IMG/VR virus record: IMGVR_UViG_2534682222_000014
Span: 1 to 15,578 of that record
Length of the DNA stretch: 15,578 nucleotides
Direction: 5' to 3' (one strand)
Origin: a virus
Lineage: Duplodnaviria; Heunggongvirae; Uroviricota; Caudoviricetes
Part shown: positions 1 through 15,578 of the stretch, in pieces
Layout of the letters: each line of letters opens with the position of its first letter
Numbering within the stretch: the stretch's first letter is position 1
Program-made: the position numbers and the translations under genes
Notes under the pieces: model-generated
Told to the model about the DNA's origin: nothing
Databases searched by the model: none
Seen by the model: only the letters and a program-made list of their open reading frames with translations

Positions 1-282
1 TTAGTGCCTCAGATGATCAACCAGGCGCGCAACGTTGCCTCTGACGGCCACTAGCACGGAAAGGAAAATAATGTTGGCCCCAATAGTGGCCCATGACGAA
101 TGAGGATAAATCCCGCACAGGTAGGCCAGAGGCACAGCGCTGTACGTGACAGTAATTAGCCAGGCTAAACGCGAAACCCACGGACGATGGCGTGAATCAC
201 CACGACGATAAAACATCAGGGTAATCACCACCCCGACGCATAGAAGAGCGTTGATTGTTGCCGATGGGTCATTTAGTACCAC
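1..282 (-). CDS. Small lysis-cassette membrane protein, holin/antiholin-like (three predicted TM helices)
   Basis: 93-aa ORF with stop TAA at 1-3. GTG start at 282 has GGGAGG 5 nt upstream and overlaps the upstream gene's 3' end by 14 nt. Hydrophobic segments INALLCVGVVITLMFY, LAWLITVTYSAVPLAYLCGIY and IGANIIFLSVLVAV. Function inferred from size, topology and position after Q; family not recognised. Confidence 0.5.
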   Translation of the reverse strand: MVLNDPSATINALLCVGVVITLMFYRRGDSRHRPWVSRLAWLITVTYSAVPLAYLCGIYPHSSWATIGANIIFLSVLVAVRGNVARLVDHLRH

Positions 283-655
283 CAGAACCTCCCCGGCGCG
301 TTATCAGCGCCACCAAAGAGCCGACATCCTGGTTATTCAGGAACGTCAGGATTTTGACAGCTAAAGCCGAAACGATTACGGCACCGATGGCATCCAGAGG
401 CTTATCACTGTAACCAGTCCAGTCAGCCAGCTTTGAACCCACCAGCCCTGAGCAGATGATCCCGGCGATGTAGGACACGACAAAATACGCCAGCCGACGC
501 GTTGCACTAAGGTCCGCAGCTGTTGCAATGTAAAATACAGCTCCGGCAAATGCGCCAAACACCACGCCGTAATCGGTTCCGGACAGAAATCCATAGACGC
601 TAGCTCCCGTCAGGACACCACCAGCCAGCCCAGTACCGGAAATCGGATCGGACAT
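269..655 (-). CDS. Putative holin-like membrane protein (about four predicted TM helices)
   Basis: 128-aa ORF, ATG at 655 preceded by AGAGGGGG about 5 nt upstream. Gly/Ala-rich hydrophobic segments (LAGGVLTGASVYGFL, VVFGAFAGAVFYIATAA, LAYFVVSYIAGIICSGLVG, AIGAVIVSALAVKILTFL). First gene after the moron in the late operon; holin role is positional inference. Confidence 0.55.
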   Translation of the reverse strand: MSDPISGTGLAGGVLTGASVYGFLSGTDYGVVFGAFAGAVFYIATAADLSATRRLAYFVVSYIAGIICSGLVGSKLADWTGYSDKPLDAIGAVIVSALAVKILTFLNNQDVGSLVALITRRGGSGGTK

Positions 656-700
656 TTAGCCCCCTCTTTATTGCTGTGAGTCCTCTCAGAACGAGGGGAA

Positions 701-725
701 TAAAAAAGGCCACCATCTGGTGACC
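701..725 (-). terminator. Intrinsic terminator downstream of the moron gene (leftward transcription)
   Basis: On the minus strand: GGUCACC-AGAU-GGUGGCC stem (7 bp with one G-U pair) followed by UUUUUU. Lies between the moron stop (744) and the holin-like start (655). Confidence 0.5.
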
Positions 726-743
726 TTCGTTAATTTTGAGTTG

Positions 744-1280
744 TTACAACGATCTAATCTCTTTCGATAAACAGTCCAACATTTTATTAGCCTCCTTATC
801 AAAATTATGACCAGCGTTTAGAATTATATTCTTCGCCAACTTCTTATCGTCAACTTCACCTGACTGTATTTTGAAGAAAACAGAATTGGCTGGTTTCAGC
901 AATTTTCTAGATTCATCAAACATAACGCTAATCTCAGGAAAATAAACACCAGAGATTAAAATAATTCTATCACCAACTCCTTTATACTCAGGGTTTTTAC
1001 TGAGAATTTCGTCTGATTTATCGCCAATGTCCTCAGATTTAAAACACCCATCAATACAATTTATCCAGCTCATATGATTGGCAAAAAGCAATTTTTTATA
1101 AAGTATTAATGCCTCATAAAGCTGTTCACCCTTTTCAATTTTCCTTCTATTTCTTTCTGAGCGCCACTCATGCGACTGCCTACTACTGTTCTGGAGGTAA
1201 CTTGTAAGAGAAGTTATCAATGTACCCACAAAAATCCCCAAAGCAGCAATTAATGCAACATTTTCTTTAGTCAGTTCCAT
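744..1280 (-). CDS. Hypothetical N-terminally membrane-anchored protein; AT-rich moron between Q and the lysis genes
   Basis: Open frame 744-1394; preferred start is ATG at 1280 (MELTKENVALIAALGIFVGTLITSL...), giving 178 aa, because the upstream 38 codons run through the terminator hairpin. Single N-terminal TM helix then a roughly 150-aa Lys/Glu-rich soluble domain with no motif I recognise. Visibly lower GC than neighbours. Confidence 0.6.
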   Translation of the reverse strand: MELTKENVALIAALGIFVGTLITSLTSYLQNSSRQSHEWRSERNRRKIEKGEQLYEALILYKKLLFANHMSWINCIDGCFKSEDIGDKSDEILSKNPEYKGVGDRIILISGVYFPEISVMFDESRKLLKPANSVFFKIQSGEVDDKKLAKNIILNAGHNFDKEANKMLDCLSKEIRSL

Positions 1281-1290
1281 ACTATCACCA

Positions 1291-1316
1291 TAAAAAAACC
1301 CCACCGAGGTGAGGTT
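1291..1316 (-). terminator. Intrinsic terminator, candidate tR' of the late operon
   Basis: Minus-strand CCUCACC-UCGG-UGGGG hairpin followed by UUUUUUU (plus-strand A-run 1292-1298), about 90 nt downstream of the Q stop and immediately before the moron RBS. Confidence 0.55.
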
Positions 1317-1332
1317 ATCATAGTGATCGATA

Positions 1333-1387
1333 GTTATACAAAGCCCATCATTGATGTCAAATATACACAAATACGGCAACATTGCAA
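1333..1387 (-). promoter_or_regulatory. Candidate late promoter (pR'-like) between Q and the terminator
   Basis: Minus strand reads TTGCAA-16 bp-TATATT (plus 1387-1382 and 1365-1360); an overlapping alternative is TTGACA-16 bp-TATAAC (plus 1360-1355 and 1338-1333). Sigma70-like hexamers seen by eye; which one is used is not established. Confidence 0.3.
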
Positions 1388-1403
1388 ACATCATGACGCT
1401 AAA

Positions 1404-2234
1404 TTACGCGATATTTATCACATCTTCACTTTTAGTCACCCGATTCAGTTGAGAGCTTGAATAACTCTCCTCCTGGAAACATTTGGTCACCAGGCTTTCA
1501 TAGAATGGTTTCCAGCTATAACGCCACGTTCGGTCAGGCAGACTCGGCAACTCAGAAAAAACACCTCGATAGGCAACCGATGATTTTGGCCTGCTGTATC
1601 CCCGCCCTTCGCAGCGCTTACATTCTTTGTAAACTGGTACGCCCTGCAGTTCTGTCGCTTTACGGTCAACCGTCTTGCCAGTTCCGCCACACTGGCATCG
1701 CTTACTTAACTTTCCGGTACCATGGCATCGCGAACATAAACTTTGCTCGGAGTCAGTTACTTCTCGCTTTACCTCAAAGTCAGATGGTGACTGTCTCAGG
1801 TCTTTTGCCCATTGTGGCAATCGCATTGTGTAATGGCTTTTAGTCACGGTTTTAGTGGTTGTAAGCAACCCTTTACCACTACATTTTGGGCATGCCACAC
1901 AATCAGCTGCTGATGAGGAATAATCGTTATAGGCAAACCGGGCAAGGATACGCATGCAGAGGGGAAACTTTTTCCCTGATGCTTTACGAATAGCCATGGG
2001 CGCATGCTCTTTCGCGTACTCCGTTAGCCAGGCAATTGACATCTCCCTGTCCTTGCTGCTGATACCAGCTTTACCTAGAAACATTGCCAGCCCGATGCCT
2101 GCATCAGCCTGAGTCATCCCCAGTGCAGCCATTACATCAGTCACAGTAAGTTGCTCACTTGCTGTCGCTCTGCTGGTATCTGAGATGTGCATGCCTTTAG
2201 GCGCAAAAAACTTTAAAACATTGTCCAGATTCAT
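1404..2234 (-). CDS. Late-gene antitermination protein Q (zinc-binding CxxC type)
   Basis: Track ORF begins at TTG 2264; preferred start is ATG at 2234 with GGAG 5 nt upstream (276 aa). Four CxxC-G-x-G motifs (CPKCSGKG, CSRCHGTGK, CQCGGTGK, CKRCEGRG) as in phage Q antiterminators of the non-lambda type. Position immediately upstream of promoter/terminator and lysis genes. Confidence 0.6.
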   Translation of the reverse strand: MNLDNVLKFFAPKGMHISDTSRATASEQLTVTDVMAALGMTQADAGIGLAMFLGKAGISSKDREMSIAWLTEYAKEHAPMAIRKASGKKFPLCMRILARFAYNDYSSSAADCVACPKCSGKGLLTTTKTVTKSHYTMRLPQWAKDLRQSPSDFEVKREVTDSEQSLCSRCHGTGKLSKRCQCGGTGKTVDRKATELQGVPVYKECKRCEGRGYSRPKSSVAYRGVFSELPSLPDRTWRYSWKPFYESLVTKCFQEESYSSSQLNRVTKSEDVINIA

Positions 2235-2250
2235 ACGGTCTCCATACTTC

Positions 2251-3246
2251 TTAAGCTGTCGCAATTACGCCGATCGCCAGTGCTCGATCAATAAAACGCA
2301 GTAGCAGCTCAAGCTGCGTACCATGCTTCTGCTCGAATGCTGGTACATCGGCGTGTAACTCGTCGTGGCACTCTCTGCACAGAGGGATCACGAAGAGGTC
2401 ATGGGCTTTTGTTGCTGTACCACCCATACCGTGCCCTACGATATGGTGCGGATCATCTGCTGGCCGTCGGCAACACTCACAGGGTTGTGTTTTAACCCAG
2501 CGGGTGTACGTCTCATTTATCCAGCGGCGACGTTTTGGCCTGAGCATAAAAGACTCTGGCGACTCCGGATCAACAGAGAGCGTGAGGATCTTCTTCGCCT
2601 TCTCCTGCACGAGTCTGGTTGCTGACGAGGAAGGCACTATGTCGCTTTCCCTCATGACAGAACGGATCTTCTCATCCGGAAGGCGCAACCCTTTGTGCGC
2701 AACGCTTTCCGGAATAACATCAGCCAGGTCGTTTCTGACCATCCACCAGCACAGTTCAGGAAGCGTCAGGATATGCGACTCGGGAAAACCAGAATCACGC
2801 CGAATGACTTCCAGAATCCAGGATACCAGGTTTCCGGCCGCTATACCTGCAAGCTGTTCGGTATGCTGCCCCGACAAAGTGTGATCGCAATGCCAGCACA
2901 GGCGAATACTTCCTGGTGGGTGCCGCATTGTTGTGAAGTTCTTGTCGTGCCACGTTGAATGTGGCCACTGGCATTCAAACCGATTACTCAACCATTGCTC
3001 AAGGGAAGGAAGCCCACCGGCACGCTGAATAACCCTCTCATTCTCGAAGACCTGACGCATTACCGGATCATCAGCTAGCGGCTGAATGGCTGCCGGAACA
3101 GCCCCGGTACTGAATGACGCCATTTCTTCTGGTTCAGGCTCGAGCAGAACGCGACCACGCATGAAGAGGTGCATCAGTTCCGTACCGGGACGGAACAGCA
3201 CAATCCCCATACGATGGGCGATCTCGGGGGTAAGCAGAGCTCTCAC
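2251..3246 (-). CDS. YdfU-like DUF968 family prophage protein with C-terminal HNH-like Cys/His motif
   Basis: C-terminus PCECCRR...HHIVGHGMGG...IPLCRECHDELH is a zinc-finger/HNH-like signature recalled from YdfU/DUF968 proteins. Start uncertain: GTG at 3246 overlaps the Rha stop as GTGA with AGGGGG 9 nt upstream; the alternative GTG at 3279 gives 342 aa. Confidence 0.5.
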   Translation of the reverse strand: MRALLTPEIAHRMGIVLFRPGTELMHLFMRGRVLLEPEPEEMASFSTGAVPAAIQPLADDPVMRQVFENERVIQRAGGLPSLEQWLSNRFECQWPHSTWHDKNFTTMRHPPGSIRLCWHCDHTLSGQHTEQLAGIAAGNLVSWILEVIRRDSGFPESHILTLPELCWWMVRNDLADVIPESVAHKGLRLPDEKIRSVMRESDIVPSSSATRLVQEKAKKILTLSVDPESPESFMLRPKRRRWINETYTRWVKTQPCECCRRPADDPHHIVGHGMGGTATKAHDLFVIPLCRECHDELHADVPAFEQKHGTQLELLLRFIDRALAIGVIATA

Positions 3247-3926
3247 GCGACCTGCCCCCTGGCAATGTGTTCTGCCCACAGTCCACCAATCCAGCGCACG
3301 CCTTTCGCCGTGAAACGTGCCTGGCTGAATGCATGATTTGAGGTTACGGATGTGCCGGTTTTCATTTCAAAACGGCCCGCATCAATATGCTGATGCCGTG
3401 GGGTCATCGTTCCGCCAAGGCGATACATGATGTCGTTCTCAAGGAGGAATAACCGCAGATCTGGCTCTTTGGCCTTAAGCAGTTTTGCCACCTGGCGGAA
3501 TGACATTGACCCACTGGCTGTACAGTACCGATCAACAAACGCTACCTTCGGCGCAGCGGCAGCCAGTTCGTTAGTCAACTGTTGTTTTTGTTCTGCAAGG
3601 TCAGCTGCAAGACGTAGGGCTTCAGAGAATGATTGAGGAATCGTCTGCTGCTGTGCCTGCTCAAGCTCCTGCCAGCGATCAACCAGACGCGCGGTAAACT
3701 CCGGCGACAGCTGCGCGACAACGATATAACTGTCCCGCTTCCCTATCAGATAAACCGATACCGACTGATTGAGGTGATTTTTAACTTCCCCCATTGGGGG
3801 GAGTTCAATAACACCGCGCTCTGCCAGGCGTTCAATGGACCGTTTAACATGGTCATGTCGTGATTCCACCAGCTCAGCAATATCGCTGCTGGACATGGTT
3901 AATGCTGTTGTTGCTAATTGGCTCAT
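3243..3926 (-). CDS. Rha-family phage regulatory protein / antirepressor (Rha N-domain plus KilA-C/ANT-like C-domain)
   Basis: ATG at 3926 preceded by GGAG 7 nt upstream (track ORF extends to 3965). N-terminal SDIAELVESRHDHVKRSIERL matches the Rha-domain signature; C-terminal half resembles antirepressor KilA-C domains. Confidence 0.7.
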   Translation of the reverse strand: MSQLATTALTMSSSDIAELVESRHDHVKRSIERLAERGVIELPPMGEVKNHLNQSVSVYLIGKRDSYIVVAQLSPEFTARLVDRWQELEQAQQQTIPQSFSEALRLAADLAEQKQQLTNELAAAAPKVAFVDRYCTASGSMSFRQVAKLLKAKEPDLRLFLLENDIMYRLGGTMTPRHQHIDAGRFEMKTGTSVTSNHAFSQARFTAKGVRWIGGLWAEHIARGQVA

Positions 3927-3939
3927 ACTTTTCTCCATA

Positions 3940-4326
3940 TCAGGCGGCTGCACCCGCCGGTTCATATCTGCTGATCGTTATCTCTACCCGACCTTTCGGC
4001 ACTACGGGTCCCCATTCCACCAGCATGCGCTTAATCTGGCTGTCGTCTTCCCAGACACCCGCATGCGTCAGCGCGTCAAACAGGGCTTTGTTGTAATTAT
4101 CGATATCCCGGCGGCGCGCATCCGGCGGGTACAGAGTGATTTCAACCGCTGCCAGTTCAGTCGATGGCTTCGGGAGACGTCGTAATTGCTCAATGATCGC
4201 CACGCAGGCAGCGCTCTGGTATTTACGACCATCAGCGCTAATGAGGTGACGACCGGCCAGCGGCCCCTTATTAGGGGCGCGCCAGTAAGTGTTCACGCTC
4301 GGAGGAAAAGGCAGGATCAGTTTCAC
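3940..4326 (-). CDS. rusA: RusA-type Holliday-junction resolvase
   Basis: 128 aa, N-terminus KLILPFPPSVNTYW and acidic DIDNYNKALFDALTHAGVWEDD match RusA. GTG start overlaps the upstream stop as GTGA with GGGGAGAGG 4 nt upstream. Confidence 0.85.
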   Translation of the reverse strand: MKLILPFPPSVNTYWRAPNKGPLAGRHLISADGRKYQSAACVAIIEQLRRLPKPSTELAAVEITLYPPDARRRDIDNYNKALFDALTHAGVWEDDSQIKRMLVEWGPVVPKGRVEITISRYEPAGAAA

Positions 4327-5642
4327 GCGGCCTCTCCCCGCATATTGCGAACAAGTTCAGAAGCGGCAGTAATGATTTCGCTGGTGGCCGTTCGTTCCAG
4401 CCAGAGTTGATTGATGTTGGCTTTCAGCTTGTTCTGCTGTGATTCATCCAACATGTCAGCGCCATCTACCTGGTTGAACACAATCCCAACCTCCAGTGGC
4501 CAGATACGGGACTCGGGAAGCGGATCCGCTACTGGTTTAGCTTTCTCACGGATGTGCATGCGGATCTGGCGAATATTGGACCATCTGGAAACATCCAGGC
4601 TTCCCATGGCTGCAATGAAATCAGTGCTGTTCATGCCATATTCACCGGATGCTTCAAGGGCAACAGTGCGAATACGTTCCGACATATCCAGGCGCACTGC
4701 AGCGTCATCGAATTCAATCGACAACAACCACTCATCCACACCGAACAAAATACTCTCACGAATAAGCAGCTTCGCTTTGTCGATCGTTAATGGTGATACC
4801 TGAGTGAATTCCGGTGCTTCAACAGAATCCGCCGCCCAGGTATGCCCAAACTTCGATTCACTGAATGTGTATTCTTCTTTATCGCCAAACGCAGCTCTAA
4901 CGCATGCCCACGCCTCGACGCCGCTGACATCAAAAATATCTTTCTGAGTGAGTGGCAACTCAGCTTCTGGCTTATCAGCTGCAGGAGGTGTGGCAGTTGC
5001 AGGTTGAGACTTGCTGGCAGCAAATTGCGCCAAAGTCATAAACGCCCGCCCTTTTGCCTCCAGTTCTGTGCGGTTGATATAGCTGAACCGCTCAACACGC
5101 CACGACTTATCGAATACAGCTATGGCACCGGCAAAAAACGCGCTGGTGGGTTTCTGTTTTTCGTCAGCAGGTACAAACCACACAGGCAGATCGAACCCAA
5201 TACGACCACGAATGAATACAATGTGATCGGCATCTTCTGGCCACCACGTTTCACTCGGCGCGGCTTTTATCAGGAATACATAGCGACCGCCCTTCTCGCG
5301 CTGGGCTGCTGCGTAGTTCATGATATGCGTCATGCCGGTGATCGCCTGCTTCTCGTGGTACTGCGAACGGCTATACGGAGGGTTGCCATAACCAGCGCCG
5401 CCCAGTTCTGCCAGACGTTCAGACCAGTGCTGTGTCAGCGCGTTATCTTCGGCGGTGTACCATGCCGGGCACTTCGCGTTGTCGTCGTCAGCAAACAAGT
5501 CCAGAGCTAATGGACCAAATAGCGCGTTGATCCCCCAAAAAAGCAGATCCGGTGTCCGCCACTGATCGCCAACTTCTTTCAATTCGTGAGCTGGTTTGCT
5601 ACGCAGTGCCGCCAGCGCCTGGCAATATTTATTGGTCATCAT
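4323..5642 (-). CDS. Phage Dam-type N6-adenine DNA methyltransferase fused to a roughly 220-aa C-terminal domain of unknown function
   Basis: 439 aa. N-terminal half contains LDLFADDDN and the catalytic NPPY motif of N6-adenine MTases. C-terminal half (from about residue 215) has no motif I can assign. Start ATG overlaps the stop of the upstream initiator gene as ATGA. Confidence 0.7.
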   Translation of the reverse strand: MMTNKYCQALAALRSKPAHELKEVGDQWRTPDLLFWGINALFGPLALDLFADDDNAKCPAWYTAEDNALTQHWSERLAELGGAGYGNPPYSRSQYHEKQAITGMTHIMNYAAAQREKGGRYVFLIKAAPSETWWPEDADHIVFIRGRIGFDLPVWFVPADEKQKPTSAFFAGAIAVFDKSWRVERFSYINRTELEAKGRAFMTLAQFAASKSQPATATPPAADKPEAELPLTQKDIFDVSGVEAWACVRAAFGDKEEYTFSESKFGHTWAADSVEAPEFTQVSPLTIDKAKLLIRESILFGVDEWLLSIEFDDAAVRLDMSERIRTVALEASGEYGMNSTDFIAAMGSLDVSRWSNIRQIRMHIREKAKPVADPLPESRIWPLEVGIVFNQVDGADMLDESQQNKLKANINQLWLERTATSEIITAASELVRNMRGEAA

Positions 5643-6505
5643 GAACGGAACCCCGAATTTTCTGGCAGTGAGTAATCAACACTCTGGAAGTTTGCGCGGC
5701 TGGCTGAGTTAGTCTCCCATTTGCCGTTAACGCGTTCAGGCCGGCCAGCACTGGACCATTTGGTCGCGCTTTGCAGGTAACCAGGGAAGTTTTTTGGAAT
5801 GAACAGAGTTGCCGGGCGGAGGTATTGCGCCTGCTCGCTATCACGCCAATCGGCATTTTTGTAATCCACTACCAAGCACAGGTCATCAACAGTGAATTGT
5901 TCCCGAAGACGGGCGCGAATATTCTCCAGCGACGTGCTGCATACCTGGTAGCGTGAGCCAGTAGTCTGATTCAGGTAAGACAAAACCTGTCTGGCCTGAT
6001 CAGTAATCACAACCTCAGGGTCGGGTTGCGCCGCAACCGGACAAGAGGGTTTTGAAGTTACTTGTGGATCTTGTTTTGATTTTACTGACGGATCCCCGCC
6101 AGATTCTGACGGGTCAAAACCATCGTTTTTGCCAGATTTCGACGGGTCAGTTTTTGAGGCGTCAAATTTTGATGCGTCAGATTTTGACGTGTCAGAATCT
6201 GACAGTTGAGAAAATGCGGCAGTCTGAAGTTTCGCCACATTCAGCCGATACACGTTCGAAGCATTACGGTTACCATTACGGCGCTGTGTACGTGTGAGCC
6301 AGCCATCTTTTTCAAGCTTTGCGATTGCCGTTCTGATAGTGCTCGGGCCTGCGCCAAGCTGGCGAGCAATAGTTTCAATTGACGGCCAGCACACACCTTC
6401 ATCGCTGCTGAAGTCAGCAAGGCGAGCCATGATCGCAACACTGGACAACTTCATGCCCGACGCTGCGCAACCATCCCATACGTAGCCGGTTAATTTAGTG
6501 CTCAT
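5639..6505 (-). CDS. Replication initiation protein (O-like; N-terminal HTH, repeat linker, conserved phage C-terminal domain)
   Basis: 288 aa. N-terminal winged-helix-like region (PSIETIARQLGAGPSTIRTAIAKLEKDGWL), low-complexity S/K/D linker with 5-aa periodicity, and a C-terminal domain of the conserved-phage-C-terminus replisome-organiser type. Sits where lambda O lies, downstream of cro/cII. Confidence 0.7.
   Translation of the reverse strand: MSTKLTGYVWDGCAASGMKLSSVAIMARLADFSSDEGVCWPSIETIARQLGAGPSTIRTAIAKLEKDGWLTRTQRRNGNRNASNVYRLNVAKLQTAAFSQLSDSDTSKSDASKFDASKTDPSKSGKNDGFDPSESGGDPSVKSKQDPQVTSKPSCPVAAQPDPEVVITDQARQVLSYLNQTTGSRYQVCSTSLENIRARLREQFTVDDLCLVVDYKNADWRDSEQAQYLRPATLFIPKNFPGYLQSATKWSSAGRPERVNGKWETNSASRANFQSVDYSLPENSGFRS
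6087..6205. repeat. Iteron-like direct repeat array (candidate replication origin) inside the initiator gene
   Basis: Four in-phase tandem 15-mers at 6141-6200 (gacgggtcagttttt, gaggcgtcaaatttt, gatgcgtcagatttt, gacgtgtcagaatct), further copies at 6108-6122 and 6201-6205, and a weaker one at 6087-6101. They encode the SKxDx linker repeats. Confidence 0.6.
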
Positions 6506-6674
6506 GATCGTCCGTTATCTCCCTGAACTTTTGCCTGAAATGCTCAAGTGGGCTGAAGCATTCGTGTGGATAGCCATCTCGCAGGTAGATAACGCGCTGT
6601 GTTTCTGGCTCCCAGCGGATAACACGGACTGGCACTCCGCGGTGATCTTTGAACCTTCGGTTAAGTTCGCGCAC
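6495..6674 (-). CDS. Small hypothetical protein (59 aa), possibly DUF4222-like; overlaps the initiator start
   Basis: Below the track threshold, found by hand. GTG at 6674 with GGAGGG about 10 nt upstream; product VRELNRRFKDHRGVPVRVIRWEPETQRVIYLRDGYPHECFSPLEHFRQKFREITDDHEH; stop TAA 6495-6497 overlaps the O-like start by 11 nt. Family assignment is from memory only. Confidence 0.4.
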   Translation of the reverse strand: MRELNRRFKDHRGVPVRVIRWEPETQRVIYLRDGYPHECFSPLEHFRQKFREITDDHEH

Positions 6675-6846
6675 AGGCGTTTTGCCCTCCGATAGTAGAC
6701 CCCCACAATTACGGCAGCCTGGCTGTGGTTACATGACACCCAGCGATTTGATACTTTGCATTCATACCGAAACAGCGGAAGACCCGGCACCGGGATCATT
6801 CGTAGTTGCGGTAAGTGAGGATTTACGATTAAATTGCTCATGCGGA

Positions 6847-7398
6847 TTATTTCTCCATACTCGAAGAGTTGTTCGCCAAGGCGCCCGGAGCTGCACACTC
6901 GCGGGCGTCACTCTTTTCAGCGACACAAAAAACTCGGTAAAGCAGCGTGACGTGCTCCTGAAACTTCGCGATCACCTGGTAGCTGTTCTCCTCTATCTGA
7001 GCACGCTCATCTGCGTCAATCACCCCATCAGCAGTAGCCTTTCGCACAAAGGTAGAATGACGACCAATCCATTCAATGGACTCCATCAGGCGCTGGTTAA
7101 TATCGGCGTTATCCAAATCATCAACATCTGCCAGCGGTACGAATACGCCTTGAGAATGGCGCGCAACGGCATCAGCAATATGAGTCGAACCACCAGCACG
7201 CTGTAGAACCATCGCCCAACCCAACGGGAATATCTGATCGCCCTCAGTGCGGAGACGGTTGAACAACCCGTTCTCTGAAGTTCCTAACCATTCCGCGGCC
7301 TCGGCATACCCACCAGGAAGGTCGGTAATGGTTTTTTTTATTGCGACCACCAGCCAGGCTGGCTGACGTTCGACTTTCCAACTAGGTTCATTACCCAC
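6847..7398 (-). CDS. CII-like phage regulatory protein (CP76-type) or YdaT-like protein
   Basis: 183 aa, GTG start with AAGGGGG 6 nt upstream, 23 bp downstream of the cro stop. Assignment rests mainly on position after cro plus general resemblance to the longer CII (CP76) family. Confidence 0.45.
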   Translation of the reverse strand: MGNEPSWKVERQPAWLVVAIKKTITDLPGGYAEAAEWLGTSENGLFNRLRTEGDQIFPLGWAMVLQRAGGSTHIADAVARHSQGVFVPLADVDDLDNADINQRLMESIEWIGRHSTFVRKATADGVIDADERAQIEENSYQVIAKFQEHVTLLYRVFCVAEKSDARECAAPGALANNSSSMEK

Positions 7399-7421
7399 GG
7401 CTAACCCCCTTGTCTCTGTGG

Positions 7422-7625
7422 TTACTGCTTGTGTTGAGAATTGTTAAGTTTGCTGTAGAGAGAAGCGTCGTATTTCAACTTCCCGTTCGTAATTCTTTCA
7501 ATGTAAAGAGCCTGTTTTTCTGGGATTACTTCACCCCATTGACATACGGCACTGTGAGTTACCCCTAAGGCAACTGCGGTTTTAGAAATGCCGCCGTAGT
7601 AGTCGACGACTGTCCCTTTATGCAT
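7422..7625 (-). CDS. cro: Cro-like repressor (P22 Cro type)
   Basis: 67 aa, ATG preceded by AGAGGA. HTH segment ISKTAVALGVTHSAVCQWGEVIPEK closely resembles P22-type Cro. Divergent from the cI-like gene across a 100-bp operator region. Confidence 0.7.
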   Translation of the reverse strand: MHKGTVVDYYGGISKTAVALGVTHSAVCQWGEVIPEKQALYIERITNGKLKYDASLYSKLNNSQHKQ

Positions 7626-7725
7626 GGTTTGAATCCTCTTTAGTTAGCATTCTTACATCGTATATGGACAGCATACTTACGTCAATAAAATGTAAGATTG
7701 CTAACGTACATTCCGAGGAGATTTT
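7626..7725. promoter_or_regulatory. Divergent oR-like operator/promoter region (pR for cro, pRM for cI)
   Basis: Minus strand: TTGACG -35 (plus 7685-7680) with TATACG/TACGAT -10 candidates upstream of cro. Plus strand: TGGACA (7665-7670) and TAAAAT (7686-7691) upstream of cI. Half-site CTTAC/GTAAG at 7652-7656, 7676-7680 and 7692-7696; 9-mer ATGTAAGAT at 7690-7698. Confidence 0.5.
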
Positions 7726-8358
7726 ATGGATACCGTTGGCAGCAGACTGAGATTTAGAAGAAAGCAGAAAAAACTTACCCAGCGCGATGTGGCTGAGTGG
7801 GCAGGAGTAAGCGCGTCTGCTGTGACCCAGTGGGAAAGTGATTTAACAAAACTTTCTGGTGAGAACTTGATATTGGTGTGTAAATGCCTTCAGTGCTCGC
7901 CAGAATGGTTGGTTTTTGGTTCAGGCGATATCGAAAATGGCATTAACATCAACTTGATGTCTGCCAGAGAGGTCCCTCTCATATCATGGGTGCAAGCTGG
8001 TAATTGGACGGAAGTAATTGGAAATCCTAATAATGAACAAGTGAAAACCACTCGAAAACTTTCTGATTCCGCCTTTGCTTTGAGGGTTAAGGGAGATTCA
8101 ATGACTTCTAGCCAGGAGTTGAGTATTCCTGAAGGTTCTATTGTTATTGTTGAACCAGAGTTCGGCTTCGTGGATGAGGCAAACGGTAAAATTGTCGTTG
8201 CTCAAACGGTATCTGGTGGTGAGGCAACTTTAAAAAAGCTGGCGATAGACCCACCGTTTTCGTACCTAATCCCACTGAATCCTGCGTTTAAACCCATTGA
8301 GGTGAATCAAGAGACCAATCTAATTGGGATAGTTAAACAAATTATCATTGACCTTTAG
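7726..8358 (+). CDS. cI: cI-type prophage repressor (N-terminal XRE HTH, C-terminal LexA-like S24 peptidase)
   Basis: 210 aa, GAGGAG RBS. HTH (LTQRDVAEWAGVSASAVTQWE), Ala-Gly cleavage site (VQAGNW), Ser nucleophile in KGDSM and Lys in ATLKKL, typical of RecA-stimulated autocleaving repressors. Confidence 0.85.
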   Translation: MDTVGSRLRFRRKQKKLTQRDVAEWAGVSASAVTQWESDLTKLSGENLILVCKCLQCSPEWLVFGSGDIENGININLMSAREVPLISWVQAGNWTEVIGNPNNEQVKTTRKLSDSAFALRVKGDSMTSSQELSIPEGSIVIVEPEFGFVDEANGKIVVAQTVSGGEATLKKLAIDPPFSYLIPLNPAFKPIEVNQETNLIGIVKQIIIDL

Positions 8359-8374
8359 CCCCTCTGGTTCCTAC

Positions 8375-8402
8375 AAGCCCGCTGATCATGCGGGCTTTTT
8401 TA
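8375..8402 (+). terminator. Intrinsic terminator directly after the repressor gene
   Basis: AAGCCCGC-TGATCAT-GCGGGCTT hairpin followed by TTTTT, 17 bp after the cI stop. Not followed by a U-run on the opposite strand, so rightward only. Confidence 0.7.
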
Positions 8403-8414
8403 TGCCTGTGAAAA

Positions 8415-8469
8415 TATAGTAAGCAAACTTACAAAATAGACTTGACTGTAAATGTAAGATGTCTAATAT
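8415..8469 (+). promoter_or_regulatory. pL-like early-left promoter with operator sites
   Basis: TTGACT (8442-8447), 16-bp spacer, TAATAT (8464-8469). Near-palindromic 18-mer TAGTAAGCAAACTTACAA at 8415-8432, and ATGTAAGAT at 8452-8460 inside the spacer, identical to the 9-mer in the oR region. Confidence 0.5.
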
Positions 8470-8505
8470 TAAATCCATCAGCAACGAACATTGTGGGCAT
8501 CAGGA

Positions 8506-8709
8506 ATGAAGATAGAGTTGGTTGTTAACGGGAAAATTACTGCTGAGTGCAGTGATGAATCGGAGTTTCTGGCATTCAATGCTGCCGTTTTTAGCGCTCT
8601 ATCGGACATGCAACTTACCCTTCATTCCGAACGAAGGGCTCGTTCAAAATCTAAAATGGCGGCCTTCAATGAGAAGTTTTTTAAAACGGATCCCACGGGT
8701 CGCAATTAA
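8506..8709 (+). CDS. Hypothetical small protein (67 aa) downstream of the pL-like promoter
   Basis: ATG at 8506 (track ORF starts at TTG 8491). AGGA lies immediately next to the ATG, so translation signals are weak. Internal basic patch HSERRARSKSK but no N-terminal Arg-rich motif, so not called N. Overlaps a convergent ORF. Confidence 0.3.
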   Translation: MKIELVVNGKITAECSDESEFLAFNAAVFSALSDMQLTLHSERRARSKSKMAAFNEKFFKTDPTGRN

Positions 8710-8914
8710 GAGAATCAAGAAGCTTAATGGTTTGATAGGTGATGGCTTCCTGTTTAACAGTGTTTTCTGGGCTTGACAGTTGATCGCGCAATAATTGTAT
8801 TTGGTTATGCAGGTCATCTGATAGTGGGCCCTCATTAGCACATATTGCAGCTGAAATGGTCTTAATCGCAGCTTCAATAGCAGTGAGTCTTAACTCAATA
8901 ATATCGTTATTCAT
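8681..8914 (-). CDS. Hypothetical small acidic helical protein (77 aa), convergent with and overlapping the previous ORF
   Basis: ATG at 8914 (MNNDIIELRLTAIEAAIKTISAAICANEGPLSDDLHNQIQLLRDQL...), embedded in a longer track ORF. Weak RBS. AT-rich. 3' end overlaps the plus-strand ORF by 29 bp. Confidence 0.3.
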   Translation of the reverse strand: MNNDIIELRLTAIEAAIKTISAAICANEGPLSDDLHNQIQLLRDQLSSPENTVKQEAITYQTIKLLDSLNCDPWDPF

Positions 8915-9183
8915 AGGTTTATCTTCTTGGCTGTGTGAGAACTCCAAGAATACCACCGAGCCTGATGTGGTGAAAAGACAGGCATAGCCCAGACGATATC
9001 TGAGTGGCTTAAAAAACAGATGGGAACCGGTGGAATCCCGGTACACAACGAAAAGAGCGCTGGCATGCAAAAAATATCTCGCAGCCGTAGCAGTACCAAA
9101 AGCCAGGATGGAACGGCAGAAACGCGGTAGTGCTCTTTTTGATGTGGTAAACCCGTAGTAGCTGTACCAGATGCTGTGTGTAG

Positions 9184-9258
9184 TCTTGGCGGTACCAGGG
9201 TCTTCAACCTTATGCAAGGGGGACGAAGATAATGTTCTACCTCGGTACCGCCCTTTTT
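9184..9258 (+). ncRNA. Long hairpin with 3' T-run; candidate terminator or processed sRNA with DicF-like ends
   Basis: Perfect 9-bp stem GGCGGTACC (9188-9196) / GGTACCGCC (9244-9252) enclosing a 47-nt loop with internal pairings (CCTT-ATGC-AAGG, TCTTC/GAAGA), followed by TTTTT (9254-9258). The 5' arm TTGGCGGTACCAG and the 3' CCGCCCTTTTT resemble my recollection of E. coli DicF. Not verified. Confidence 0.25.
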
Positions 9259-9444
9259 ACACAACAGACAAGGGCATCACCGGGCGACGGGCTCATAACC
9301 CAATCCACCCGGGCAAAAAGAAAGCGGTCTCTCAAGCCGCCGACCAATGCAGGTGCCCTTCTCTGTTGTGTATGGAGAAAGTTCGGCGGTGGCAGCCGCC
9401 TTAACTTCGTGTATGGACTAAAACCTTGTGCAGAGGAAAGTTAA

Positions 9445-10362
9445 ATGAAATTACCTAAGTTCCGTAACGCAATCGTGTACCGCGCCACACTACCTAGCAT
9501 TGAAGCTATCGAGGGGCATCTGCTTGAACTCCCCTACTCCGAGATTGGTGAAACTGAGTTTTCACGCGCCTCTTTTGTGCCAAACACGATCACTGGCGAA
9601 TTGGTCACCCCAATATCAGGTGGGTATGCCATCGTGATCCGCCATGATCAGAAAATCATTCCCCAGCATGTTGTTTTGAAGGAAGCCGCAGCACGGATCC
9701 AAAGAATCGAAGATATGTCCGGGAGTAAAATCAAACGTATCGAACGATTAGCAATTATCGACAGCGTCCGCGTTGACCTGTGTAAACGGGCATTTGTTAA
9801 ATCAACGCTGATCCTTGCGTTGTACAGCACCAACGAAAAGCTATTAGTGGTCAATACGACCAATAAAAATATTGCCGGTATGGCTGTGGCTATGCTGGTG
9901 AAAGTTGTCGGTTCCGTTAAAACAGAAACAATCAACATTAGCGATATTAAGAACGGTTTAACTACGCGGTTGAAAAACTATATCAATGGCGTGGCCAATG
10001 CTTTTGAAGGGTTTACCGTCGGCAATTATATCCAGCTGTCCCGCCTTGCCGATCAAAATGAAGTTATTCGCTACTCAGCTGAACACGACTCAATTCAAAG
10101 CGAGCTAGTTGATAGCCTTAATAGCGGCTTTACCGCTGATAAAATGGAGCTAGCAGGATGCGGTGTATCGTTCATCCTCACCGAAAATTTCCATTTTTCG
10201 CGCATCAATACCCAAGCCCAAACATTCAACGATGAAGATGATAAAGCATTTCAATGGCGCCATCAGGCCGGGACGGATCTACTCCAATTCAGCAAAGTAG
10301 TAAACCTGATGTGTGATCTTCTTTCGTACAAAGAAGAACAGCCACAAAAACCCGCAGCCTAA
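9445..10362 (+). CDS. rdgC: RdgC-like recombination-associated protein
   Basis: 305 aa, GAGGAAA RBS. N-terminal FRNAIVYR and GYAIVIRHDQKIIPQHVVLKEAAARIQRIE align by eye with E. coli RdgC ([37 protein letters not shown]); length matches. Confidence 0.65.
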   Translation: MKLPKFRNAIVYRATLPSIEAIEGHLLELPYSEIGETEFSRASFVPNTITGELVTPISGGYAIVIRHDQKIIPQHVVLKEAAARIQRIEDMSGSKIKRIERLAIIDSVRVDLCKRAFVKSTLILALYSTNEKLLVVNTTNKNIAGMAVAMLVKVVGSVKTETINISDIKNGLTTRLKNYINGVANAFEGFTVGNYIQLSRLADQNEVIRYSAEHDSIQSELVDSLNSGFTADKMELAGCGVSFILTENFHFSRINTQAQTFNDEDDKAFQWRHQAGTDLLQFSKVVNLMCDLLSYKEEQPQKPAA

Positions 10363-10469
10363 TACCCCAGACCGTAATTAACCCATGTCATGGGTTGGGT
10401 TGCTGCACGCTAAATTTAGCAATTCATTAATTTAATAGCGCGGTGCAGCGCGCCAATATGGAGAAAACC

Positions 10470-11009
10470 ATGAGCTACATTCAGACATTATCCGGCAAAC
10501 ATTTTAATTACCTCGATATCCAACAGGACGATATCGTGATCGAGGATATTGCTACCGCGTTGTCTCATATCTGCCGTTTTGCAGGGCATCTTCCTGAGTT
10601 TTATAGCGTCGGCCAGCATAGCGTTTTAACCAGCCACCTCGTTCCGCAGGAGTTTGCATTAGAAGCACTGCTTCATGATGCTGCTGAAGCCTACCTGCAG
10701 GACATCCCATCCCCGCTTAAGCACCTGCTTCCGGATTACCAGGTGATCGAAGCTCGCGTGGATGCAGCCATTCGGCAGAAGTTCGGCCTACCGACGGAAC
10801 AACACCCAACTGTGAAATATGCCGATCTGGTGATGCTCGCCAGCGAACGCCGCGATTTTGAGGTTGACGAAGGTTCCGTGTGGCCATGCCTCGAGGGAGT
10901 TGTCCCAACGGATTTATTCATTATCAATCCAGTTCGTCCTGGCCAGTCATACGGCATGTTCATCAATCGCTTTAACGAATTGATGGAGCAGCGCCAATGC
11001 GCCGCATGA
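10470..11009 (+). CDS. HD-domain phosphohydrolase (YfbR-like 5'-deoxynucleotidase family)
   Basis: Start ATG at 10470 with GGAG 6 nt upstream (track ORF begins at GTG 10443). H...HD metal-binding signature (SVGQHSVLTSHL ... EALLHDAAEAY). 179 aa. Confidence 0.6.
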   Translation: MSYIQTLSGKHFNYLDIQQDDIVIEDIATALSHICRFAGHLPEFYSVGQHSVLTSHLVPQEFALEALLHDAAEAYLQDIPSPLKHLLPDYQVIEARVDAAIRQKFGLPTEQHPTVKYADLVMLASERRDFEVDEGSVWPCLEGVVPTDLFIINPVRPGQSYGMFINRFNELMEQRQCAA

Positions 11010-11173
11010 AGGTAAAAGAACTCGTAGCGGAGGCGTTTGCCTCCGTTGCTGAATTGCCACCAAAGCATGCACCGCTTATGCGCGAAGTCGCCACCAGACT
11101 AGAAGCTACGTTCGCAGCATTAAAAGAGTCTCTGGTGCAACTGGAACAGGAACGTAAAGGTAAAACGCCATGA
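11006..11173 (+). CDS. Hypothetical small protein (55 aa), translationally coupled
   Basis: Below the track threshold, found by hand. ATG 11006 overlaps the upstream stop as ATGA and its own TGA overlaps the next ATG as ATGA. Product MKVKELVAEAFASVAELPPKHAPLMREVATRLEATFAALKESLVQLEQERKGKTP. No separate RBS. Confidence 0.4.
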   Translation: MKVKELVAEAFASVAELPPKHAPLMREVATRLEATFAALKESLVQLEQERKGKTP

Positions 11174-11424
11174 CCGTATTTGAATATCTCCAGGCTCATC
11201 CAAATACCACCAGCGGTGAAATCGCCAAAGGCATGAACAAAACGACGCCAGCGGTCGCCGGAGCATTATCGCAACTCTATGGCACAGGCCGGATCGTGAA
11301 GTCTGGTGTTCGCAAGGGCATTCCAACATACCGTGTTAACGATATGCCGTTTGGGTGCAGTAACAGCCTAACCATGATGTTTAACCAGCTATTGAATAGC
11401 GCCAGACAGGGAGCAGCCCAATGA
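11170..11424 (+). CDS. Hypothetical small protein, possible winged-helix DNA-binding fold
   Basis: 84 aa; TSGEIAKGMNKTTPAVAGALSQLYGTGRIV resembles a winged-helix recognition segment. Start and stop both overlap neighbours as ATGA. Confidence 0.45.
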   Translation: MTVFEYLQAHPNTTSGEIAKGMNKTTPAVAGALSQLYGTGRIVKSGVRKGIPTYRVNDMPFGCSNSLTMMFNQLLNSARQGAAQ

Positions 11425-11978
11425 AAGCACTCAACAAACAGGCGTTGCGTGAAGCGGACAATGCCGCAAACATAGCTTCATGGGGTAAATGGGAGTCGTA
11501 TAAGCCACACAAAGGCGCGAGAGGATATGAAGTAAAAGTTGGTGCAAAGGCGGTAGCTCAACACTGCCTTAAAGTTGATTCGGCATTCATCGCCGCCGCC
11601 AACCCGCCCACCGTACTGGCGCTGCTGGATGAGCTGGAAGCCGCAGAGAAGCGCAATGCTGAATTACAGAGAGAGAATGCATATATCTGCAACCGACACA
11701 AAGAACTGGACCTGTTAATCGGGAAGAACATTCTGGTCATGCAAGCTGCGATTATCGAATGGCAGGCAACTGGTGACGCTAAGAACGGGCTGTCATGGAT
11801 TTATAACACGCTGTTTGGGCCTGGTGAATTGCCTGACGAATCTGAGAAAGATGCTCAGGCCTACTTTGACCGCAAATATGCACCGATTGACGAAGAGCTT
11901 ATGGCGCTTCACAAGTGGTTTTGGGAACAAAGTGAAGCCGAACGTGCCGCCGCTGGCATTGGCGTGAAGGGGGAATGA
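11421..11978 (+). CDS. Ead/Ea22-like phage protein
   Basis: 185 aa; FIAAANPPTVLALLDELEAAEKRNAELQ matches the conserved motif I recall for the Ead/Ea22-like family; typical location in a lambdoid early-left region. Confidence 0.5.
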   Translation: MKALNKQALREADNAANIASWGKWESYKPHKGARGYEVKVGAKAVAQHCLKVDSAFIAAANPPTVLALLDELEAAEKRNAELQRENAYICNRHKELDLLIGKNILVMQAAIIEWQATGDAKNGLSWIYNTLFGPGELPDESEKDAQAYFDRKYAPIDEELMALHKWFWEQSEAERAAAGIGVKGE

Positions 11979-11979
11979 G

Positions 11980-12357
11980 ATGGCACTGACGAAAAAACAG
12001 CGTGCAGAACTGCGCATGAAGTTTGGCGGTCGCTGTGCTTATTGCGGCTGTGAACTTGGCGATAAGTGGCATGCAGACCATGTAGAAGCGGTACGAAGAA
12101 ATATCAGCAACGGCTACGCAATGGACAGGCCAGAAAATGACACGGTCAGCAACATGGTTCCAGCATGCATTCCATGCAACTTGTTCAAAATGTGCAGCAC
12201 AGTAGAAGACTTTCGCAGCCGCATAGCCACTCAGGTTGATGTAACTCGCCGTGCGTCAAGAAGTTACCGCACAGCGGAATCATTTGGCCTGGTTAAACAG
12301 ACTAACGCACCAGTTGTGTTCTGGTTCGAGCGGTATCAAGAGGGGGATAACTTGTGA
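11980..12357 (+). CDS. HNH endonuclease
   Basis: 125 aa, AAGGGGG RBS. CAYCG...WHADHV...PACIPCN zinc-binding HNH signature. Confidence 0.75.
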   Translation: MALTKKQRAELRMKFGGRCAYCGCELGDKWHADHVEAVRRNISNGYAMDRPENDTVSNMVPACIPCNLFKMCSTVEDFRSRIATQVDVTRRASRSYRTAESFGLVKQTNAPVVFWFERYQEGDNL

Positions 12358-12572
12358 CCAAAATATTCCTGAAGAATTATCCGCGCCAAAGCCGTGTTAA
12401 AGAGGCTCTATTTTTCCTTCTCTTTCTTATTTTAATGATTCCAATATCACCGATAGTCCTCATCTGGTTAGCAGGAGAACAGGCAGAAAAGATAGCTGAG
12501 TGGTATAGCTCCATCGTATGGGGGCCATTTAACAAACTGCACAACAAATTAAATCCGTACAGGGAGGACTAA
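12354..12572 (+). CDS. Small single-pass membrane protein (72 aa), hypothetical
   Basis: GTG start overlapping the HNH stop as GTGA, with AGGGGGA 6 nt upstream. Central hydrophobic helix ALFFLLFLILMIPISPIVLIWLA. Confidence 0.5.
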   Translation: MTKIFLKNYPRQSRVKEALFFLLFLILMIPISPIVLIWLAGEQAEKIAEWYSSIVWGPFNKLHNKLNPYRED

Positions 12573-12575
12573 CCC

Positions 12576-13358
12576 ATGACAACTAACAACCACCCGGCGC
12601 ACGGTCCTGTATCACTCGATCGCCTGCACCAGATAAGCGAAATACTCAGCAAAGCAGCAGCGCAAAGTGACGGCGGTAATCTCGGCTACGCAATGGCTGA
12701 TGCTGTCAAGGTGATTGATGAAGTCCTGAATGCTGAGCCTGTGCTTTATGCCGCTGAGGAAACTCTGGCTTATGCAAAGATGGGTGATCTTCACCTTAAG
12801 TGCCTGTCTCAGCCAATGGGAGATGCGGTAATTCCGCTCTACACTGCCACGCCAGCGCAGGTAGTGCCGGAGAATTGCGTAACAGCAGAACACCGTCGCG
12901 TTATTGAAATGCTGCTCAATGTTTGCTGGGCCGCATTCGAACTCGCAGATGATAGCTGTCAGCAAGATGTTGATGGCGAAGAGTGCCACGTTGTTCCAGA
13001 CGACGCATTTCAGAAGCTAAGTGATGCGCTGGACGAAATAGAAAACACTATCCCGACAGAAGATGTCGACAGGCCAGACGTATTCCTTGCCTGGTCGGCA
13101 ATGCCAAGGGCAGCGCTGAAATCTATTCTCCAGGCTGGCAACTCTCCGGTAACTCCGGATGACGTACTCCGCATGGACTGGCTGGTATCTAAAACCGTTG
13201 ATGTTCGTGAGCCTATGGTTTACGGAAGCCATAGCATTTTCTGGTCGCAGACCATCACGGATGAAGATGACGATTATCACGCGACCAAATTACGTGAGCA
13301 AATCGATGCAGCTATGGCAGCTGAGCAGGCAGCAGCACCGCAGCAGGAGAATGTATAA
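12576..13358 (+). CDS. Hypothetical acidic phage protein (260 aa)
   Basis: ATG at 12576 with AGGGAGGA 8 nt upstream; long ORF with coding-like composition; no motif I can assign. Confidence 0.55.
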   Translation: MTTNNHPAHGPVSLDRLHQISEILSKAAAQSDGGNLGYAMADAVKVIDEVLNAEPVLYAAEETLAYAKMGDLHLKCLSQPMGDAVIPLYTATPAQVVPENCVTAEHRRVIEMLLNVCWAAFELADDSCQQDVDGEECHVVPDDAFQKLSDALDEIENTIPTEDVDRPDVFLAWSAMPRAALKSILQAGNSPVTPDDVLRMDWLVSKTVDVREPMVYGSHSIFWSQTITDEDDDYHATKLREQIDAAMAAEQAAAPQQENV

Positions 13359-13359
13359 C

Positions 13360-13929
13360 GTGAACAATTTAATGATCGACCTCGAATCCATGGGCAAAAA
13401 ACCAAATGCCCCTATCGTCTCCATAGGTGCCGTGTTCTTCGATCCGCAAAGCGGTGAACTGGGTCAGGAGTTTTACAGCGCCGTTAACCTTGAAAGCGCT
13501 ATGGAGCAGGGAGCGGTGCCGGACGGTGACACTATTCTGTGGTGGTTAAGACAAAGCTCAGAAGCACGATCAGCAATCTGTGTTGATGATGCGATGCCGA
13601 TATCATCTGCCCTATCTGAACTGAGCCATTTCATTAATCGGCATTCTGATAACCCTAAATATTTAAAAGTTTGGGGCAATGGAGCTACTTTCGACAACGT
13701 TATATTGCGCGGCGCATATGAGCGTGCCGGCCAGGTTTGCCCGTGGCAATTTTGGAATGATCACGACGTCAGAACCATCGTCACATTAGGCAGAGTTGTA
13801 GGTTTCGATCCTAAGCGTGATATGCCATTTGATGGGGTTGCACATAACGCACTGGCTGATGCCCGCCACCAGGCGAAATATGTTTCAGCGATTTGGCAGA
13901 AACTAATCCCAACCACCAGCAACAACTAA
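13360..13929 (+). CDS. DEDDh-type 3'-5' exonuclease (DnaQ-like fold)
   Basis: Motifs MIDLESMG (D-x-E), WGNGATFDNVIL (Asp) and HNALADARHQ (His, Asp). Start ambiguous: ATG 13351 (AGGAGA directly adjacent), GTG 13360 (about 10 nt spacing, chosen) or ATG 13372. Track ORF extends upstream to 13159 in the same frame, overlapping the previous gene. Confidence 0.65.
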   Translation: MNNLMIDLESMGKKPNAPIVSIGAVFFDPQSGELGQEFYSAVNLESAMEQGAVPDGDTILWWLRQSSEARSAICVDDAMPISSALSELSHFINRHSDNPKYLKVWGNGATFDNVILRGAYERAGQVCPWQFWNDHDVRTIVTLGRVVGFDPKRDMPFDGVAHNALADARHQAKYVSAIWQKLIPTTSNN

Positions 13930-13969
13930 AATTTTCCCCGGGTGCAGCCGGGATAATGGAGAAATAACT

Positions 13970-14206
13970 ATGAGCAATATTTTCCAGTTAGCTCCCAACG
14001 ATTGGGTTTGTGAAAGCGTTCTGATCGCGGTTACCGGGCTCAAACCCGGAACCATCACCCGTGCCAGAAAAGAATGCTGGATGATTGGGAGGGAGTATAT
14101 CCACGTATCGCCTGACGGAAATCCCAAACCTTCCAGTGAGTGCATGTATAACAGAAAGGCTGTAGATGCCTGGGTCGCTTCAATGAAAAGCAAGCAGCCA
14201 GGGTGA
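13970..14206 (+). CDS. xis: Excisionase-like protein
   Basis: 78 aa, GGAG 8 nt upstream, immediately upstream of int in the same orientation. Small basic protein resembling prophage excisionase-like proteins; assignment partly positional. Confidence 0.6.
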   Translation: MSNIFQLAPNDWVCESVLIAVTGLKPGTITRARKECWMIGREYIHVSPDGNPKPSSECMYNRKAVDAWVASMKSKQPG

Positions 14207-14264
14207 TTTGATGCCATGAAAAAGGTAAGCTCGTATCGCTCTTGGGCGTCTGGAGGTAACACCA

Positions 14265-15578
14265 ATGGATAAAGTCACATATCCAACAGGCGTCGAAAAC
14301 CACGGTGGCACATTACGCATCTGGTTTAATTTTAAAGGTAAGCGTGTCAGGGAAAGTCTCGGTGTCCCTGACACCGCTAAGAACAGAAAGGTAGCCGGGG
14401 AACTGCGGACATCAGTATGTTTTGCCATCCGCACAGGAACCTTTGATTATGCAACCCAGTTTCCTGACTCCCCTAACCTCAAGGCTTTTGGTGTAAGTAA
14501 AAAAGACATTACAGTGAAAGAACTTGAAGAAAAATGGCTGGATCTGAAACGGATGGAAATCTGCGCGAACGCATTCAATCGCTATGAATCTGTCGCAAGG
14601 AATATGGTGCCGAGGATCGGAGGTAATCGCCTGGTGTCAGCAGTAACCAAAGAGGAATTGCTGTATCTTAGGAAAGATTTGCTAACTGGTTATCAGAGTC
14701 CGACGAAAAATAAAGCCCCGGCAAAAGGGCGAAGCGTTGTTACTGTGAACTATTACATGACGACAATGGCCGGAATGTTTCAGTTTGCTGCGGATCACGG
14801 TTACTTAGAGGTGAACCCATTCGAGGGAATTAAACCTCTGAAAAAAGCCAGGGCAGAACCAGATCCTCTGTCTCGTGATGAATTTATTCGCCTGATAGAT
14901 GCATGCCGGCATCAGCAGACGAAAAACCTGTGGTCATTAGCAGTGTACACAGGAATGCGTCACGGGGAACTGGTCTCCCTGGCCTGGGAAGATATCGACC
15001 TGAAGGCGGGAACAATTACCGTCAGGCGTAATTATACGAAACTTGGTGAGTTCACTCTACCGAAAACCGAGGCAAGTACAGATCGAGTGGTGCATCTTAT
15101 CCAGCCCGCAATCAGTATCCTGAAAAATCAGGCTGAAATGACAAGGCTGGGCAGGCAATATCACATTGAAGTGCAGTTACGTGAGTACGGTCGTTCGGTG
15201 AACCATGAGTGTACATTCGTCTTTAACCCGCATGTGGTCAGACGCAGTAAGCAGGTCGGATTTATCTACCGGGTCGATTCAGTAGGCGACTCATGGGAAG
15301 CTGCACTAAAGCGCGCGGGGATCAGACACAGAAAGGCGTACCAGTCACGACATACCTATGCGTGCTGGTCATTATCTGCTGGTGCAAACCCGAGTTTTAT
15401 TGCCAGTCAGATGGGGCATGCGAGCGCGCAGATGGTGTTCAATGTTTACGGTGCATGGATGGCTGACAGCAGCGCAGAGCAGATCGCAATGCTGAATCAG
15501 AAGCTGGCAGATTTTGCCCCATTGATGCCCCATAGCCACGAGAGCAGTACGGGAGGATTATTAAAATCAGTAAGTTAA
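14265..15578 (+). CDS. int: Tyrosine site-specific integrase (IntR/DLP12-type N-terminal arm-binding domain)
   Basis: 437 aa, GGAGGT RBS. N-terminus TGVENHGGTLRIWFNFKGKRVRESLG...GTFDYATQFPDS matches Rac/DLP12-type integrases. C-terminal catalytic region shows R...HxxR...Y-context (RHTYACW, GHASAQMVFNVYGAW). Stop TAA at 15576-15578. Confidence 0.9.
   Translation: MDKVTYPTGVENHGGTLRIWFNFKGKRVRESLGVPDTAKNRKVAGELRTSVCFAIRTGTFDYATQFPDSPNLKAFGVSKKDITVKELEEKWLDLKRMEICANAFNRYESVARNMVPRIGGNRLVSAVTKEELLYLRKDLLTGYQSPTKNKAPAKGRSVVTVNYYMTTMAGMFQFAADHGYLEVNPFEGIKPLKKARAEPDPLSRDEFIRLIDACRHQQTKNLWSLAVYTGMRHGELVSLAWEDIDLKAGTITVRRNYTKLGEFTLPKTEASTDRVVHLIQPAISILKNQAEMTRLGRQYHIEVQLREYGRSVNHECTFVFNPHVVRRSKQVGFIYRVDSVGDSWEAALKRAGIRHRKAYQSRHTYACWSLSAGANPSFIASQMGHASAQMVFNVYGAWMADSSAEQIAMLNQKLADFAPLMPHSHESSTGGLLKSVS

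What the first reader, a model, noticed from the sequence alone, without database searches (positions are those of the whole stretch)
701..1316. AT-rich moron between Q and the lysis genes, bracketed by two intrinsic terminators, encoding an unrecognisable membrane-anchored protein
The 744-1280 gene is visibly lower in GC than its neighbours and sits in the Q-to-holin slot where lambdoid phages carry cargo such as toxins or exclusion genes. A hairpin plus U-run lies immediately upstream (1291-1316) and another immediately downstream (701-725), so expression would need Q-dependent readthrough or an unidentified promoter. The product has one N-terminal TM helix and a roughly 150-aa charged domain with no catalytic motif I recognise, making it a candidate for a new single-gene function (abortive infection, exclusion, lysis timing or virulence).
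Basis: partly seen in the sequence, partly recalled or inferred. Interest (0 to 1): 0.65.

Follow-up and report, generated by a model that had tools for sequence, protein, structure and literature searches.

The report
Unknown membrane protein beside phage lysis genes
A rare, AT-rich accessory gene sits at the start of a lambda-like prophage's late operon and encodes a membrane-anchored four-helix-bundle protein of unnamed family that always lies next to the lysis genes; its function is unknown.

Summary
Window 744-1280 (- strand) is a 178-aa gene with GC 0.35 against about 0.52 in the flanks. It lies between an antiterminator Q gene and two holin genes, with an intrinsic terminator on each side.

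Neither terminator belongs to the insert. The upstream one is the tR' of a lambda-type PR'/pause/tR' leader about 60 nt long. The downstream one belongs to the holin leader and is present whatever fills the slot. A related E. coli prophage has both terminators and no gene between them. The ribosome-binding site abuts the tR' T-run, so expression must come from PR' transcripts that pass tR'. That implies Q dependence.

The protein matches no Pfam, PHROG, NCBIfam, PADLOC or PDB sequence family. It belongs to a small family: 39 clusters among 1.84 billion representatives. It is under purifying selection. The predicted structure (pLDDT 92.8) is one N-terminal TM helix running into a generic four-helix bundle, probably cytoplasmic.

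All 19 distinct contexts examined flank a lysis cassette, either just before the holin or just after the spanins, across at least five cassette types.

Function is unresolved. My best guess is a non-enzymatic, late-expressed membrane accessory of the lytic cycle. Superinfection exclusion and counter-defence are live rivals. It is a new member of a known kind, of moderate interest.

The parts
1404..2234 (-). Antiterminator Q gene (276 aa as annotated; the longest ORF starts at a TTG at 2264)
   Evidence: PF03589 Antiterm E = 5e-46 and phrog_127 E = 4e-93. PGAP annotates it as 'antitermination protein'.
1360..1388 (-). PR'-like late promoter: -35 TTTGCA (1388-1383), 17-nt spacer, -10 TATATT (1365-1360)
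   Evidence: Found by the promoter scan. It aligns with the lambda PR' -35 and -10 and is conserved in loci with the same kind of Q.
1344..1352 (-). Predicted transcription start (about 1352) and -10-like element AATGATGGG, the counterpart of lambda's AACGATGGG (from my own knowledge, the sigma70-dependent pause site used for Q loading)
   Evidence: Alignment with lambda 44,5xx. AACGATGGGC is near-invariant in 9 related leaders. The role of the element is inferred from lambda.
1290..1316 (-). tR'-type intrinsic terminator ending a leader RNA of about 60 nt
   Evidence: All cells pair, with compensatory changes in 2 of 8 pairs. It is present in the empty-site relative L042.
1285..1289 (-). Shine-Dalgarno sequence GGTGA of the cargo gene, two bases after the terminator's T-run (1298-1292) and 4 nt before the ATG
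   Evidence: Read directly from the sequence. TTTTTTTATGGTGA is conserved in 8 of 9 family loci.
744..1280 (-). Cargo gene: a 178-aa protein of an unnamed family
   Evidence: dN/dS is 0.08-0.20. GC is 0.348.
1197..1259 (-). Codons 8-28: the single transmembrane helix; predicted orientation is N terminus outside, C terminus in the cytoplasm
   Evidence: Hydrophobicity and flanking charges: 64 of 66 family members have more K/R on the C-terminal flank. In the models the helix is continuous through residues 5-76.
750..1148 (-). Codons about 45-177: four-helix-bundle domain with the family motifs EKGE(E/Q)LY (49-55) and YFP (113-115)
699..728 (-). Second intrinsic terminator, part of the holin leader
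   Evidence: It is conserved with co-varying stems in 9 of 10 Holin_8 loci carrying family cargo, other cargo, reverse-strand cargo or none.
656..698 (-). Conserved holin 5' leader; CCCCTC (698-693) is complementary to the holin Shine-Dalgarno GAGGGGG (666-660)
   Evidence: Alignment and sequence. The pairing is inferred, not tested.
269..655 (-). Holin gene (Phage_holin_8), followed by a second holin-family gene at 1-282
   Evidence: PF16931 E = 2e-34 and PF05449 E = 1e-19; phrog_198 and phrog_217.

Best explanation
Shown:
- The gene is an accessory cargo gene at the seam between the Q/PR'/tR' module and the holin module of a lambdoid prophage.
- It is the first gene after tR'. Its ribosome-binding site abuts the terminator's T-run, and no promoter of its own was found.

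Inferred from this anatomy:
- It is transcribed only by PR' polymerases that pass tR'. That means strong expression when Q is made late in lytic growth, and at most leak-through in the lysogen.
- The second terminator would stop unmodified polymerases before they reach the holin.

The product, from structure and topology predictions, is a bitopic inner-membrane protein. It has about 7 residues outside, one TM helix, and a 150-residue four-helix bundle held at the cytoplasmic face on a long charged helix. No catalytic motif is conserved.

Inferred mechanism: it works by binding a partner at the membrane rather than by catalysis. Every relative examined flanks a lysis cassette and is co-oriented with the late operon. 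I therefore think it most likely acts as a dispensable accessory of the membrane step of the lytic cycle. That could mean tuning when or how the membrane is permeabilised, or keeping it energised until then. It would do so in a way that does not depend on one particular holin family.

The anatomy and regulation part I hold at about 0.85. The functional part I hold at about 0.35-0.4. The confidence figure given for this explanation refers to the functional part.
For: Slot and regulation:
- The leader aligns with lambda PR' through the -35, the -10 and the TGAC..AACGATGGG start region.
- The tR' hairpin co-varies.
- SD placement is read from the sequence.
- An empty-site relative and relatives with alternative cargo exist.
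- The holin-leader terminator is conserved regardless of cargo.

Real, selected gene:
- dN/dS is 0.08-0.20.
- 39 representative clusters, all 150-215 aa with the same one-domain architecture.

Structure and topology:
- Models.
- Only generic 4HB fold matches.
- K/R bias to the C-terminal flank in 64 of 66 members, and a single TM.
- Invariant residues are E52, Y113, F114 and P115 only, so there is no catalytic set.

Link to lysis:
- 11 distinct contexts lie just before a holin.
- 8 lie just after the spanins and before terminase.
- None lies elsewhere.
- In L050 the gene stays next to the holin even though two other genes separate it from Q.
Against: - A 90%-identical copy (L003, Citrobacter) is paired with an unrelated holin and endolysin (Holin_3_1 plus Phage_lysozyme). 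Across the family at least five cassette types occur. A specific holin partner is therefore unlikely.
- The gene is rare and dispensable. It is found in 2 (window allele) plus 2 (42% allele) of 5,426 complete E. coli genomes, in none of 50,697 phage records for the window type, and is absent from close relatives.
- The two slots that flank the lysis cassette are also general cargo sites, so position alone may reflect where insertions are tolerated.
- No homology to any known lysis regulator was found.
- Topology, expression and function are all untested.
Confidence: 0.4

Rival explanations
1. Superinfection exclusion or anti-phage defence cargo. A small inner-membrane protein made at low level in the lysogen by leak-through of tR', and strongly after induction, blocks genome entry or an early membrane step of competing phages.
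For: - The gene is AT-rich, sporadic and mosaic. Its identity is uncoupled from both flanking genes.
- Alleles differ widely between phages whose holins are about 91% identical (window against L021: protein 42%, holin 91%).
- It is found only in temperate lambdoid contexts.
- There is precedent for inner-membrane moron proteins that exclude phages: HK97 gp15 and P22 SieA (PMC3594210).
- The terminator before the holin would allow cargo expression in a lysogen without expressing the holin (inference).
Against: - There is no promoter of its own, and a well-formed terminator sits directly upstream.
- There is no PADLOC or PHROG exclusion or defence match.
- The bulk of the protein is predicted to be cytoplasmic, whereas most entry blockers act in or outside the membrane.
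- The strict association with lysis cassettes is not explained.
Confidence: 0.25
2. Late-expressed counter-defence or self-immunity factor. It neutralises a membrane-associated host or prophage defence effector during the phage's own lytic growth.
For: - Q-dependent late expression fits such a role.
- Phage phi80 carries a Q-dependent counter-defence gene (atiEcA) in its late operon, opposite a defence gene (PMC11364771).
- Neighbouring slots in relatives hold reverse-strand genes of unknown function that could be defence genes (L030, L050, L048).
Against: - The window has no partner gene in the slot.
- No known anti-defence homology was found.
- The reverse-strand neighbours have no PADLOC match.
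- The idea rests on analogy only.
Confidence: 0.12
3. Lysogenic-conversion or host-fitness cargo, such as envelope stress tolerance or virulence, in the way Bor or Stx occupy slots next to the lysis genes.
For: - The same slots hold such cargo in other lambdoid phages (from my own knowledge: stx between Q and S, bor after Rz).
- Distant family members after the spanins are each followed at once by a strong terminator. Two of them have weak promoter-like sites upstream.
Against: - There is no secretion signal or lipobox, and the predicted domain is cytoplasmic.
- No promoter was found in the window.
- The promoter-like sites in relatives are not above chance.
- The gene is very rare even within E. 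coli.
Confidence: 0.08
4. A core lysis protein in disguise: an i-spanin, a holin or an antiholin.
For: An N-terminal TM followed by about 150 helical residues resembles an i-spanin on paper, and the gene lies next to the holins.
Against: - No holin, Phage_lysis or spanin HMM match for any of 26 members.
- The predicted orientation is opposite to an i-spanin.
- The fold is a compact bundle, not an extended coiled coil.
- There is no embedded or adjacent lipoprotein ORF.
- The cassettes already have spanin candidates.
- The gene is absent from close relatives that keep the same type of lysis cassette.
Confidence: 0.03
5. Non-functional AT-rich filler or a spurious ORF.
For: The gene is rare, unannotated and unusual in composition.
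Against: - Purifying selection, with dN/dS 0.08-0.20.
- Length and architecture are conserved down to about 20% identity.
- The structure prediction is confident and consistent.
- The SD and start context are conserved.
Confidence: 0.02

Closest known systems
Cargo genes of the PR'-tR' to holin slot of lambdoid phages (for example stx2AB in Stx phages, cold-shock genes in cryptic prophages)
   Same: Same position and same implied control. The gene lies downstream of a lambda-type PR'/pause/tR' leader and upstream of the holin. It is absent from close relatives and replaced by other genes in some.
   Different: The product is an unrelated membrane protein with no toxin, enzyme or nucleic-acid-binding domain. 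Relatives of the same family also occupy the slot after the spanins.
Morons as defined for HK97/HK022 (PMC3594210), including the HK97 gp15 inner-membrane exclusion protein
   Same: Extra DNA relative to related phages, deviant GC, a terminator after the gene, and an inner-membrane product.
   Different: No promoter of its own. The terminator is shared with the holin module. There is no sequence relation to gp15 or other exclusion families in PHROGs. The gene sits in the lysis region, not the tail operon.
Lambda PR' - 6S RNA - tR' late leader
   Same: The -35, the -10 and the TGAC..AA(C/T)GATGGG start region align. A terminated short leader precedes the first late gene.
   Different: The leader is about 60 nt, against 194 nt in lambda (the lambda length is from my own knowledge). 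The Q protein is of the PF03589 type, not lambda's PF06530 type.
Four-helix-bundle sensor domains of chemoreceptors and histidine kinases (for example MCP2201 LBD, HK9 sensor, Tar)
   Different: Only 6-12% identity and no Pfam 4HB_MCP match. There is no second TM and no output domain. The predicted location is cytoplasmic rather than periplasmic. De novo designed bundles score almost as well, so the match is to a generic fold.
phi80 AtiEcA, a Q-dependent late-operon counter-defence gene (PMC11364771)
   Same: An accessory gene in the Q-controlled late operon whose timing is set by antitermination.
   Different: No homology was tested or known. phi80 has a paired defence gene on the opposite strand, and the window has none.
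Bitopic membrane proteins with an N-terminal TM and a cytoplasmic helical domain, such as YhcB/ZapG
   Same: Same predicted architecture. Three family members give weak ZapG-like hits (best E = 0.0019).
   Different: The hits are sub-threshold, confined to the TM and charged-helix region, and seen in only 3 of 26 members. This is not evidence of homology.

Membership tests
Moron (HK97/HK022 definition, PMC3594210) | Present in one phage and absent at the same position in related phages | tested here: met
   L042 has 81%-identical Q, the same leader and a holin of the same family (60% identical), but no gene. L002 and L032 carry other cargo.
Moron (HK97/HK022 definition, PMC3594210) | GC content different from surrounding genes | tested here: met
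   0.348 against 0.52-0.54. The same holds for every family member examined (0.33-0.40 against 0.45-0.58).
Moron (HK97/HK022 definition, PMC3594210) | Own promoter allowing expression from the repressed prophage | tested here: not met
   The only - strand promoter-like site in this interval (1281-1403) is the PR' homologue upstream of tR'. Only 11 nt separate the T-run from the ATG. A non-consensus promoter cannot be excluded.
Moron (HK97/HK022 definition, PMC3594210) | Own terminator | tested here: inconclusive
   A terminator follows the gene, but it is conserved with the holin module whatever the cargo. Distant members after the spanins each have a terminator directly downstream.
Q-dependent late-operon gene | Located downstream of a PR'/qut/tR' leader, on the late strand | tested here: met
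Q-dependent late-operon gene | Transcript appears only when Q is supplied | not testable with these tools
   Needs RNA or protein measurement with and without Q.
i-spanin (Rz-like) | Sequence family (Phage_lysis and spanin PHROGs); periplasmic coiled-coil domain; cognate o-spanin lipoprotein gene embedded or adjacent; position after the endolysin | tested here: not met
   No HMM match. Charge bias predicts a cytoplasmic domain. The fold is a compact 4HB. No lipobox ORF is present. The gene lies before the holin.
Holin or antiholin families | Match to a holin or antiholin family in Pfam or PHROGs | tested here: not met
   No match for any of 26 members, whereas the two neighbouring genes match strongly. 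Functional holin activity is not testable here.
4HB_MCP-type sensor domain | Four-helix-bundle fold following a TM helix | tested here: met
4HB_MCP-type sensor domain | Sequence-family membership, a second TM and a downstream signalling domain | tested here: not met
   No Pfam match above threshold. The protein has a single TM and ends after the bundle.
HemY N-terminal domain (the name PGAP gives this protein) | Score at or above Pfam's gathering threshold for PF07219 | tested here: not met
   17.5 bits against a cut-off of 31, covering only residues 8-50 (TM plus charged stretch). It is seen in 1 of 26 members.
Known anti-phage defence or exclusion proteins | Match to a PADLOC-DB model or to an exclusion-annotated PHROG | tested here: not met
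   No PADLOC hit at E <= 1. The only PHROG hits are weak and to families of unknown function. PADLOC-DB dates from 2023, so newer systems are not covered.

The most novel reading that the evidence does not exclude
The family may be a new class of single-gene factor that travels with lysis cassettes. It would be a membrane-tethered cytoplasmic four-helix bundle that either sets the lysis clock independently of the holin family, or acts as a late-phase exclusion or anti-abortive factor at the inner membrane. On this reading the tandem-terminator seam (tR' plus holin-leader terminator) serves as an insulated bay for such cargo.
Probability: 0.3. Interest if true: 0.6.

Novelty: new member of a known kind. 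Interest (0 to 1): 0.4.

Why it matters
Accessory genes at the start of lambdoid late operons include medically important cargo, and several recently found defence and counter-defence genes.

This gene defines an unannotated protein family that no public profile library names. PGAP's 'HemY N-terminal domain' label is a sub-threshold transmembrane match.

Its invariable position beside lysis cassettes of unrelated types is a concrete, testable clue. A deletion in an inducible lysogen and a plasmid challenge assay would tell lysis modulation from exclusion.

The work also clarifies the slot. Both terminators belong to the backbone, so cargo is dropped between the Q-controlled tR' and a holin-proximal terminator. 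That would let cargo be expressed by leak-through without risking holin expression.

If the function turns out to be ordinary, the result still corrects an annotation and a 216-aa gene call that runs across a promoter and a terminator.

Tried and rejected
Profile and sequence searches that found nothing:
- The window protein and 25 relatives found nothing usable in Pfam, PHROGs, NCBIfam and PADLOC. A family-profile search of PDB sequences also found nothing (best E = 1).

Structure searches:
- Foldseek against PDB and BFVD gave nothing below E = 0.01.
- The afdb50 library was unavailable.

Collection searches:
- Pattern scans of 185,579 species-representative genomes found no relative. This was tried twice, with the close-family alignment and with P0011. 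The scans depend on short exact peptide patterns, so this is weak evidence of absence.
- The family alignments were too divergent for locus searches.
- No window-type relative appears in 50,697 phage records or 72,556 plasmids.
- A 17-mer from the leader mostly hit unrelated viral contigs by chance. Only L032 was a true leader.

Other checks:
- Rfam found nothing above threshold in 600-1500, and the window has no tRNA.
- Literature searches for the protein accessions found nothing. Searches for slot-specific descriptions found nothing on this family, only the general moron and phi80 precedents.
- The 216-aa reading (start at 1394) was rejected. The extension overlaps the conserved promoter and terminator, and it is absent from homologues of 62-70% identity.
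- Spanin, holin, signal-peptide and lipoprotein readings were rejected.
- Promoter scans upstream of distant members were not above chance.
Full report
**1. The observation**

On the - strand, an ORF runs from ATG 1280 to TAA 744 and encodes 178 aa. The window is 100% identical over 650-1420 and 1250-2270 to a prophage in E. coli NZ_LR536430. PGAP calls the same 537-nt CDS there.

The gene's GC is 0.348, against 0.536 and 0.523 in its flanks (profile). The upstream gene (1404-2234) is an antiterminator Q of the PF03589 type. The two downstream genes (269-655 and 1-282) are Phage_holin_8 and Phage_holin_3_7.

- Upstream: stem 1316-1297, followed by a T7 run.
- Downstream: stem 728-705, followed by a T6 run.

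Both fold much better than shuffled sequence, with z = -4.6 and -3.6.

**2. What the two terminators are**

*The upstream terminator is tR'.* The 120 nt between the Q stop codon and the cargo ATG align with the lambda late promoter region:

| Element | Lambda | Window |
|---|---|---|
| -35 | TTGACT | TTTGCA |
| -10 | TAAATT | TATATT |
| Start region | TGACTCAACGATGGG | TGACATCAATGATGGG |

In lambda, from my own knowledge, AACGAT is the -10-like element that holds sigma70 RNA polymerase at the promoter-proximal pause where Q loads.

- The same block (AACGATGGGCTTTGTATAAC), the hairpin and the TTTTTTTATGGTGA that follows are conserved in eight other loci. The cargo proteins at those loci are only 34-90% identical.
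- The 8-bp stem is fully paired in seven distinct versions, and two pairs change by compensatory substitution.
- I read 1388-1290 as a PR' promoter, a start near 1352, a pause element, and a tR' terminator that ends a leader of about 60 nt.
- The Shine-Dalgarno GGTGA (1289-1285) starts two bases after the T-run. There is no room for a separate promoter, and no other - strand promoter-like site was found in the Q-cargo interval (1281-1403).

*The downstream terminator belongs to the holin leader.*
- In ten loci with a Holin_8 gene, nine have a hairpin and T-run at the same place. It is followed by the conserved TTCCCCTC...CTGAGAGGACTCACAGCAATAAGAGGGGGCTAAATG.
- This holds whether the slot has a family member, a different gene, reverse-strand genes, or nothing.
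- The stems differ by paired changes, for example GGTCACC/GGTGGCC, GGTCGCC/GGCGGCC and GGCTCGC/GCGGGCC.

*Empty and differently filled sites.*
- E. coli PCP07014 (L042) has an 81%-identical Q, the same PR'/tR', about 140 nt of unrelated spacer, the second terminator and the holin. It has no gene between them.
- E. coli FAM21845 (L002) has a 98%-identical holin and the same second terminator, with an unrelated 249-aa protein in the slot.
- L032 has the same leader followed by a cold-shock protein gene.

The cargo is therefore inserted at the seam between two backbone modules, each of which brings its own terminator. The terminators are real, but they are not the insert's own boundaries.

**3. 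The protein**

*No known family.* Nothing matches in Pfam, PHROGs, PADLOC or NCBIfam.
- The only Pfam hit is HemY_N, at 17.5 bits against a cut-off of 31. It covers the TM and the charged stretch. This is the source of the PGAP product name.
- Databases also hold a 216-aa version that starts at 1394. The extension runs across the conserved promoter and terminator and is missing in homologues of 62-70% identity. The 178-aa form is therefore correct.

*A small family.*
- A word-indexed search of 5.8 billion proteins found 7 clusters.
- An exhaustive profile search of 1.84 billion representatives found 39 with E <= 1e-3. Apart from three short fragments (59-66 aa), all are 150-215 aa and match over most of their length.
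- A profile of 26 members still matches no Pfam, PHROG or PDB sequence family.
- Where sources name an organism, it is Citrobacter, Salmonella, Pantoea or Cronobacter, or an E. coli prophage or Enterobacter phage. All are Enterobacterales.

*Rarity.*

| Collection | Result |
|---|---|
| 5,426 complete E. coli genomes | 2 carry the window allele, 2 carry a 42% allele |
| 50,697 phage records | 0 for the window type |
| 72,556 plasmids | 0 |
| Cultured phages | 3 Enterobacter phages carry a distant member |

*Selection.* Close homologues give dN/dS = 0.20 (window against L003), and 0.08-0.14 where dS is not saturated. The gene is under purifying selection.

*Structure.*
- With a 29-sequence alignment, all five AlphaFold2 models reach pLDDT 90.5-92.8. 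A 7-sequence alignment gave the same secondary structure.
- One helix spans residues 5-76 and includes the hydrophobic segment 8-28. Further helices pack into an up-down bundle.

*Conserved residues.* Across the family only E52, Y113, F114 and P115 are invariant or nearly so, within the motifs EKGE(E/Q)LY and YFP. This looks structural rather than catalytic.

*Topology.* There is one hydrophobic segment and no second one. In 64 of 66 members the 15 residues after it hold more K/R than those before it (means 2.9 against 0.6). By the positive-inside rule, the short N terminus faces out and the bundle is cytoplasmic. This is a prediction only.

*Not a lipoprotein or spanin pair.* There is no lipobox and no embedded lipoprotein ORF.

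**4. Where the family lives**

I examined 19 distinct contexts.

*Eleven members lie just before a holin (34-100% identical to the window protein):*
- The window itself and L001.
- L003 (Citrobacter), paired with Holin_3_1 and Phage_lysozyme.
- L009, L010 and L016.
- L012/L013, with a DUF1133/PF06530-type Q and Holin_3_3.
- L021/L041/L043, then L022, L023, L024 and L050.
- Sources.

*Eight members lie just after the spanins and before terminase (all seven compared are 30% identical or less):*
- L025 (Salmonella), L026 (Pantoea), L030 (Cronobacter), L048 and L049.
- L027, with a lambda-S-type holin.
- L047, the Enterobacter phage ENT1.
- L046, a frameshifted copy in a degraded element.
- Sources.

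None lies elsewhere. All are on the late-operon strand.

Further points on context:
- In L050 the member stays next to the holin although two reverse-strand genes separate it from Q.
- All four post-spanin members scanned (L025, L026, L027, L030) are followed directly by a strong terminator.
- Every member has low GC, 0.33-0.40 against 0.45-0.58 in the flanks. Low GC is therefore a family trait rather than a trace of recent transfer.
- Identity of the cargo is uncoupled from that of either neighbour:

| Locus | Q identity | Cargo identity | Holin identity |
|---|---|---|---|
| L010 | 36% | 69% | no match |
| L021 | 37% | 42% | 91% |
| L003 | 95% | 90% | unrelated holin |

**5. How it most likely works**

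*Shown:* the slot, the leader, the terminators, the absence of a recognisable promoter, the family, the selection and the predicted fold.

*Inferred:*
- Transcription comes only from PR' polymerases that pass tR'. Expression would therefore be strong when Q is made and at most leaky in the lysogen.
- The holin-proximal terminator would stop unmodified polymerases before the holin. The slot would thus tolerate cargo without risking lysis.
- The product is a membrane-tethered, probably cytoplasm-facing helical bundle with no catalytic signature. It most likely acts by binding something at the inner membrane.

*Best guess.* The one clue specific to this family is that all 19 contexts flank a lysis cassette, on either side, across at least five cassette types. 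I therefore rank first a dispensable, late-expressed accessory of the membrane step of the lytic cycle, at about 0.35-0.4.

*Why it is not stronger.* The pairing of near-identical proteins with unrelated holins argues against a specific holin partner. It means any effect on lysis would have to be holin-independent. The two slots beside the lysis cassette are also general cargo sites, which weakens the positional argument.

*Rivals.*
- Superinfection exclusion or defence, about 0.25. It fits the sporadic, mosaic, AT-rich pattern and the gp15/SieA precedents. The missing promoter, the predicted cytoplasmic domain and the absence of defence-library matches count against it.
- Late counter-defence, about 0.12. 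The precedent is phi80 atiEcA.
- Lysogenic conversion, about 0.08.
- A disguised spanin or holin, about 0.03. This was tested and not met.
- A spurious ORF, about 0.02.

**6. Comparison with what is known**
- In position and control, the gene is like other cargo of the Q-to-holin slot, such as stx2 or cold-shock genes.
- It meets two of four moron criteria: absence from relatives and deviant GC. It fails the own-promoter criterion. The own-terminator criterion is ambiguous.
- The leader is a shortened homologue of lambda's PR'-tR' leader, paired with a different type of Q.
- The protein shares only a generic fold with four-helix-bundle sensor domains. It is not a member of any named family.

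**7. Verdict**

- It is a new member of a known kind (late-operon cargo) that founds an unnamed protein family.
- Interest is moderate (0.4). Unknown phage accessory genes are common, but the strict association with lysis cassettes and the availability of lysogens and a cultured phage make the question directly testable.
- The most novel reading not excluded is a new holin-independent lysis-clock or late-exclusion factor. I give it about 0.3.

Noticed in passing
window 656-728 (- strand): The conserved holin leader contains CCCCTC (698-693), the exact complement of the holin Shine-Dalgarno GAGGGG(G) (666-660). This stem could mask the holin ribosome-binding site. Both elements are conserved in 9 of 10 Holin_8 loci regardless of cargo.
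   Followed up: partly
L001 1-9000 (outside the window, beyond its left edge); also L002: The prophage carries two antiterminator and lysis modules in series. The first is Q1, cargo, holin, holin, GH19 endolysin and a 116-aa ORF. The second is Q2, three tRNAs (Ile, Thr, Gly), a class II holin, a lysozyme and then terminase. A second E. coli strain has the same layout with a different Q1 and cargo.
   Followed up: no
window 1286-1330 (- strand): In the predicted leader fold, CACUAUGAU upstream of the tR' hairpin pairs with UUAUGGUG after it. In read-through RNA this would bury the cargo gene's Shine-Dalgarno sequence. The upstream element is conserved in most family loci, but not in L023 or the empty site L042.
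   Followed up: partly
window 8360-9440: About 1.1 kb lies between the cI-like repressor gene (7726-8358, +) and rdgC (9445-10362, +). It has only one annotated 77-aa ORF and GC of 0.40-0.45 over most of its length, rising at the rdgC end. In other lambdoid phages this position often holds exclusion genes.
   Followed up: no
window 744-1394 (- strand): Public protein collections hold this gene as a 216-aa product (P0001, P0002) whose first 38 codons run across the late promoter and terminator. PGAP's product name, 'heme biosynthesis HemY N-terminal domain-containing protein', rests on a sub-threshold transmembrane match.
   Followed up: yes
L030 989-2587, L050 2794-4332, L048 1900-2364, L023 6891-7512: Other occupants of the Q-to-holin slot in relatives include reverse-strand genes of 137-356 aa. 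The three I scanned (L030, L023) have no significant Pfam match and no PADLOC match; those in L048 and L050 have no precomputed Pfam hit. They are possible unrecognised defence cargo.
   Followed up: partly
L046 3378-3991: A family member (95% identical to P0014) is split by a frameshift and has its YFP motif changed to YSP. It sits in a small degraded element next to an integrase gene, and is apparently a decaying copy.
   Followed up: no

Follow-up and report, generated by a model that had tools for sequence, protein, structure and literature searches.

We favor, with moderate confidence, the reading that the 439-aa protein encoded directly downstream of the replication initiator in this lambdoid prophage is an orphan phage N6-adenine Dam methyltransferase of the HP1/T1/VT2 family, expressed from the early operon and carrying two mosaic accessory modules that are probably protein-binding. 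The enzyme belongs to a known family; its C-terminal tail is a routine, previously undescribed extension, and the segment inserted between the two is a rare domain for which there is no Pfam model. The initial annotation of this DNA had described a Dam-type methyltransferase fused to a C-terminal domain lacking recognisable motifs, translationally coupled to the genes on either side and lying in the slot normally held by a helicase loader. Much of this description has stood, namely the Dam fusion, a C-terminal sequence with no match in Pfam or NCBIfam, the coupling and a phage with no loader gene; the inference drawn from the slot has not.

Gene context and the Dam catalytic core

The window (the whole stretch of 15,578 nucleotides that was analysed) covers the early region of a lambdoid prophage of E. 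coli; the prophage shows 100% identity to NZ_LR536430 and 96% to a prophage of E. coli Nissle 1917, and the 439-aa gene is present in 25 of 5,426 complete E. coli genomes. Reading of the sequence confirmed an open reading frame of 439 codons at positions 4323-5642 and placed it on the minus strand, a point on which the initial annotation was silent. The gene order on that strand is cro-like, cII/YmfL-like, a DUF4222 ORF, the initiator (5639-6505), the 439-aa ORF, rusA, ant, DUF968/HNH and Q. Coupling on both sides was borne out: the ATG of the Dam gene overlaps the TGA of the initiator gene in an ATGA (the reverse complement of 5639-5642), and the GTG of the RusA resolvase gene (3940-4326, minus strand, identified by domain match and from RefSeq) overlaps the TGA of the Dam gene in a GTGA (the reverse complement of 4323-4326). 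The three genes and their 4-nt overlaps recur in the RefSeq annotation of a 100% identical E. coli prophage, where the 439-aa ORF is entered as WP_000988891.1, 'phage N-6-adenine-methyltransferase'. The Nissle 1917 copy of the prophage has been reported to be non-inducible (PMC5987069), and the function of the protein in this particular element is for that reason putative; the same gene is carried by plaque-forming relatives of the prophage.

Residues 1-212 (5007-5642, minus strand) are a phage Dam methyltransferase, as had been proposed from an NPPY motif in the N-terminal half of the protein. Our evidence for this is that: (i) PF05869 (Pfam Dam) matches residues 19-199 at 1e-41, with 142.9 bits against a cut-off of 28.1; (ii) TIGR01712 matches residues 16-197 at 2.4e-60, with 202.8 bits against a cut-off of 97.05; (iii) the PADLOC MTase_II profile PDLC03332 matches at 4e-159; and (iv) the sequence GNPPYS at residues 86-91 represents the (D/N)PPY motif IV, is kept in all aligned homologues and contains the NPPY itself at residues 87-90 (5373-5384). 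The core is 72% identical to the SfV Dam and to the Dam of a Stx2c phage, and a dN/dS of 0.10 indicates purifying selection. Structure prediction was less informative for this part, AF2 giving a pLDDT of 29-57 from an alignment short of diversity; the best Foldseek matches in BFVD and PDB were methyltransferases, at scores below significance. 'Phosphoadenosine phosphosulfate reductase', a widespread label on these Dam genes, is wrong.

The characterised members of PF05869 / TIGR01712 are the Dam enzymes of Haemophilus phage HP1, coliphage T1 and the Stx phage VT2, all of which are GATC-specific. By analogy with these relatives, GATC is most likely also the specificity of the 439-aa enzyme. GATC is not enriched in the window, where 69 sites were observed against 59 +/- 7 expected. 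The window protein resembles the phage Dam enzymes in scoring far over threshold with the family HMMs, in its NPPY motif, in its location among the early genes of a temperate phage and in having no partner endonuclease; it differs from them in possessing 227 extra C-terminal residues. Since the gene appears to be co-transcribed as well as translationally coupled with the initiator, newly replicated phage DNA might be methylated as it is made, which could serve to protect it from restriction and to let methylation keep up with replication where host Dam is in short supply. The non-specific methylase M.EcoGII is of a different (beta) class from the PF05869 Dam.

Two modules in the C-terminal region

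The C-terminal region had been treated as one domain of roughly half the protein. Domain searches confirmed that residues ~213-439 have no match in Pfam, NCBIfam or PDB sequences; however, the region is not one domain but two separable modules, and the last 64 residues are routine. This follows from alignments with relatives and from the way in which the 297-position PADLOC profile PDLC03332 matches the protein in two stretches, with the intervening segment falling between profile positions ~224 and ~231. The layout is thus the Dam core, a Pro/Ala-rich linker (residues 213-227; 4962-5006, minus strand; pLDDT <50), a 143-aa insert (residues 228-370; 4533-4961, minus strand), a short linker and a 64-aa tail (residues 376-439; 4326-4517, minus strand). 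An explanation of the C-terminal half as the usual extension of phage Dam enzymes consequently holds for the tail, as found in ST64B Sb44, the phiNP mtase and PDLC03332, and fails for the middle, which is unusual. In terms of annotation, E. coli prophages of the Nissle type encode, as their 439-aa enzyme, the common Dam+tail protein with a module inserted into it.

The closest relatives make the same point. The Dam+tail form (292-300 aa) includes ST64B Sb44, the mtase of Citrobacter phage phiNP, the PDLC03332 proteins and the yfdM remnant in the CPS-53 element of E. coli K-12; it shares with the window protein a Dam core that is 78-90% identical, the 64-aa tail and a position between a Phg_2220_C initiator and either rusA or a C5-cytosine methylase (C5 MTase) gene, and it differs in that the window protein has the 143-aa module in the linker that joins core to tail. 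The insert, recognised by its being missing from the 292-aa forms, also makes up the C-terminus of ParB-like proteins (a ParB N-domain followed by HTH_ParB). In Pantoea phage AH07 gp48, for example, the C-terminal 140 aa are ~41% identical to the insert and the gene occupies the corresponding slot behind an initiator of the same family, the differences being that the N-terminal partner is ParB-like rather than a methylase and that the tail is usually missing from such proteins. We suppose that the modules, joined by flexible linkers, would have been acquired by mosaic recombination, the 143-aa module having entered the linker that precedes the tail.

The insert is a rare domain without a match to anything characterised. 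When 1.84 billion cluster representatives were scanned exhaustively with HMMER, 19 of them matched; a search through one genome per GTDB species, able to detect close relatives only, placed it at 7 loci, all in Enterobacterales. Its profile gave only noise against PDB sequences and Pfam at E values up to 10, and its predicted fold found no match in PDB or BFVD by Foldseek. Structure prediction was nonetheless successful in itself: whereas the single-sequence AF2 model of the whole protein had a mean pLDDT of 42, AF2 models of the modules, built with a 38-sequence alignment, were confident for both the insert (pLDDT 82-92, helical with a small beta element) and the tail (pLDDT 75-88, helical), neither resembling a characterised fold. 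Both modules are acidic (pI 4.7 for the insert, with 25 acidic and 16 basic residues in 143 aa, and 4.5 for the tail), and both are under purifying selection, as is the Dam core, with dN/dS values of 0.14 and 0.18, respectively (25 distinct alleles, compared in pairs that are not independent of one another). On the basis of these pLDDT values (75-92) and dN/dS values, insert and tail are real, constrained domains, and they define two small domain families, both without a Pfam model. Literature searches on PF05869, M.EcoGII-type methylases, Nissle prophage 3 and initiator-solo topics returned nothing on these C-terminal modules.

We infer that the insert is a protein-protein interaction or oligomerisation module rather than a DNA-binding, catalytic or helicase-loading one. 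Counting against this is a strikingly conserved motif in its N-terminal half, SGxxxWACxxAAFGxKxxYxFxESKxxHxWAADSV, whose W, C, K, Y, H, D and S residues could point to a specific ligand or to catalysis more than to a plain interface. The insert also has a WxNIRxLR motif.

It might also be supposed that the modules form a target-recognition or DNA-binding extension that alters or sharpens the specificity or processivity of the methylase. They do lie C-terminal to a minimal core of ~200 aa with no obvious separate recognition domain, and the same insert is found on another type of DNA-binding protein, the ParB-like proteins with their HTH. We consider this highly unlikely, as acidic modules bind DNA poorly, searches of them revealed no HTH, zinc or other signature of DNA binding and the ParB-like partners have an HTH of their own. 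Furthermore, the Dam core is about 90% identical between proteins that have the insert and proteins that lack it, and specificity is therefore probably set by the core.

The slot downstream of the initiator

The gene upstream of the 439-aa ORF (5639-6505, minus strand) encodes a replication initiator, identified with Pfam, PHROG and NCBIfam profiles; its N-terminal half matches the PHROG family 'replication initiation O-like' and contains a winged helix (HTH_36), and its C-terminal domain is Phg_2220_C. Six repeats of ~15 bp (GTCAGATTTTGACG-like) at 6098-6209, within the initiator gene, are putative origin iterons; no DnaA boxes were found near them. The initial annotation had assumed that the position directly after such an initiator normally belongs to a helicase loader, and we examined this assumption in two surveys, one of 80 IMG/VR loci with initiators 72-100% identical to that of the window and a second of 80 loci reached via the ParB-like+insert protein and kept from 304 confirmed stretches.

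In none of the 160 loci was the gene after the initiator a loader. In the first survey the gene following the initiator, or following a small PerC-like ORF, encodes Dam+insert+tail in ~25 loci, Dam+tail in ~34, Dam+insert without the tail in 12 and a Dam-C5-methylase fusion in 1; a 75-aa Dam remnant is found in L025, and there is no gene at all in L081 and L091, whose initiators are 72-75% identical to that of the window. In the second survey ParB-like+insert occupies the same slot behind a homologous initiator. The genes of the first survey abut or overlap and so leave no room for a loader gene. The slot after this initiator family is thus a DNA-modification/ParB slot, in which each C-terminal module is optional while the initiator stays constant. 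The insert, in particular, is not an obligatory partner of the initiator, as initiators 98-100% identical to that of the window occur with it (L014-L017) and others, 97-100% identical, occur without it, being followed by Dam+tail (L018-L021) or by the Dam remnant (L025).

The same picture was obtained from isolated phages. Eeyore carries Dam+insert+tail, phiNP and ST64B carry Dam+tail and AH07 carries ParB+insert; there is no annotated loader in the replication/early regions of phiNP, ST64B and AH07, nor in the whole genome of Eeyore. Similarly, in the prophage itself we found no P-like, DnaC-like or DnaB-like gene from the integrase to the lysis genes, which agrees with the initial description of a phage without a loader. 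Given the 160 loci and the isolated phages, absence of a loader is a property of the phage lineage.

It follows that the loader-slot reading is not supported, and nothing indicates that the 439-aa protein replaces a helicase loader. All that it has in common with lambda P (PF06992) and with the DnaC/IstB loaders is its position directly downstream of an O-like initiator and its translational coupling; it differs from them in lacking sequence or profile similarity, in having no P-loop and in that the region in question is optional with the same initiator. More specifically, PF06992 had no Pfam match in the protein, searches of Pfam, NCBIfam and PHROGs revealed no match to AAA+, IstB or DnaC, there is no GK[ST] motif and hence no P-loop, and comparison of the insert profile with a PF06992 member gave an hhalign probability of 0.3%. 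Nor is there the obligatory co-occurrence with the initiator that would be expected of a loader, as the insert, the tail or the whole gene is missing in relatives. By analogy with iteron plasmids, replication in this lineage would need only the initiator and the host DnaB/DnaC. An iteron-binding initiator working without a phage helicase or loader, in a lambdoid lineage that includes ST64B, phiNP, Eeyore, AH07 and the Nissle prophage, is a lead for bench work.

A weaker version of a replication role is that insert and/or tail act as an adaptor or loader surrogate by binding the initiator, DnaB or another replisome component. We regard this as unlikely. The insert is confined to the slot after this initiator family, with two unrelated partners and in a lineage without a loader, and its strongly conserved motif looks more specific than a generic interface, all of which would suit a replication-linked role; set against this are the optional nature of the modules beside near-identical initiators and the lack of similarity to known loaders described above. 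It is equally doubtful that such an adaptor assists in loading of the host helicase at the origin of the phage or keeps DNA-modifying or ParB-like proteins attached to the nascent replisome, or, put in terms of the insert, that this module is an origin- or replisome-docking domain by which Dam or a ParB-like protein would be tethered either to DnaB or to the Phg_2220_C-type initiator, a proposal to which we assign little probability. If it were true, a docking insert would couple DNA modification or partition-like functions to the initiation of replication in a loader-less lambdoid lineage and, in the strongest version, would assist in helicase recruitment. No similarity between the insert and the initiator was detected with hhalign.

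The tail, C5-cytosine methylases and mosaicism

The tail is a three-helix acidic C-terminal extension, defined from homologues, of a Dam subfamily labelled PDLC03332 in PADLOC and phrog_111 / phrog_16025 in PHROGs. It is the usual C-terminus of hundreds of phage Dam proteins of 292-300 aa from Salmonella, Citrobacter, Klebsiella and E. coli, and in the window protein it is 72-85% identical to ST64B Sb44, the phiNP mtase and hundreds of proteins of 292-293 aa. The consensus ESRIWPLEV...NQLWLER... is present, phrog_16025 matches residues 379-434, and no fold match was obtained in PDB or BFVD.

A clue to what the tail does comes from its neighbours. A large C5 MTase gene (PF00145) lies downstream of 32 of 60 tail-bearing genes and of 1 of 89 tail-less genes (Fisher's test p = 7e-15, a value inflated by relatedness among the loci), and the lone tail-less exception is an in-frame Dam-C5MT fusion. 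Klebsiella phage 5 LV-2017 encodes the tail on its own, as an 85-aa ORF beside a C5 MTase, and has a lambda-P homologue (PF06992, 7e-61) adjoining its initiator. That the tail stands by itself beside a C5 MTase where a lambda-P loader is also encoded argues that it goes with methylases and not with replication. The tail may thus be a docking or coupling element for a C5 methylase; this partner is missing from the window, and the tail of the 439-aa protein would have been left without it. The tight linkage suggests a Dam/C5-MTase partnership and is, like the initiator, a lead to be followed at the bench.

The tail also records recombination at this locus, as its last ~15 residues co-vary with the downstream gene: tails ending ...ELVRNMRGEAA, as in the window, have the 4-nt overlap with rusA, and those ending ...GLVGSMQGVTHA overlap the C5 MTase gene by 8 nt. 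Such joints inside the tail, the extensive mosaicism of the locus and the existence of frameshifted and split versions of the gene (L006, L010, L053 and L056) could be taken to mean that the insert is functionless filler, left behind where Dam-type and ParB-type genes recombined in the slot that they share. We find this the least probable of the readings considered, given that the insert is 30-50% identical between Dam and ParB contexts and between genera, has a dN/dS of 0.14 and has a confidently predicted fold.

An anti-restriction role, like a replisome-tethering one, has a low probability. In an anti-defence scenario the acidic insert and/or tail would inhibit a host restriction or defence protein, as a DNA mimic or decoy delivered together with the protective methylase. 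The acidity of both modules fits with this, as does their fusion to proteins of DNA modification or of the ParB-like type, in phages that abound in modification genes (in Eeyore, Dam, a C5 MTase, a further MTase and a TGT-like gene), and their optional, patchy distribution, which is typical of accessory counter-defence genes. We nevertheless judge the scenario improbable. The net charge of the insert is modest, its 25 acidic residues being set against 16 basic ones, and that of Ocr and ArdA is negative far beyond it; there was no match in PADLOC, in the PHROG anti-defence categories, in PDB or in BFVD; and a dN/dS of 0.14 indicates purifying selection rather than the signature of an arms race.

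Two smaller observations concern the insert. Stand-alone insert ORFs (P0139, P0142 and P0144) were considered as a possible autonomous protein and proved to be pieces of frameshifted or split Dam+insert or ParB+insert genes. In 5 of the 80 loci of the second survey, the ParB-like+insert gene is followed by a gene for a DpdA-like transglycosylase.

The insert and the tail in other loci

Two further proteins, P0134 (469 aa) and P0135 (333 aa), contain the conserved sub-motif from the N-terminal part of the insert, AAFGEKEVYSFSESKFAHTW. In them it is linked to a helical C-terminal region that is different and longer, and to PEPxxAISEP repeats in tandem. The insert itself may consist of two exchangeable sub-modules. 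In one viral contig (L051, 4855-7107) the Dam core is fused in frame to the C5-cytosine methylase, giving a 750-aa protein, and this is the only locus in which a C5 methylase occurs without a preceding tail. The ParB-like proteins that carry the insert are followed by a homologue of DpdA-like tRNA-guanine transglycosylases in 5 of the 80 loci, as in Pantoea phage AH07 (gp48-gp49; L003, 4125-6199), a gene pair that recalls DpdB/DpdA in 7-deazaguanine DNA modification. A TGT-like gene is also present in the left operon of phage Eeyore.

Labelling of the Dam genes

The name 'phosphoadenosine phosphosulfate reductase' is given to these Dam genes in many records from RefSeq and Pharokka, for example to ST64B sb44 (L001, 5320-6213), Eeyore CDS0032 (L002, 5311-6645) and SfV dam. 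The label arises because phrog_33262 is a family of PAPS-reductase+Dam fusions; the proteins so labelled contain only the Dam domain of the two, and the label is therefore a propagated misannotation.

The initiator gene and its small neighbour

Six iterons of about 15 bp, GTCAGATTTTGACG-like and spaced by 15 bp, lie within the initiator gene (window 6098-6209), in the region encoding the Ser/Asp/Lys-rich linker between the initiator's domains. They probably constitute the phage origin, and a search for a DnaA box (TTWTNCACA) near them found none. The start of the initiator gene is overlapped by a 59-aa DUF4222 ORF (window 6495-6674, minus strand). An unrelated prophage from a metagenome (L010, 3884-4628) has the same gene pair, DUF4222 followed by an HTH_36 initiator. 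For this initiator family the ORF may represent a small, conserved partner.

Prophage surroundings

Just past window position 1, beyond the first Q-holin-endolysin cassette, the host genome carrying the identical prophage (NZ_LR536430; L004, 17618-21993) contains another antiterminator gene and another set of holin, lysozyme and spanin genes, as well as three tRNA genes, for Ile, Thr and Gly, which suggests a composite or tandem prophage. Directly downstream of the Q antiterminator gene is a 216-aa ORF (window 744-1394, minus strand) that had no match in PHROG and a weak match to HemY_N; RefSeq names it 'heme biosynthesis HemY N-terminal domain-containing protein', and it may be a membrane moron.

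Follow-up and report, generated by a model that had tools for sequence, protein, structure and literature searches.

A probable prophage replication origin inside its own initiator gene, where the linker is encoded

The window, meaning the whole stretch of 15,578 nucleotides that we analysed, is part of an E. coli prophage and is 100% identical to strain MB06232. The prophage genes stand in the order integrase ... repressor, Cro, YmfL, DUF4222, initiator, Dam fusion, RusA, Ant, DUF968, Q and lysis genes, and the host record of the prophage shows the usual layout (coordinates are collected in Table 1). In that record, a second Q-like gene and three tRNA genes come next after the lysis genes, without head and tail genes there. 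Because these genes stand where head and tail genes would be, the prophage may be composite or truncated.

Upstream of the initiator gene, the DUF4222 ORF is the neighbour in almost every match. It overlaps the ORF matching phrog_1170 in a different frame, and both have family support; one annotation is probably an artefact of the other. Downstream, no helicase loader or helicase gene follows the initiator, the genes there being Dam fusion, RusA, Ant, DUF968 and Q, and the early-right operon (window 1-5640 together with the host record) is without a helicase, primase or loader gene. The start of the Dam-fusion gene overlaps the initiator stop codon (ATGA). Its product matches Pfam Dam at residues 19-199 (E=1e-41), and its C-terminal 240 residues are without a Pfam match. 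In many relatives, homologues of both halves of the fusion come after the initiator.

Table 1. Positions of the genes and sequence elements discussed in the text; positions are those of the window unless a locus of a relative is named.
Feature	Position	Strand	Description
LexA-type repressor	7726-8358	+	
Cro	7422-7625	-	
cII-like YmfL	6847-7398	-	
ORF matching phrog_1170	6515-6898	-	127 aa; annotated gp40 in SfIV
DUF4222 ORF	6495-6674	-	59 aa; Pfam E=4e-17; overlaps initiator start
Replication-initiator gene	5639-6505	-	288 aa
Dam-fusion methyltransferase gene	4323-5642	-	439 aa
Five contiguous iterons	6191-6203, 6176-6188, 6161-6173, 6146-6158, 6131-6143		13-bp palindromes, 15-bp period
Spacer, iteron 5 to terminal palindrome	6111-6130		~18 bp; A5...T4 inverted motif
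Terminal palindrome	6098-6110		GCCAGATTCTGAC on + strand; core CCAGAATCTGG in relatives; 33 bp from iteron 5
AT-rich block, proposed unwinding element	6049-6095		two ~24-bp direct repeats, 6073-6095 and 6049-6071
GC-rich palindrome GGTTGCGcCGCAACC	6025-6039		inverted repeat; synonymous identity 0.82-0.87; distal edge of constrained zone
Nucleotide-constrained element, proposed origin	6014-6217		codons 97-164
phi24B O	L008 2438-3214		three copies of GGGGCAGGAGCTGCCCC, read as GGAGAA
Vibrio phage Va_PF430-3 initiator	L006 2501-3295		GGTCAAATTCCGACC
phiP27 L17	L005 2501-3427		TTCAGAATCTGAA

The initiator gene is currently annotated only as a 'conserved phage C-terminal domain-containing protein'. 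Its product possesses an HTH_36 winged helix at about residues 5-95 (Pfam E=8.5e-12) and a Phg_2220_C domain at residues 174-245 (E=1.3e-25), separated by a linker of ~60 residues (about 100-160) that is predicted to be disordered. An AF2 model, of low confidence (mean pLDDT 51), gives a helix-helix-strand winged-helix topology at residues 5-88, and residues 100-158, which the repeats described below encode, have pLDDT values below 50. The protein also matches phrog_391 (E=5e-50), phrog_428 (E=1e-64) and phrog_11896 (E=9e-81), and the PHROGs names for it are 'replication initiation O-like', 'replication initiation protein' and 'primosomal protein'. With an N-terminal HTH_36 domain and matches to PHROG replication-initiation families, it has the make-up of an HTH_36-type phage initiator.

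A previous interpretation of this DNA, the sequence-only reading, had called the gene O-like. As a family label this did not survive, and what remains of it is the layout and the PHROG naming. The initiator has no match to Pfam Phage_rep_O (PF04492) at E<0.01, a family that lambda O and P22 gp18 match with E=6e-36 and E=7e-38, and BLASTP against lambda O gave a non-significant E=0.62. Alignment of the initiator N-domain with the lambda O N-domain by hhalign returned E=0.02 at a probability of 2.4%. For homology to the N-domains of lambda O and P22 gp18, BLASTP gave no significant support. Comparison with solved structures by sequence gave only weak MarR/PaaX winged-helix matches, with E of at least 0.03. 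As judged by its domain matches, the initiator is an HTH_36 winged helix joined to Phg_2220_C and is not a member of Pfam Phage_rep_O.

Codons 101-136 of this minus-strand ORF contain a repeat array. Tandem Repeats Finder places an array of period 15 at 6133-6196 (4.3 copies, 79% matches), and a repeat search finds six in-register copies at 6097-6212 with spacings of 33, 15, 15, 15 and 15. On the gene strand, the repeat unit is the 13-bp palindrome GTCA(A/G)A(A/T)T(C/T)TGAC plus two variable bases, in which the arms GTCAGA and TCTGAC flank one central base. When up to 2 mismatches are allowed, GTCARAWTYTGAC has six matches inside 6098-6203 and eight in the whole window, against 1.3 expected, and none of 200 shuffles reaches eight. 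There is no second cluster of the motif elsewhere in the window, and the cI-cro operator region is without it. The period corresponds to about 1.4 helical turns, and the 13-bp sites nearly abut. Several dyad-symmetric, A/T-centred iterons (six, at 6098-6203) thus lie in the linker-coding region, as in a lambda-type origin.

These results establish that the repeat array noticed in the initiator gene by the sequence-only reading is real and non-random, given the agreement of Tandem Repeats Finder, the repeat search and the shuffles. Its description as 15-bp direct repeats holds for the period of 15, but the natural unit is the 13-bp palindrome and not a plain direct repeat. The claim that the array is translated as pentapeptides of the S-K-x-D-x type was borne out, the peptide being DTSKS/DASKF/DASKT/DPSKS, or D-x-S-K-x in general form. 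The repeat zone that had been proposed, 6087-6205, does contain the array, but its extent needs revision, as the constrained element is larger (about 6014-6217).

An adjacent AT-rich element had been named beforehand as a check on an origin at this site, and it was found in the form of a GATC-repeat block at 6049-6095. As in lambda-type origins, this AT-rich region lies directly promoter-distal to the iterons. Its GC content is 30% at 6049-6089; between 2235 and 7660, no other 40-nt stretch has a GC content of 30% or less. The gene strand of the block is A-rich, and at 70% AT over 40 bp the AT-richness is only moderate. Each of the ~24-bp repeats opens with GATCC on the gene strand, placing GATC at 6091 and 6067. 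The block shows the highest synonymous conservation of the gene (0.91-0.99), and a GATC pair exactly 24 bp apart is found in ~68 of the 79 loci compared below.

Further out lies the GC-rich palindrome, so that the promoter-distal order is iterons, A-rich region, palindrome. This palindrome closes the constrained zone in relatives with a Phg_2220_C-type C-domain, and it is present in phiNP and not in SfIV. It is possibly part of the origin, although we hold this with low confidence. In lambda, the palindrome to the right of the AT-rich region at 39161-39184 (L170 662-685), TCGTCAGAGAATTCTGGCGAATCC, resembles the terminal unit CCGTCAGAATCTGGCGGGGATCC (window 6089-6111). Relatives with a lambda-O-type C-domain (L060, L078, L087) have a second, lambda-like copy downstream of the AT-rich block.

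To compare the element among relatives, we used 79 loci from other bacterial genomes, with N-domain identity ranging from 100% down to 61%, and a further set of 240 loci from viral contigs; a first homology search with the 101-aa N-domain had returned mostly truncated or fused fragments with little diversity. In each of the 79 loci the motif occupies this position and reading frame, and no locus has it in another part of the gene. Iteron copy number in these loci is usually 3-8 and changes in steps of 15 bp, with fewer copies in the most divergent loci, whose half-sites have left the window consensus. The terminal palindrome hardly varies, even in relatives with N-domain identity as low as 61%. 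Among 22 non-redundant full-length homologues, synonymous-codon identity is 0.72-0.99 within the constrained element compared to 0.35-0.65 in the rest of the gene, and amino-acid identity within the element is below that of the rest of the gene.

Codon choice follows the same boundaries and is set by the palindrome. Serine is written as TCA or TCT in 82-92% of cases in the linker compared to 21-31% in the N- and C-domains, and lysine as AAA in 97-99% compared to 60-63%. Aspartate is GAC in 67% of cases in the iteron part (44-49% in the N- and C-domains), and in the GATC block GAT accounts for 94% of cases (33% in the iterons and 51-56% in the N- and C-domains). The second block has its GATC site because the Asp codon there is GAT. 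In divergent relatives the peptide shifts from D-x-S-K-x to E-R-S-D-x and the DNA palindrome is kept; because the peptide changes while the palindrome stays, selection acts on the nucleotide sequence. Changes in the arms are also symmetric, an outer A in the right arm occurring with T in the left arm in 38 of 51 units. A DNA palindrome is a form that a peptide repeat has no reason to take.

Several other candidates were considered for this region and rejected. The synonymous constraint was not put down to an overlapping gene, as only the rep frame is open in 78 of 78 relatives and one antisense frame is open in 34. Rfam gave no match in the window that would point to a structured RNA, and for an internal promoter or terminator consensus matches occur at chance level only. 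Reading GATCCACAA as a DnaA box was also rejected, since 6000-6250 contains no box with one mismatch or fewer and boxes are not enriched in the window.

The half-sites of the palindrome can be related to the protein that is proposed to bind them. Across 264 non-redundant genes, the outer half-site base co-varies with a residue of the initiator recognition helix, Arg occurring with G and Ile with T. Most genes, in many variants, have a helix of the form xSTxRTAx, and their half-sites start with GT in 37-66% and with TT in close to 0, except for 18% TT with ESTVRTAI. In the 58 genes with RSTVITA(I/V) or RSTVISAI, GT falls to ~0% and the outer base is T in ~99%, and in ~40 genes with xSTIR(N/D/S)AC, TC is favoured. 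The phiP27-like genes are an exception, combining TT arms with an Arg helix. The change of Arg to Ile together with G to T is as direct base read-out by the helix would give, and the helix and half-site classes may go back to no more than two or three events in evolution.

The N-domain and repeats travel together, as a cassette that is joined to different C-domains. Among the 79 loci, the C-domain is of the Phg_2220_C type in 59, of the lambda-O-C type in 14 and of another type in 6. In SfIV, SfII, many E. coli prophages and the CPS-53 remnant of K-12, window 6066-6505 is shared at ~84% nucleotide identity and is then followed by a different C-domain, which in SfIV gp41 (L001 3499-4440) has homology to the lambda O C-domain (E=1e-25). 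Mobility of the cassette across C-domains is the pattern expected of an origin-recognition cassette. At the DNA level, 1848 of 5426 complete E. coli genomes contain relatives. No natural plasmid was found to use the cassette as its replicon; the instances were prophages within large plasmids or phage-sized circles.

Individual relatives depart from this arrangement in several ways. The SfIV gp41 gene is followed by PerC-type and other regulator genes instead of a P-like gene. The CPS-53 remnant (L003 2499-3206; the yfdO pseudogene next to yfdN) has kept the iteron array and a lambda-O-type C-domain and has lost the winged helix; therefore, K-12 carries an orphan iteron array. In relatives from Proteus and Providencia (L077, L080-L082, L088, L089) the 15-bp array shrinks, the CCAGAATCTGG terminal unit recurs every 33 bp, encoding the peptide GFHPPESGVQG, and a GATC-headed 24-bp repeat is present in three copies. 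Palindromic repeats directly after the winged helix are found in the window, SfIV, phiNP, YeP3, Klebsiella phage P7641, phiP27, Vibrio phage Va_PF430-3 and phi24B, in addition to the 79 loci. Lineage-specific palindromic repeats after the winged helix are our own generalisation and not a published definition. The more distant HTH_36 initiators of phi24B, Va_PF430-3 and phiP27 each have a repeat set of their own at this position (Table 1), and their records annotate no origin there.

Taken together, we consider it highly probable from the sequence comparisons that the array and the AT-rich block are the replication origin of this prophage, situated where its own initiator gene codes for the linker. 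The earlier suggestion that the repeats are probably the origin is therefore supported by the comparison, through the presence of the motif in 79 of 79 loci, the frozen synonymous sites, the codon choice, the co-variation with the recognition helix and the AT-rich block. Binding, unwinding, helicase recruitment and origin firing are steps that we infer from sequence, and they could proceed as follows. Dimers of the initiator N-terminal winged helix would bind the six 13-bp palindromes. Because five of these abut at a 15-bp period, we propose that they would form a near-continuous protein array, with one further site, the terminal palindrome, adjoining the unwinding region. The nucleoprotein complex would then destabilise the adjoining A-rich block of 24-bp GATC-headed repeats, after which the Phg_2220_C domain may recruit the host replicative helicase. 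The phage operon has no helicase or loader gene, and because no helicase loader is encoded nearby, this last step is conjecture. Transcription from the cro-proximal early promoter would pass through the site, as in lambda.

A different account of the same binding sites is that the initiator-bound array is mainly regulatory, acting in autorepression, as a transcription roadblock in the early operon, or in titration or handcuffing, and is not a start site. Initiators commonly autoregulate via their own binding sites, and here the sites are part of an operon that is transcribed, with the Dam, RusA, Ant and Q genes downstream of them; moreover, the evidence from codons, co-variation and synonymous sites fits this account equally well. 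What makes it unlikely in our view is the setting of the array, which is flanked by the most conserved, AT-rich and repeat-structured block, as is typical of an unwinding element. In addition, the window offers no second motif cluster that could be the true origin, and the layout is that of the experimentally defined origins of lambda and SPP1 (PMC7466680, PMC6316719). A regulatory role and an origin role are not mutually exclusive.

The remaining explanations differ from the origin in what the DNA would be recognised by, or in whether it would be recognised at all. The repeat could be a low-complexity D-x-S-K-x linker made by slippage and without function at the DNA level, in keeping with the predicted disorder of the linker and with a repeat number that varies among relatives, as slippage would give. 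This is extremely improbable given that the synonymous sites are frozen while the amino acids vary, that the unit is a DNA palindrome which is kept as D-x-S-K becomes E-R-S-D in relatives, and that conservation is higher still in the GATC block and in the terminal palindrome, which is not repeated. Alternatively, the sequence could serve another factor, such as the repressor or Cro, the cII-like YmfL, DUF4222, DnaA or SeqA, or its constraint could stem from a gene that overlaps it or from RNA structure. SeqA could bind to the GATC pair, and the small DUF4222 gene is adjacent to the initiator in almost every match. Nevertheless, we regard these options as very unlikely, as the half-site co-varies with the recognition helix of the initiator itself, the motif is missing from the cI-cro operator region, DnaA boxes are neither present in 6000-6250 nor enriched in the window, no alternative frame is conserved open, and Rfam returned no match.

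If the site is an origin, a more elaborate scheme can be imagined in which the unwinding element is gated by adenine methylation. In this scheme, the GATC pair or triple 24 bp apart would be under the control of Dam and SeqA, the neighbouring Dam would keep the origin methylated for rapid re-firing, a single-protein initiator would act without a phage loader, and the Arg/Ile-G/T code would be readable; as a whole we consider this doubtful. A link between the Dam-fusion gene and the GATC sites of the origin is possible. A Dam homologue is present in the sequenced downstream flank of 30 of the 79 loci, and because the linkage is only partial, strict functional coupling to the origin is not supported.

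Our analysis locates the probable origin of a very common enterobacterial prophage family, which includes Shigella serotype-converting phages of the SfII/SfIV type and the E. coli K-12 remnant, and delimits an element of ~200 bp (6014-6217) that is directly testable. It should help to annotate this widespread family. The principle itself is known; for these iterons, we found no description in the literature. The rule that an origin is written into the linker of its initiator would thereby extend beyond the lambda-O family. The family also appears to contain a natural specificity switch, in which helix Arg58 changes to Ile along with half-site G to T, making initiator-origin recognition experimentally tractable; if true, the Arg/Ile-G/T code could be used for building orthogonal origins. 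In practical terms, codon-optimising or recoding such initiator genes would destroy an origin.

One of the closest known counterparts is ori-lambda, which has four iterons, an AT-rich region and a palindrome, all inside gene O (PMC7466680). The Stx phages 933W and P27 have six-iteron origins, and among lambda and Stx phages the iteron number varies and adds linker residues (PMC7466680). The proposed origin resembles ori-lambda in its position in the linker-coding middle of the initiator gene, in iteron dyads with an A/T-rich centre, in a promoter-distal A-rich unwinding region, in its location within a cro-cII-initiator operon, in a variable iteron number that adds linker residues, and in the order of iterons, A-rich region and palindrome (PMC7466680). 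In contrast, the initiator N-domain is HTH_36 in the window and Phage_rep_O in lambda, and the C-domain is Phg_2220_C instead of lambda's own O C-domain. The sites are 13 bp long at a 15-bp period, whereas those of lambda are 18 bp long and 20-24 bp apart from start to start. Furthermore, the unwinding block consists of 24-bp GATC-headed repeats and is less AT-rich than that of lambda, and the window is without a P-like loader gene. The statement of the sequence-only reading that the locus mirrors lambda is therefore apt for the linker-internal repeats and the promoter-distal AT-rich region, but not for the initiator family or the 15-bp palindrome packing.

Other lambdoid phages follow a similar plan with different parts. 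Lambda, P22 and L have distinct iterons inside their own initiator genes (PMC8022706, PMC7466680), and gene 18 of P22 and gene 18 of L are, like the gene described here, lambdoid initiator genes, each with its own internal repeats (PMC8022706). The P22 record annotates a rep_origin inside gene 18. The P22 system differs in that gp18 belongs to Phage_rep_O, in that a DnaB-type helicase gene comes next, and in that its repeats are direct repeats of another sequence. Related by sequence are SfIV gp41, the SfII 'O protein', phiNP rep and K-12 yfdO, which share the N-domain and the iteron/GATC cassette at ~84% nucleotide identity. In SfIV, SfII and yfdO the cassette differs in being joined to a lambda-O-type C-domain, and yfdO is without the DNA-binding domain. 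The records of SfIV, SfII, phiNP and yfdO are all without an annotated origin, and an origin goes unmentioned in the SfIV genome paper.

Outside the lambdoid phages, plasmid iteron origins of the RepA/pi/TrfA kind lie outside the rep gene and comprise DnaA boxes and direct 17-22-bp iterons that are in helical phase. The window units are of another kind, as they are palindromic, have a 15-bp period and lie inside the gene with no DnaA box nearby. A closer parallel is SPP1, in which oriL is inside gene 38 for the origin-binding protein G38P and combines direct repeats with an AT-rich unwinding element (PMC6316719). The likeness is in repeats and an AT-rich element inside the gene of the origin-binding protein (PMC6316719), and the differences are that SPP1 is a Gram-positive phage with a separate loader gp39 and helicase gp40 and a second origin, oriR. 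The principle of an origin within its initiator gene is thus already known, because lambda, Stx phages, P22, L and SPP1 all have it.

Follow-up and report, generated by a model that had tools for sequence, protein, structure and literature searches.

Our analysis indicates that positions 6495-6920 of the window, by which we mean the entire 15,578-nucleotide stretch of phage DNA under study, probably constitute the ymfL-ymfM-replication junction of an e14-like lambdoid prophage, in which three overlapping elements are packed into about 430 bp. These are a ymfM-family open reading frame (frame A), a DUF4222 gene nested in it one base upstream, that is, in the -1 frame (frame B), and a putative antisense RNA on the opposite strand. 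Coordinates are collected in Table 1. Every gene at the junction lies on the minus strand, and the spacing between them is tight: the start codon of frame A, whose position is conserved together with its Shine-Dalgarno (SD) sequence, follows the ymfL stop by 5 nt, and the O-like replication gene begins with an ATG in frame with the frame A stop, at a distance of 9 nt from it; the DUF4222 stop follows this ATG by 8 nt. The only SD sequence available to the O-like gene is a distant one. As the preliminary description had observed, the 59-aa ORF carries a GGAGGG ribosome-binding site and its last 11 nt fall within the O-like gene, an arrangement that would permit the two to be translationally coupled.

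Table 1. Elements at the ymfL-ymfM-replication junction, in window positions.
Feature	Position	Strand	Details or basis
YmfL-family (CII/CP76-like) regulator gene	6847..7398	-	NCBIfam NF041471 phage_reg_YmfL, E=2.7e-54; Pfam Phage_CP76, E=3e-9; PGAP annotation in identical genome
ymfM-family ORF (frame A), 108 aa	6515..6841	-	ATG 6841; SD GGAGAA 6856-6851; stop TAA 6517-6515
Frame A N-terminal domain, residues 1-62	6656..6841	-	pN/pS, AlphaFold, hhalign
Dual-coding stretch, frame A tail (residues ~57-108) over the DUF4222 gene	6515..6674	-	
DUF4222 gene (frame B), 59 codons	6495..6674	-	GTG 6674; stop TAA 6497-6495
SD-like GGAGGG of the DUF4222 gene, within frame A codons	6685..6690	-	10 nt upstream of GTG (sequence)
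Putative antisense sRNA promoter	6806..6835	+	-35 TTGCGG 6806-6811; spacer 18 nt; -10 TAAATT 6830-6835
Putative OOP-like cis-antisense sRNA, e14 ECS003 homolog, about 76-80 nt	6839..6918	+	
Predicted intrinsic terminator of the antisense RNA	6880..6918	+	Stem 6880-6890/6898-6909 (one bulged G); loop 6891-6897; U-rich tail 6910-6918
Palindrome CCCGGCACCGGG	6783..6794		Codons CCG GTG CCG GG(T), PVPG motif of frame A
O-like replication initiator (HTH_36 + Phg_2220_C)	5639..6505	-	Pfam; sequence

The 59-aa ORF is a genuine DUF4222 prophage gene. With 121 ORFs of at least 40 aa in the window, an ORF of such size is uninformative by itself, and it is the family match, not the length, that establishes the gene. 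Its product matches PF13973 (DUF4222) with E=4e-17 and 61.9 bits, against a gathering cut-off of 27, over profile positions 5-52 of 53, which bears out the family suggested earlier; it also matches phrog_1343 (E=1.5e-33), while NCBIfam holds no model for either frame A or frame B. A homology search with the peptide yielded 111 homologs of 59-70 aa. Among 65 distinct junction sequences, the DUF4222 start codon occupies the same position in nearly all, and most variants carry a purine-rich element 5-12 nt upstream of it. AlphaFold models the protein as a small beta-barrel (pLDDT 82), predicted to be of the Tudor/SH3-like type, and by sequence it is a family relative of the prophage regulator RgdR, which itself matches PF13973 with E=2e-23. 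The gene is not new, contrary to its initial designation as unannotated: exactly the same ORF is the NCBI PGAP/RefSeq CDS WP_003034732.1 in two E. coli chromosomes that are 100% identical to this DNA.

What, then, lies in the roughly 170 bp between the ymfL and DUF4222 genes? In the preliminary description, as in PGAP, only the DUF4222 gene would be real, the DNA upstream of it would be non-coding and regulatory, and the long frame 6515-6898 would be an implausible chance ORF. RefSeq does call DUF4222 alone, with a gap of ~170 bp upstream, in every related E. coli prophage inspected; moreover, the tail of frame A shows no conservation at the protein level, and a regulatory element, the antisense promoter, does appear to lie in the gap. 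The substitution pattern of the gap is nevertheless that of protein-coding DNA. Over 6675-6841, the 167 nt of frame A that make up nearly all of it, pN/pS is 0.33 in frame A and 0.90 and 1.23 in the other two frames, consistent with purifying selection on the first ~62 residues. Residues 8-62 are modeled with a pLDDT of about 90 as three beta-strands and one long helix, and hhalign relates this domain to the N-domain of e14 YmfM with 99.0% probability (E=3.2e-18, 55 columns), a homology visible by profile comparison only, since pairwise BLASTP between the window and e14 N-domains gave no match. The domain also exists as a separate gene elsewhere, and both the conserved start codon and SD sequence directly behind the ymfL stop and the avoidance of stops in frame A (see below) would be unexpected of a chance ORF. 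We therefore give very little credence to a DUF4222 gene preceded by non-coding DNA. On these comparisons, the supposed gap is coding: the stretch 6675-6846 accounts for the 5' half of a 108-aa ORF that is conserved and whose true start would be ATG 6841, and it encodes a ymfM-family N-terminal domain. The Ser-rich sequence that had been placed inside the gap belongs to the 3' half of frame A, over the DUF4222 gene.

Frame A as a whole matches phrog_1170 (E=8.7e-15) and has homologs of 108-112 aa. It has been annotated before, with the opposite omission: the 108-aa frame is a CDS in phages LLS and Flotzy, where DUF4222 is not called, and in K-12 its positional homolog ymfM is likewise called alone. 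In other phages the N-domain stands alone as proteins of 52-68 aa, and in this split arrangement, too, the end of its ORF overlaps the start of the next gene. Such N-domain-only proteins account for about 40% of the family representatives, and the tail is thus not generally needed for the function of the N-domain. Long "fusion" representatives of 191-821 aa proved to be low-complexity, out-of-frame readthroughs and were disregarded.

The behavior of frame A where it crosses the DUF4222 gene was followed in loci gathered by DUF4222 homology alone, so that the collection carries no bias toward an open frame A. There were 121 unique loci; six atypical ones (Providencia, Ewingella, L042) were set aside and 115 analysed, representing many Enterobacterales genera. 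Frame A is open in 115/115, from about -167/-182 to +157/+160 relative to the DUF4222 start, and its stop always falls at +157/+160, which is 9-12 nt ahead of where the next gene starts, be that gene O-like, Rha or ymfN; frame C contains stops in every case. Given the frame B protein and local codon usage, the probability of an open frame A averages 0.064 per sequence. The avoidance can be read from individual codons: R-ending Val, Leu and Ile codons, common in safe contexts, occur in 0/341 stop-risk contexts (those in which the next codon starts with A), and in a minimum spanning tree approximation 25.8 stop-creating synonymous transversions were expected and none was observed. The sequences are phylogenetically related, and these counts are consequently not fully independent. 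Standalone DUF4222 genes serve as natural controls, weak ones, because L135 and Providencia L049 and L050 have few or no stops in the corresponding +1 frame, while L136 has 3 and RgdR 7.

Within the overlap, pN/pS is 0.17 for frame B and 2.08 for frame A, and it is the third positions of frame B that vary most (0.337 vs 0.068 and 0.103). The 59-aa frame is thus conserved in relatives in both its start codon and its sequence, whereas the amino-acid sequence of the frame A tail drifts. That tail, which includes the peptide ITAECQSVLSAGSQK, is rich in Ser, Thr, Ala and Gly and predicted to be disordered (pLDDT about 41). In each of the 102 unique sequences examined, its composition departs from a null based on codon usage, with Ser/Thr/Ala/Gly/Pro at 54.6% vs 43.1% in the null and hydrophobic residues at 21% vs 32.7%, which hints at selection on the peptide; codon bias could explain this as well. 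Taken together, the evidence supports the view that both frames are maintained by selection, with frame A constrained across the overlap to stay open, perhaps also in composition, and not in sequence. The translation of the long frame instead of the 59-aa frame, raised earlier as a way to dismiss the latter, would accordingly be a false alternative.

The same data bear on the converse possibility that the ymfM-family ORF alone is real and "DUF4222" a spurious family derived from the wrong frame. The K-12, LLS and Flotzy annotations are in line with it, as is the filamentation caused by cloned ymfM. We consider it extremely unlikely, given that selection in the overlap falls on frame B, that the DUF4222 start codon and SD sequence are conserved and its fold confidently predicted, that DUF4222 genes stand alone, with no ymfM frame, in L135, L136 and Sp7 (RgdR), and that the function of RgdR was established by deletion, complementation and point mutants. 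Could the two frames instead be joined? A programmed -1 frameshift ahead of position 6674 would yield an N-domain-DUF4222 fusion from ATG 6841; frame B is displaced upstream by exactly one base relative to frame A, in most loci it continues open for 18-54 nt ahead of its own start, and a few database proteins (P0092, P0143, P0145) do join both frames. Yet these proteins switch frame at differing internal places and resemble indels or assembly errors, from 6728 to 6674 frame A is devoid of X XXY YYZ heptamers, nearly all junction variants have a start codon and SD sequence at the frame B start, and in some loci (L029, L042) frame B is open for only 3-6 nt upstream of that start. A frameshift would also leave the openness of frame A for 157 nt past the shift site unaccounted for, and the two modules occur as separate genes. 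We hold frameshifting to be highly improbable and rejected it, for want of a slippery heptamer and in view of the conserved start codon.

A further reading keeps the same gene map and differs in what the tail is for: the functional product would be the N-domain only, and the tail would be free of stops solely so that ribosomes reach the O-like start, through termination-reinitiation coupling or the prevention of polarity. The fixed distance between the frame A stop and the downstream start, whichever gene follows, fits this proposal, as do the overlap of N-domain ORF ends with the next gene in the split arrangement, the free drift and disorder of the tail, and the distant SD sequence of the O-like gene. 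On the other hand, ribosomes leaving the DUF4222 gene also terminate beside the O-like start and could supply the coupling, and the compositional departure of the tail hints at selection on the peptide, with the reservation on codon bias made above. We regard this reading as a real possibility but, on balance, an unlikely one.

The third element is an antisense RNA. In the K-12 prophage e14, the small RNA ECS003 was found by deep sequencing and as a ~70-nt Northern band, its sequence being given in supplement file 4 (Shinhara et al. 2011, PMC3175480). Window positions 6839-6926 align with ECS003 (row L026 of our alignment), and by this homology the RNA encoded here would start near 6839. It would be complementary to the start codon and SD sequence of the ymfM-like gene and to the final ~70 nt of the YmfL-like gene, and it folds with -27.2 kcal/mol (z=-2.46). 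The candidate promoter sits in frame A codons 3-12. Among 49 unique homologs, the -10 element is TAAACT, TAAATT or TACACT in 46, the -35 element TTGCGG or TTGCGA in 45, and the spacer 18 nt in 48. Synonymous sites are frozen at this place, with Leu codon 4 being TTA in 42/42 and Ser codon 3 AGT in 41 vs AGC in 1. The promoter would thereby place an additional constraint on the first ~13 residues of frame A, a point to be borne in mind for the YmfM homology.

At the other end, the terminator hairpin is followed directly by the tail ACUCUUUUC. In 40 sequences, 95.2% of the cells are paired, and compensatory double changes occur in 6 of the 11 pairs (26 cells); none of 500 shuffles was as good, and slid controls were 33-50% paired. 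This covariation is seen in DNA that also codes the conserved C-terminal motif DARECAAPG of YmfL. The mean hairpin energy is alike on the two strands (-19.9 vs -20.1 kcal/mol) and does not decide between them; we assign the terminator to the plus strand because the full hairpin is present there in 40/40 sequences, with G:U variants weakening the opposite strand only, and because of the U-tract and the K-12 transcript. From these features we infer that the plus strand carries an ECS003-homologous antisense sRNA, positioned like lambda OOP, whose promoter and terminator are conserved across genera. The preliminary description had foreseen an antisense RNA of the OOP kind, and the ECS003 homolog would indeed start in the interval it named and extend outward across the 3' end of the CII-like gene. 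It had also proposed a tR1-like terminator, and here a simple scan of 6400-7500 returned none on the sense strand; the same scan made no promoter or terminator call on either strand, and an Rfam scan of 6200-7700 with E up to 1 returned no family. The antisense promoter, whose hexamers agree with the consensus at only about 7/12 positions and fall below the scan threshold, and the bulged hairpin with its 7-nt loop lie outside such simple rules.

How does this locus compare with e14 itself? The e14 gene ymfM (b1148), whose product bears the name cell division inhibitor YmfM in the K-12 annotation, was identified as sfiC (Ansari et al., bioRxiv 10.1101/2020.11.19.390815). Both ORFs lie between a YmfL-family regulator and a replication gene, with 112 aa in e14 and 108 aa here; in both, a 59-aa DUF4222 ORF in the -1 frame shares its DNA with the tail, and the e14 stop precedes the downstream start by 12 nt. 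Their N-domains, in contrast, are of different sequence types and only distantly related, division inhibition has been shown for the e14 version only, and K-12 annotates no DUF4222 gene there. When expressed, e14 ymfM clones inhibit FtsZ-ring formation and cause filamentation. These clones include the nested DUF4222 ORF, the published deletion likewise removes it, and in the filamentation-screen papers the active fragment was no narrower than ymfL' to ymfN'. Since clones and deletion affect both frames, the phenotype is not assigned to one of them.

The only characterised DUF4222 protein is RgdR (ECs1581) of the EHEC prophage Sp7/CP-933C, which activates LEE1, represses motility and binds DNA weakly, and which is reported to need its RGD tripeptide to activate type III secretion well (Flockhart et al. 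2012, PMC3378721). Both proteins are small, basic and prophage-encoded, and they have in common the core RV.Y.R.GY..EC..P...F (44% identity over 27 aa, BLASTP E=4e-7). In both cases the gene lies directly upstream of, and overlaps, a replication gene, a primase for RgdR and the O-like gene in the window. Unlike the window protein, RgdR has N- and C-terminal extensions, for a total of 99 aa, and is not nested in another ORF. The window protein, in turn, lacks the RGD: matched by eye, its M-R-E-L stands opposite M19-R20-G21-D22 of RgdR, with only the Arg in common.

Two lambda arrangements are also instructive. Like OOP and e14 ECS003, the antisense RNA of the window would be a leftward transcript of about 76-80 nt whose promoter sits just behind the CII-like gene; it would be complementary to the 3' end of that gene and end at an intrinsic terminator inside it. 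It differs from OOP in that it would also mask the SD sequence and start codon of the ymfM-like gene, and the OOP promoter is not known to lie inside a protein-coding gene, unlike the promoter proposed here. In the lambda Rz/Rz1 pair, a small gene with its own SD sequence and start codon is embedded out of frame in a longer gene, and both frames are maintained. The DUF4222 gene is similarly a small out-of-frame nested gene with its own SD sequence and start in a lambdoid phage. In contrast to Rz1, however, it extends beyond the outer gene by 20 nt; the outer frame appears to be held open, and perhaps in composition, but not in sequence; and the two modules also occur unlinked in related phages.

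In conjunction with the work on e14, these comparative data lead us to infer that both frames are translated and the sRNA transcribed in the present phage, and we propose the following model. Upon loss of the repressor, rightward transcription would cover cro, ymfL, ymfM/DUF4222 and the O-like gene. Ribosomes on frame A would pass through the nested gene, giving the protein its disordered Ser/Thr/Ala-rich tail, and would stop 9 nt before the O-like ATG, and they are probably thereby delivered to the weakly SD-equipped replication gene. The DUF4222 gene would be initiated independently from its own SD sequence and start codon, terminating inside the O-like gene. In the lysogen, the antisense RNA would be made and would pair with the ymfL/ymfM junction, limiting both the CII-like protein and the ymfM product, a potentially toxic one, in the way that OOP limits lambda cII.

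What is the relevance of such an arrangement? Two annotation traditions each call one frame, K-12 and some phage records ymfM, RefSeq PGAP DUF4222, and the comparative data point to the maintenance of both. The question touches a gene of a model organism, as e14 ymfM was only lately identified as the long-sought SOS division inhibitor sfiC, in experiments that all used DNA also encoding most of a conserved RgdR-family protein. Our literature search returned no paper on the ymfM/DUF4222 overlap, nor one linking ymfM with overlapping genes or ribosome profiling. We speculate, and would put the chances rather low, that dual-coding ymfM/DUF4222 genes extend across Enterobacterales prophages including e14 of K-12, and that the SOS-associated division block attributed to YmfM is wholly or partly due to the nested DUF4222 protein. 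This predicted Tudor-like barrel may be a regulator that binds RNA polymerase, by analogy with CarD, the C-terminal domain of UvrD and the RNAP-interacting domain of Mfd, and may act pleiotropically, as RgdR does. The junction is also a compact case of DNA used three times over, for two protein frames and for a probable antisense promoter, with the terminator within a third gene. Gene finders miss arrangements of this kind, and the measurable signatures described here (frozen synonymous sites, stop avoidance, covariation) make the junction a useful test case for them. For the window itself, an apparent regulatory gap becomes a defined gene and a defined candidate sRNA.

The CCGG-centred hairpin noted in the gap by the preliminary description has a simpler origin. 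The palindrome exists, but no T-tract follows it and the scan called no terminator there; it is therefore not a terminator. It encodes Pro-Val-Pro-Gly in frame A, a motif conserved among the frame A homologs, and the hairpin is a by-product of coding.

Our comparative analysis of the interval between the YmfL-family regulator and the O-like initiator points to a nested two-frame locus, in which a 108-aa ymfM-family ORF (frame A) contains a 59-aa DUF4222 gene in its −1 frame (frame B), together with an OOP-like antisense small RNA. This arrangement is conserved across Enterobacterales prophages and includes a K-12 gene of current interest. What the sequence comparisons show is the gene map, selection signatures in both frames, and conservation of the predicted antisense promoter and of the terminator. 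The elements themselves are all of known kinds, but the pairing of ymfM with DUF4222 appears to be unreported: our literature search found no paper noting the overlap, and PHROGs has a separate family, without assigned function, for each frame. The real interest lies in the frame that the preliminary description dismissed, rather than in the 59-aa gene. The DNA belongs to an e14-like lambdoid prophage, of which it forms the immunity and early-right region, with minus-strand genes around the studied interval; DNA 100% identical to window 6400-6950 occurs in two E. coli chromosomes.

Features of the region (window coordinates)
Feature	Position	Strand	Remarks
LexA/CI-like repressor	7726-8358	plus	
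cro	7625 to 7422	minus	
YmfL-family, CII/CP76-like regulator	7398 to 6847	minus	NCBIfam NF041471, E=2.7e-54
Predicted antisense RNA	6839-6918	plus	aligns with ECS003
Antisense RNA terminator hairpin	6880-6909	plus	then ACUCUUUUC
Frame A, ymfM family	ATG 6841 to TAA 6515	minus	SD GGAGAA within final YmfL codons
CCGG-centred hairpin	6783-6794		CCCGGCACCGGG
DUF4222 gene	GTG 6674 to TAA 6495	minus	GGAGGG 10 nt upstream; Pfam DUF4222, E=4e-17
ORF antisense to DUF4222	6498-6695	plus	65 aa
O-like initiator	6505 (ATG) to 5639	minus	HTH_36 and Phg_2220_C
Direct repeats in O-like gene	6098-6209		5-7 copies, 15-bp period, consensus about GTCAGATTTTGACGNGTCA, internal dyad symmetry
Dam-like methyltransferase	4323-5642	minus	439 aa; after O-like initiator in transcription order

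The 170 bp between the YmfL and DUF4222 genes had been thought to contain only an implausible frame and to be possibly regulatory. Frame A is the counterpart of a 108-aa ORF that fills this gap in the annotations of phages LLS and Flotzy, whose DNA is about 80% identical, and at the equivalent position K-12 e14 has ymfM (112 aa, annotated "cell division inhibitor YmfM"). In the 5' part outside the overlap, frame A has a pN/pS of 0.33, the other two frames 0.90 and 1.23; the pattern of change across the 170 bp is thus that of a protein-coding sequence read in frame A. A frame A search returned 49 proteins, mostly of 108-112 aa, with a well-conserved first ~57 residues (LPQLRMIPVPG.PLFRYER...NRWV.CNHSRA..IVGVYYRR) and a variable Ser/Thr/Gly-rich second half. 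Frame A matches phrog_1170, the YmfM family, and profile comparison shows homology to the e14 YmfM N-domain (99.0%, E=3.2e-18). Residues 8-62 are predicted to form three strands and a long helix (pLDDT ~90), while residues 64-108 (pLDDT ~41) are consistent with disorder. The CCGG-centred hairpin noted in the gap corresponds to the codons CCG GTG CCG GG(T) of the conserved PVPG motif; it lacks a U-tract, and the terminator scan made no call at this site. By analogy with the effect reported for e14 ymfM, a block of cell division is a possible function of the ymfM-like product.

The 59-codon ORF, its ribosome-binding site, its 11-nt overlap with the O-like gene and its DUF4222-type product were all found as first described, and 111 database relatives of the peptide, mostly 59-70 aa, were retrieved; its size alone is unremarkable, given that 121 ORFs in the window reach 40 aa or more. 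It had, mistakenly, been called unannotated: PGAP lists the same coordinates as "DUF4222 domain-containing protein" (WP_003034732.1) in identical genomes, and calls DUF4222 likewise in every related prophage inspected, each time with a ~170-bp gap after the YmfL gene. The DUF4222 gene itself is an ordinary, already annotated family member. Among 65 distinct junction sequences, its start codon (mostly ATG, but GTG in the window type and TTG in e14) holds the same position in nearly all, with a purine-rich SD 5-12 nt upstream, and initiation would on this pattern be independent of frame A. Frameshifting was considered as the expression route and rejected, with no slippery heptamer and an upstream opening of frame B of down to 3-6 nt.

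How does selection act on the two frames in the overlap? Loci were fetched by DUF4222 homology only (n=126: 46 bacterial genomes of many genera and 80 viral contigs), and the sample is hence not biased toward an open frame A; of 121 unique loci, six atypical ones (Providencia, Ewingella, and locus L042) were set aside and 115 analysed. Diversity in the overlap is 0.337 at DUF4222 third codon positions versus 0.068 and 0.103 at the others, and DUF4222 has a pN/pS of 0.17 against 2.08 in frame A. The protected amino-acid sequence is that of the DUF4222 frame. Counted from the DUF4222 start, frame A is open in 115/115 loci, including Pantoea, Erwinia, Mixta and Phytobacter, from an ATG at −167 to −182 as far as a stop at +157/+160 (to +184 in the Ewingella loci set aside), and frame C always contains stops. 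With the DUF4222 protein and local codon usage taken as fixed, frame A would be open by chance over 52 codons with a mean probability of 0.064. Where the next codon begins with A, Val, Leu and Ile are encoded by GTY, CTY or ATC in 341/341 cases, whereas G- and A-ending codons are freely used in safe contexts (Leu 85%, Val 27-38%, Ile 18%). A minimum spanning tree built from 89 distinct overlap sequences has 155 transversions synonymous in DUF4222; stop-creating events among them numbered 0 against 25.8 expected (P about 6e-12), as 16.6% of possible such transversions would create a frame A stop. Because stops are avoided and codon choice depends on context, we conclude that frame A is kept open by selection, though its own sequence in the overlap may drift freely.

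Two explanations fit the open tail. It may be kept as a functional disordered tail, as its composition is shifted beyond the codon-usage null, toward Ser/Thr/Ala/Gly/Pro and away from hydrophobics, in 102/102 unique sequences; codon bias could, however, cause the same shift. DUF4222 third positions over 6515-6674 show an excess of C (0.368 vs 0.297 expected) and a deficit of T (0.181 vs 0.287), and the frame A tail is therefore richer in these residues and poorer in hydrophobics than the null. Alternatively, the tail may serve to bring ribosomes to the gene that follows: whichever gene this is, frame A always ends 9-12 nt ahead of its start, and frame A shares one reading frame with the O-like gene.

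The frame A N-domain and DUF4222 are separable modules. In Citrobacter koseri (L135, 2501-3559) and a metagenomic contig (L136, 2501-3550), an inserted antirepressor-type Rha/ANT gene separates an N-domain-only ymfM-like ORF of 59-63 aa from a divergent, standalone DUF4222 gene, with every ORF ending at or over the next start, and the N-domain stands alone in about 40% of 109 family representatives. Standalone DUF4222 genes carry 3 (L136) or 7 (RgdR) +1-frame stops, but are weakly informative as controls because the L135 and Providencia copies have 0 or 1.

In lambda, OOP starts from a promoter just downstream of the CII gene and is antisense to that gene's 3' end. The RNA predicted here has the same position with respect to the CII-like gene, but differs in that its predicted promoter sits inside coding sequence, that of ymfM. 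Its K-12 homolog is ECS003, a cis-antisense sRNA that Shinhara et al. (PMC3175480) detected opposite the ymfL/ymfM junction (78-nt read block, Northern band ~70 nt); the sequence in their supplement begins with CAUGCG, the reverse complement of the ymfM start codon. Upstream hexamers in 49 unique homologs are TTGCGG/TTGCGA and TAAACT/TAAATT/TACACT, spaced by 18 nt in 48; they fall within ymfM codons 3-12, where synonymous sites are frozen (Leu4 TTA 42/42; Ser3 AGT 41 vs AGC 1). Among 40 diverse sequences, 95.2% of terminator pair cells are paired and 6/11 pairs show compensatory double changes (0/500 shuffles as good; slid registers 33-50% paired). The full hairpin forms on the plus strand in 40/40, with G:U-pair variants weakening it on the other strand only. 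The earlier guess of an OOP-like RNA was thus essentially right, except that the RNA leaves the 170-bp interval and enters the YmfL gene. By analogy with OOP, it may down-regulate ymfL/ymfM. The hairpin DNA also encodes YmfL's most conserved C-terminal motif, (S)DARECAAPG, whose conservation may have reasons of its own in the protein or be a consequence of the RNA hairpin.

What does the nested arrangement mean for e14? K-12 ymfM holds a 59-aa DUF4222 ORF in its −1 frame (locus L008, 4502-4681; TTG start, GGAGA SD; Pfam DUF4222 E=8.6e-19), where the reference annotation lists ymfM (b1148) alone and no CDS for DUF4222. Since both the pBAD24-ymfM clone and the library clone (ymfL' to ymfM to ymfN') include this ORF, and the ymfM deletion removes it, the division-inhibition phenotype is not yet attributable to one frame. 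RgdR, a 99-aa DUF4222 protein of EHEC prophage Sp7, activates LEE1, represses motility, and binds DNA weakly and non-specifically (PMC3378721), and by analogy DUF4222 may be a small regulator. In the E. coli O157:H7 Sakai Sp7 locus (L137), the gene that directly follows rgdR (ECs_1581, 8305-8604) encodes a DNA primase, and the two overlap by 4 nt. A position ahead of a replication gene thus seems to be shared by DUF4222 genes of P4-like and lambdoid prophages, two unrelated types, which hints at a role tied to replication or early transcription.

The ORF open antisense to the DUF4222 gene has a 90-aa K-12 counterpart (L008 4406-4678, minus strand) and is probably a by-product of constrained sense sequence. 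The Pfam Dam domain spans only residues 19-199 of the methyltransferase, the C-terminal ~240 residues having no family match, and related loci carry other genes in its position (PAPS-reductase-like annotation, or MT-A70). In the O-like protein, the direct repeats correspond to the low-complexity SDSDTSKSDASKFDASK linker; they resemble origin iterons of lambdoid phages lying within the initiator gene itself.

Follow-up and report, generated by a model that had tools for sequence, protein, structure and literature searches.

Short words recur in two non-coding regions on either side of a phage repressor gene, which raises the question of whether these words are operators bound by the repressor and, if so, which promoters they control. 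An earlier note on this DNA had proposed that they are operators for an S24-type repressor, placed in an oR-like region between cro and cI and in a pL-like region. At the level of sequence, this reading is supported by the gene content and by the overlap of the words with promoters, and it gains further support from positional identity with phage P22, from a comparative footprint across relatives, and from recognition helices that are conserved together with the sites.

Gene context and recurring words

The window (the whole 15,578-bp stretch of DNA analysed here) is part of a lambdoid prophage. The following genes and terminator surround the two regions:

6847–7398, − strand: CII-like gene (Phage_CP76/phrog_101), adjoining cro
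7422–7625, − strand: cro, 67 aa; Pfam P22_Cro (PF14549), E = 1.3e-21, 76.5 bits against a cut-off of 30.2
7726–8358, + strand: cI/c2-type repressor gene, 210 aa; Pfam HTH_3 (E = 2.3e-13) and Peptidase_S24 (E = 1.3e-20)
8375–8403, + strand: predicted intrinsic terminator, 8-pair stem with 6 G-C pairs, then a T run (terminator scan)

The cro gene is the first of the early-right operon and lies 100 bp from the divergent cI, which is preceded by a Shine–Dalgarno sequence, GAGGAG, at 7715–7720. In the repressor, the motifs VQAG (Ala-Gly cleavage site), GDSM (Ser) and LKKL (Lys) align with those of lambda cI. The terminator is predicted to end the cI transcript before pL, and a G+C-rich hairpin followed by a T run occupies its place in nearly all of the relatives listed, with differing sequences. 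The small ORF after pL (8506–8709) belongs to no family in Pfam or PHROG and has no conserved counterpart in the Enterobacter or Raoultella relatives, so it is not recognisable as an analogue of N. The DNA of the interval 7300–8800 is identical in only two of 5,426 complete E. coli genomes, in one of which (L001) the prophage end with xis/int adjoins yecN-cmoA, and a megablast search of this interval against 50,697 phage records returned no match.

The 9-mer ATGTAAGAT, described in the earlier note as common to both regions, occurs in the window only at 7690–7698 and 8452–8460, both times on the + strand (expected count 0.10; a count of two was reached in one of 200 shuffles), and the longer shared word at these two places is an identical 11-mer, AAATGTAAGAT. 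As had been stated, the second copy lies in the spacer of the pL-like promoter, between TTGACT (8442–8447) and TAATAT (8464–8469), a pair of hexamers that the promoter scan finds as well. The threefold recurrence of GTAAG/CTTAC in each region was likewise reproduced, on either strand, at 7652, 7676 and 7692 in oR and at 8419, 8428 and 8454 in oL. Since the total of GTAAG in the window is not above chance (23 against 20.7 expected), the signal lies in local clustering and not in the overall count. The near-palindromic 18-mer TAGTAAGCAAACTTACAA is also present, at 8417–8434 rather than at 8415–8432, its coordinates having been off by 2 nt.

The 18-bp unit and its placement relative to promoters

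The words resolve into inverted pairs of 5-mers whose separation is always 4 bp. Each half-site consists of the 5-mer core and 2 flanking bases on its side, so that every pair extends to an 18-bp site. The sites, with their cores in brackets, and the promoters around them are:

7641–7658: OR1-like predicted operator, TAGTTAG-CATT-CTTACAT (core GTTAG-CATT-CTTAC, 7643–7656); exact pattern match, over the start region of pR and into its −10 by 2 nt
7665–7682: OR2-like candidate operator, TGGACAG-CATA-CTTACGT (core GACAG-CATA-CTTAC, 7667–7680); right half strong, left half weak
7690–7707: OR3-like predicted operator, ATGTAAG-ATTG-CTAACGT (core GTAAG-ATTG-CTAAC, 7692–7705); exact pattern match, containing the first 9-mer and the probable pRM −10
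8417–8434: OL2-like predicted operator, TAGTAAG-CAAA-CTTACAA, which is TAGTAAGCAAACTTACAA (core GTAAG-CAAA-CTTAC, 8419–8432); exact match, 7 nt upstream of the pL −35
8452–8469: OL1-like predicted operator, ATGTAAG-ATGT-CTAATAT (core GTAAG-ATGT-CTAAT, 8454–8467); pattern match, containing the second 9-mer, with the pL −10 in its right half-site
7657–7685, − strand: pR, for cro; −35 TTGACG (7685 to 7680), 17-nt spacer, −10 TACGAT (7662 to 7657) (promoter scan)
7693–7698, + strand: probable pRM −10, TAAGAT, within OR3 (from P22)
8442–8469, + strand: pL-like promoter, TTGACT, 16-nt spacer, TAATAT (promoter scan)

Judged from these sites, the predicted operator unit is an 18-bp imperfect palindrome of 7-bp half-sites, nnGT(A/T)AG, around a 4-bp centre that is free to vary; its consensus is roughly ATGTAAG-N4-CTTACAT, and G stands at half-site position 3 in 9 of the 10 half-sites. 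The operator reading is thereby kept in refined form, with the 18-bp pseudo-palindrome and its variable centre replacing the 9-mer as the unit, and with the middle oR site having one good half. The 9-mer itself is one half-site plus two centre bases, its final 'AT' belonging to the centre.

Within the window, zero-mismatch matches to GTWAG-N4-CTWAY are confined to 7643, 7692, 8419 and 8454, positions that all belong to the two control regions (expected 0.10, against 7 strand-matches, a count reached in none of 200 shuffles), figures that are not independent evidence, because both the pattern and the PWM were derived from the very sites they score. In the 19.5-kb prophage stretch of L001 the pattern likewise matches at these four places and nowhere else. 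A PWM scan of the window gave no further credible site, the next-best positions (784 and 1202) scoring in the range of shuffled sequences. A search with the PWM for a third OL site, either between OL1 and OL2 or upstream of OL2, gave no scoring position; the space is taken up by the cI terminator.

In oR, where the sites overlap pR and pRM, two strong sites flank the weak middle one, with centres at 7649.5, 7673.5 and 7698.5 and spacings of 24 bp (OR1–OR2) and 25 bp (OR2–OR3). OR2 lies within the pR spacer and shares 3 nt with the pR −35, the overlap involving its conserved right half. Taken by itself, it scores no better than chance with the PWM (12.05, where the best score per shuffle has a median of 11.15), so that the status of OR2 rests on position and conservation. 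On the left, OL1 spans the pL spacer and −10, starting 10 nt after the start of the −35, and OL2 overlaps no promoter hexamer.

The hexamer TAAGAT at 7693–7698 is probably the pRM −10. The promoter scan found no consensus-level pRM, and the placement is taken solely from P22 homology; by this placement, pRM transcripts would begin near 7704, ahead of the Shine–Dalgarno sequence and 21 nt before the cI ATG. Two neighbouring hexamers were also considered as the pRM −10: TAAAAT (7686–7691) was rejected, its second position being A, T, G or C among relatives, and TAACGT (7702–7707) was set aside, as TAAGAT fits the P22 annotation in both sequence and position.

The reference was P22 (record NC_002371), in which operators and promoters are annotated. 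The two phages have in common the gene order (cro, OR, c2, OL/PL), a repressor built from HTH_3 and S24 domains (c2 is 42% identical), a Cro of the all-helical P22_Cro family (46% identical), and 18-bp sites with 7-bp half-sites that end in AAG and a 4-bp centre, which is uncontacted in P22 (P22 examples: ATTAAAG-AACA-CTTAAAT, ACTAAAG-GAAT-CTTTAGT and ATTTAAG-ATGA-CTTAACT). The spacings of the OR centres are 23 and 25 bp in P22 against 24 and 25 bp here, while the overlap of the pR −35 with OR2 (3 nt), the overlap of the pR −10 with OR1 (2 nt), the distance between the OL1 and OL2 centres (35 bp), the gap from the end of OL2 to the pL −35 (7 nt) and the offset between the starts of the pL −35 and OL1 (10 nt) are the same in both. 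The PRM −10 of P22 is annotated as TAAGAT at OR3 positions 4–9, the same hexamer at the same positions as here. In both phages CATCAGCA follows the pL −10, where the P22 record annotates the 5' nt of the early-left RNA; by analogy, the pL transcript is predicted to start near A8477, within this sequence.

What sets the two phages apart is above all the half-site, which is nnT(T/A)AAG in P22 and nnGT(A/T)AG here, the contacted position 3 being T in every P22 half-site read and G in its place here. The recognition helix of c2 is SNVAISQWE, against SASAVTQWE in the present repressor, the first two residues changing from NV to AS, and the helix of Cro is SDAAVSQW in P22 against THSAVCQW. The P22 repressor binds its 18-bp sites as a symmetric dimer that contacts positions 2–7 and 12–17 and leaves the central 4 bp uncontacted, and a change of T3 to C abolishes specific binding (PMC4267663). 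Both marks of the P22 immunity specificity (imm P22), namely T at position 3 and the helix SNVAISQWE, are absent here; with G3 for T3 and AS for NV, the sequences suggest that this phage is probably heteroimmune to P22. The surroundings differ as well. In P22, 4 nt precede the ATG in the PRM transcript, whereas cI here would have a 21-nt leader with a Shine–Dalgarno sequence, and here, unlike in P22, a terminator (8375–8403) separates cI from OL. P22 has an OL3, of which we found no counterpart here; c1 adjoins cro in P22, its place being taken here by the CP76/YmfL-type CII-like gene, and no gene-24/N-like ORF is recognisable after pL in this phage.

Conservation of sites and recognition helices among relatives

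Peptide-seeded scans recovered relatives whose repressors are 57–100% identical to this one: 56 in viral contigs and 5 in genome contigs, the latter from Citrobacter, Enterobacter, Raoultella and Morganella. From these, a footprint set of 34 distinct oR and 42 distinct oL sequences was assembled, the related loci being homologous modules and not independent events.

Among the 34 oR sequences, a conserved block extends from 7642 to 7707, in which the half-site columns are invariant or show A/T wobble only, while the centre and inter-site positions vary and the flanks outside the block diverge. The half-sites of OR1 are invariant save for A/T wobble at 7645, with variation at the centre position 7651, and those of OR3 are invariant save for A/T wobble at 7703; in OR2, CTTACGT is invariant and the left half keeps only CA. 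The pR −35 is invariant, and its −10 has the form TAnnnT in nearly all sequences (TACGAT, TAGCAT, TAGGAT, TATATT). Among the 42 oL sequences, TTGAC, AATGTAAG and CTAATA are invariant. OL2 keeps GTAAG and CTTAC around a centre with at least 12 different forms, and the OL1 centre (8459–8462) is variable too, with at least 10 forms. The final 'AT' of the 9-mer is kept more strictly in oR (A7697 in 31 of 34, T7698 in 34 of 34) than at the equivalent OL1 bases (A at 8459 in 34 of 42, T at 8460 in 33 of 42; G at 8461 in 27 of 42), a difference explained by the probable role of TAAGAT as the pRM −10. Relatives carry different genes after pL, so the operator–promoter module travels with the repressor gene.

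The helices that would read these sites are conserved with them. Every cI relative read has the helix (S/T)ASAVTQWE without variation, and the same constancy holds for the Cro helix, (T/S)HSAVCQW, in all relatives read apart from L036, in which no Cro ORF was recovered. In a protein-independent scan, the pL/OL1 DNA pattern TTGAC-N4-AATGTAAG-N4-CTAATA was compared with 2.9 million viral contigs; 80 loci were read, 74 of them with at least 1 kb upstream. All 74 have a same-strand upstream repressor with SASAVTQWE, 32–100% identical to this cI, a proportion that overstates independence since the loci are homologous modules. All 74 also carry further full sites, mostly an OR1/OR3-like pair 49 bp apart, an OL2-like site, or both. 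Helix and operators are shared even by a repressor that is only ~30% identical and has no recognisable S24 catalytic domain. That helix and half-site persist to ~30% overall identity is telling despite shared ancestry.

The closest sequenced phage is Morganella phage IME1369_02 (KY653119), whose repressor is 56% identical and also has the helix SASAVTQWE. Operators of the same type stand in the same places (GTTAGCATACTTAC, GTAAGCTTGCTTAC, GTTAGCAAACTTAT and GTAAGTTAACTAAT), although the host belongs to another genus and the remainder of the phage genome has no relationship to this one in DNA sequence (no megablast match). Yersinia phage YeP2 and Escherichia phage vB_EcoM-720R4, with repressors 47–49% identical, share the family and the layout, but their helix, (S/N)RVTVTGWE, and their palindromes, of the type ATGTAGGA-NN-TCCTACAT, differ, and with them the immunity specificity. 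With lambda the shared logic comprises divergent cI and cro, a tripartite OR of ~24-bp spacing, OL placed across pL, and a repressor of the self-cleaving S24 type; the C-terminal domains align with E = 1.4e-15, Ala-Gly, Ser and Lys motifs included. The lambda operators, by contrast, are 17 bp long with the symmetry axis on a base pair and have an unrelated half-site sequence, and the lambda Cro has a different fold from the Cro here (PMC6649833). In lambdoid phages the standard scheme is that cI and Cro share three imperfectly palindromic OR sites (PMC6649833).

Alternative readings, the predicted switch and its immunity group

Selection for RNA polymerase binding could in principle produce recurring words of this kind, if they were −10 and −35 hexamers and UP-like A/T tracts with incidental palindromes. 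Probable −10 hexamers do fall on TAAGAT in OR3 and on TAATAT in OL1, the OR2 half-site CTTACGT borders on the pR −35, and some of the conservation of the right half of OL1 (the pL −10) and the left half of OR3 (the putative pRM −10) could reflect promoter function. We nevertheless regard this explanation as highly unlikely: OL2 lies outside the hexamers and keeps GTAAG and CTTAC in the 42 relatives while its centre is free, so its conservation is not attributable to RNA polymerase binding; the left half of OR1 and the right half of OR3 also lie outside hexamers and are invariant save for A/T wobble; and polymerase binding leaves unexplained why the same 5-mer returns in inverted orientation, always 4 bp apart. 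That an A/T-rich word recurs merely by chance in these intergenic regions, both of them A/T-rich, has a negligible probability. Such a coincidence would agree with the window-wide level of GTAAG, which is not enriched, but not with the expectation of 0.10 for the 9-mer or for the full-site pattern (seven strand-matches), and it is effectively refuted by the comparative data, in which the sites persist across genera and down to the ~30%-identical repressor.

Granting that the sites are real, they might serve a single regulator, either Cro or cI alone, or else the CII-like protein (6847–7398) or a host protein. A CII-like activator gene (Phage_CP76, phrog_101) does adjoin cro. CII-type activators, however, bind direct repeats at pRE in the cII-proximal region, unlike the symmetric sites at pR and pL found here. 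Neither the cI nor the Cro helix varies where the operators persist, SASAVTQWE accompanies all 74 loci found by DNA pattern alone, and in P22 and lambda both proteins act on the same sites (PMC6649833), all of which makes a single or foreign regulator quite unlikely. Very improbable, finally, is an asymmetric recognition word of 9 to 15 bp (ATGTAAGAT... or ATGTAAGWWTGCTAA), used as a direct or oriented repeat with no symmetric dimer site. The identity of the 11-mer AAATGTAAGAT at its two places and the recurrence of ATGTAAG-A(T/A)TG-CTAA in OR1 and OR3 speak for such a word; against it, the bases after ATGTAAG vary at OL1 (8459, 8460 and 8461), at least 12 versions of the OL2 centre occur, all strong sites pair one half-site with an inverted partner at a distance of exactly 4 bp, and the P22 repressor, a homologue, occupies 18-bp sites as a symmetric dimer (PMC4267663).

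On the observed sequence, spacing, promoter overlap, conservation pattern and co-occurrence of helix and operator, we thus return to the operator reading and consider it very likely that this prophage has five 18-bp operators (OR1–3 and OL1–2) bound by dimers of the cI/c2-type repressor, with a P22-type Cro acting on the same sites. By analogy with P22 and lambda, the repressor would fill OR1 and OR2 in a lysogen and block pR. The filling of OR2 would probably be cooperative, since this site has one weak half, and the order of occupancy and the activation of pRM would be expected to follow the same models. Repressor on OL1 and OL2 would block pL, and OR3, lying over the pRM −10 and start, may provide negative autoregulation of cI; through OR3, Cro would probably turn off cI. 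Stimulated by RecA, the repressor would cleave itself at the conserved Ala-Gly site, which would relieve repression and induce the prophage.

This would very probably be an ordinary P22-type phage switch whose immunity type and recognition sequence have so far gone undescribed. Literature searches with the half-site word and for the Morganella phage returned nothing on these operators, and the literature searched yielded no binding, footprint or transcript-start data for this phage or its relatives. We tentatively put forward, as a real possibility, the joint reading that the sites define a widespread, undescribed enterobacterial immunity group, that this group is a natural variant of the P22 c2 specificity in which the helix change from Asn-Val to Ala-Ser goes with the change of operator position 3 from T to G on an otherwise identical 18-bp scaffold, and that phages with cleavable and non-cleavable repressors in it could be cross-immune. 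Its members would comprise at least 74 viral contigs and prophages in E. coli, Citrobacter, Enterobacter, Raoultella and Morganella. Because the same helix and operators occur with and without S24 repressors, SOS-cleavable and apparently non-cleavable phages could be cross-immune.

The general understanding of phage switches is unchanged by these findings; the mechanism would be ordinary, and their use lies mainly in a ready-made operator map. The locus offers a concrete map of predicted operators, with promoter assignments, for a prophage immunity type that lacks experimental description, and it leads to the prediction of heteroimmunity to P22 and of homoimmunity among prophages of five enterobacterial genera. 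It also supplies a natural sequence pair, NV/T3 against AS/G3, for the way in which P22-type repressors may read operator position 3.

Adenine methyltransferase and an antisense reading frame in the window

Two reading frames on the minus strand stood out:

4323-5642, minus strand: phage N-6-adenine-methyltransferase, 439 aa
8681-8914, minus strand: 77-aa ORF of phrog_28250, annotated as hypothetical protein WP_001058060.1

In the methyltransferase, the Pfam Dam domain was confined to residues 19-199, and the C-terminal 240 residues gave no Pfam match at E ≤ 0.001. The 77-aa ORF lies in a gene-poor stretch (8470-9445), antisense to the pL transcript and tail to tail with an unconserved small ORF (8506-8709). 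Its position recalls that of P22 sieB, which is likewise transcribed against pL. Neither an N/gene-24-like ORF nor nutL was recognised downstream of pL in the window.

A possibly altered cI gene and apparently altered cI-pL intervals in relatives

A cI homologue in a bacterial genome has an unusual length:

Citrobacter murliniae CP163158.1, 1501-2131: cI homologue

Its best segment was 100% identical to the window's cI. The ORF ends after 142 aa and the match spans 631 nt as against 630, which suggests a 1-bp insertion; the repressor would then be frameshifted, unless the extra base is a sequencing error. In three viral contigs (L055-L057), the oR operators were kept, and unrelated, coding-like sequence came after the cI stop codon; no terminator-OL-pL module was found within ~500 bp after that stop, pointing to an apparent insertion between cI and pL.

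Recognition helices and predicted operator specificity of related repressors

The next-closest repressors to the window's cI (47-49% identity) were those of Yersinia phage YeP2 and Escherichia phage vB_EcoM-720R4, whose oR and oL regions, when compared, had the same layout as the window's. These repressors carry the helix (S/N)RVTVTGWE, and the palindromes at their oR/oL include ATGTAGGATATCCAACAT and GTAGGATTGCCTACAT; judged by sequence, the two phages are a second predicted specificity group inside the same repressor family.

A more distant repressor was encoded by three viral contigs (IMGVR_UViG_2924479673_000007, 2937570898_000006 and 2905957205_000002), as an ORF of 222-226 aa lying in the 1 kb that precedes the pL/OL1 pattern. 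It shares ~30% identity with the window's cI (29% by BLASTP, 32% in global alignment), yet its recognition helix is again SASAVTQWE, with no residue changed, and its operators are of the window's type. The C-terminal part of this protein gave no match to Peptidase_S24, and KAKKEH occupies the place of the catalytic GDSM. This repressor may be non-cleavable and have an immunity specificity in common with the window's cI.

Follow-up and report, generated by a model that had tools for sequence, protein, structure and literature searches.

Prophage setting and two small convergent genes

The window, i.e. the whole 15,578-nt stretch of DNA analysed here, is a lambdoid prophage with 100% identity to E. 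coli NZ_LR536430.1. The early-left region is bounded by, and begins with, the following features:

7726-8358, + strand: cI/LexA-like repressor gene (profile matches)
8375-8403, + strand: intrinsic terminator 3′ of the repressor gene (8-bp GC-rich stem, hairpin 8375-8397, then TTTTTAT)
8442-8469, + strand: pL-type early-left promoter-like site (TTGACT-N16-TAATAT)
8506-8709, + strand: gene for a 67-aa protein, first of the early-left operon (homologues, codon pattern)
8681-8914, − strand: gene for a 77-aa protein (phrog_28250, PGAP WP_001058060.1, homologues)
9424-9444, + strand: hairpin CCU-UGUGCAG-AGG, the 3′ arm of which is the Shine-Dalgarno sequence of rdgC (sequence and MFE fold)
9445 onwards: rdgC (PF04381, E 3e-33)

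The spacer of the promoter contains an operator-like 10-mer, AATGTAAGAT (8451-8460), a second copy of which lies between cro and cI (7689-7698); judging from these copies, the promoter would be under the control of the cI-like repressor. At the other end of the interval, the spacer following the Shine-Dalgarno arm of the last hairpin runs to the rdgC ATG at 9445, and the same CCUUUGCAGAGG arrangement precedes rdgC in three relatives (L004, L040 and L046). The limits given to this interval by the first-pass annotation (the cI terminator, a pL-like promoter and the rdgC start) were thus all located, and its coordinates for two convergent ORFs overlapping by 29 bp were correct.

That annotation had considered the two ORFs to be weakly supported, a view refuted by their homologues and codon pattern. 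Both are judged to be genuine small protein genes, since they have full-length homologues at identities down to 72–75% and their substitutions fall mostly at the third codon position. The plus-strand ORF has 17 homologue clusters, all full length (identity down to 72%), among which the substitutions are conservative and ERRxRxxSKM is invariant; the minus-strand ORF has 10 (identity down to 75%), and its alignment with phrog_28250 (E 3e-39) spans the whole ORF. The same ORF pair is present in a divergent relative (L089) even though its cI and cro are different; the differences from this relative at codon positions 1/2/3 numbered 9/11/29 for the plus-strand ORF and 13/3/40 for the minus-strand ORF. 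The claim of ∼1 kb without a convincing protein gene therefore gave way, over 8506-8914, to ordinary conserved proteins recognised by homology, while it held for the ∼530 nt of 8915-9444.

The AF2 model of the 67-aa protein (pLDDT 82.5) showed a β-hairpin and a single 40-residue helix, for which Foldseek returned no PDB match below E = 4; that of the 77-aa protein showed three helices at low confidence, too poor for a fold search. No family in Pfam, PHROG, NCBIfam or PADLOC matched the plus-strand protein, and for the pair the only family found was phrog_28250, which has no assigned function (the PADLOC and NCBIfam searches were empty). Content of the N, rexAB or sieB type had been expected at this position; in profile searches neither protein matched an N-like family, and no likeness to rexAB or sieB was found. 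The plus-strand protein does contain an Arg-rich stretch, ERRARSKSK, which is only a lead towards an N-type protein.

The RNA array between 8915 and rdgC

Within the predicted early-left (pL-type) transcript, 8915-9444 is an untranslated segment with strong folding. As had been proposed, it contains only implausible reading frames: none had coding support, and PGAP annotates nothing there. Its + strand folds better than shuffled sequence (z = −5.0). The elements recognised in it were, in order:

8924-8984, + strand: boundary element that opens the RNA array (hairpin UUCUUGG..CCAAGAA, then the conserved block ACCACCGAGCCUGAUGUGGUGAAAAGACAGGCA)
9044-9146, + strand: cassette A (17-bp clamp CACAACGAAAAGAGCGC / GUGCUCUUUUUGAUGUG enclosing a core of ∼70 nt)
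9173-9258, + strand: module B (single-stranded GCUGUGUGUAGUCUU, GC-rich hairpin GGCGGUACC...GGUACCGCC, UUUUU)
9260-9370, + strand: cassette C (18-bp clamp CACAACAGACAAGGGCAU / GUGCCCUUCUCUGUUGUG, conserved hairpin 1, variable hairpin 2)
9286-9306, + strand: apical motif of cassette C, GAC-GGG-CUCAUAA-CCC-AAUCC (invariant in the alignments)
9385-9400, + strand: small hairpin GGCGG-UGGCAG-CCGCC between cassette C and rdgC (MFE fold, relatives)

In cassettes A and C the core is closed by a stem of 17–19 bp with ends of the CACAAC/GUUGUG type, here called the clamp. Comparison with related prophages was the sole route by which these structures became visible, and in cassette C the pattern of conservation was structural rather than codon-like. 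Over 23 variants of this cassette (MFE −48.4 kcal/mol, z = −5.65), 98.9% of the alignment cells were paired, with compensatory changes at 8 pairs; the clamp was 100% paired, and 4 of its pairs showed compensatory changes. In 20 sequences from 14 enterobacterial genera, pairing reached 97.1% (86.8% in shuffles), falling to only 37–52% once the partners were slid, and 15 pairs were compensatory, compared with 8.6 ± 1.5 in shuffles (0 of 500 reached this value). Its length variants (90, 92 and 116 nt) are incompatible with any reading frame. Apart from a Y as the second loop base, a single U/C difference in AAYCC and rare changes in the loop, the apical motif is invariant.

The alignment of the 23 variants contained ∼37 G·U cells and 2 A·C cells, which assigns the structure to the + strand. 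Folding energy does not distinguish the strands, since the single minus-strand sequence of cassette C reaches z = −5.85; the assignment is based on the excess of G·U over A·C and on gene order. The clamps of 31 distinct cassettes, a set partly biased by the way it was collected, gave 38 G·U against 5 A·C.

Cassette A (MFE −35.2 kcal/mol, z = −3.64) has 16 of its 17 clamp positions paired, including two G·U pairs on the + strand. Copies with 93–95% identity are found in L002, L004, L050 and L075, in each case located between cI and the first of the early genes; in L002, a tRNA-Arg(UCU) begins immediately 3′ of the copy. The five variants are near-identical, offering too little variation for testing the structure of the core, in which a pseudoknot (CUGGC/GCCAG crossing GCCGU/ACGGC) is possible on sequence grounds. 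The boundary element was found at 16 loci in 13 variants, 3′ of unrelated genes and directly 5′ of the first cassette. It is not unusually stable (z = −0.35). Either strand could be the active one, and the promoter for the minus-strand gene may lie here as well. The small hairpin at 9385-9400 is present in most relatives, with covarying stems and a loop of the UGCAG type.

In module B, the 5′ stretch was invariant over 18 variants while the loops varied, and its hairpin appears in the MFE fold. It is a putative sRNA 3′ module and attenuator, distantly resembling DicF and STnc100. The Rfam DicF model (RF00039) matched it at 9175-9253 with 16.6 bits (E 1.3), below the gathering threshold of 48; a shorter copy in L040 scored 33 bits (E 3.4e-5), also below threshold, and dicF of K-12, run as a control, 76.7 bits. 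The setting is that of DicF: an early-left operon, 3′ of a cI-like repressor, with a predicted Rho-independent terminator (hairpin plus UUUUU) at 9188-9258. In L017, an Rfam match to STnc100 (49.1 bits, gathering threshold 47; 2157-2379) extends through module B.

The covariance scan of the whole window with Rfam, suggested by the first-pass annotation, yielded nothing at gathering thresholds. At E ≤ 10, the interval 8300-9550 gave chance-level matches only, besides the weak DicF match; those to Trp_leader and NsiR1 were spurious, of terminator type, and came from the cI terminator at 8375-8403. No Rfam family exists for cassette A or cassette C. To judge from the comparative data, these two cassette types are among the best-supported RNA structures obtainable in this way, and yet they have no family. 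The suggestion that the interval was regulatory or accessory and possibly RNA-based was thus borne out for 8915-9444, which holds a covarying RNA array in a Qin-like layout, while 8506-8914 turned out to hold protein genes.

The arrays are not confined to this phage. In 80 rdgC loci of IMG/VR, 91 cassettes with both motif and duplex were found within 1 kb 5′ of rdgC, all in one orientation; none was found elsewhere in the same loci, and none in shuffles. Arrays in relatives have as many as eight elements, among them a genuine tRNA-Arg, an STnc100 match and, in L040, an element resembling a tRNA (39.9 bits; insert of 68 nt). In one further class, T, there are covarying hairpins that resemble a T arm, with a 5-bp stem closed by a G-C pair and the loop UUCRAUU. 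Cassettes are distributed as a mosaic among phages, and each cassette has a different set of relatives. In ∼330 of 5,426 complete E. coli genomes there were matches to part of the 530-nt stretch; one of these is the genome of the probiotic strain Nissle 1917, in which cassette C shows 98% identity.

Relation to the Qin dicBF operon and probable processing by RNase III

The layout is homologous to that of the ydfC-dicF-dicB leader of the Qin prophage, which is likewise long and untranslated: in both, a cI-like repressor gene (dicA in Qin), a pL-like promoter and small ORFs come first, and the array is followed by the first of the larger early genes. Between ydfC and dicF, Qin carries a cassette (2674-2757 of L008) with a CAUAAC...GUUGUG clamp, homologous to those described here, and in both prophages an sRNA module ends in a GGCGG...CCGCCCUUUUU terminator. 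The core of the Qin cassette differs, however, being unrelated in sequence to cores A and C, and dicB does not follow module B. The likeness of module B to DicF is only distant (16.6 bits). When its copies were paired with ftsZ (−60 to +40) using RNAduplex, 71–93% of shuffles paired equally well or better and no complementarity to ftsZ was detected, but this crude method hardly sets the real DicF apart either (12%).

The Qin dicBF RNAs are made by RNase III, RNase E and termination (PMC10448788, PMC5069750). A DicF precursor of 190 nt owes its 5′ end to RNase III (PMC10448788); counting 190 nt back from the 3′ end of DicF leads to 2746-2752 of L008, within the 3′ clamp arm at 2741-2757 (by arithmetic, about ±6 nt). 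The 3′ end of the 72-nt DicF is likewise an RNase III product (PMC5069750, PMC9438474), and by the same arithmetic (about ±6 nt) it falls at ∼2954, inside a perfect 14-bp duplex (2945-2958/3079-3092) that clamps an STnc100-like element. Both placements derive from published fragment lengths and not from published coordinates.

Structure, conservation, covariation, strand, the location in leaders only and the homology with Qin were established here, and it is from this homology with the dicBF operon that the clamps of the present phage are probably RNase III processing sites. Their size (18 bp in C, 16 of 17 positions paired in A) is that of RNase III-type helices (∼17–20 bp or more). We regard as probable, though with real reserve, an organisation in which two protein genes (8506-8914) are followed by an array of clamped RNA cassettes (8915-9444), the clamps being RNase III sites and module B a terminator or attenuator. 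Cleavage of the pL transcript upon prophage induction would yield cores A and C as separate small RNAs, together with a trimmed mRNA for rdgC. Module B would end a small RNA of the DicF/STnc100 type and may also attenuate transcription into rdgC, as the DicF terminator does 5′ of dicB. The released RNAs may act in trans.

Several known systems share parts of this organisation. In L017, the STnc100 model (RF02076) spans a clamped element, GUUGUGGUG...CACCACAAC, together with module B, directly 5′ of cassette C; STnc100 is a member of this array family. In the present phage, cassette A and a spacer stand in place of the STnc100-type clamped element, and no STnc100 match was obtained in 8300-9550 at E ≤ 10 (threshold 47 bits). 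Copies of STnc100 are reported from late regions as well, 3′ of stx2 (PMC12370729). The Pas sRNAs of a recent preprint (10.64898/2026.05.13.724894), also of the late region, belong to a different locus.

Clamps of this kind recall the stems of rRNA operons and the early-mRNA sites of phage T7, where a helix formed by flanking sequences within a polycistronic RNA is cut by RNase III, freeing the enclosed RNA. Here, in contrast, the enclosed RNAs are cores of 50–100 nt with no assigned role, and the helix ends are conserved in sequence (CACAAC/GUUGUG), which RNase III does not require. Phage tRNA clusters that include other stable RNAs (T4 species 1 and 2) also place small structured RNAs back to back, and some relatives (L002, L040) mix in a tRNA or tRNA-like element; the window, however, contains no tRNA, and processing would involve clamps and RNase III, not RNase P.

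A literature search found no description of this clamp-and-cassette architecture. So far DicF has been viewed as a lone sRNA, encoded by a single cryptic prophage within a long stretch that is not translated. The present comparison suggests that the Qin region exemplifies a modular system widespread among the N-less lambdoid prophages of Enterobacterales, in which folded RNAs, each insulated by a clamp, are expressed from the early-left promoter and probably set free by RNase III. Such arrays offer candidate phage RNAs for host manipulation, and a testable rule for finding them: the clamp as processing site.

Alternative readings and the anticodon-arm motif of cassette C

The array might instead act in cis on RNA polymerase, as an antitermination or anti-Rho leader of the HK022 put or boxA/Nus kind, by which a phage without N would read through terminator B and escape Rho over 530 nt of untranslated RNA. 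There is an intrinsic terminator inside the operon, and since no N-like antiterminator was found (profile searches), transcription of rdgC is hard to square with efficient termination at B, a weakness of the clamped-cassette reading. The early-left regions of phi80 (N and nutL) and HK022 (put), the only two phages with N or put that were compared, contain no cassettes, as this reading would have it, and the conserved boundary element heads every array. Neither the immunity/put region of HK022 (no significant similarity) nor the nut region of phi80 resembled the array in sequence, however, and the array begins ∼450 nt 3′ of the promoter. The 3′ clamp arms often read UGCUCUUU, which is boxA-like, but it forms part of the paired clamp helix, and GCGCUUCC replaces it in other classes of cassette; as for a lambda-type nut site, GCUCUUU strings lie within clamp helices and no boxB candidate was seen. 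Cassette C, lying 3′ of terminator B, could not help in reading through it, and cores that are interchangeable and vary by phage would be odd for a polymerase-binding element. We consider this reading unlikely.

The cassettes could also be a degenerate array of tRNA genes, their RNAs being handled by the tRNA machinery rather than by RNase III, whether RNase P/Z, synthetases or the ribosome, or serving as decoys for anticodon nucleases. The tRNA-Arg(UCU) of L002 and the tRNA-like element of L040 sit at cassette positions, and the hairpins of class T resemble T arms. Within cassette C, GGGCUCAUAACCC (9289-9301) is identical to the anticodon stem-loop of the E. coli initiator tRNA-fMet; of the five anticodon-stem pairs, however, cassette C retains just three, and loop variants CCCAUCA and CCCACCA occur. 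ARAGORN found no tRNA gene in the window and Rfam no tRNA match, and cassettes A and C lack a cloverleaf, a D or T arm and a CCA end. As a full account of the array it therefore seems distinctly doubtful. It overlaps with the explanation by clamped, RNase III-processed cassettes, and both can hold.

A role at the level of DNA, with the inverted repeats as sites of recombination or mobility (attC-like hairpins, or linkers for module shuffling) and the RNA structure as a by-product, is very improbable. The integron inverse-core/core consensus is RYYYAAC/GTTRRRY, which the cassette ends ACACAAC...GTTGTGT fit at 6 of 7 positions each; the ends are palindromic, so that both strands look alike, and the mosaic distribution, with separate sets of relatives, would suit mobile units. 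What speaks against it is that G·U greatly exceeds A·C, as predicted for a + strand RNA, and that the internal hairpins show compensatory changes, which no recombinase model needs. Besides, the cassettes are all in the transcribed leader in a single orientation, the published RNase III ends fall (by arithmetic) in the homologous Qin stems, and no integron integrase is annotated in the prophage, whose only annotated recombinase is a tyrosine integrase adjoining xis. Decayed coding sequence or mis-called small ORFs can hardly be credited, since the 70-aa ORF at 9232-9444 that matches phrog_33599 (E 2e-12), like the hypothetical proteins annotated over these segments in some phage records, is most simply an ORF call over conserved RNA where PGAP has none, and close variants differ by 2- and 26-nt indels and pairing-preserving substitutions with no codon pattern.

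Within the preferred reading of RNase III-clamped cassettes, the anticodon-arm motif of cassette C raises the question of why a phage should conserve this arm of the initiator tRNA ahead of its early genes. Its three G-C pairs and CUCAUAA loop are invariant over the 14 genera, while every flanking helix covaries. An exact-pattern scan found the motif in ∼28 Enterobacterales genomes; the same scan returned the 3′ parts of real tRNA-fMet (L092, L123, L133 and L134), which also backs the identity of the motif. Some 15 matches of the 18-mer outside Enterobacterales were at chance level (∼35 expected in 596 Gb) or were true tRNA-fMet genes, and a 5′-UTR hairpin from Acidobacteria (L113), found in that chance-level scan, was not accepted as a homologue.

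Cassette C might functionally imitate the anticodon arm of the initiator tRNA and engage a host factor that reads this arm, a speculative idea to which we attach a low probability. Candidate partners would be the 30S P site with IF3 or methionyl-tRNA synthetase; alternatively, the cassette might be a decoy for an anticodon nuclease that is specific for tRNA-fMet and belongs to a defence or toxin system. In a wider form of the idea, RNase III would release clamped cassettes that serve as exchangeable mimics of tRNA parts, with T arms in class T and the anticodon arm in class C. The literature search found no initiator-tRNA mimic in phage leaders. A precedent for tRNA mimicry in a leader is the thrS operator, which imitates the anticodon arm of tRNA-Thr; both are 5′-leader hairpins bearing the exact anticodon loop and upper stem of one tRNA, here the initiator, but the genes 3′ of cassette C (rdgC, holin-like) have no connection with methionine or initiation. 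Cassette C invariably sits immediately 5′ of the gene that opens a long phage operon, namely the early-left operon here and one of holin-like late genes in Raoultella and Pantoea.

Control region and two small convergent protein genes

The window carries a lambdoid prophage which, across the finding, is 100% identical to E. coli NZ_LR536430.1, where the yecN-cmoA genes adjoin it. The first-pass annotation had described a cI terminator followed by a pL-like promoter and, as the next confident gene, rdgC at 9445; this geometry proved correct. The features of the region are the following:

7422–7625, minus strand: cro-like gene, divergent from the repressor gene
7726–8358, plus strand: cI/LexA-like repressor gene, divergent from the cro-like gene
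8375–8397 (stem) plus a T-run: clear intrinsic terminator ending the repressor gene
8442–8469: promoter-like site TTGACT-N16-TAATAT, downstream of the repressor terminator
8506–8709, plus strand: 67-aa protein gene
8681–8914, minus strand: 77-aa protein gene
8924–8984: boundary element, upstream of cassette A
9044–9146, plus strand: cassette A (fold z = −3.6)
9173–9258, plus strand: module B, between cassettes A and C; single-stranded GCUGUGUGUAGUCUU, which is invariant, precedes a GC-rich hairpin and UUUUU
9260–9370, plus strand: cassette C (fold z = −5.7)
9445: start of rdgC (PF04381, E 3e-33)

The spacer of the promoter-like site contains the 10-mer AATGTAAGAT, the only other occurrence of which lies between cro and cI; this recurrence fits a pL-type promoter that would be under repressor control.

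It had also been proposed that about 1 kb upstream of rdgC contained no convincing protein gene. This was upheld for the last ∼530 nt, which is the true extent of the gene-free part, but not for 8506–8914, where two real genes were recognised. The minus ORF, the sole CDS called by PGAP within the interval, matched phrog_28250 end to end (E 3e-39). In a 5.8-billion-sequence protein collection, the plus ORF had matches in 17 clusters and the minus ORF in 10, all at full length with identities down to 72–75%, and with Enterobacter and Leclercia among the sources. A divergent relative (locus L089) has another repressor and another cro, yet the same convergent pair, the same ∼530-nt gap and rdgC. 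Differences between the window and this locus fell 9/11/29 by codon position in the plus ORF and 13/3/40 in the minus ORF, and synonymous codon changes outnumbered replacements in both, which argues that the two ORFs encode proteins under purifying selection. No known family was found for either protein in Pfam, NCBIfam or PADLOC. AlphaFold modelled the plus protein (pLDDT 82.5) as one helix of 40 residues together with a beta-hairpin, for which the PDB held no fold match; its model of the minus protein had three helices, at low confidence. The plus protein bears an invariant Arg-rich stretch (ERRxRxxSKM), and its gene occupies the position of N in lambda. The 3′-ends of the pair overlap by 29 nt in the window and by ∼47 nt in L089, and the pair moves as a unit among phages with different repressors.

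A structured RNA array upstream of rdgC

The suggestion that the interval might be RNA-based was supported for 8915–9444 by a fold better than that of shuffled sequence, covariation in cassette C, an excess of G·U pairs and confinement to leaders. The plus strand of 8915–9444 folded ∼5 standard deviations better than shuffles. Comparison with five related loci revealed a repeated frame, in which a 5′ arm starting with CACAAC and a complementary 3′ arm ending in GUUGUG enclose a variable interior and pair into a clamp of 17–19 bp. Cassettes A and C are the two examples of this frame in the window.

For cassette C, 80 IMG/VR loci were fetched via their rdgC genes; in the resulting set of 88 loci, 53 had the cassette immediately upstream of rdgC. 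Alignment of its 23 distinct variants had 98.9% of cells paired. A second alignment, obtained by scanning one genome per species for the 18-mer of the cassette C core and comprising enterobacterial matches from 14 genera, had 97.1% of cells paired, compared with 86.8% in shuffles and 37–52% with partners slid. Compensatory changes affected 8 pairs in the first alignment and 15 of 30 in the second. In the first alignment, ∼37 G·U pairs stood against 2 A·C pairs; this excess and an orientation that never varies with respect to the genes indicate an RNA on the plus strand. When the 80 loci were scanned under strict criteria for motif plus duplex, 91 cassettes were detected, all of them in the 1-kb leaders; the remaining sequence of the loci had none, nor did shuffled sequence.

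A 70-aa ORF at 9232–9444 (plus strand), over the non-coding cassette, matched phrog_33599 (E 2e-12). Since length differences of 2 and 26 nt separate cassette C variants, this match is best explained by ORF calls over a conserved RNA, and phrog_33599 was probably built from such spurious calls; a decayed coding sequence is excluded. A 10-codon ORF (MEKVRRWQPP, 9372–9404, plus strand) opens with an AUG immediately behind the clamp of cassette C and spans the next hairpin; locus L003 has a 10-codon counterpart, the AUG is absent in most variants, and the ORF is probably a coincidence.

The boundary element is conserved in sequence, has no special thermodynamic stability, and stands at the head of arrays in 16 loci regardless of the preceding gene. 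It is made up of a hairpin, the loop of which is of the UGUGUGAGAAC type, and of ACCACCGAGCCUGAUGUGGUGAAAAGACAGGCA; it occurs in L002, L006, L011, L017, L040, L043, L057 and others, behind unrelated genes of either orientation. It might act in cis as a signal on the pL transcript, or be a promoter of the minus-strand gene.

Relatives of the array and its possible processing

Cassette combinations differed from phage to phage, the L040 array comprising eight elements across ∼900 nt. Besides A and C, a T-arm-like class (two hairpins, each with a 5-bp stem, a G-C closing pair and the loop UUCRAUU, with covariation) and a Qin/mEp390 class were found. In L002, the GUUGUG that closes cassette A is immediately followed by a true tRNA-Arg(UCU) (3221–3297; Rfam 67 bits plus ARAGORN). 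A cassette slot of L040 holds a tRNA-like element (1929–2054; Rfam 39.9 bits, without an ARAGORN call) with intact acceptor, D and T arms and a 68-nt insert instead of the anticodon arm. In L017, an inverse-frame element, GUUGUGGUG...CACCACAAC, reaches together with module B the Rfam STnc100 threshold (49.1 bits versus 47).

The Rfam scan proposed earlier as a check returned no family at gathering thresholds in the window sequence; against the DicF model (threshold 48 bits), module B scored 16.6 bits and its shorter L040 counterpart 33 bits (E 3.4e-5). We regard module B as distantly related to DicF/STnc100-type 3′ modules, and as belonging to neither family. In a crude test, its pairing with the ftsZ start region was no better than random. 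The locus is a DicF/STnc100-type prophage RNA locus, here recognised as a modular array of clamp-insulated cassettes, two types of which have no Rfam entry.

In the E. coli K-12 prophage Qin (L008), the untranslated region contains a cassette in the same frame, CAUAACGCGAAAGCGCA...GUGCGCUUCCGGUUGUG (2674–2757), and a perfect 14-bp duplex (2945–2958/3079–3092) clamps an STnc100-like element upstream of dicB. RNase III makes the 5′-end of the 190-nt DicF precursor (PMC10448788) and the 3′-end of 72-nt DicF (PMC5069750, PMC9438474). Counted from the annotated dicF coordinates, by our own arithmetic rather than from published positions, the former falls at 2746–2752, inside the Qin 3′ clamp arm, and the latter at ∼2954, inside the 14-bp duplex. 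On the basis of the Qin cassette and these placements, the clamps are proposed to be RNase III sites, at which the array would be cut into discrete small RNAs and the rdgC mRNA. As with the DicF terminator, module B would have two effects: it would form the end of an sRNA and would reduce transcription into the gene that follows.

A rival reading, in which the array derives from tRNAs and is handled by their enzymes, would be partly compatible with this model. A role in antitermination, of the put or boxA type, is attractive given that the phage has no recognisable N, that a terminator lies inside the operon and that boxA-like GCUCUUU strings are present; however, these strings are base-paired, no similarity to put was found, and cassette C lies downstream of the terminator. 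Cassette mosaicism and attC-like ends would suit a DNA-level recombination role for the inverted repeats, but the G·U asymmetry and the covariation in internal helices do not.

The apex of cassette C and recurrent small hairpins

All variants had essentially the same apex of cassette C, GAC-GGG-CUCAUAA-CCC-AAUCC (9286–9306), amid helices that all covaried. Within this apex, GGGCUCAUAACCC has the same sequence as the anticodon stem-loop of the E. coli initiator tRNA, down to the three G-C pairs by which initiators are marked; the 18-mer scan also caught genuine 3′ parts of tRNA-fMet in other phyla. As cassette C keeps only three of the five anticodon-stem pairs, and a few variants differ at positions 2 and 6 of the loop, mimicry of the initiator-tRNA anticodon arm is a lead rather than a result.

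The apical motif was also found in other clamps, upstream of holin-like genes in Raoultella and Pantoea, so that its association is with the start of long phage operons, late-operon leaders included, and not with rdgC. These sites (L100 ∼1930 and L131 ∼3055, both in minus orientation, and L115 ∼3035) lie downstream of a terminator and ∼110–260 nt upstream of holin-like membrane proteins. A site in an Acidobacteriaceae MAG (L113 ∼5401, minus orientation), with 23-nt identity to the apex and two nested flanking helices, and located 59 nt upstream of an 83-aa ORF, was not counted as a homologue, 18-mer matches outside Enterobacterales being at chance level.

Small hairpins with UGCAG-type loops (GGCGG-UGGCAG-CCGCC, CCU-UGUGCAG-AGG and GCGG-AUUUGCAG-CCGC) recur at 9385–9400 and 9424–9436 of the window, in L003, L004, L005 and L040, and as hairpin 2 of many cassette C variants. 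They could represent a recurrent motif for protein binding or control of translation; in the one before rdgC the 3′ arm is the Shine-Dalgarno sequence. Elsewhere in the window, an ORF that lies between the holin genes and the gene for a Q-like antiterminator coincides with a low-GC stretch (744–1394, minus strand; 34–38% versus ∼50% around it). PGAP annotates part of it as a protein with a HemY N-terminal domain, and it resembles an accessory gene acquired within the late leader.

Follow-up and report, generated by a model that had tools for sequence, protein, structure and literature searches.

Two small convergent genes at the head of an early-left operon, one of 67 residues on the plus strand and one of 77 residues on the minus strand, are, on comparative sequence evidence, genuine coding genes that prophages co-inherit. 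They lie at 8506-8914 of the window, the whole 15,578 nt stretch of IMG/VR virus record IMGVR_UViG_2534682222_000014 analysed here. The minus gene is preceded by a regulatory element that, by alignment, is homologous to that of sieB, and because this element is shared with lambda and P22 sieB the pair looks like a new cargo and partner set in what we call the lambdoid 'sieB slot'. The layout is already known; the proteins are new to it, being neither N-, Kil- nor SieB-like. Probably, the pair is an accessory cassette of two genes that opens the pL operon of a lambdoid prophage, in which the minus gene occupies the sieB slot with its own promoter and is silenced by pL. Coordinates of the features discussed are given in Table 1.

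Table 1. Features of the convergent pair and its surroundings, in window positions
Feature	Position	Strand	Remarks
pL-type early-left promoter	8420-8471	+	TTGACT 8442-8447, TAATAT 8464-8469, 16-nt spacer; called by promoter scan
Operator-like repeats at pL	8420-8434, 8450-8466	+	ATGTAAGATnnCTAA in the spacer at 8450-8466
Plus gene 5' leader	8472-8505	+	Short; left cassette edge in closer relatives
Plus gene	8506-8709	+	67 aa; ATG 8506-8508, TAA 8707-8709; first gene of early-left operon; small orphan family
Tail-to-tail overlap of plus and minus ORFs	8681-8709	both	29 bp
Minus gene	8681-8914	-	77 aa; ATG 8914-8912, TAA 8683-8681; acidic, predicted three-helix protein; 'sieB slot' cargo
Candidate internal promoter of the first-pass annotation	8773-8801	+	TTGACA 8773-8778, 17 nt, TGTATT 8796-8801
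Covarying hairpin	8924-8950	-	Arms 8944-8950 and 8924-8930, loop 8931-8943 (AGTTCTCACACAG, minus strand)
Putative extended -10 of minus gene	8947-8955	-	TGGTATTCT on the minus strand
Conserved core	8952-8985	-	GCCTGTCTTTTCACCACATCAGGCTCGGTGGT; common to many lambdoid phages; right cassette edge

The coordinates of the two ORFs and their tail-to-tail overlap, as given in the first-pass annotation of this DNA, proved correct when rechecked on the sequence. The window contains 121 ORFs of at least 40 aa, so the size of the pair is unremarkable alone, and it is the comparative evidence, geometry and open frames across loci, that places the pair above chance. The 409 bp geometry is repeated in 22 further loci (21 from IMG/VR and Citrobacter L003) at 72-100% nucleotide identity, with both frames open and the overlap length identical in every one of these closer loci. 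The pair is kept together in approximately 25 loci, down to ~45% protein identity. Three diverged relatives were compared at ~45-65% minus-protein identity: L028 retains the 29 bp overlap at 45% minus and ~34% plus identity, L031 has an overlap of 50 bp, and Pantoea L029 keeps the minus gene intact but the plus gene only in truncated form.

Both ORFs are coding: variation sits mostly at codon position 3 and dN/dS is low. Variable columns are distributed by codon position as 24/16/45 in the plus gene (dN/dS ~0.1-0.2) and 18/11/54 in the minus gene (~0.05-0.1), and a 12-nt deletion in the minus gene of L018 is in frame. These signatures speak against the earlier suggestion that at least one of the ORFs may be non-coding. 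The overlap encodes a near-invariant minus C-terminus, CDPW[DE]PF, together with a poorly conserved, low-confidence plus tail, and 7 of its 10 variable columns correspond to third codon positions of the minus frame, which are second positions of the plus frame. Ribosome-binding signals in the window are weak, as had been pointed out: the plus ATG is directly preceded by AGGA, and for the minus ATG there is AAGAAG at 9-14 nt upstream. Diverged relatives carry good Shine-Dalgarno sites, with GAGGAG ~10 nt upstream of the plus start codon and AAGG(A) upstream of that of the minus gene.

The limits of the cassette are given by where similarity starts and stops. On the left it starts at ~8472 in closer relatives (at 8466-8476 in phages whose immunity regions are unrelated) and at 8505 in more distant ones, and on the right all similarity ends at 8984-8987, with unrelated flanks. 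Among the 22 closer loci, mosaic breakpoints lie on either side of the pair, and in none do they separate its two genes. Locus comparison also brings out the opposite orientation of the minus gene and the mosaic distribution of the cassette, whose G+C content (0.40-0.45) is not distinct from that of the immunity region. No terminator was called between the two genes by the scan. A tblastn search of both proteins against 50,697 phage records gave no match; the family of the pair resides in prophages and viral contigs, where relatives with open frames were found for both peptides.

The plus protein belongs to no family that we could name. Its AlphaFold2 model predicts a beta-hairpin followed by one long helix (pLDDT 83.6; tail 57), and the protein has no match in Pfam, PHROG, NCBIfam or PADLOC, nor in a sequence profile search of PDB. 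A profile of the plus family run against 1.8 billion cluster representatives returned 7 matches, 2 of them repetitive false friends. Comparison with the N-type antiterminators fails at every feature considered: the N-terminus, MKIELVVNGKITAECSDE, contains no Arg, so an arginine-rich RNA-binding motif is absent, and the leader of ~27 nt, read from the sequence, is without a boxA/boxB hairpin and too short for a nut-type site. Nor is there sequence or fold similarity to Kil, CIII or other named early-left families (Pfam, PHROGs, NCBIfam, PADLOC, Foldseek, PDB profile), and the earlier alternative of a simply N-like or Kil-like gene was not borne out. The minus protein, with relatives down to 45% identity, has a single PHROG match (phrog_28250, E 3e-39) and a PGAP annotation (WP_001058060.1); it has no Pfam match at E <= 0.01 and likewise none in NCBIfam or PADLOC, and its AlphaFold2 model has a pLDDT of 66.6. 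In position it resembles SieB, being opposed to pL, with its 3' end meeting the first early gene and a sieB-homologous promoter region, but SieB and the minus family are clustered apart by BLAST. Inspection of the ORF revealed no internal in-frame Met with a ribosome site that could serve as an Esc-type second start. Foldseek searches of the AlphaFold2 models against PDB and BFVD returned nothing at E < 0.001, and the best PDB fold match, the PfiAT complex, is not significant at E 3.8. Type II toxin-antitoxin organization does not describe the pair either, its genes being convergent and without toxin-antitoxin domains in Pfam or PADLOC.

The promoter upstream of the plus gene is supported as a repressor-controlled pL because an operator-like repeat within it also occurs in the cro/repressor intergenic region, where ATGTAAGATnnCTAA recurs twice (7643-7705). 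The pL stretch differs among phages with other repressors. Thus the placement of the pair directly downstream of a pL-like promoter is borne out by both the scan call and the operator-like repeats. A second plus-strand promoter had been proposed inside the minus ORF; its letters are present, but the scan did not call it and its function is unsupported by conservation. TTGACA is restricted to the window haplotype (relatives have TTGAAA, TTGAGA, TAGAAA or TAGCAA), the candidate -10 TGTATT is without A at position 2, and synonymous third codon positions across 8773-8801 vary freely.

Conservation is high beyond the coding sequence. The 70 nt upstream of the minus gene (8915-8985) are conserved to the same degree as codon positions 1 and 2, with a mean identity of 90% and 76% of positions invariant, as compared with 61-65% identity at third codon positions, and they are nearly identical even in L028. 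This element contains a ~35-nt core and a covarying hairpin. Within the core, a GCCTG/CAGGC helix pairs 8979-8983 with 8960-8964 and is accompanied by a nearly invariant CCAC...GTGG; the helix shows compensatory changes (covariation score 0.071 vs 0.037 +/- 0.007 in shuffled alignments, 0 of 500 shuffles reaching it). A core pseudoknot was considered and not adopted, one helix being supported and the second pairing, CCAC/GTGG, being nearly invariant with no compensatory change. The core was also rejected by eye as an intrinsic terminator, there being no U-run after either helix on either strand.

The hairpin also covaries, and its score of 0.376 compares with 0.127 +/- 0.025 for shuffled alignments (reached by 0 of 500) and at most 0.152 for slid controls; 28 cells are changed on both sides across 4 pairs, and the arms occur in ~26 distinct complementary pairs. 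The 3' arm extends into the purine-rich ribosome-binding region. That the hairpin region is non-coding is shown by the L020 group, where an in-frame TAA lies upstream of the minus ATG. Fold energies of the element are unremarkable (z ~ -0.4 to -0.5). In 75 of 93 cases the pL-sense strand has the lower minimum free energy, which may reflect no more than G+U richness, and the hairpin stems have almost no G.U pairs, so that the strand of the RNA is not settled thereby. Rfam gave no match in the window at gathering thresholds and nothing within 8915-8985 at E <= 5; the sole weak match touching the element, at 8967-9044, is to a fragment of the FMN riboswitch (17.9 bits vs a threshold of 66). In the literature searched, which mostly does not extend to the older lambda work, we found no description of the element as a conserved, covarying structure and nothing relevant on the sieB promoter, tL1 or a hotspot. 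Homology between the P22 and lambda sieB promoters was reportedly pointed out by Ranade and Poteete (1993).

The same element recurs in other phages. The core was found in 140 phage records and more than 120 viral contigs. In lambda it occupies 34,410-34,426, upstream of sieB at 34,482, and in the P22 record the annotated sieB promoter (29,690-29,720) and RNA start (29,727) lie just downstream of it, the annotated -10 overlapping the 5' arm of the hairpin and the annotated RNA start falling in its loop. The putative -10 of the minus gene stands in the same relation. We infer a promoter here from this homology of position to the annotated P22 promoter; the consensus scan did not call it, and TGnTATnnT is kept in all single-hairpin relatives (as TATTCT, TATCCT, TATCTT, TATGCT, TATACT or TATATT). 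The same P22 homology predicts that the minus mRNA begins near 8940, and the leader from that position is predicted to have no structure (0 kcal/mol). The core is also located upstream of cargo genes in SfII, Rac-SA53 (rac10), e14 (ymfI), phiES15 and pAEv1818, where genes 20/19 have the same layout with a 30 bp overlap. Approximately 18-30 unrelated small gene families follow the element, always opposed to pL, and BLAST detected no link between these cargo families.

In the accessory cassette that we favour, the plus gene would be the first pL gene, silent in the lysogen because repressor occupies the operators in its promoter, and expressed immediately upon induction or infection. The minus gene would have its own weak extended -10 promoter, embedded in the structured core and hairpin element and pointing against pL, and its protein would be made in the lysogen. 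Transcripts from this promoter would start inside the hairpin loop and would therefore have an open, translatable 26-nt leader; transcripts crossing the element from outside, in either direction, would contain the whole hairpin. Upon induction, transcription from pL would cross the plus gene and continue, in antisense, over the entire minus gene together with its ribosome site and promoter. The minus mRNA would be complementary to such read-through RNA over its full length, and three effects would shut the minus gene off: collision, occlusion of its promoter and pairing of the RNAs. From this arrangement we infer when the genes are expressed, that the minus gene is shut off and what the proteins may do. 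Our guess at the roles, argued for the minus protein from its position, is that it may be a prophage-expressed exclusion or host-modifying factor, and that the plus protein may be an early factor that counteracts it.

It is possible, although we think it less probable, that nothing but adjacency connects the two genes. The plus gene would then serve ordinary early host takeover and its neighbour on the minus strand would be an unrelated moron, with the overlap arising from genome compactness and the linkage from 409 bp proximity. Elsewhere, YmfJ-type first-pL partners combine with at least nine cargo families, free assortment of the two thus being possible, and overlaps of 0-63 bp occur in unrelated pairs of lambda, e14, Rac-SA53 and pAEv1818. 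The truncated plus gene of Pantoea L029 agrees with independence, as does Budvicia L004, where a plus relative sits in a tail-gene cluster beside an unrelated convergent ORF. (That ORF was examined as a minus homolog and rejected, having no detectable relation to the minus protein and no core upstream.) These two loci indicate that coupling of the two proteins is not obligatory, and 409 bp linkage plus overlap could alone explain co-inheritance. Against independence stand the persistence of the 29 bp overlap in L028, the absence of breakpoints between the genes in the closer loci, and a deeply diverged plus homolog (hhalign E 1e-4) that again faces a cargo gene, a different one of 78 aa, which also ends in D-x-W-D-x-[FY], although in a different overlap register. 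This shared ending, opposite so distant a plus homolog, suggests that coupling at the protein level is possible; the plus family has been seen with two cargo families only.

It is very improbable that the pair is the lambda set in disguise, in which case the plus protein would be a diverged form of an N-type antiterminator or of a Kil-type division inhibitor, and the minus protein one of SieB. The two genes stand exactly where lambda has N and sieB, and the minus gene has the sieB-type element upstream, but neither protein matches a Pfam or PHROG family of known function, the plus protein and its leader are without the N-type features described above, the minus protein is an acidic, soluble-looking 77 aa as opposed to ~183 aa with hydrophobic segments in lambda SieB, and the cargo families are unlinked by BLAST. 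Least probable of all, and apparently already largely refuted by the codon analysis, is the reading towards which the first-pass annotation leaned, an antisense-controlled module like type I toxin-antitoxin systems with one ORF a non-coding antisense RNA: the weak ribosome sites of the window and a convergent 3'-overlapping transcription like that of some Gram-positive prophage systems (txpA/RatA, bsrG/SR4) are outweighed by strong protein-level purifying selection on both ORFs, by the lack of a hydrophobic membrane-type segment in either and of matches in Pfam, NCBIfam and PADLOC, by the good Shine-Dalgarno sites of relatives and by the unconserved internal antisense promoter.

A wider reading, which we consider doubtful, is that the core and hairpin mark an undescribed hypervariable early-left cargo slot, or exclusion and defence hotspot, under hairpin and antisense control, and that the pair is an exclusion factor and its early antidote, acting via the C-terminal tail. 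SieB would then be only one of at least ~18-30 unrelated small genes occupying the slot; only a gene's own transcript would be translated, and pL read-through or a sas-like RNA would silence it. The invariant D-x-W-D-x-[FY] tail would recognise the plus protein, or might mimic the SSB C-terminal tip (DDDIPF) for host SSB-binding enzymes, a suggestion based on resemblance (PMC5872125). 

If the accessory cassette that we favour holds, the pair adds two further protein families to the prophage genes used against other phages or for managing induction. The ~70-nt element offers a sequence handle to harvest opposed cargo genes by pL in lambdoid phages, which could give dozens of small candidate exclusion or defence proteins. 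A hairpin with the RNA start in its loop would be a compact design that could protect a potentially harmful gene against read-through and permit antisense switch-off.

Among known systems, the accessory cassette resembles the early-left regions of lambda and P22, where a repressor gene, pL and a first early gene are likewise followed by an opposed gene that meets its 3' end and stands behind the same conserved core. Lambda N and sieB abut, P22 gene 24 and sieB are 20 bp apart, and the window pair overlaps by 29 bp. P22 sieB is expressed from the prophage and controlled by antisense RNA (PMC7067206, PMC12197685, PMC10883804), and its own promoter and RNA start are annotated in the record; at this locus the antisense regulator is sas RNA (PMC7067206, PMC12197685). 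There are also differences. N, gene 24 and SieB show no relation to the two proteins of the pair; one hairpin lies between core and start codon in the window, as opposed to two in lambda and P22; and the putative -10 is fused to the core, whereas the P22 core is upstream of the annotated promoter. Unlike P22 sieB-esc, the minus gene has no in-frame Esc-type second start, and no N/nut system like that of lambda is visible in the window.

The e14 ymfJ/ymfI pair of E. coli K-12 and the Rac-SA53 rac11/rac10 pair are likewise small, convergent and 3'-overlapping (by 63 and 39 bp, respectively) beside a repressor, and the core and hairpin precede ymfI and rac10 as they do the minus gene. In e14, ymfJ behaves as a repressor-controlled gene and rises to ~log2 4.8 late in SOS, and YmfJ protein has been detected, whereas ymfI barely changes (PMC11002266). 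No sequence similarity links the proteins of these pairs to those of the window pair, and YmfJ and YmfI were set aside as homologs, being architectural analogues only; YmfJ-type partners occur with many cargo families, in contrast to two for the plus family. Convergent 3'-overlapping transcripts under antisense control are also known from the lambdoid immunity region in lambda OOP RNA and cII (PMC7067206), but OOP RNA is short, non-coding and ends at a terminator of its own, whereas both partners in the window are protein-coding with no terminator between them.

Taken against these systems, the earlier comparison of the pair to antisense-controlled toxin or exclusion modules beside a repressor stands as to exclusion and antisense, given the exclusion-gene layout, the sieB-type element, the sas precedent and the antisense orientation of pL read-through. 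It does not stand as to a toxin: both ORFs are under protein-level selection and neither has a membrane-type hydrophobic stretch.

The placement of a promoter and RNA start inside an inverted repeat is known from fold-back inhibition in IS10 (RNA-OUT/RNA-IN). The analogy is one of design only, between a phage and a transposon with no sequence relation. As in IS10, read-through transcripts would fold and hide the ribosome site, the gene's own transcript would be open, and an antisense stem-loop would expose, in its loop, the complement of the extreme 5' end of the mRNA.

A prophage 100% identical to the window occurs in the E. coli chromosome NZ_LR536430.1, and a lambdoid immunity region surrounds the convergent ORF pair (see table). 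The spacer of the promoter-like site ahead of the plus gene contains ATGTAAGATGTCTAA (8450-8466); between cro and the repressor gene, near copies of it are arranged as an inverted pair, and another related copy lies at 8420-8434. Judged by sequence, such a layout is what would be expected of a repressor-controlled pL. In three related loci (L020, L022, L023) an additional ~1.1 kb separates the repressor gene from the terminator/pL region, where lambda has rexAB. In Pantoea locus L029 (4365-4487) and related locus L031 (4608-4763) a gene of 40-51 aa, MK[ML][VI]KNM[AS]NTS...LRLFP..., directly follows the repressor and precedes a plus-type gene or plus remnant.

Features of the immunity region and of the element upstream of the minus gene (window coordinates)
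Feature	Position	Strand	Remarks
CII/YmfL-type gene	6847-7398	-	
P22-type cro	7422-7625	-	
HTH + S24-peptidase repressor	7726-8358	+	
Terminator-like hairpin	8375-8397		
Promoter-like site	8442-8447, 8464-8469		TTGACT, TAATAT
Plus gene	8506-8709	+	67 aa
Minus gene	8914-8681	-	77 aa
Element hairpin	8950-8924	-	TTCTTGG (8950-8944), loop AGTTCTCACACAG (8943-8931), CCAAGAA (8930-8924)
Extended -10 fit	8955-8947	-	TGGTATTCT
Element core	8983 down to 8952	-	GCCTG-TCTTTTC-ACCAC-AT-CAGGC-TCG-GTGGT
rdgC	9445-10362	+	followed by more early-left genes, xis, int

The two ORFs, their 29-bp overlap and a TTGACA-17-TGTATT motif inside the minus ORF lie where the first-pass annotation placed them. The window holds 121 ORFs of at least 40 aa, so ORFs by themselves prove nothing, and the NCBI pipeline annotates the minus ORF only. 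Relatives of each protein are few, and the identical 409-bp pair geometry recurs in 21 viral contigs and one Citrobacter genome, at nucleotide identities down to 72%. Across 11 distinct haplotypes, variable columns at codon positions 1/2/3 number 24/16/45 in the plus-unique part and 18/11/54 in the minus-unique part; pairwise dN/dS is ~0.1-0.2 (plus) and ~0.05-0.1 (minus), and the minus gene of one relative carries an in-frame 12-nt deletion. By these substitution patterns both ORFs are real coding genes; a type I toxin reading of the pair is unsupported. Within the overlap, minus-frame third positions account for 7 of the 10 variable columns; selection there thus acts on the minus C-terminus, CDPW[DE]PF, and the plus tail, modeled with low confidence, follows it passively. 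Minus codons 1 to ~20 (window 8855-8914) have 3-5 variable third positions per 8 codons versus 7-8 elsewhere in the gene, compatible with an overlapping signal or a translation-initiation constraint. Remoter minus relatives also adjoin an S24 repressor: at 45% minus identity (locus L028) a distant plus relative lies opposite with the 29-bp overlap kept, and at 65% (L031) with an overlap of 50 bp; the exception is Pantoea L029 (64%), where the minus gene stands beside a plus gene without its N-terminal half.

Neither protein matches Pfam, NCBIfam or PADLOC, and the sole PHROGs match is that of the minus protein to phrog_28250, a family without assigned function. The plus protein is modeled (pLDDT 83.6) as a beta-hairpin with a 40-residue helix after it, and the minus protein (pLDDT 66.6) as three helices; fold and sequence searches of the PDB and viral models returned nothing significant for either. 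The plus family is tiny, with 7 matches among 1.8 billion cluster representatives. An N-like plus protein was rejected for want of an arginine-rich N-terminus and because the ~27-nt leader is too short for a nut site, as was a SieB-like minus protein, the product being acidic, 77 aa long and without a membrane-type segment. Its invariant residues 71-77 (window 8684-8704) place a Pro-Phe-COOH end after acidic residues. The C-terminal tip of SSB, DDDIPF, recruits many host DNA enzymes (PMC5872125); the two tails are alike at the Pro-Phe end, a resemblance only, which would serve only as a lead. The minus gene lies just upstream of rdgC and other recombination genes.

In phages with unrelated repressors, similarity to the window begins directly past the pL -10 and ends sharply at 8984-8987, taking in a stretch upstream of the minus gene. 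The 70 nt before the minus start codon have a mean identity of 90% (76% invariant), which matches the constraint on codon positions 1 and 2, third positions being 61-65% identical. This stretch is non-coding because in the L020 group of loci an in-frame TAA stands four codons ahead of the ATG, and it is almost unchanged in L028 despite 45% identity of the minus protein. The 530 bp between the pair and rdgC lack a convincing gene. Window 8987-9444 is a patchwork of segments common to different phages, in which conservation with phage Flotzy covers a short central piece, the reading frame being lost on either side, PHROG 33599 matches another frame, and 9240-9405 recurs, unannotated, at 90-99% identity in over 300 complete E. 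coli genomes; this stretch, 9240-9405 especially, could be a non-coding element or rdgC leader. In an E. coli 2017C-4173W12 prophage (L002) a tRNA-Arg gene (3221-3297) directly follows the homolog of window 8907-9147, with a repressor of the same kind upstream; the window has no tRNA.

The hairpin of the element covaries strongly, with ~26 distinct arm pairs that are nearly always perfectly complementary. In a fixed-register alignment both sides have changed in 28 cells at 4 hairpin pairs, and the covariation score of 0.376 compares with 0.127 +/- 0.025 for shuffles (0/500) and with no more than 0.152 for slid controls. Compensatory changes (T-A to C-G, T-A to G-C, G-C to T-A) also occur in the GCCTG/CAGGC helix of the core (0.071 against 0.037 +/- 0.007; 0/500 shuffles); CCAC/GTGG is nearly invariant with no compensatory changes, and is therefore uninformative on pairing either way. 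Predicted stability of the element is ordinary (z ~-0.5), and Rfam has no match to it. On its 3' side the hairpin merges into a purine-rich ribosome site, then the ATG at 8914. The -10 annotated in P22 overlaps the 5' arm of the promoter-proximal hairpin, in whose loop the annotated RNA start falls; lambda is arranged alike, its arms carrying compensatory changes. The single-hairpin type seen here places TGnTATnnT relative to the hairpin as P22 places its -10, and keeps it as TATTCT, TATCCT, TATCTT, TATGCT, TATACT or TATATT even as the arms covary. This homology predicts a minus mRNA start near 8940, and the 26-nt leader from there has no predicted structure. The loop/leader motif TGGAGTTCTCACACA(A/G)CC is also present in IMG/VR contigs that are G+C-rich, have no core and are unrelated in other respects (L184, L186, L188, L192, L211, L229, L248, L252, L257), directly after -10-like hexamers (TACGAT, GACAAT, TAGGAT, GATAAT) and within larger inverted repeats with a Shine-Dalgarno site in the 3' arm. 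These look like the same design, the pattern having 120 matches, part of them expected by chance.

With an mRNA start near 8940, only RNAs that run across the element from an outside start could form the hairpin. The hairpin may mask the ribosome site when the cargo strand is transcribed by read-through (the cargo being the gene behind the element), which would insulate it much as fold-back inhibition does in IS10, or it may belong to an antisense RNA, from pL read-through or of the P22 sas kind, as a stem-loop whose loop would be complementary to the extreme 5' end of the minus mRNA; these two inferred readings are mutually compatible. G.U pairs are nearly absent from the stems, which would fit constraint on both strands. 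No terminator lies between the plus and minus genes, so transcription from pL must continue in antisense over the entire minus gene and its promoter. The internal TTGACA/TGTATT promoter of the first-pass annotation is not supported: its hexamers are not conserved, and minus codons 38-48 show no third-position constraint. A plus-strand TAATAT at 8900-8905 (TAAGAT, CAATAT, TAATTT or TAAGTT in relatives) would have transcription begin at the minus start codon; it has no good -35, and an antisense RNA from it, consisting of exactly hairpin and core, is speculative.

Functional coupling of the two proteins is possible. They co-diverge down to ~34% (plus) and 45% (minus) identity with the overlap kept, and mosaic breakpoints split the pair in 0 of 22 closer loci. 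A remote homolog of the plus protein (hhalign E 1e-4) opposes another 78-aa cargo (phrog_10348) without detectable overall similarity to the minus protein; the C-terminal end of that cargo reads D-L-W-D-A-Y, that of the minus protein D-P-W-D-P-F, and shared overlap DNA does not explain the match because the frame register differs at that locus. Against coupling stand the truncated plus gene of L029, a plus relative in Budvicia that does not adjoin a repressor, and the YmfJ-type partners (first pL genes facing a cargo), for which at least 9 cargo families are freely interchangeable. Physical linkage alone could account for the co-inheritance. The Budvicia aquatica relative (L004 3998-4420; 38% identity) is inserted among lambda-type tail genes, and its convergent 73-aa ORF has a good ribosome site; the core element is absent there.

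A 76-nt element query matched 140 phage records, including lambda, HK620, SfV, SfII, Rac-SA53 and VT1-Sakai, and a 17-nt core pattern more than 120 viral contigs. The element also stands upstream of SfII_36, Rac-SA53 rac10, e14 ymfI and genes in phiES15 and pAEv1818; the gene behind it opposes pL in all five and in lambda and P22, its 3' end often overlapping the first pL gene. BLAST-unrelated families behind the core numbered 18 in the first locus set and 30 when more loci were added. Since the same element precedes sieB and many unrelated genes, the minus gene is one cargo of a variable slot; the conserved, covarying element that marks such a slot is the more interesting by-product. A putative exclusion module under antisense control beside the repressor, as first suggested, is supported at the level of position and of element homology to sieB, not of protein function. 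In e14, late in the SOS response, induction of the partner ymfJ rises as high as log2 4.8, with protein seen, and the cargo ymfI changes little (PMC11002266), which would fit a pattern of partner on at induction, cargo not. In lambda the core (34,410-34,426) lies on the sieB strand ~55 nt before the sieB start (34,482), and sieB and N abut tail to tail, adjoining pL; in P22 it lies directly upstream of the GenBank-annotated sieB promoter (29,690-29,720) and RNA start (29,727). The plus/minus pair is a further example of a known arrangement type, and sieB the known example of the genes in its variable cargo slot.

Follow-up and report, generated by a model that had tools for sequence, protein, structure and literature searches.

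Organization of the early-left region

The window, the whole stretch of 15,578 nucleotides that was analysed, is a lambdoid prophage of E. coli and is 100% identical to NZ_LR536430. The immunity region and the sequence next to it contain the following features:

7422–7625, minus strand: Cro-like gene of the immunity region
7643–7658 and 7690–7705 (between cro and cI) and 8450–8466 (third copy): operator word of the TTAGCAnnCTTACAT type, from a repeat search
7726–8358, plus strand: LexA/cI-like repressor gene, with Peptidase_S24 and HTH domains (Pfam)
8375–8397: strong terminator closing the repressor gene, from a promoter/terminator scan
8442–8469, plus strand: candidate early-left (pL/dicBp-like) promoter, TTGACT-16-TAATAT, just after the repressor terminator, from the scan

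The third copy of the immunity operator overlaps the candidate promoter and, by likeness to dicBp and to the pL of e14, the element at 8442–8469 is read as a candidate repressor-controlled early-left promoter. The genes from this point to the integrase (from rdgC at 9445 onwards to xis and int at 14265) all lie on the plus strand, with the exception of an annotated minus-strand ORF at 8681–8914. This ORF converges and overlaps with a plus-strand ORF at 8506–8709, the two lying between the candidate promoter and the RNA leader described below; RefSeq annotates only the minus-strand one, and a Pfam search found no family for either. The plus-strand ORF encodes 67 amino acids, has AGGA ahead of its ATG and occupies the position of ydfA/ymfJ. 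In the identical genome, the 530 nt from 8915 to 9444 carry no RefSeq annotation, and the region under study (9038–9252) falls inside this gap. A conserved module at 8935–8985, CTTCTTGGNTGTGTGAGAACTCCAAGAATACCACCGAGCCTGATGTGGTGAAAAGACAGGCA, adjoins differing minus-strand small ORFs in many phages, and the small RNA described below comes directly after it in some phages. On the minus strand this module reads TTCACC-16-TATTCT, a sequence that may serve as the promoter of the divergent moron gene 8681–8914.

GTAC words and the RNA modules that contain them

The initial annotation described 9038–9252 as a cluster of GTAC-centred short repeats and took them for degenerate repeated binding or structural units. 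The five GTAC words are present in the quoted contexts at 9041, 9093, 9164, 9192 and 9245, as are two GCGGTA words (9124 and 9189) and a boxA-like word, TGCTCTTTTT (9131–9140); in a further related pair, CCGTAG(C/T)AG, CCGTAGTAG lies at 9153 as reported, and CCGTAGCAG begins at 9085 and not at 9086. With 41 GTACs in the whole window, 0.57 are expected per 215 nt, and local-dinucleotide shuffles contain a mean of 1.3. Five GTACs were reached in 7 of 5000 local shuffles, and at least five within a 204-nt span in 55 of 2000 whole-window dinucleotide shuffles (2.75%). The word was chosen after the sequence had been seen and is 12th of the 256 four-letter words by its tightest cluster in the window, which removes the significance of these values. 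The GTACs at 9192 and 9245 are, moreover, the two arms of one hairpin and count as one event; when four independent events are assumed, 22% of the whole-window shuffles equal the cluster. The enrichment is thus real as a count and marginal as an excess.

These shuffles, together with the rank of the word, would be compatible with a cluster that is pure coincidence in unremarkable intergenic DNA, and coincidence does account for the GTAC in each of three further modules. As a reading of the region as a whole it is nevertheless improbable, with a small residual chance, because the folding z-scores are strongly negative, the sequence covaries and is conserved in hundreds of genomes, and the structure explains two of the five GTACs.

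Comparison with relatives shows that the cluster is not conserved. The 91 distinct frames of 215 nt that are homologous contain on average 1.6 GTACs, nearly all from the terminator hairpin of the small RNA; in the 135 nt that precede the small RNA the figure is 0.41 against a background of about 0.32, and the window is alone among the 91 in having five in one frame. The initial annotation held that its proposal would fall if shuffles left the enrichment insignificant or if the motifs were absent from orthologous regions, and it is undone on its own terms by the marginal shuffles and the non-conservation.

The same comparison bears on the idea that the words are degenerate, repeated DNA sites bound by a regulator of the phage, be it cI-like, Cro-like or Rha/Ant, or by another DNA-binding protein. 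Five GTACs within 208 bp, four of them as GTACC, the low count in local shuffles and the fact that the early-left operators of e14 happen to contain GTACC speak for such sites. Against them, the operator word of this phage is unlike the GTAC contexts and is located elsewhere, the sites are not conserved at homologous positions, and those in the stem change by compensating pairs, so that the RNA pairing is kept and not the DNA word. Upstream of the hairpin, the 91 relatives show no enrichment of GTAC, and its presence in one module does not go with its presence in another. Successive sites are 52, 71, 28 and 53 bp apart, without regularity, and the conserved word, conserved positions and regular spacing of operators or iterons were not found. 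We therefore regard DNA sites as very improbable.

The plus-strand RNA, by contrast with its shuffled versions, is strongly structured, with z = -3.9 for 8920–9445 and z = -3.0 for 9020–9262. All five GTACs are located within stems or at their edges, which is unsurprising for a word that equals its own reverse complement and is therefore easily accommodated in stems. The folded leader consists of the following elements:

9026–9042, plus strand: small hairpin (ACCGG-U-G, GAAU loop, CCCGGU) at the end of the upstream conserved module, from the fold
9044–9146, plus strand: long branched hairpin, here called module A, from an inverted repeat and folds
9147–9172, plus strand: 26-nt linker, GUAAACCCGUAGUAGCUGUACCAGAU, ending just before the conserved 5' part of the small RNA
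9173–9258, plus strand: DicF-like small-RNA unit of 86 nt, from folds, covariation and a weak Rfam match
9173–9187, plus strand: conserved single-stranded 5' part of the unit, GCUGUGUGUAGUCUU, 15 nt
9188–9196, extended to 9199, plus strand: 5' arm of the terminator hairpin, GGCGGUACC, holding GTAC no. 4
9244–9252, extended from 9240, plus strand: 3' arm of the hairpin, GGUACCGCC, holding GTAC no. 5
9254–9258, plus strand: U5, preceded by a C and forming an intrinsic terminator with the hairpin
9259–9372, plus strand: three-way-junction RNA of about 115 nt, directly after the small-RNA terminator (z = -4.6)

GTAC no. 1 (9041–9044) reaches from the last two pairs of the small hairpin across a single unpaired A to the base with which the next stem begins. 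The closing pair of this hairpin, A9026-U9042, is G-C in 15 of 17 homologs (for example L004), a compensatory change by which the word becomes GCAC. GTAC no. 2 (9093) is located in the variable apical part of module A. The 17-bp basal stem of this module is formed by 9044–9061 and 9129–9146 (CACAACGAAAAGAGCGCU and AGUGCUCUUUUUGAUGUG), with CACAACGAAAAGAGCGC pairing to GUGCUCUUUUUGAUGUG. Copies of module A that are 92–96% identical are found in E. coli and Klebsiella phages, and the same basal stem of 17–20 bp (CACAAC.GAAAGAGC... / ...GCUCUUUC.GUUGUG) is built, in different phages, around at least five apical inserts that are unrelated to one another, among them one with a tRNA T-arm-like GGCGGTTCGACTCCGC. 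CACAAC/GTTGTG words likewise mark the beginnings and ends of neighbouring modules, much like boundaries at which modules are exchanged. GTAC no. 3 (9164) lies within a near-palindrome of the linker, CUGUACCAG; about 13 other loci have the same linker word in front of the small RNA, most of them with a stem devoid of GTAC, and a linker with GTACC is not associated with a GGTACC stem (odds ratio 1.0, Fisher p = 1.0).

The GTACs thus belong to four unrelated modules, which occur independently in relatives, and GTAC-centred binding units are not what the region contains; of the original description, structural units survive in a loose sense. The lack of upstream enrichment and the replacement of the stem GTACs by compensating pairs argue that GTAC is not a repeated binding unit and, as far as the sequence goes, the five words are incidental. 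They would be by-products, two as the arms of the terminator and three in unrelated modules that are united by this mosaic.

The boxA-like word among them is the 3' arm of the module A stem, with its partner AAAAGAGCG at 9051–9059. Qin has GUGCGCUUCC as the corresponding arm, a word without likeness to boxA, and a matching change in the partner arm; GUGCGCUUCC also replaces the boxA-like word, with a compensating partner, in other Qin-type relatives. The rrn boxA consensus is UGCUCUUUAACAA, and GUGCUCUUU in the window (9130–9138) matches UGCUCUUU, the first eight letters of that consensus, and the leader of an early operon is a place where nut sites occur. Unlike boxA, which acts single-stranded, the word is paired in a 17-bp stem; the bases after it are UUGAUG and not AACAA, and no N-like gene or boxB-like partner adjoins it. 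A conserved single-stranded word of the CGCUCUUUAACAA type with a boxB hairpin, as expected of a nut-site boxA, was not found at this position. Because the word is paired, and is replaced in Qin-type relatives with a matching change of its partner, it is unlikely to be a functional boxA. Two other phages (L067 and L111) provide an example of a real boxA in this setting, with a true CGCTCTTTAACAA just after the small RNA. The small RNA is there followed at once by CGCTCTTTAACA, a canonical boxA, which places the terminator just upstream of a nut-type site in N-type lambdoid phages.

The small-RNA unit and its relation to DicF

The terminator hairpin and U5 are present in the minimum-energy and centroid folds, in short and long contexts, with a U-run just five long. 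The core of the unit, GCTGTGTGNAGTCNTGGCGG, occurs in at least 120 IMG/VR viral contigs, and 55 unique sequences with 13 stem types all place the hairpin and U-run behind an unpaired 15-nt 5' part. GGTACC is found in the stem at 60 of 124 loci; other stems include CATCAG/CTGATG, TCGGCA/TGTCGA, TGGCAG/CTGACCA and TTATCC/GGATAA, so that in about half of the loci the GTACs are replaced by CATC/GATG, TCGG/CGAC, TGGC/CCAC and others. Within the terminator loop (9216–9234), three different long-stem versions share an apical insert with an SD-like word (AGGAGG/AAGGGGGA) followed by AUAAUG; an ORF starting at this AUG is not conserved.

In an alignment of the 55 sequences (A2), 87.9% of the cells are paired, compared with 74.2% in shuffles and 28–58% in slid controls, and 82 cells show a double change against 31 in shuffles, a value reached in none of 500 shuffles. 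The compensating changes in the stem mean that pairing is conserved and not GTAC, and the frequent G-U pairs fit only an RNA of the plus strand. The conserved 5' part was built into the search pattern and its invariance in the collected set is therefore partly circular, but independently collected matches do include it, at 53–61 bits. A family model built without DicF (R1) scores 60.4 bits on the window unit; it also gives a weak match elsewhere in the window, at 8542–8591 (9.5 bits, E = 0.15). We consider it likely that 9038–9252 is a non-coding structured RNA of the plus strand, which forms part of the early-left leader and ends in the 86-nt DicF-type small RNA, and that it is not a set of DNA binding sites.

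Open reading frames do cross the region, at 8681–9217 or 8911–9264 on the minus strand and at 9171–9404 or 9232–9444 on the plus strand, and the repeated words could in principle be codon repeats. The corresponding stretches of e14, SfII and an E. coli prophage (L002) are annotated as 'YmfH', 'SfII_35' and hypothetical proteins, and an SD-like AAGGGGGA lies ahead of the ATG at 9232. By contrast, none of the overlapping ORFs has a Pfam match, and the ORF at 9232–9444 shifts its frame and its length (2 to 133 amino acids) among close relatives and is absent from most members of the family. Substitutions follow base-pairing, and RefSeq leaves the whole gap unannotated. A coding function is the least probable of the readings that we weighed and is scarcely credible.

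A regulatory role of the GTAC words within the RNA was also considered. In a GGUACC-type attenuator, GCUGUACCAG (9161–9170) would compete with GCGGUACCAG (9189–9198) of the 5' arm for the 3' arm and thereby tune read-through into the genes from rdgC to int. The two words form a 9-of-10 direct repeat 28 nt apart and, by hand pairing, the upstream copy could make nine pairs with the 3' arm if a single mismatch and a single bulge are allowed; the downstream early genes do need read-through of the terminator. Nevertheless, the terminator hairpin, with 12 pairs, wins in every fold, and hand pairing gives the upstream copy at most five pairs with the 5' arm, which it thus cannot sequester. In most relatives with this linker, the stem that follows lacks GTAC (TCGGCA, TGGCAG) and offers no such pairing, in keeping with the absence of association noted above. 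Attenuation of this kind is accordingly very unlikely, and we retain the structured leader with a terminal small RNA as the preferred reading.

The unit has the architecture of DicF, in which a single strand ending in UUGGCGG precedes a 3' stem-loop with a U-run: a 5' part of about 15 nt ending in UUGGCGG, a hairpin and then CCGCCCUUUUU follow one another. It also shares the location of DicF in a repressor-controlled early operon, behind a structured leader with an RNase III hairpin whose cleavage is here a prediction. The Rfam model of DicF (RF00039) gives 16.6 bits (E = 0.84) on window positions 9175–9253 and 28.5 bits on the e14 copy, which has a short hairpin, both below the gathering cut-off of 48 bits, whereas true DicF scores 76.7 bits. 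R1 in turn detects K-12 DicF with 20.7 bits (E ~1e-4, a rough value), over the UUGGCGG-hairpin-CCGCCCUUUUU part only (positions 14–62). The hairpin of one family member (L083) is almost base for base that of DicF, GGCGGUAUCAG...CUGCUCUACCGCCCUUUUU, and the independently collected matches include 5' parts that are intermediate between the family and DicF, such as UUCUGUGUUGUUUUGGCGG.

The two RNAs differ in their 5' parts, GCUGUGUGUAGUC in the window unit and UUUCUGGUGACGU in DicF, and in the size of the hairpin, which is 65 nt in the window compared with about 38 in DicF. DicF pairs with ftsZ through its 3' part (PMC5069750), and the corresponding part is hypervariable in the window family. 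By sequence, the unit is taken to be a distant relative of DicF with a different, conserved 5' part; the score far below the cut-off and the differing 5' part mean that the function of DicF is not transferable to it. With RNAduplex, the window RNA pairs with ftsZ (-80 to +40) no better than shuffles do, 87% of which are at least as good, and the DicF control is likewise not separated from its shuffles. Complements of the conserved 5' part occur at random expectation in about 2.3 Mb of related phage loci. A pairing of GCUGUGUG of the small RNA with the leader of the minus-strand ORF (8939–8946) was rejected, as its 8 bp are at chance level for an 8-mer in 31 kb.

The surroundings of the unit repeat the order of Qin, that is, repressor, operator promoter, small ORFs, structured RNA, small RNA, more structured RNA and early genes. 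In Qin, dicA and the operator-controlled dicBp are followed by ydfABC, about 340 nt of structured RNA, dicF, an STnc100-like RNA and dicB; the gene downstream in the window is, by contrast, rdgC and not dicB.

STnc100 (RF02076), a structured RNA carried by prophages, is found in the same leader of relatives. It immediately precedes the small RNA in SfII (39.5 bits) and in e14 (29.2 bits), and in Qin (34.1 bits) it comes right after DicF; all three scores are below the Rfam cut-off of 47. The 3' end of the STnc100 model aligns to the terminator hairpin of the small RNA. The window differs in that it lacks the STnc100 body, with the modules at 8963–9043 and 9044–9146 standing in its place, and STnc100 gave no match in 8700–9500 at E up to 10. 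At gathering cut-offs, Rfam finds nothing in the whole window; an FMN aptamer fragment at 8967–9044 (17.9 bits against a cut-off of 66) and a hairpin ribozyme, both listed at E up to 10, were discarded as chance-level matches.

Proposed processing of the leader

DicF is cut from the dicBp transcript by RNase III, which yields a 190-nt form, and by RNase E, which yields the 53-nt form, and its 3' end is made by intrinsic termination (10.1101/2023.04.14.536235; PMC5069750). Binding of Hfq is likewise known for DicF. The Qin locus (L243) contains a long hairpin at 1673–1758 that is the counterpart of module A. Counting 190 nt back from the terminator would place the RNase III end of Qin in the 3' arm of this hairpin, GUGCGCUUCCGGUUGUGG, which corresponds to GUGCUCUUUUUGAUGUGG in the window; the 5' arms are CAUAACGCGAAAGCGCAUGG in Qin and CACAACGAAAAGAGCGCUGGC in the window. 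From this correspondence we infer that module A is the RNase III entry and the linker the RNase E site. The module A stem is accordingly by analogy a candidate RNase III processing stem, and the linker at 9147–9172 a candidate single-stranded region for RNase E entry or cleavage.

In the mechanism that we propose, transcription from the putative repressor-controlled promoter near 8442–8469 would run through a series of RNA hairpin modules, each exchangeable independently of the others, and this series would end in the 86-nt DicF-type small RNA, with its 3' end set by its own intrinsic terminator. By analogy with Qin dicBF, RNase III would cut the long stem (9044–9061/9129–9146) and RNase E would then cut the A/U-rich linker just 5' of GCUGUG, the expected species being about 120–130 nt and about 86 nt. 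Once released, the small RNA would base-pair with an mRNA through its conserved, unpaired 5' part of 15 nt, probably together with Hfq. Several observations count against this scheme. The minus-strand ORF 8681–8914 lies between the candidate promoter and the region, so that the transcript would run antisense through it, the U-run has a length of only five, and no complementary target was found in ftsZ or in the related phage DNA searched.

A wider proposal, which we put forward as speculative and rather doubtful, is that the early-left leader of e14/SfV/SfII-type prophages is an array of RNA cargo cassettes. The CACAAC...GUUGUG stems would be RNase III-cleavable holders for interchangeable apical RNAs (structured modules, a tRNA-like T-arm, tRNA-Arg and STnc100), and the array would always end in a small RNA of the DicF superfamily. 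The conserved 5' part GCUGUGUGUAGUC would have as its target a host mRNA that is likewise conserved and is not that of ftsZ, and ymfH would be three RNAs (STnc100-like, small RNA and three-way junction) and no protein gene.

Distribution and annotation of the family

The region is a mosaic, as is best seen in the prophage L002, which is 96% identical to the window over 8924–9147 and reads GTGC and GCAC at the positions of GTAC nos. 1 and 2. In place of the linker, L002 carries a tRNA-Arg (3221–3297, 67.4 bits), followed by the same small-RNA unit with a shorter hairpin. A tRNA-Arg in the early-left leader is found exactly at the linker site in L002 and in several IMG/VR loci; lambdoid phages normally carry their tRNAs in the late region, and tRNA cargo in an early operon is unusual. 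Neither ARAGORN nor the Rfam tRNA model finds a tRNA in the window, and a degraded tRNA at the linker is unsupported, as ARAGORN gives no match there despite the tRNA-Arg of the relatives.

Of 5426 complete E. coli genomes, 695 (about 13%), K-12 included, contain a 28-nt core of the small RNA at 100% identity. Full-length R1 copies occur in about 31 species-representative genomes of Enterobacterales, in genera that include Escherichia, Shigella, Citrobacter, Enterobacter, Klebsiella, Raoultella, Buttiauxella, Erwinia and Mixta, and the family is found in prophages of at least 14 enterobacterial genera. It matches no Rfam family at threshold and has no RefSeq annotation. In e14 of K-12, ymfH (b1142; L245, NC_000913.3 1,201,069–1,201,380) overlies the STnc100-like RNA, the small RNA at about 1,201,204–1,201,265 on the minus strand and the three-way-junction RNA, and this ORF probably reflects the mis-annotation of a non-coding region; the same likely holds for SfII_35 and for hypothetical proteins that cover the leader in other genomes. 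These likely false protein annotations are flagged here for ymfH, SfII_35 and the hypothetical proteins over the leader.

The element is of an ordinary kind, a prophage small RNA with processing hairpins, in an undescribed variant, that is, a DicF relative with a different conserved 5' part, for which a Pas or EHEC name may already exist. Literature searches (with the seed, ymfH sRNA, and DicF with e14) returned no description of this RNA, within an incomplete coverage. The family may be identical to PasB, to another Pas RNA or to an EHEC prophage small RNA; the text of the Pas/STnc100 preprint gives no sequences. Faubladier and Bouché reportedly described dicF-like prophage sequences in 1994. 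Few prophage small RNAs have, like DicF, proven effects on the division, metabolism and virulence of the host, and a sister family with a different seed would offer a test case for the diversification of such RNAs. The conserved terminator base, with swappable stems and seeds, suggests a route by which this could occur. The GTAC cluster itself is of no import except as a pointer to this widespread, unannotated relative of DicF.

The hairpin that the initial annotation placed downstream of the cluster is probably the three-way-junction RNA at 9259–9372, which lies outside 9038–9252. It consists of a long basal stem with one conserved and one variable hairpin, and RNAalifold on 21 sequences predicts 33 pairs, 10 of them with compensatory changes. 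No Rfam family matches this RNA, and it could be a protein-binding or antitermination-type leader element. The stretch matches about 330 E. coli genomes. It is followed by a conserved GGAGAAA and then by a small hairpin at 9385–9400, the stem of which covaries while its loop stays KGCA-like.

Follow-up and report, generated by a model that had tools for sequence, protein, structure and literature searches.

A predicted terminator hairpin with a dicF-type scaffold and a different conserved interior in the early-left leader of a lambdoid prophage

We describe a hairpin with a terminator-like tail at 9184-9258 of a phage DNA stretch of 15,578 nucleotides, here called the window. We put the probability at roughly 65% that this hairpin is a Rho-independent terminator or attenuator, read from the + strand in the early-left leader between a cI-like repressor gene and rdgC, and that it combines the scaffold of dicF with a different conserved interior. 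Research on DicF over 35 years has treated it as a singular prophage sRNA, specific to E. coli. The evidence consists of the fold and position of the hairpin, the covariation of its stem among relatives, and the way in which its parts are exchanged with those of dicF and other prophage hairpins.

The hairpin and its genomic setting

By gene order, the window is an e14/ST64B/SfV-like lambdoid immunity region. A prophage in E. coli NZ_LR536430.1 matches it with 100% identity, and the annotation there places nothing over the hairpin. The features of the region and of the hairpin are as follows.

Minus strand: replication genes, a YmfL/CII-like gene and a P22-type Cro
7726-8358, + strand: S24/HTH repressor (cI-like)
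8375-8397: repressor (cI) terminator
8442-8469, + strand: pL-like promoter, TTGACT, 16 nt, TAATAT (consensus match only)
Between the pL-like promoter and the hairpin, + strand: small ORF
8681-8914, minus strand: conserved 77-aa gene, phrog_28250
Directly 5' of the hairpin: non-coding DNA, about 270 nt
9044-9146, + strand: upstream long hairpin I3, arms 9044-9061/9129-9146, CACAAC.../...GATGTG (inverted-repeat search)
9186-9257, + strand: whole element as delimited by R1, the covariance model of the long form described below (78.6 bits; the sole R1 match in the window)
9188-9196, + strand: 5' arm of the outer stem, GGCGGTACC (direct reading and fold; the stem extension covaries)
Within 9188-9196, + strand: TTGGCGGT, the conserved 5' word of the family
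9197-9199, + strand: outer-stem extension AGG, partner CCU at 9240-9242, with C9243 bulged (MFE fold; covarying columns of alignments A1 and A3)
9200-9205, + strand: 5' strand of the inner helix, GUCUUC, with the conserved box TCTTC[A/C] (fold and alignments)
9208-9211 with 9219-9222, + strand: interior pairing of CCUU with GGGG (MFE fold)
9216-9223, + strand: Shine-Dalgarno-like purine box AAGGGGGA, partly paired with CCUU 9208-9211 (fold and alignments)
9225-9230, + strand: 3' strand of the inner helix, GAAGAU (fold and pair counts)
9231-9239, + strand: near-invariant segment of nine bases on the 3' side, AAUGUUCUA, unpaired in the fold (columns of A1 and A3)
9232-9234, + strand: ATG within AAUGUUCUA, about 8 nt 3' of the purine box (direct reading)
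9232-9444, + strand: 70-codon ORF from the loop ATG, ending directly before the rdgC ATG (ORF reading; judged incidental, see below)
9244-9252, + strand: 3' arm of the outer stem, GGTACCGCC (direct reading and fold)
9253-9258, + strand: tail of C and T5, the terminator U-run, the same as the DicF tail (direct reading)
9258-9372, + strand: downstream long hairpin, 19-nt arms 9258-9276/9354-9372, 95% complementary (inverted-repeat search)
9385-9400: small hairpin GGCGG-UGGCAG-CCGCC, before the rdgC ribosome-binding site
9445-10362, + strand: rdgC, followed by further early-left genes

A sequence-only reading of the window had pointed to a perfect 9-bp stem built on the palindrome GGTACC, a structured interior of 47 nt and a CTTTTT tail, and each of these parts was recovered. 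The arms GGCGGTACC and GGTACCGCC are read directly, the interior (9197-9243) is internally structured in the fold, and C9253 is followed by TTTTT at 9254-9258. The span 9184-9258 takes in the hairpin and its tail with an extra TCTT at the left. Folded as + strand RNA, positions 9175-9265 gave an MFE of -37.3 kcal/mol, compared with -22.8 ± 3.1 kcal/mol for 200 dinucleotide shuffles (z = -4.64), and 0 of the 200 shuffles folded equally well.

The GC-rich stem is followed immediately by a U-run on the transcribed strand, as in an intrinsic terminator. The compact hairpin and few-nucleotide loop of such terminators are not seen here; an interior of 47 structured nucleotides is unusual for this kind of terminator and might delay pairing of the basal stem. 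A simple terminator scan did not list the hairpin among its results for the window because its loop range was 3-8 nt. The tail may also serve as an Hfq site. A promoter inside the element, with GATAAT as its -10 hexamer, was considered and rejected, the spacing to a -35-like hexamer being 19-22 nt or worse on both strands.

The T-run lies on the + strand only, which is the strand of the early-left operon. Besides the pL-like promoter at 8442-8469, no + strand promoter was detected, and this promoter is the candidate source of a transcript through the hairpin; that its transcripts reach the hairpin is not certain, since the minus-strand 77-aa gene lies between. Pfam, PHROGs and NCBIfam revealed no N-type antiterminator in this phage group. 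The boxA-like GTGCTCTTTTTGA at 9131-9143, considered as a nut-type site, proved to be the 3' strand of the long hairpin I3, and the similar GTGCCCTTCTC at 9356 is likewise the 3' strand of a long hairpin.

A long class of hairpins with covarying stems

On comparative sequence evidence, the window element is a member of a discrete, widespread long class of prophage terminator hairpins, the long form. Its members share a covarying outer-stem extension, the box TCTTC[A/C], a variable apical stretch, a purine box (GGAGG or GGGGG) and GAAGAUAAUGUUCU, followed by the 3' arm and C-U4-5; the unpaired AAUGUUCU with its start codon is nearly invariant among them. The purine box reads GGAGG in most relatives. 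The window copy has the outer stem, the GUCUUC/GAAGAU helix, the purine box, the unpaired AAUGUUCU and the C-U run by which R1 defines the class. Its 78.6 bits compare with 25-36 bits for short forms and 22.6 bits for DicF, the R1 seed alignment itself including the window sequence.

We compared the outer stem in 37 diverse members. The predicted partners were paired in 91.2% of cells, versus 37-61% when the partners were slid, and double-change cells numbered 48 versus 16 ± 4 in shuffles, with compensatory changes at seven pairs. The locus that had been singled out as DicF-like or terminator-like from its letters is therefore supported by covariation in 37 relatives and is not a chance hairpin. 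The inner helix varied across the long form by U-A/U-G changes only; in alignment A3, its pairs (columns 17-22 with 48-53) were 91% paired and showed the same type of change. G.U pairs outnumbered A.C combinations by 80 to 13, indicating that selection acts on the + strand RNA, and the structure was paired to 91% as + strand RNA, 81% as minus strand RNA and 79% as DNA.

When IMG/VR was queried with the inner module alone, without requiring a T-run, 46 of 46 matches lay inside these arms and all carried the CCGCCCTTTT tail. On this ground we discarded the idea of a terminator loop invaded by an independent mobile insert, the inner module never occurring outside DicF-type arms. Carriers of the long form include the Salmonella phages ST64B, 118970_sal3 and F1055 and the Klebsiella phage Kp4866-6, and 17 species-representative genomes (Citrobacter, Pantoea, Erwinia, Sodalis, Brenneria, Mixta, Shimwellia, Buttiauxella, Trabulsiella, Dryocola, Acerihabitans and others). 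More than 100 loci were found in at least 12 genera of Enterobacterales. In ST64B, the basal arms read GTCGGCG/CGCCGAC and the start codon is GTG, and both ST64B and SfV keep T5 though their arms differ. The ST64B element sits in a leader of about 800 nt free of ORFs, a setting that suits an attenuator.

Among 5,426 complete E. coli genomes the long form is rare, with two variants present in 2 and 7 genomes, compared with 3,969 for DicF, and it was never annotated in the E. coli genomes found to carry it. No Rfam family covers the long form or its neighbours at the 12 loci searched, and no description of it was found in Rfam, genome annotation or the literature, the work of Faubladier and Bouche (1994) being covered there through its citations. 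Downstream, a YfdP-like and DUF2303/YfdQ-like gene pair accompanied 80 of 112 long-form loci, versus 5 of 54 short-form and 0 of 59 DicF loci. This pair was rejected as a required partner, and the association is read as linkage of modules or lineages, because the window carries rdgC in that place.

The start codon in the loop

Within the interior, the Shine-Dalgarno-like box is held by a C/U-rich strand and the start codon lies in an invariant bulge of 9-10 nt; both are conserved while the stem covaries. Many long-form members read only AUG-UUC-UGA from this codon. The arrangement recalls the bar minigenes of lambda, in which a strong Shine-Dalgarno sequence and a very short ORF also lie in the pL transcript, and the element might act likewise, its AUG, single sense codon and stop sequestering peptidyl-tRNA or parking a ribosome on the hairpin. 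Two-codon minigenes expressed from lambda pL are documented, the shortest being the most active (PMC2490762 and the bar studies it refers to), and members outside the subgroup of the window mostly show AUG-UUC-UGA after GGAGG with a 9-nt spacer and frequently an overlapping UGAUG. However, the window copy reads AUG UUC UAC CUC... and continues for 70 codons without an early stop, about a dozen related variants also lack one, and the start codon is not universal. The lambda minigenes further differ in their codon (AUA versus UUC) and in that the long form sits in a terminator hairpin. We therefore consider a bar-like minigene unlikely as an account of the element.

The start codon was lost in 6 of 32 distinct members, which have ACG, ATA or GAG, and GUUCU is more conserved than AUG. 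Sequence-specific recognition of the segment consequently fits better than plain translation.

A mosaic scaffold with interchangeable interiors

The sequence around the hairpin shows mosaic homology, with breakpoints in the arms. Phage mEp390 matches the window over 9143-9193, which ends in the 5' arm, and then diverges; it has the 5' flank of the window followed by arms GGCGGTCG/CGACCGCC around 23 nt. In some 300 E. coli prophages the match covers only the part from 9244 onwards, where the 3' arm begins. Pattern scans of IMG/VR with TTGGCGGT...CCGCCCYTTT returned more than 200 loci; for most of these, the arms and tail belonged to the search pattern, an ascertainment partly offset by ST64B and SfV, which have different arms, and by the retrieval with the inner module alone.

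Sorted by interior, the loci comprised canonical DicF, other short forms (21-29 nt) and the long form (52-57 nt, including the window). The short forms often carry C/U-rich, anti-SD-like loops. Two loci are intermediate: L056 has the flanks of the window around a short interior, and L028 has a 5' flank of the window type together with a 3' flank of the dicF type. The 5' flanks, 3' flanks and interiors reassort freely among loci. A lower-stem pairing of the flanks (GUGUGUA/UACACAA) that appears in the fold of the window was ruled out as a conserved feature across the relatives, since the two flanks reassort independently. A repressor gene on the same strand lay within 2.5 kb upstream at 52 of 59 long-form, 24 of 47 short-form and 31 of 52 canonical DicF loci.

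The breakpoints inside the hairpin (to 9193 in mEp390 and from 9244 in the E. coli prophages) and the free reassortment of flanks and interiors would also be expected of an element that works as DNA, that is, a "linker" or palindrome for mosaic recombination between lambdoid phages or for protein binding. Against this reading stand the ratio of G.U to A.C combinations, which shows that pairing is kept in the + strand RNA and not in duplex DNA, and the one-sided T-run. Recombination in the arms is compatible with a function as RNA and is probably a by-product of it, and a DNA-level role appears improbable to us.

The comparison indicates that canonical DicF is one interior among interchangeable ones on a shared prophage scaffold. 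The Rfam DicF model accepted 0 of 11 non-canonical short forms, which marks the curated family as narrow. Faubladier and Bouche (1994; J Bacteriol 176:1150) reportedly described "dicF-like" prophage terminator sequences. As far as later citations convey that description (e.g., PMC2681065), the present short-interior family fits it; the Rfam model misses the relatives described here.

Tandem hairpins and the leader reading frame

The inverted-repeat search located three tandem long hairpins in the leader, which is large, conserved and non-coding, at 9044-9146, at the element itself and at 9258-9372. The upstream hairpin may be where the 5' end of a terminator-ended RNA is processed, and mEp390 has the same upstream layout. 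The downstream stem begins at the last T of the T-run. The same hairpin layout is present in mEp390, ST64B, SfV and Kp4866-6, in which the stem sequences differ yet remain self-complementary. A stem of 19-23 bp directly after the T-run was found at 23 of 23 distinct dicF loci, where it measures 22-23 bp, at 22 of 65 long-form loci and at 26 of 46 short-form loci; in shuffled controls the median was 8 and the highest value 12. The 72-nt DicF species made by RNase III has its 3' end about 19 nt past the terminator (PMC5069750, PMC9438474). The post-terminator stem of dicF fits this species, and by the same role the 19-bp stem of the window (9258-9276/9354-9372) is likely to be an RNase III site.

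The same DNA is spanned by the ORF that starts at the loop ATG. The hairpin could accordingly be read as a translational operator for a real 70-aa gene (ATG 9232 to stop 9444) whose translation is coupled to that of rdgC. The SD-like box lies 8 nt upstream of the ATG, the ORF end at 9444 abuts the rdgC ATG at 9445, and the ORF matches phrog_33599 (E = 2e-12); in ST64B, the equivalent GTG opens an ORF of 50 codons whose end lies 10 nt ahead of sb37. Among close relatives, however, the leader ORF has 70, 60, 57, 53, 51, 36, 10, 4 or 2 codons, the downstream DNA is read in different frames, and some members have the ACG, ATA or GAG starts noted above. The ORF ended within -4 to +20 nt of the next gene at just 17 of 88 distinct loci (median gap, 151 nt), and the conservation of the downstream DNA is accounted for by the covarying 19-bp stem formed there. 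Because length, frame, start codon and spacing to the next gene all vary, the ORF is judged incidental and probably does not encode a protein; the RNA module appears to be the conserved entity. An operator for a real gene is thus decidedly improbable, and phrog_33599 probably consists of gene-caller ORFs on conserved non-coding DNA.

Relation to DicF

The sequence-only reading had likened the ends of the hairpin to DicF and offered two proposals, an sRNA variant of the DicF family or a terminator of the tL type for the early-left transcript. The DicF ends it gave are correct: a 58-nt DicF with GTTTGGCGGTATCAG...GCCGCCCTTTTT has matches of 100% identity in thousands of E. coli genomes. The resemblance also holds, with TTGGCGGTA.CAG and CCGCCCTTTTT common to both. 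Membership of the DicF family did not hold. With the Rfam model RF00039 the score was 16.6 bits (E = 1.2), where the gathering score is 48. Its permissive match covers 9175-9253 on the + strand, where the stem ends alone align and 51 nt stand against 23 in the model. At the gathering threshold, Rfam had no match in the whole window; the additional matches of the permissive search, to FMN, JPX and snoRNAs, were attributed to chance. As a positive control, the canonical DicF locus L006 scored 76.7 bits with the same model.

We then considered pairing with ftsZ, on which DicF acts through its 3' part (PMC5069750). Whole-molecule RNAduplex could not discriminate, since it yields long spurious duplexes for every RNA, and it was replaced by a near-contiguous pairing test with a positive control. 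The test recovered DicF nt 25-36 against ftsZ -12 to -1. The best match of the window element was 7 nt at -41 to -35, worse than 99.8% of shuffles, and the test found no complementarity near the ftsZ ribosome-binding site. Given the sub-threshold Rfam score and the lack of an ftsZ-RBS-pairing sequence, the window element is, as far as its sequence tells, not DicF and does not act like DicF on ftsZ.

DicF and the window element nevertheless share much. In DicF of the Qin/Kim prophage, the basal stem GGCGG/CCGCC, the preceding UU, the CAG after the 5' arm and the C-U5 tail are the same, so that the terminator 3' end GGCGG...CCGCC-C-U5 recurs in the window with an identical stem base and tail. 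Both lie in an immunity-region operon of a lambdoid prophage, downstream of the repressor gene, with an internal Rho-independent terminator (predicted in the window) and a dsRNA stem of about 20 bp immediately after it (arms of 19 nt in the window), and hybrid elements join the two. The differences are in the interior and the 5' end. DicF is an RNA of about 53 nt that encloses about 23 nt, compared with 47 nt of unrelated sequence between the 9-bp arms of the window; the window element lacks the ftsZ/pykA-pairing sequence and has a different 5' tail; and DicF lacks the SD-like box, the start codon and the invariant GUUCU bulge, all three of which the window has. A 2016 study reported no DicF-like matches in phage genomes (PMC5069750). 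The shared arms, C and U-run tail, post-repressor position, abutting dsRNA stem and intermediates argue against an accidental likeness, and by sequence the likeness reflects common descent of the scaffold around a different conserved interior. Of the two original proposals, identity with DicF has therefore fallen, the terminator is upheld by orientation, position and the conserved T-run, and a kinship of scaffold with DicF stands in place of the first.

A true DicF orthologue, that is, a trans-acting sRNA repressing ftsZ as well as pykA and xylR by base pairing, would account for the similar ends and the similar immunity-region locus, and the best match of the Rfam DicF model in the window, weak as it is, falls exactly at the hairpin. 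The low score, resting on the stem ends, the missing ftsZ-SD-pairing nucleotides (DicF nt 25-36) and a 5' single-stranded part unlike the xylR-pairing end of DicF already refute this reading at the level of sequence, and we regard it as very improbable. Equally remote is a generic terminator hairpin that arose by chance and is unrelated to DicF or any family: GC-clamped hairpins with U-runs are common and an Rfam E-value of 1.2 is by itself unremarkable, but the reading is already contradicted by the comparative data (covarying recurrence in more than 100 loci and at least 12 genera, an inner module confined to these arms, and hybrids that tie the element to dicF) and by the fold (z = -4.6).

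Discussion

The reading that we prefer, a terminator or attenuator on a dicF-type scaffold, suggests the following sequence of events. Given the consensus match and the gene order, transcripts from the pL-like promoter at 8442-8469 would run rightward into the hairpin. By analogy with DicF, the GC-rich stem and C-U5 would halt a fraction of them at about 9258, and the stopped transcript would be released as an RNA with the 72-nt hairpin as its 3' end. According to the literature, the DicF stem base and tail, which are the same as those of the window, terminate transcription in vivo. Read-through transcripts would continue into rdgC, and the 19-bp stem may then separate the two parts as an RNase III site, as the 72-nt DicF suggests. 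The bulge and box could be recognised by the 30S subunit or by a protein, and binding there would tune the stability of the hairpin and with it either termination and read-through or the lifetime of the RNA. As a partner of the released RNA, CsrA is a candidate on account of the GGA-rich box.

A broader proposal follows, which we hold only tentatively and regard as doubtful. The DicF terminator may be just the most familiar case in an extensive modular family of terminator RNAs from prophage early-left operons, in which loops are swapped like cassettes, and the long form may be a distinct riboregulator with a sequestered SD box and a start codon in its bulge, in which binding of a 30S subunit or a specific protein to the nascent or released RNA decides between termination, read-through into the recombination genes and decay. 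If true, this would be a translation-initiation-sensing attenuator in lambdoid phages without an N/nut system.

Several known systems are comparable in part. Like terminators of the lambda tL1 type, the element is the first strong hairpin with a U-run in the leftward early transcript, upstream of recombination genes. The window hairpin is far longer, has a conserved inner module, and comes without an identified N-type antiterminator or nut site. The put sequences of HK022 form a two-hairpin antiterminator RNA downstream of pL/pR that acts on RNA polymerase; they are not annotated in the examined part of NC_002166. Terminator-derived prophage sRNAs such as StxS, IsrK and Pas likewise arise as by-products of termination in phage operons. 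StxS is a regulatory RNA produced by early termination from PR' (PMC7547250), and with IsrK of Gifsy-1 a single promoter yields both a short terminated RNA and a long mRNA made by read-through (PMC7380047). They differ in belonging to other sequence families and operons, the Pas sRNAs to the late region, and neither the Rfam isrK model nor other Rfam models matched the window. DicF gives rise in a comparable manner to a terminated 53-nt form and an RNase III-generated 72-nt form (PMC5069750, PMC9438474).

If the element is merely a terminator, the value of the finding lies in better annotation, the gene-caller ORFs of the region, including phrog_33599, probably not being genes. The long form adds to this a ribosome-binding-site-like sequence and a start codon that are conserved inside a predicted intrinsic terminator, in phages none of which has a known early antitermination mechanism. 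ST64B, a genetically tractable Salmonella prophage, carries the long form, which opens the question to experiment. The results also place DicF in an evolutionary context, since the same scaffold, position and dsRNA stem are widespread in Enterobacterales prophages, of which the Rfam DicF model recognises near-identical copies only. The swapped interiors predict many uncharacterised terminator-derived RNAs with different specificities.

Long stems around the DicF-type terminator

The leader of the window contained the following features outside the DicF-type terminator (hairpin 9188-9252 with its C-T5 tail, between the cI-like repressor gene and rdgC).

Features of the window leader
8506-8709, plus strand: 67-codon ORF with an Arg-rich stretch
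8681-8914, minus strand: 77-aa gene (WP_001058060.1), function unknown
9044-9146: long hairpin with 18-19-nt arms, following a small CCGG hairpin (9026-9042)
9258-9372: long hairpin with 18-19-nt arms, following the DicF-type terminator
9385-9400: small conserved hairpin GGCGG-TGGCAG-CCGCC, ~45 nt upstream of the rdgC start

The two long hairpins were alike in design, with arms starting CACAAC... and ending ...GTTGTG/GATGTG. Because one long stem follows the CCGG hairpin and the other follows the terminator, this "hairpin + long stem" layout looks like a tandem duplication of one module. The two-long-stem layout was common to phages mEp390, ST64B, SfV, and Kp4866-6, and the stem sequences differed in compensating fashion. 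The small hairpin before rdgC was also found in ST64B (ahead of sb37), Kp4866-6, and mEp390; the terminator's GGCGG/CCGCC recurs in its arms. A weak FMN riboswitch match at 8967-9044, which covered part of the model and scored 17.9 bits (E = 0.23; gathering score 66.2), was judged to be due to chance.

Canonical dicF loci carried a stem of their own. A 22-23-bp inverted repeat lay 1-3 nt past the DicF T-run in 23/23 distinct loci (for example, L006 and L095), with the arms AAAGTGAATTTTGTGATGCGGTG and CACCGCATCACAAAATTCATTGT separated by ~110 nt. RNase III probably acts on this stem to give the 72-nt form of DicF; we found no description of it in the accessible literature.

Reading frames in the leader

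The 77-aa gene, which matched phrog_28250 over its full length (E = 3e-39), is antisense and placed between the pL-like promoter and the DicF-type hairpin. There is an overlap between this gene and the 3' end of the 67-codon ORF, for which no family match was obtained. A further ORF (9232-9444), opened by an ATG in the terminator loop, runs over the conserved non-coding leader and was matched by phrog_33599, whose members are labelled "hypothetical proteins". This PHROG family is probably a gene-calling artefact on structured RNA, and the ORF incidental.

RNAs at related loci

Some short-form DicF-type hairpins (21-29 nt interior) adjoined tRNA genes rather than a repressor, as in L009 (52-212) and L020 (7107-7268), whose interiors were GATGGTTTCCCTTGAAGGACTATCA and GGCAGTTATTCCCTTTCTGACCA. 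These hairpins might correspond to late-region prophage sRNAs such as PasA/PasC, the seed and terminator stem of which reportedly overlap. Phage RNAs of other known kinds also occurred at related loci: a C4 antisense RNA was located beside isrK (L169, 5734-5919), and two copies of STnc100 were present in L008 (210-712).

Possible exchange of modules after the leader

A gene pair encoding YfdP-like (~120 aa) and DUF2303/YfdQ-like (~270 aa) proteins directly followed the leader in 80 of the 112 long-form loci, those with the conserved inner module (for example, L241, 2720-3976). In the window (9445-11009) and 17 other loci, rdgC stood in place of the pair, and the same YfbR-like nucleotidase gene came next; RdgC and YfdP/YfdQ may thus be modules that substitute for one another. 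The breakpoints of the mosaic homology (window 9143-9193 and 9244-9314) fell at the two arms of the DicF-type hairpin, and these conserved arms may serve as recombination joints between lambdoid modules.

Follow-up and report, generated by a model that had tools for sequence, protein, structure and literature searches.

In a survey of lambdoid phages, 22% were found to carry no Rec module, and for the 'no Rec module, high Chi' class a reliance on host RecBCD is presumed (Zheng et al., Genome Res 2025, PMC12315714). The same survey noted RdgC homologues adjoining cI, 'sporadic HNH and DnaQ-type nuclease genes' adjoining int, and a yfdP/yfdQ/yfdR cluster, and concluded that they do not represent hidden recombination genes, since the cluster also stands beside complete Rec modules (PMC12315714). 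Phage LLS, with 23 published Chi sites of which 20 are in active orientation (PMC12315714), has the early-left order cI, yfdP, yfdQ, HD, gp36, gp35, DnaQ-like exonuclease, xis and int. Other described systems that resemble the present locus are yfdQ-yfdR-yfdS-yfdT of the cryptic K-12 prophage CPS-53 (Noguchi and Katayama 2016, PMC4776307) and the exo-xis or 'ea' region of lambda and Stx phages, with ea22, orf60a, orf61 and orf63 (PMC10834534). K-12 YfdR is a 5'-deoxynucleotidase reported to bind DnaA, and DnaA binding and inhibition of initiation have been demonstrated only for this K-12 protein, on multicopy plasmids (PMC4776307).

We analysed a stretch of 15,578 nucleotides of viral DNA (the window). 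With a probability of roughly 80%, its part from 8.4 to 15.6 kb is the early-left (pL) operon, repressed by cI, of a lambdoid E. coli prophage of the 'no Rec module, high Chi' class, LLS functional type. The arrangement is one already described in the literature, correctly seen but ordinary, with a known backbone and swappable cargo.

Layout and control of the operon

The features of the region are listed in the table. The pL promoter (TTGACT-16-TAATAT, 8442-8469) is overlapped by two cI operators, and three further copies of the operator motif GTAAG-N4-CTTAC lie between cro and cI, at 7642-7705. The promoter was placed here because a terminator follows cI and because the operators are shared with the cro-cI interval. 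A Trp_leader match was set aside as a chance match accounted for by the terminator at the cI end.

Features of the early-left region and Chi sites of the window
Feature	Position	Strand	Evidence or remark
Intrinsic terminator, end of cI transcript	8375..8397	+	8-bp stem, 6 G-C pairs, then TTTTTT
oL/pL	8419..8469	+	operators GTAAG-N4-CTTAC at 8419-8432 and 8454-8467
KilS/DicF-like small-RNA segment	9147..9258	+	ends in intrinsic terminator GGCGGTACC...GGTACCGCC then CTTTTT
Three-way-junction leader RNA	9260..9378	+	conserved, directly 5' of first early-left gene
RdgC-like DNA-binding protein, 305 aa, operon head gene	9445..10362	+	PF04381 E 3e-33
YfdR orthologue, HD-domain 5'-deoxynucleotidase	10470..11009	+	phrog_318 E 4e-97
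55-aa ORF	11006..11173	+	ATGA-coupled to YfdR stop; phrog_12248 E 4e-32
84-aa protein, predicted winged helix (MarR/ArsR/FeoC-like fold)	11170..11424	+	phrog_1687
Chi site	11207..11214	-	GCTGGTGG on minus strand; one of nine in window
Ea22-like protein, 185 aa	11421..11978	+	PF13935 E 1e-14 on residues 5-93
HNH endonuclease, 125 aa	11980..12357	+	phrog_2118 E 3e-58
DUF4014 small protein, 72 aa, hydrophobic segment	12354..12572	+	PF13198 E 9e-47
Modular acidic protein, 260 aa	12576..13358	+	N-terminal 195 residues common to proteins with C-terminal DUF551 module
DnaQ/DEDDh 3'-5' exonuclease (Rv2179c-like)	13351..13929	+	PF16473 E 2.5e-74, full-length match
Excisionase	13970..14206	+	PF06806 E 4e-32
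Tyrosine integrase	14265..15578	+	prophage end adjoins yecE/yecN/cmoA in relative
Other eight minus-strand Chi sites (starts)	439, 618, 2743, 3866, 4017, 7190, 7347, 13913	-

The nine genes from rdgC to the exonuclease gene lie in one cI-repressed transcription unit, and the search for internal promoters and terminators gave no convincing candidate. The transcript would begin at pL and then cross a leader of about 975 nt with the KilS-like RNA, its terminator and the structured RNA. Translation is organised in three blocks, namely rdgC alone, a coupled chain from the YfdR-like HD gene to the exonuclease gene, and xis-int. An earlier note on this DNA, made from the letters alone, had described five tight junctions and one co-translated unit. 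The overlaps (ATGA at 11006, 11170 and 11421; GTGA at 12354) and the gaps (1 nt upstream of the HNH gene, 3 nt upstream of the acidic gene) were verified and the coupling holds from the HD gene through the exonuclease gene; however, rdgC forms a separate block, and the uninterrupted series has seven tight junctions because the start of the exonuclease is at 13351 or 13360. The ORF 13159-13929 is too long, its exonuclease domain starting at about residue 69, and the candidate starts are ATG 13351 (GGAGA Shine-Dalgarno upstream, 8-nt overlap) and GTG 13360 (PGAP, 1-nt gap). Tight packing is not special to this operon but general in this phage; 6 of 12 same-strand junctions among the early-right and lysis genes overlap too, three of them by 4 nt (PGAP annotation of an identical relative).

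The control region bears on the proposal of the 2025 survey that RdgC acts in exclusion or as a switch like RexA, made in the lysogen with cI and not early in the lytic cycle, which we consider unlikely for this phage. The Pfam match of the head-gene product spans residues 6-276 and its sequence matches the E. coli RdgC structure 2owl (E 3.5e-14); its score of 105 bits lies far under the NCBIfam RdgC cut-offs, all 227 or more, which marks it as a paralogue of phage type, distinct from the chromosomal orthologue. Lambda RexA is a structural relative of E. coli RdgC, and the window rdgC likewise adjoins cI; however, it lies downstream of oL/pL and outside the cI transcript, there is no RexB-like partner and PADLOC gives no match. 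Between cI and rdgC stand the strong terminator at the cI end, two cI operators, the promoter and a further terminator at about 9190-9258, so that rdgC is positioned for cI repression and not for co-expression with cI. A RexA-like activity of RdgC expressed from pL may nevertheless exist.

Conserved backbone and exchangeable cargo

A backbone of leader RNA, head gene, YfdR-type deoxynucleotidase, 55-aa gene, winged-helix gene, DnaQ-like exonuclease, Xis and Int is common to the window, LLS and their relatives. Both phages have a lambdoid layout with no N gene and with no annealing protein, nuclease, SSB or anti-RecBCD module. The HD protein is 69%, the 55-aa protein 67% (to a small gene adjoining gp37; tblastn 29669-29803, inside LLS gene 36) and the exonuclease 86% (to gp34) identical to the LLS counterparts, with xis and int following. 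The leader RNA and the strand-biased Chi pattern are shared as well. Unlike LLS, which has YfdP and YfdQ at the operon head, the window has RdgC there, and the interval from its winged-helix gene to its exonuclease gene holds four extra cargo genes (1.9 kb). The integrase and attachment site also differ (yecE here, the tmRNA gene in LLS), and the cI proteins are only 40% identical.

The family names RdgC, HD, Ea22-like, HNH and DEDDh exonuclease, proposed in the earlier note, were all upheld by Pfam, PHROG or structure matches. The DEDDh motifs DLE, FD and HNALAD are readable in the exonuclease sequence, which has modest similarity (E 3e-10) to PDB 8ken, 'Exodeoxyribonuclease' (227 aa), presumably T4 DexA. 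The HD protein (PGAP start 10470; an alternative GTG lies upstream at 10443) matches PDB 2gz4 (E 2e-13) and is 63% identical to K-12 YfdR across all 178 residues (E 5e-88). As in CPS-53, a head gene is followed by a gap of ~110-130 nt, then by yfdR, whose end is overlapped by small genes, and then by an excisionase, and upstream of the yfdR start lies a conserved GCGCGGTGCAGCGC hairpin with GGAGAA after it. However, RdgC has no similarity to YfdQ, nor the 55-aa and 84-aa proteins to YfdS and YfdT, and CPS-53 has no leader RNA. The 84-aa protein is predicted to be a winged helix from its AlphaFold2 model (pLDDT 83.6), for which Foldseek against PDB gave TFE-alpha, MepR and CzrA (TM ~0.6; E 3e-4 or weaker).

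The Ea22-like, HNH, DUF4014 and acidic protein genes are exchangeable cargo, swapped at gene boundaries between backbone genes. In an E. coli prophage relative, the 582-nt cassette 11984-12565, which holds HNH and DUF4014, is replaced exactly by a 175-nt, 61-aa gene; this is the sole difference, with 99.97% identity over the remaining 15 kb, and the cassette swap is very recent. The HNH protein scores 21.5 bits against a Pfam HNH cut-off of 21.4 and is 97% identical to that of phage HK225, and DUF4014 was found in none of 150 related loci. The 260-aa acidic protein, for which only helices were predicted and the AlphaFold2 model is poor (pLDDT 43), is a chain of swappable modules. As in lambda's exo-xis region and that of Stx phages, the site belongs to the pL operon, adjoins xis, is expressed early and carries highly mosaic small accessory genes, including an Ea22-type protein with an N-terminal coiled coil (PMC10834534). 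Unlike that region, the operon has no Exo, Bet and Gam upstream and lacks orf60a, orf61 and orf63, and its Ea22-like C-terminal domain differs from that of lambda Ea22 (tblastn match of 19 N-terminal residues only, E 0.15). The cargo is exchangeable, as expected of unrelated morons, but it has no promoters of its own.

Related loci were gathered by similarity searches and do not make up an unbiased sample; among the 73 viral loci anchored on the exonuclease, 66 have the HD gene, 62 the 55-aa ORF and 39 the 84-aa ORF, whereas the Ea22-like and HNH genes occur in 4 each, that of the acidic protein in 6 and DUF4014 in none. These figures bear on a reading that extends a suggestion of the earlier note, in which all nine products work together as a new machine for DNA processing or host takeover in place of Red or RecET; we regard it as very improbable. 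All nine are co-transcribed with seven coupled junctions, several act on nucleic acids by family, and the HD gene, 55-aa ORF and exonuclease co-occur in 85-90% of these loci. However, four of the nine genes occur in just 0-8% of related operons, two of them through the recent swap, and unrelated YfdP and YfdQ substitute for RdgC in most relatives (52/73 loci, against 13/73 with RdgC and never both). Klebsiella-type RdgC-bearing operons have the HD gene in 0/34 and the exonuclease in 2/34 cases, the HD and exonuclease genes lie between 0.5 and 4.9 kb apart, and tight junctions are general in this phage. With the arrangement published and YfdR already characterised, the module could not be upheld, and host takeover finds partial support for YfdR alone, through its reported DnaA binding. 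HD types and exonuclease types occur in all four combinations, so that alleles reassort, yet the two genes stand together in 90% of the loci; the backbone may therefore be more of a functional unit than the word 'mosaic' suggests.

Recombination genes and Chi sites

The absence of Red and RecET, also claimed in the earlier note, was borne out. No tblastn match below E 0.1 to lambda Exo/Bet/Gam, P22 Erf/Abc1/Abc2 or Rac RecE/RecT was obtained in the whole window, and no annealing-protein family, including Sak, Sak4 and Gp2.5-like proteins, which were sought by these scans only, was found by Pfam and PHROG among its larger ORFs (about 60 aa or more outside the early-left region). The 47-kb prophage of the 99.97%-identical relative has, in its own annotation, no recombinase besides a serine invertase and the integrase. 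In the 73 exonuclease-anchored loci, Exo/Bet/Gam, Erf and RecE/RecT are absent, and Abc2 occurs in one. The backbone and the absence of Rec are not strictly linked, since phage ArgO145 carries yfdPQR together with a full Rec module (PMC12315714).

Chi sites are strongly enriched, with 9 on the minus and 2 on the plus strand where ~0.25 would be expected on each, and Chi is the commonest of 168 octamers with the same composition in the window. By strand, the relative's prophage has 18 and 3 sites and LLS 20 and 3, the latter in agreement with the published count, whereas among Rec-bearing controls the counts are 2 and 0 for HK022 and 0 for the segments of lambda and P22. The orientation fits RecBCD entry from the cos/lysis side.

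It seems scarcely probable that the phage has a recombination system of its own in which RdgC (or, in relatives, YfdQ) or the acidic protein works, so far unrecognised, in single-strand annealing or as a mediator. The head slot lies where lambdoid recombination genes sit and is always occupied (RdgC type 1, a divergent RdgC with 22% identity, or YfdP + YfdQ), the PHROG label of the RdgC family is 'exonuclease recombination-associated', and the acidic protein matches Bet (261 aa) in length. However, in work cited in PMC11077077, E. coli RdgC reportedly inhibits strand exchange by RecA rather than promoting annealing. The acidic protein, with its helix-only modules, has an hhalign probability below 1% to Bet, RecT and Erf, and the Chi enrichment is what would be expected if a phage recombinase or RecBCD inhibitor is absent; the 2025 survey was likewise negative (PMC12315714). 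Very improbable as well is a decaying prophage whose Rec module was deleted and whose genes are remnants: the relative's prophage looks composite (two lysis cassettes, two Q-type antiterminators), but the same backbone occurs in plaque-forming LLS and with intact reading frames in dozens of viral contigs, the window ORFs are all intact and densely packed, and the strand-biased Chi excess implies long adaptation to recombinase-free life.

A phage of the LLS type, with no annealing protein or RecBCD inhibitor of its own, would rely on host RecBCD and RecA at correctly oriented Chi, and such recombination would support late replication and packaging. RecBCD-aided growth has been demonstrated for LLS, whereas for the present phage we infer this dependence from sequence. 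YfdR would bind DnaA domain I and degrade dNMPs, and initiation of host replication would be damped; the RdgC-like ring would bind DNA and restrain RecA, or act like RexA; and the exonuclease would trim 3' ends or oligonucleotides.

RNA elements of the leader

The operon leader holds two RNAs that are unannotated, a KilS-like small RNA and a conserved, covarying three-way-junction RNA. The KilS-like segment shares a TGCTGTGTGTAGTCYTGGCGG stretch and a CCGCCCTTTTTA tail with KilS of the K-12 Rac prophage and has an inverted repeat (I3); its match to DicF is weak (16.6 bits). For the three-way-junction RNA no matching Rfam family was found. Among 28 loci anchored on this RNA, none has any of the reference recombination genes, 24 have the HD gene and 13 the exonuclease. 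In its alignment (A3), 97.6% of cells are paired, compared with 38-54% when the register is slid, 8 pairs have compensatory changes, and the covariance model R1 scores 124.7 bits at the window leader RNA and 123 bits in LLS.

The early-left transcription unit of a lambdoid prophage

In the window, which covers the regulatory half of an E. coli lambdoid prophage, the genes follow the lambdoid order (int-xis, early-left genes, cI/cro, cII, replication genes, nin region, Q, lysis genes). The minus strand encodes holins, a Q-type antiterminator, DUF968, an Ant/Rha antirepressor, RusA, a Dam-type methyltransferase, a replication protein, a CII-like protein and Cro, and on the plus strand stand cI (7726-8358), the region examined here, excisionase and integrase. 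RefSeq already holds a near-identical prophage with the same annotation, adjoining yecE/yecN/cmoA in E. coli NZ_LR536430.1 (hereafter the relative), with 99.97-99.98% identity to the whole window and one cassette as the sole difference. On a stretch of the relative (850000-886500), its prophage shows two lysis cassettes and two Q-type antiterminators, with three tRNA genes (Gly, Thr, Ile) between them; this doubling, and the tRNA genes in between, suggest that its late region is a composite or tandem recombinant.

A 14-bp operator, GTAAG-N4-CTTAC, occurs in five copies, three between cro and cI (7642-7705) and two downstream of cI (8419-8467), and these copies define the immunity specificity of the phage. 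The downstream pair with its overlapping promoter is oL/pL, and the genes from rdgC onward are therefore early and cI-repressed. No convincing promoter or terminator was found within 9445-13929. With oL/pL and two terminators standing before it, rdgC is an early gene outside the cI transcript in this phage, and its position rules against co-transcription with cI.

The earlier note had described five tight consecutive junctions in this region. The overlaps that it listed (ATGA at 11006, 11170 and 11421; GTGA at 12354) and gaps of 1 nt and 3 nt are all present, and the tight packing stands; the count, however, does not. ORF 13159-13929 is over-extended, the exonuclease starting at ATG 13351 or GTG 13360, and with this start there are seven tight junctions from the HD-domain gene (HD) to the exonuclease gene. 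Such junctions as the mark of a special unit were rejected, as the remaining phage is packed alike, with overlaps at half of its same-strand junctions. Only three gene starts, those of rdgC, HD and xis, lack an overlapping upstream gene. A small hairpin (loop GTGCA or GTGCAG) stands before each of them, next to a Shine-Dalgarno sequence rich in purines, which reads GGAGAAA at HD and xis; three translation blocks are therefore recognised.

Features of the window, with gene frequencies among 73 exonuclease-anchored viral loci
Feature	Position	Strand	Remark
Terminator, strong	8375-8397	+	3' of cI
Operators GTAAG-N4-CTTAC (oL)	8419-8432, 8454-8467		overlap promoter TTGACT-16-TAATAT
77-aa gene, antisense to pL leader	8681-8914	-	phrog_28250; PGAP-annotated in the relative
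Second long hairpin, 18-nt arms CACAACGAAAAGAGCGCT / AGTGCTCTTTTTGATGTG	9044-9146	+	weak score (18 bits) with covariance model of 9260-9378
KilS/DicF-like small-RNA segment	9147-9258	+	likeness to K-12 Rac KilS
Three-way-junction RNA, ~115 nt (116 positions)	9260-9378	+	directly after KilS-like terminator
Small G+C-rich hairpins	9385-9400, 9424-9436, 10438-10453, 13937-13952	+	close upstream of un-overlapped gene starts
Small G+C-rich hairpin	3943-3958	-	upstream of ant start
HD-domain gene (HD)	10470-11009	+	66/73 loci
55-aa ORF	11006-11173	+	62/73 loci
Winged-helix ORF, 84 aa	11170-11424	+	39/73 loci
Ea22-like gene	11421-11978	+	4/73 loci
HNH endonuclease gene		+	4/73 loci
DUF4014 gene		+	0/73 loci
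Acidic protein gene, 260 aa	12576-13358	+	6/73 loci
Chi (GCTGGTGG)	439, 618, 2743, 3866, 4017, 7190, 7347, 11207, 13913	-	octamer count
Chi (GCTGGTGG)	4380, 5142	+	octamer count

Gene products, backbone and cargo

The gene names proposed earlier from the sequence (RdgC, HD hydrolase, Ea22-like, HNH, DUF4014 and DEDDh exonuclease) were all reproduced by Pfam, PHROG or PDB matches. The RdgC-like protein matches PF04381 over its full length (residues 6-276; E 3e-33, 115.9 bits against a cut-off of 25) as well as PDB 2owl (E 3.5e-14), and by NCBIfam equivalog cut-offs it is not an orthologue of chromosomal RdgC (best score 104.7 bits, cut-off 227). RdgC reportedly restrains RecA, and it has a fold in common with RexA (cited in PMC11077077). 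A distant homology to YfdQ was also considered and rejected, no similarity being found; the matches at 20-22% belong to a divergent second type of RdgC, which occupies the head slot as well.

The HD protein belongs to phrog_318 (E 4e-97), has a readable H...HD...D motif and is 63% identical to K-12 YfdR over 178/178 residues (E 5e-88), with synteny also in agreement. YfdR is annotated in K-12 as a 5'-deoxynucleotidase. The K-12 protein itself binds DnaA domain I (Phe46) and inhibits binding by DiaA and DnaB, and over-supplied YfdR together with YfdQ and YfdS or YfdT inhibits initiation at oriC (PMC4776307). By homology, the phage protein probably interferes with DnaA. Structure comparison of the 84-aa product, called for by the earlier note, gave a predicted winged-helix fold (pLDDT 83.6) with TFE-alpha, MepR and CzrA as top PDB matches. 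The exonuclease covers profile positions 1-177 of 177 of PF16473 (E 2.5e-74, 249 bits), retains the DEDDh motifs (D-x-E, D and H-x4-D) as IDLES, FDN and HNALAD, and matches PDB chain 8ken; from these homologies it probably trims 3' ends.

The remaining products are of a different distribution, as the table indicates. In the Ea22-like protein PF13935 matches the N-terminal part, and the lambda-type C-terminal dimer domain was not recovered by tblastn, which aligns only 19 residues; judged from its sequence, the product is Ea22-like and not Ea22. Its residues 73-172 (window 11637-11936) match the 127-position PADLOC model 'DpdH' (PDLC02890; E 2e-34), the only strong PADLOC match; defence-system matches were absent for RdgC, HD, the small proteins and the antisense ORF. 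The label is doubtful; either a protein of prophage origin underlies the model, or the Dpd DNA-modification island has the domain too. The HNH endonuclease belongs to phrog_2118 (E 3e-58). No weight was given to the PHROG label of DUF4014, 'released from the phage upon host infection', because the unrelated 471-aa P22 gp20 carries the same label in PHROG-annotated phage records. The acidic protein consists of N-terminal, middle and C-terminal modules with conserved linkers (PLYTAPPAQ, AGNSPVTPD) and the tail AAPQQE. In many relatives DUF551 is the C-terminal module and the modules are combined freely; the linkers look like crossover points. AlphaFold2 on a 38-sequence alignment gave a model too poor for use (pLDDT 43) and phmmer against PDB returned nothing. 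The homology check proposed for this product was carried out as well, and its profile proved unrelated to Bet, RecT and Erf (hhalign probabilities <1%).

The frequencies come from surveys of IMG/VR contigs, a scan of genome contigs with RdgC having yielded only 3 loci. The cI-proximal head slot, the first early-left gene position, is occupied by YfdP and YfdQ in 52/73 loci and by RdgC in 13/73, never by both together; the RdgC loci include the second RdgC type, 22% identical to that of the window and in the same slot. None of the backbone genes was found in Klebsiella-type operons bearing RdgC. Within the window, 582 nt at 11984-12565 (HNH and DUF4014), with 97% identity to phage HK225, stand in place of a 175-nt gene of the relative encoding a 61-aa protein (12585-12759 of the corresponding stretch, L001). 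One breakpoint is the start codon, the other lies shortly ahead of the following ribosome-binding site, and on either side of this clean exchange the two prophages are 99.97% identical. From the rarity among loci and the cassette swap, the Ea22-like, HNH, DUF4014 and acidic-protein genes are regarded as cargo. The suggestion that all nine products form one module is thus not supported, four of the genes being rare and exchangeable.

Chi sites, missing recombination genes and likeness to LLS

The absence of Red and RecET noted earlier was borne out: a tblastn comparison of the window with seven reference proteins for recombination or RecBCD inhibition yielded no match below E 0.1, and it detected no Erf or Abc homologue there. 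In the early-left operon, Pfam and PHROG scans together with tblastn brought up no gene for an annealing protein, a Rec nuclease, an SSB or an anti-RecBCD protein, annealing families beyond Bet, RecT and Erf being covered through the profile libraries only. In the whole 47-kb prophage of the relative, a serine invertase and the integrase are the only recombinases annotated.

Such a gene complement places the phage beside a published class. According to PMC12315714 (Zheng and co-workers, Genome Res 2025), which deals with 325 lambdoid genomes, 314 of them infecting Enterobacteriales, no Rec module is present in 68 (22%) of the Enterobacteriales panel; these lambdoids are mostly Chi-rich, and LLS, a plaque-forming phage of the class, shows poorer growth in the absence of RecB or RecC. 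The class predicts an excess of Chi and is therefore testable, and the excess was found in the window. Chi occurs nine times on the minus strand and twice on the plus strand (expected ~0.25 each), and is the commonest among all 168 octamers of the same composition. The orientation is that active for RecBCD entering from the right (cos/lysis) side, and the early-right, nin and lysis part, on the side where RecBCD would enter, contains 7/9 active-strand sites. The corresponding counts are 18 versus 3 in the prophage of the relative (expected ~0.9 and 0.7), 20 versus 3 in LLS, which reproduces the published count, and 5.3 versus 0.9 per 10 kb in 2.1 Mb of related loci. The controls agree with published counts, Chi numbering 2 and 0 in HK022 and being absent from the lambda and P22 segments.

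The gene order of LLS is cI, yfdP, yfdQ, HD, gp36, gp35, DnaQ-like exonuclease, xis and int, and its identity to the window is 69% for HD, 67% for the 55-aa protein and 86% for the exonuclease. By gene order, absence of Rec genes and Chi pattern, the window phage is a further member of the LLS functional type. Class membership and the Chi pattern lead us to infer that it most likely lacks a recombination system of its own and uses host RecBCD and RecA at Chi.

As one more member of a class comprising about one-fifth of lambdoid phages, it is a finding of small value. The absence of recombination genes and the accessory genes seen here were already described in 2025: PMC12315714 names RdgC homologues adjoining cI, sporadic HNH and DnaQ-type nucleases adjoining int, and the yfdP/yfdQ/yfdR cluster, and does not count them as recombination genes because they are also found beside full Rec modules. 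Three points go slightly beyond this literature: rdgC is early here, contrary to the suggested cI transcript; RdgC and YfdP with YfdQ are mutually exclusive in one slot; and the LLS-type operon is a fixed backbone with cargo swapped at exact gene boundaries.

A conserved RNA in the leader between pL and rdgC

A more interesting lead is provided by an unannotated, conserved and covarying RNA in the leader of these N-less LLS-type phages. The leader spans ~975 nt and holds no convincing plus-strand gene. The antisense 77-aa gene has the relative position of sieB in lambda, P22 and Rac, and might function in exclusion and be expressed in the lysogen. In the KilS-like segment, the core at 9172-9200 is identical in 27/29 nt to K-12 Rac KilS (b4833), with a long hairpin and CCGCCCTTTTTA after it; TGCTGTGTGTAGTCYTGGCGG and a terminator are common to the leader and KilS. 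Transcripts from pL reach rdgC only by reading through this terminator.

The three-way-junction RNA lies ~800 nt past pL, and the first early-left gene follows it directly. In P1, CACAACAGACAAGGGCA pairs with UGCCCUUCUCUGUUGUG; P2 consists of CCGGG/CCCGG around the invariant hairpin GGGCUCAUAACCC; and P3 is variable. Across 29 distinct sequences, pairing is kept in 97.6% of cells (38-54% in shifted registers) with compensatory changes at 8 pairs, the mutual relatedness of the sequences inflating both measures. A covariance model found one copy just upstream of the first early-left gene in 27/33 related loci scanned, 12 of them at >=80 bits, and also recovered the RNA in LLS. At least 120 viral contigs contain the core motif. 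In the 28 contigs that extend far enough beyond the RNA, the gene that follows is yfdP in 22, rdgC in 3 and HD in 1, and none of the reference recombination genes tested was detected. Rfam, even at permissive thresholds, has no family for the leader, and the RNA is not annotated in the phage records examined. The closing stem of the second long hairpin resembles P1, and in some Klebsiella-type loci it is this unit that stands before rdgC instead.

The N gene is lacking in LLS-type phages, for which a put-like RNA has been guessed (PMC12315714). Put, a two-stem RNA of ~70 nt, closely follows pL and is found again after pR (PMC9378689). Identity with HK022 put was rejected, as the covariance model matches nothing in HK022 and an early-right copy is absent even with filters off. 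The leader RNA is a candidate for the signal by which N-less lambdoid phages achieve early antitermination or processing; it might act through read-through of the terminator before it or through RNase III processing.

A wider reading joins the leader RNA, head gene, YfdR, 55-aa and winged-helix proteins and exonuclease into one N- and Red-independent early programme of LLS-type phages; we consider this improbable, at roughly one chance in eight. Transcription would get past the leader terminator with the help of the RNA; the head protein, RdgC or YfdQ, would together with the exonuclease influence how host RecA and RecBCD act on phage DNA at Chi; and YfdR would shut down host replication initiation. 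If true, the RdgC/YfdPQ slot would represent a new recombination-control function and not a bystander.

Smaller structures recur next to gene starts. The small G+C-rich hairpins, with loops GTGCA, GTGCAG or GGCA, lie shortly upstream of the starts of rdgC, HD, xis and ant, and may be translation-control or recombination-linker elements. Those preceding HD and xis are followed by ATGGAGAAA, and the hairpin preceding HD is also kept in K-12, upstream of yfdR.
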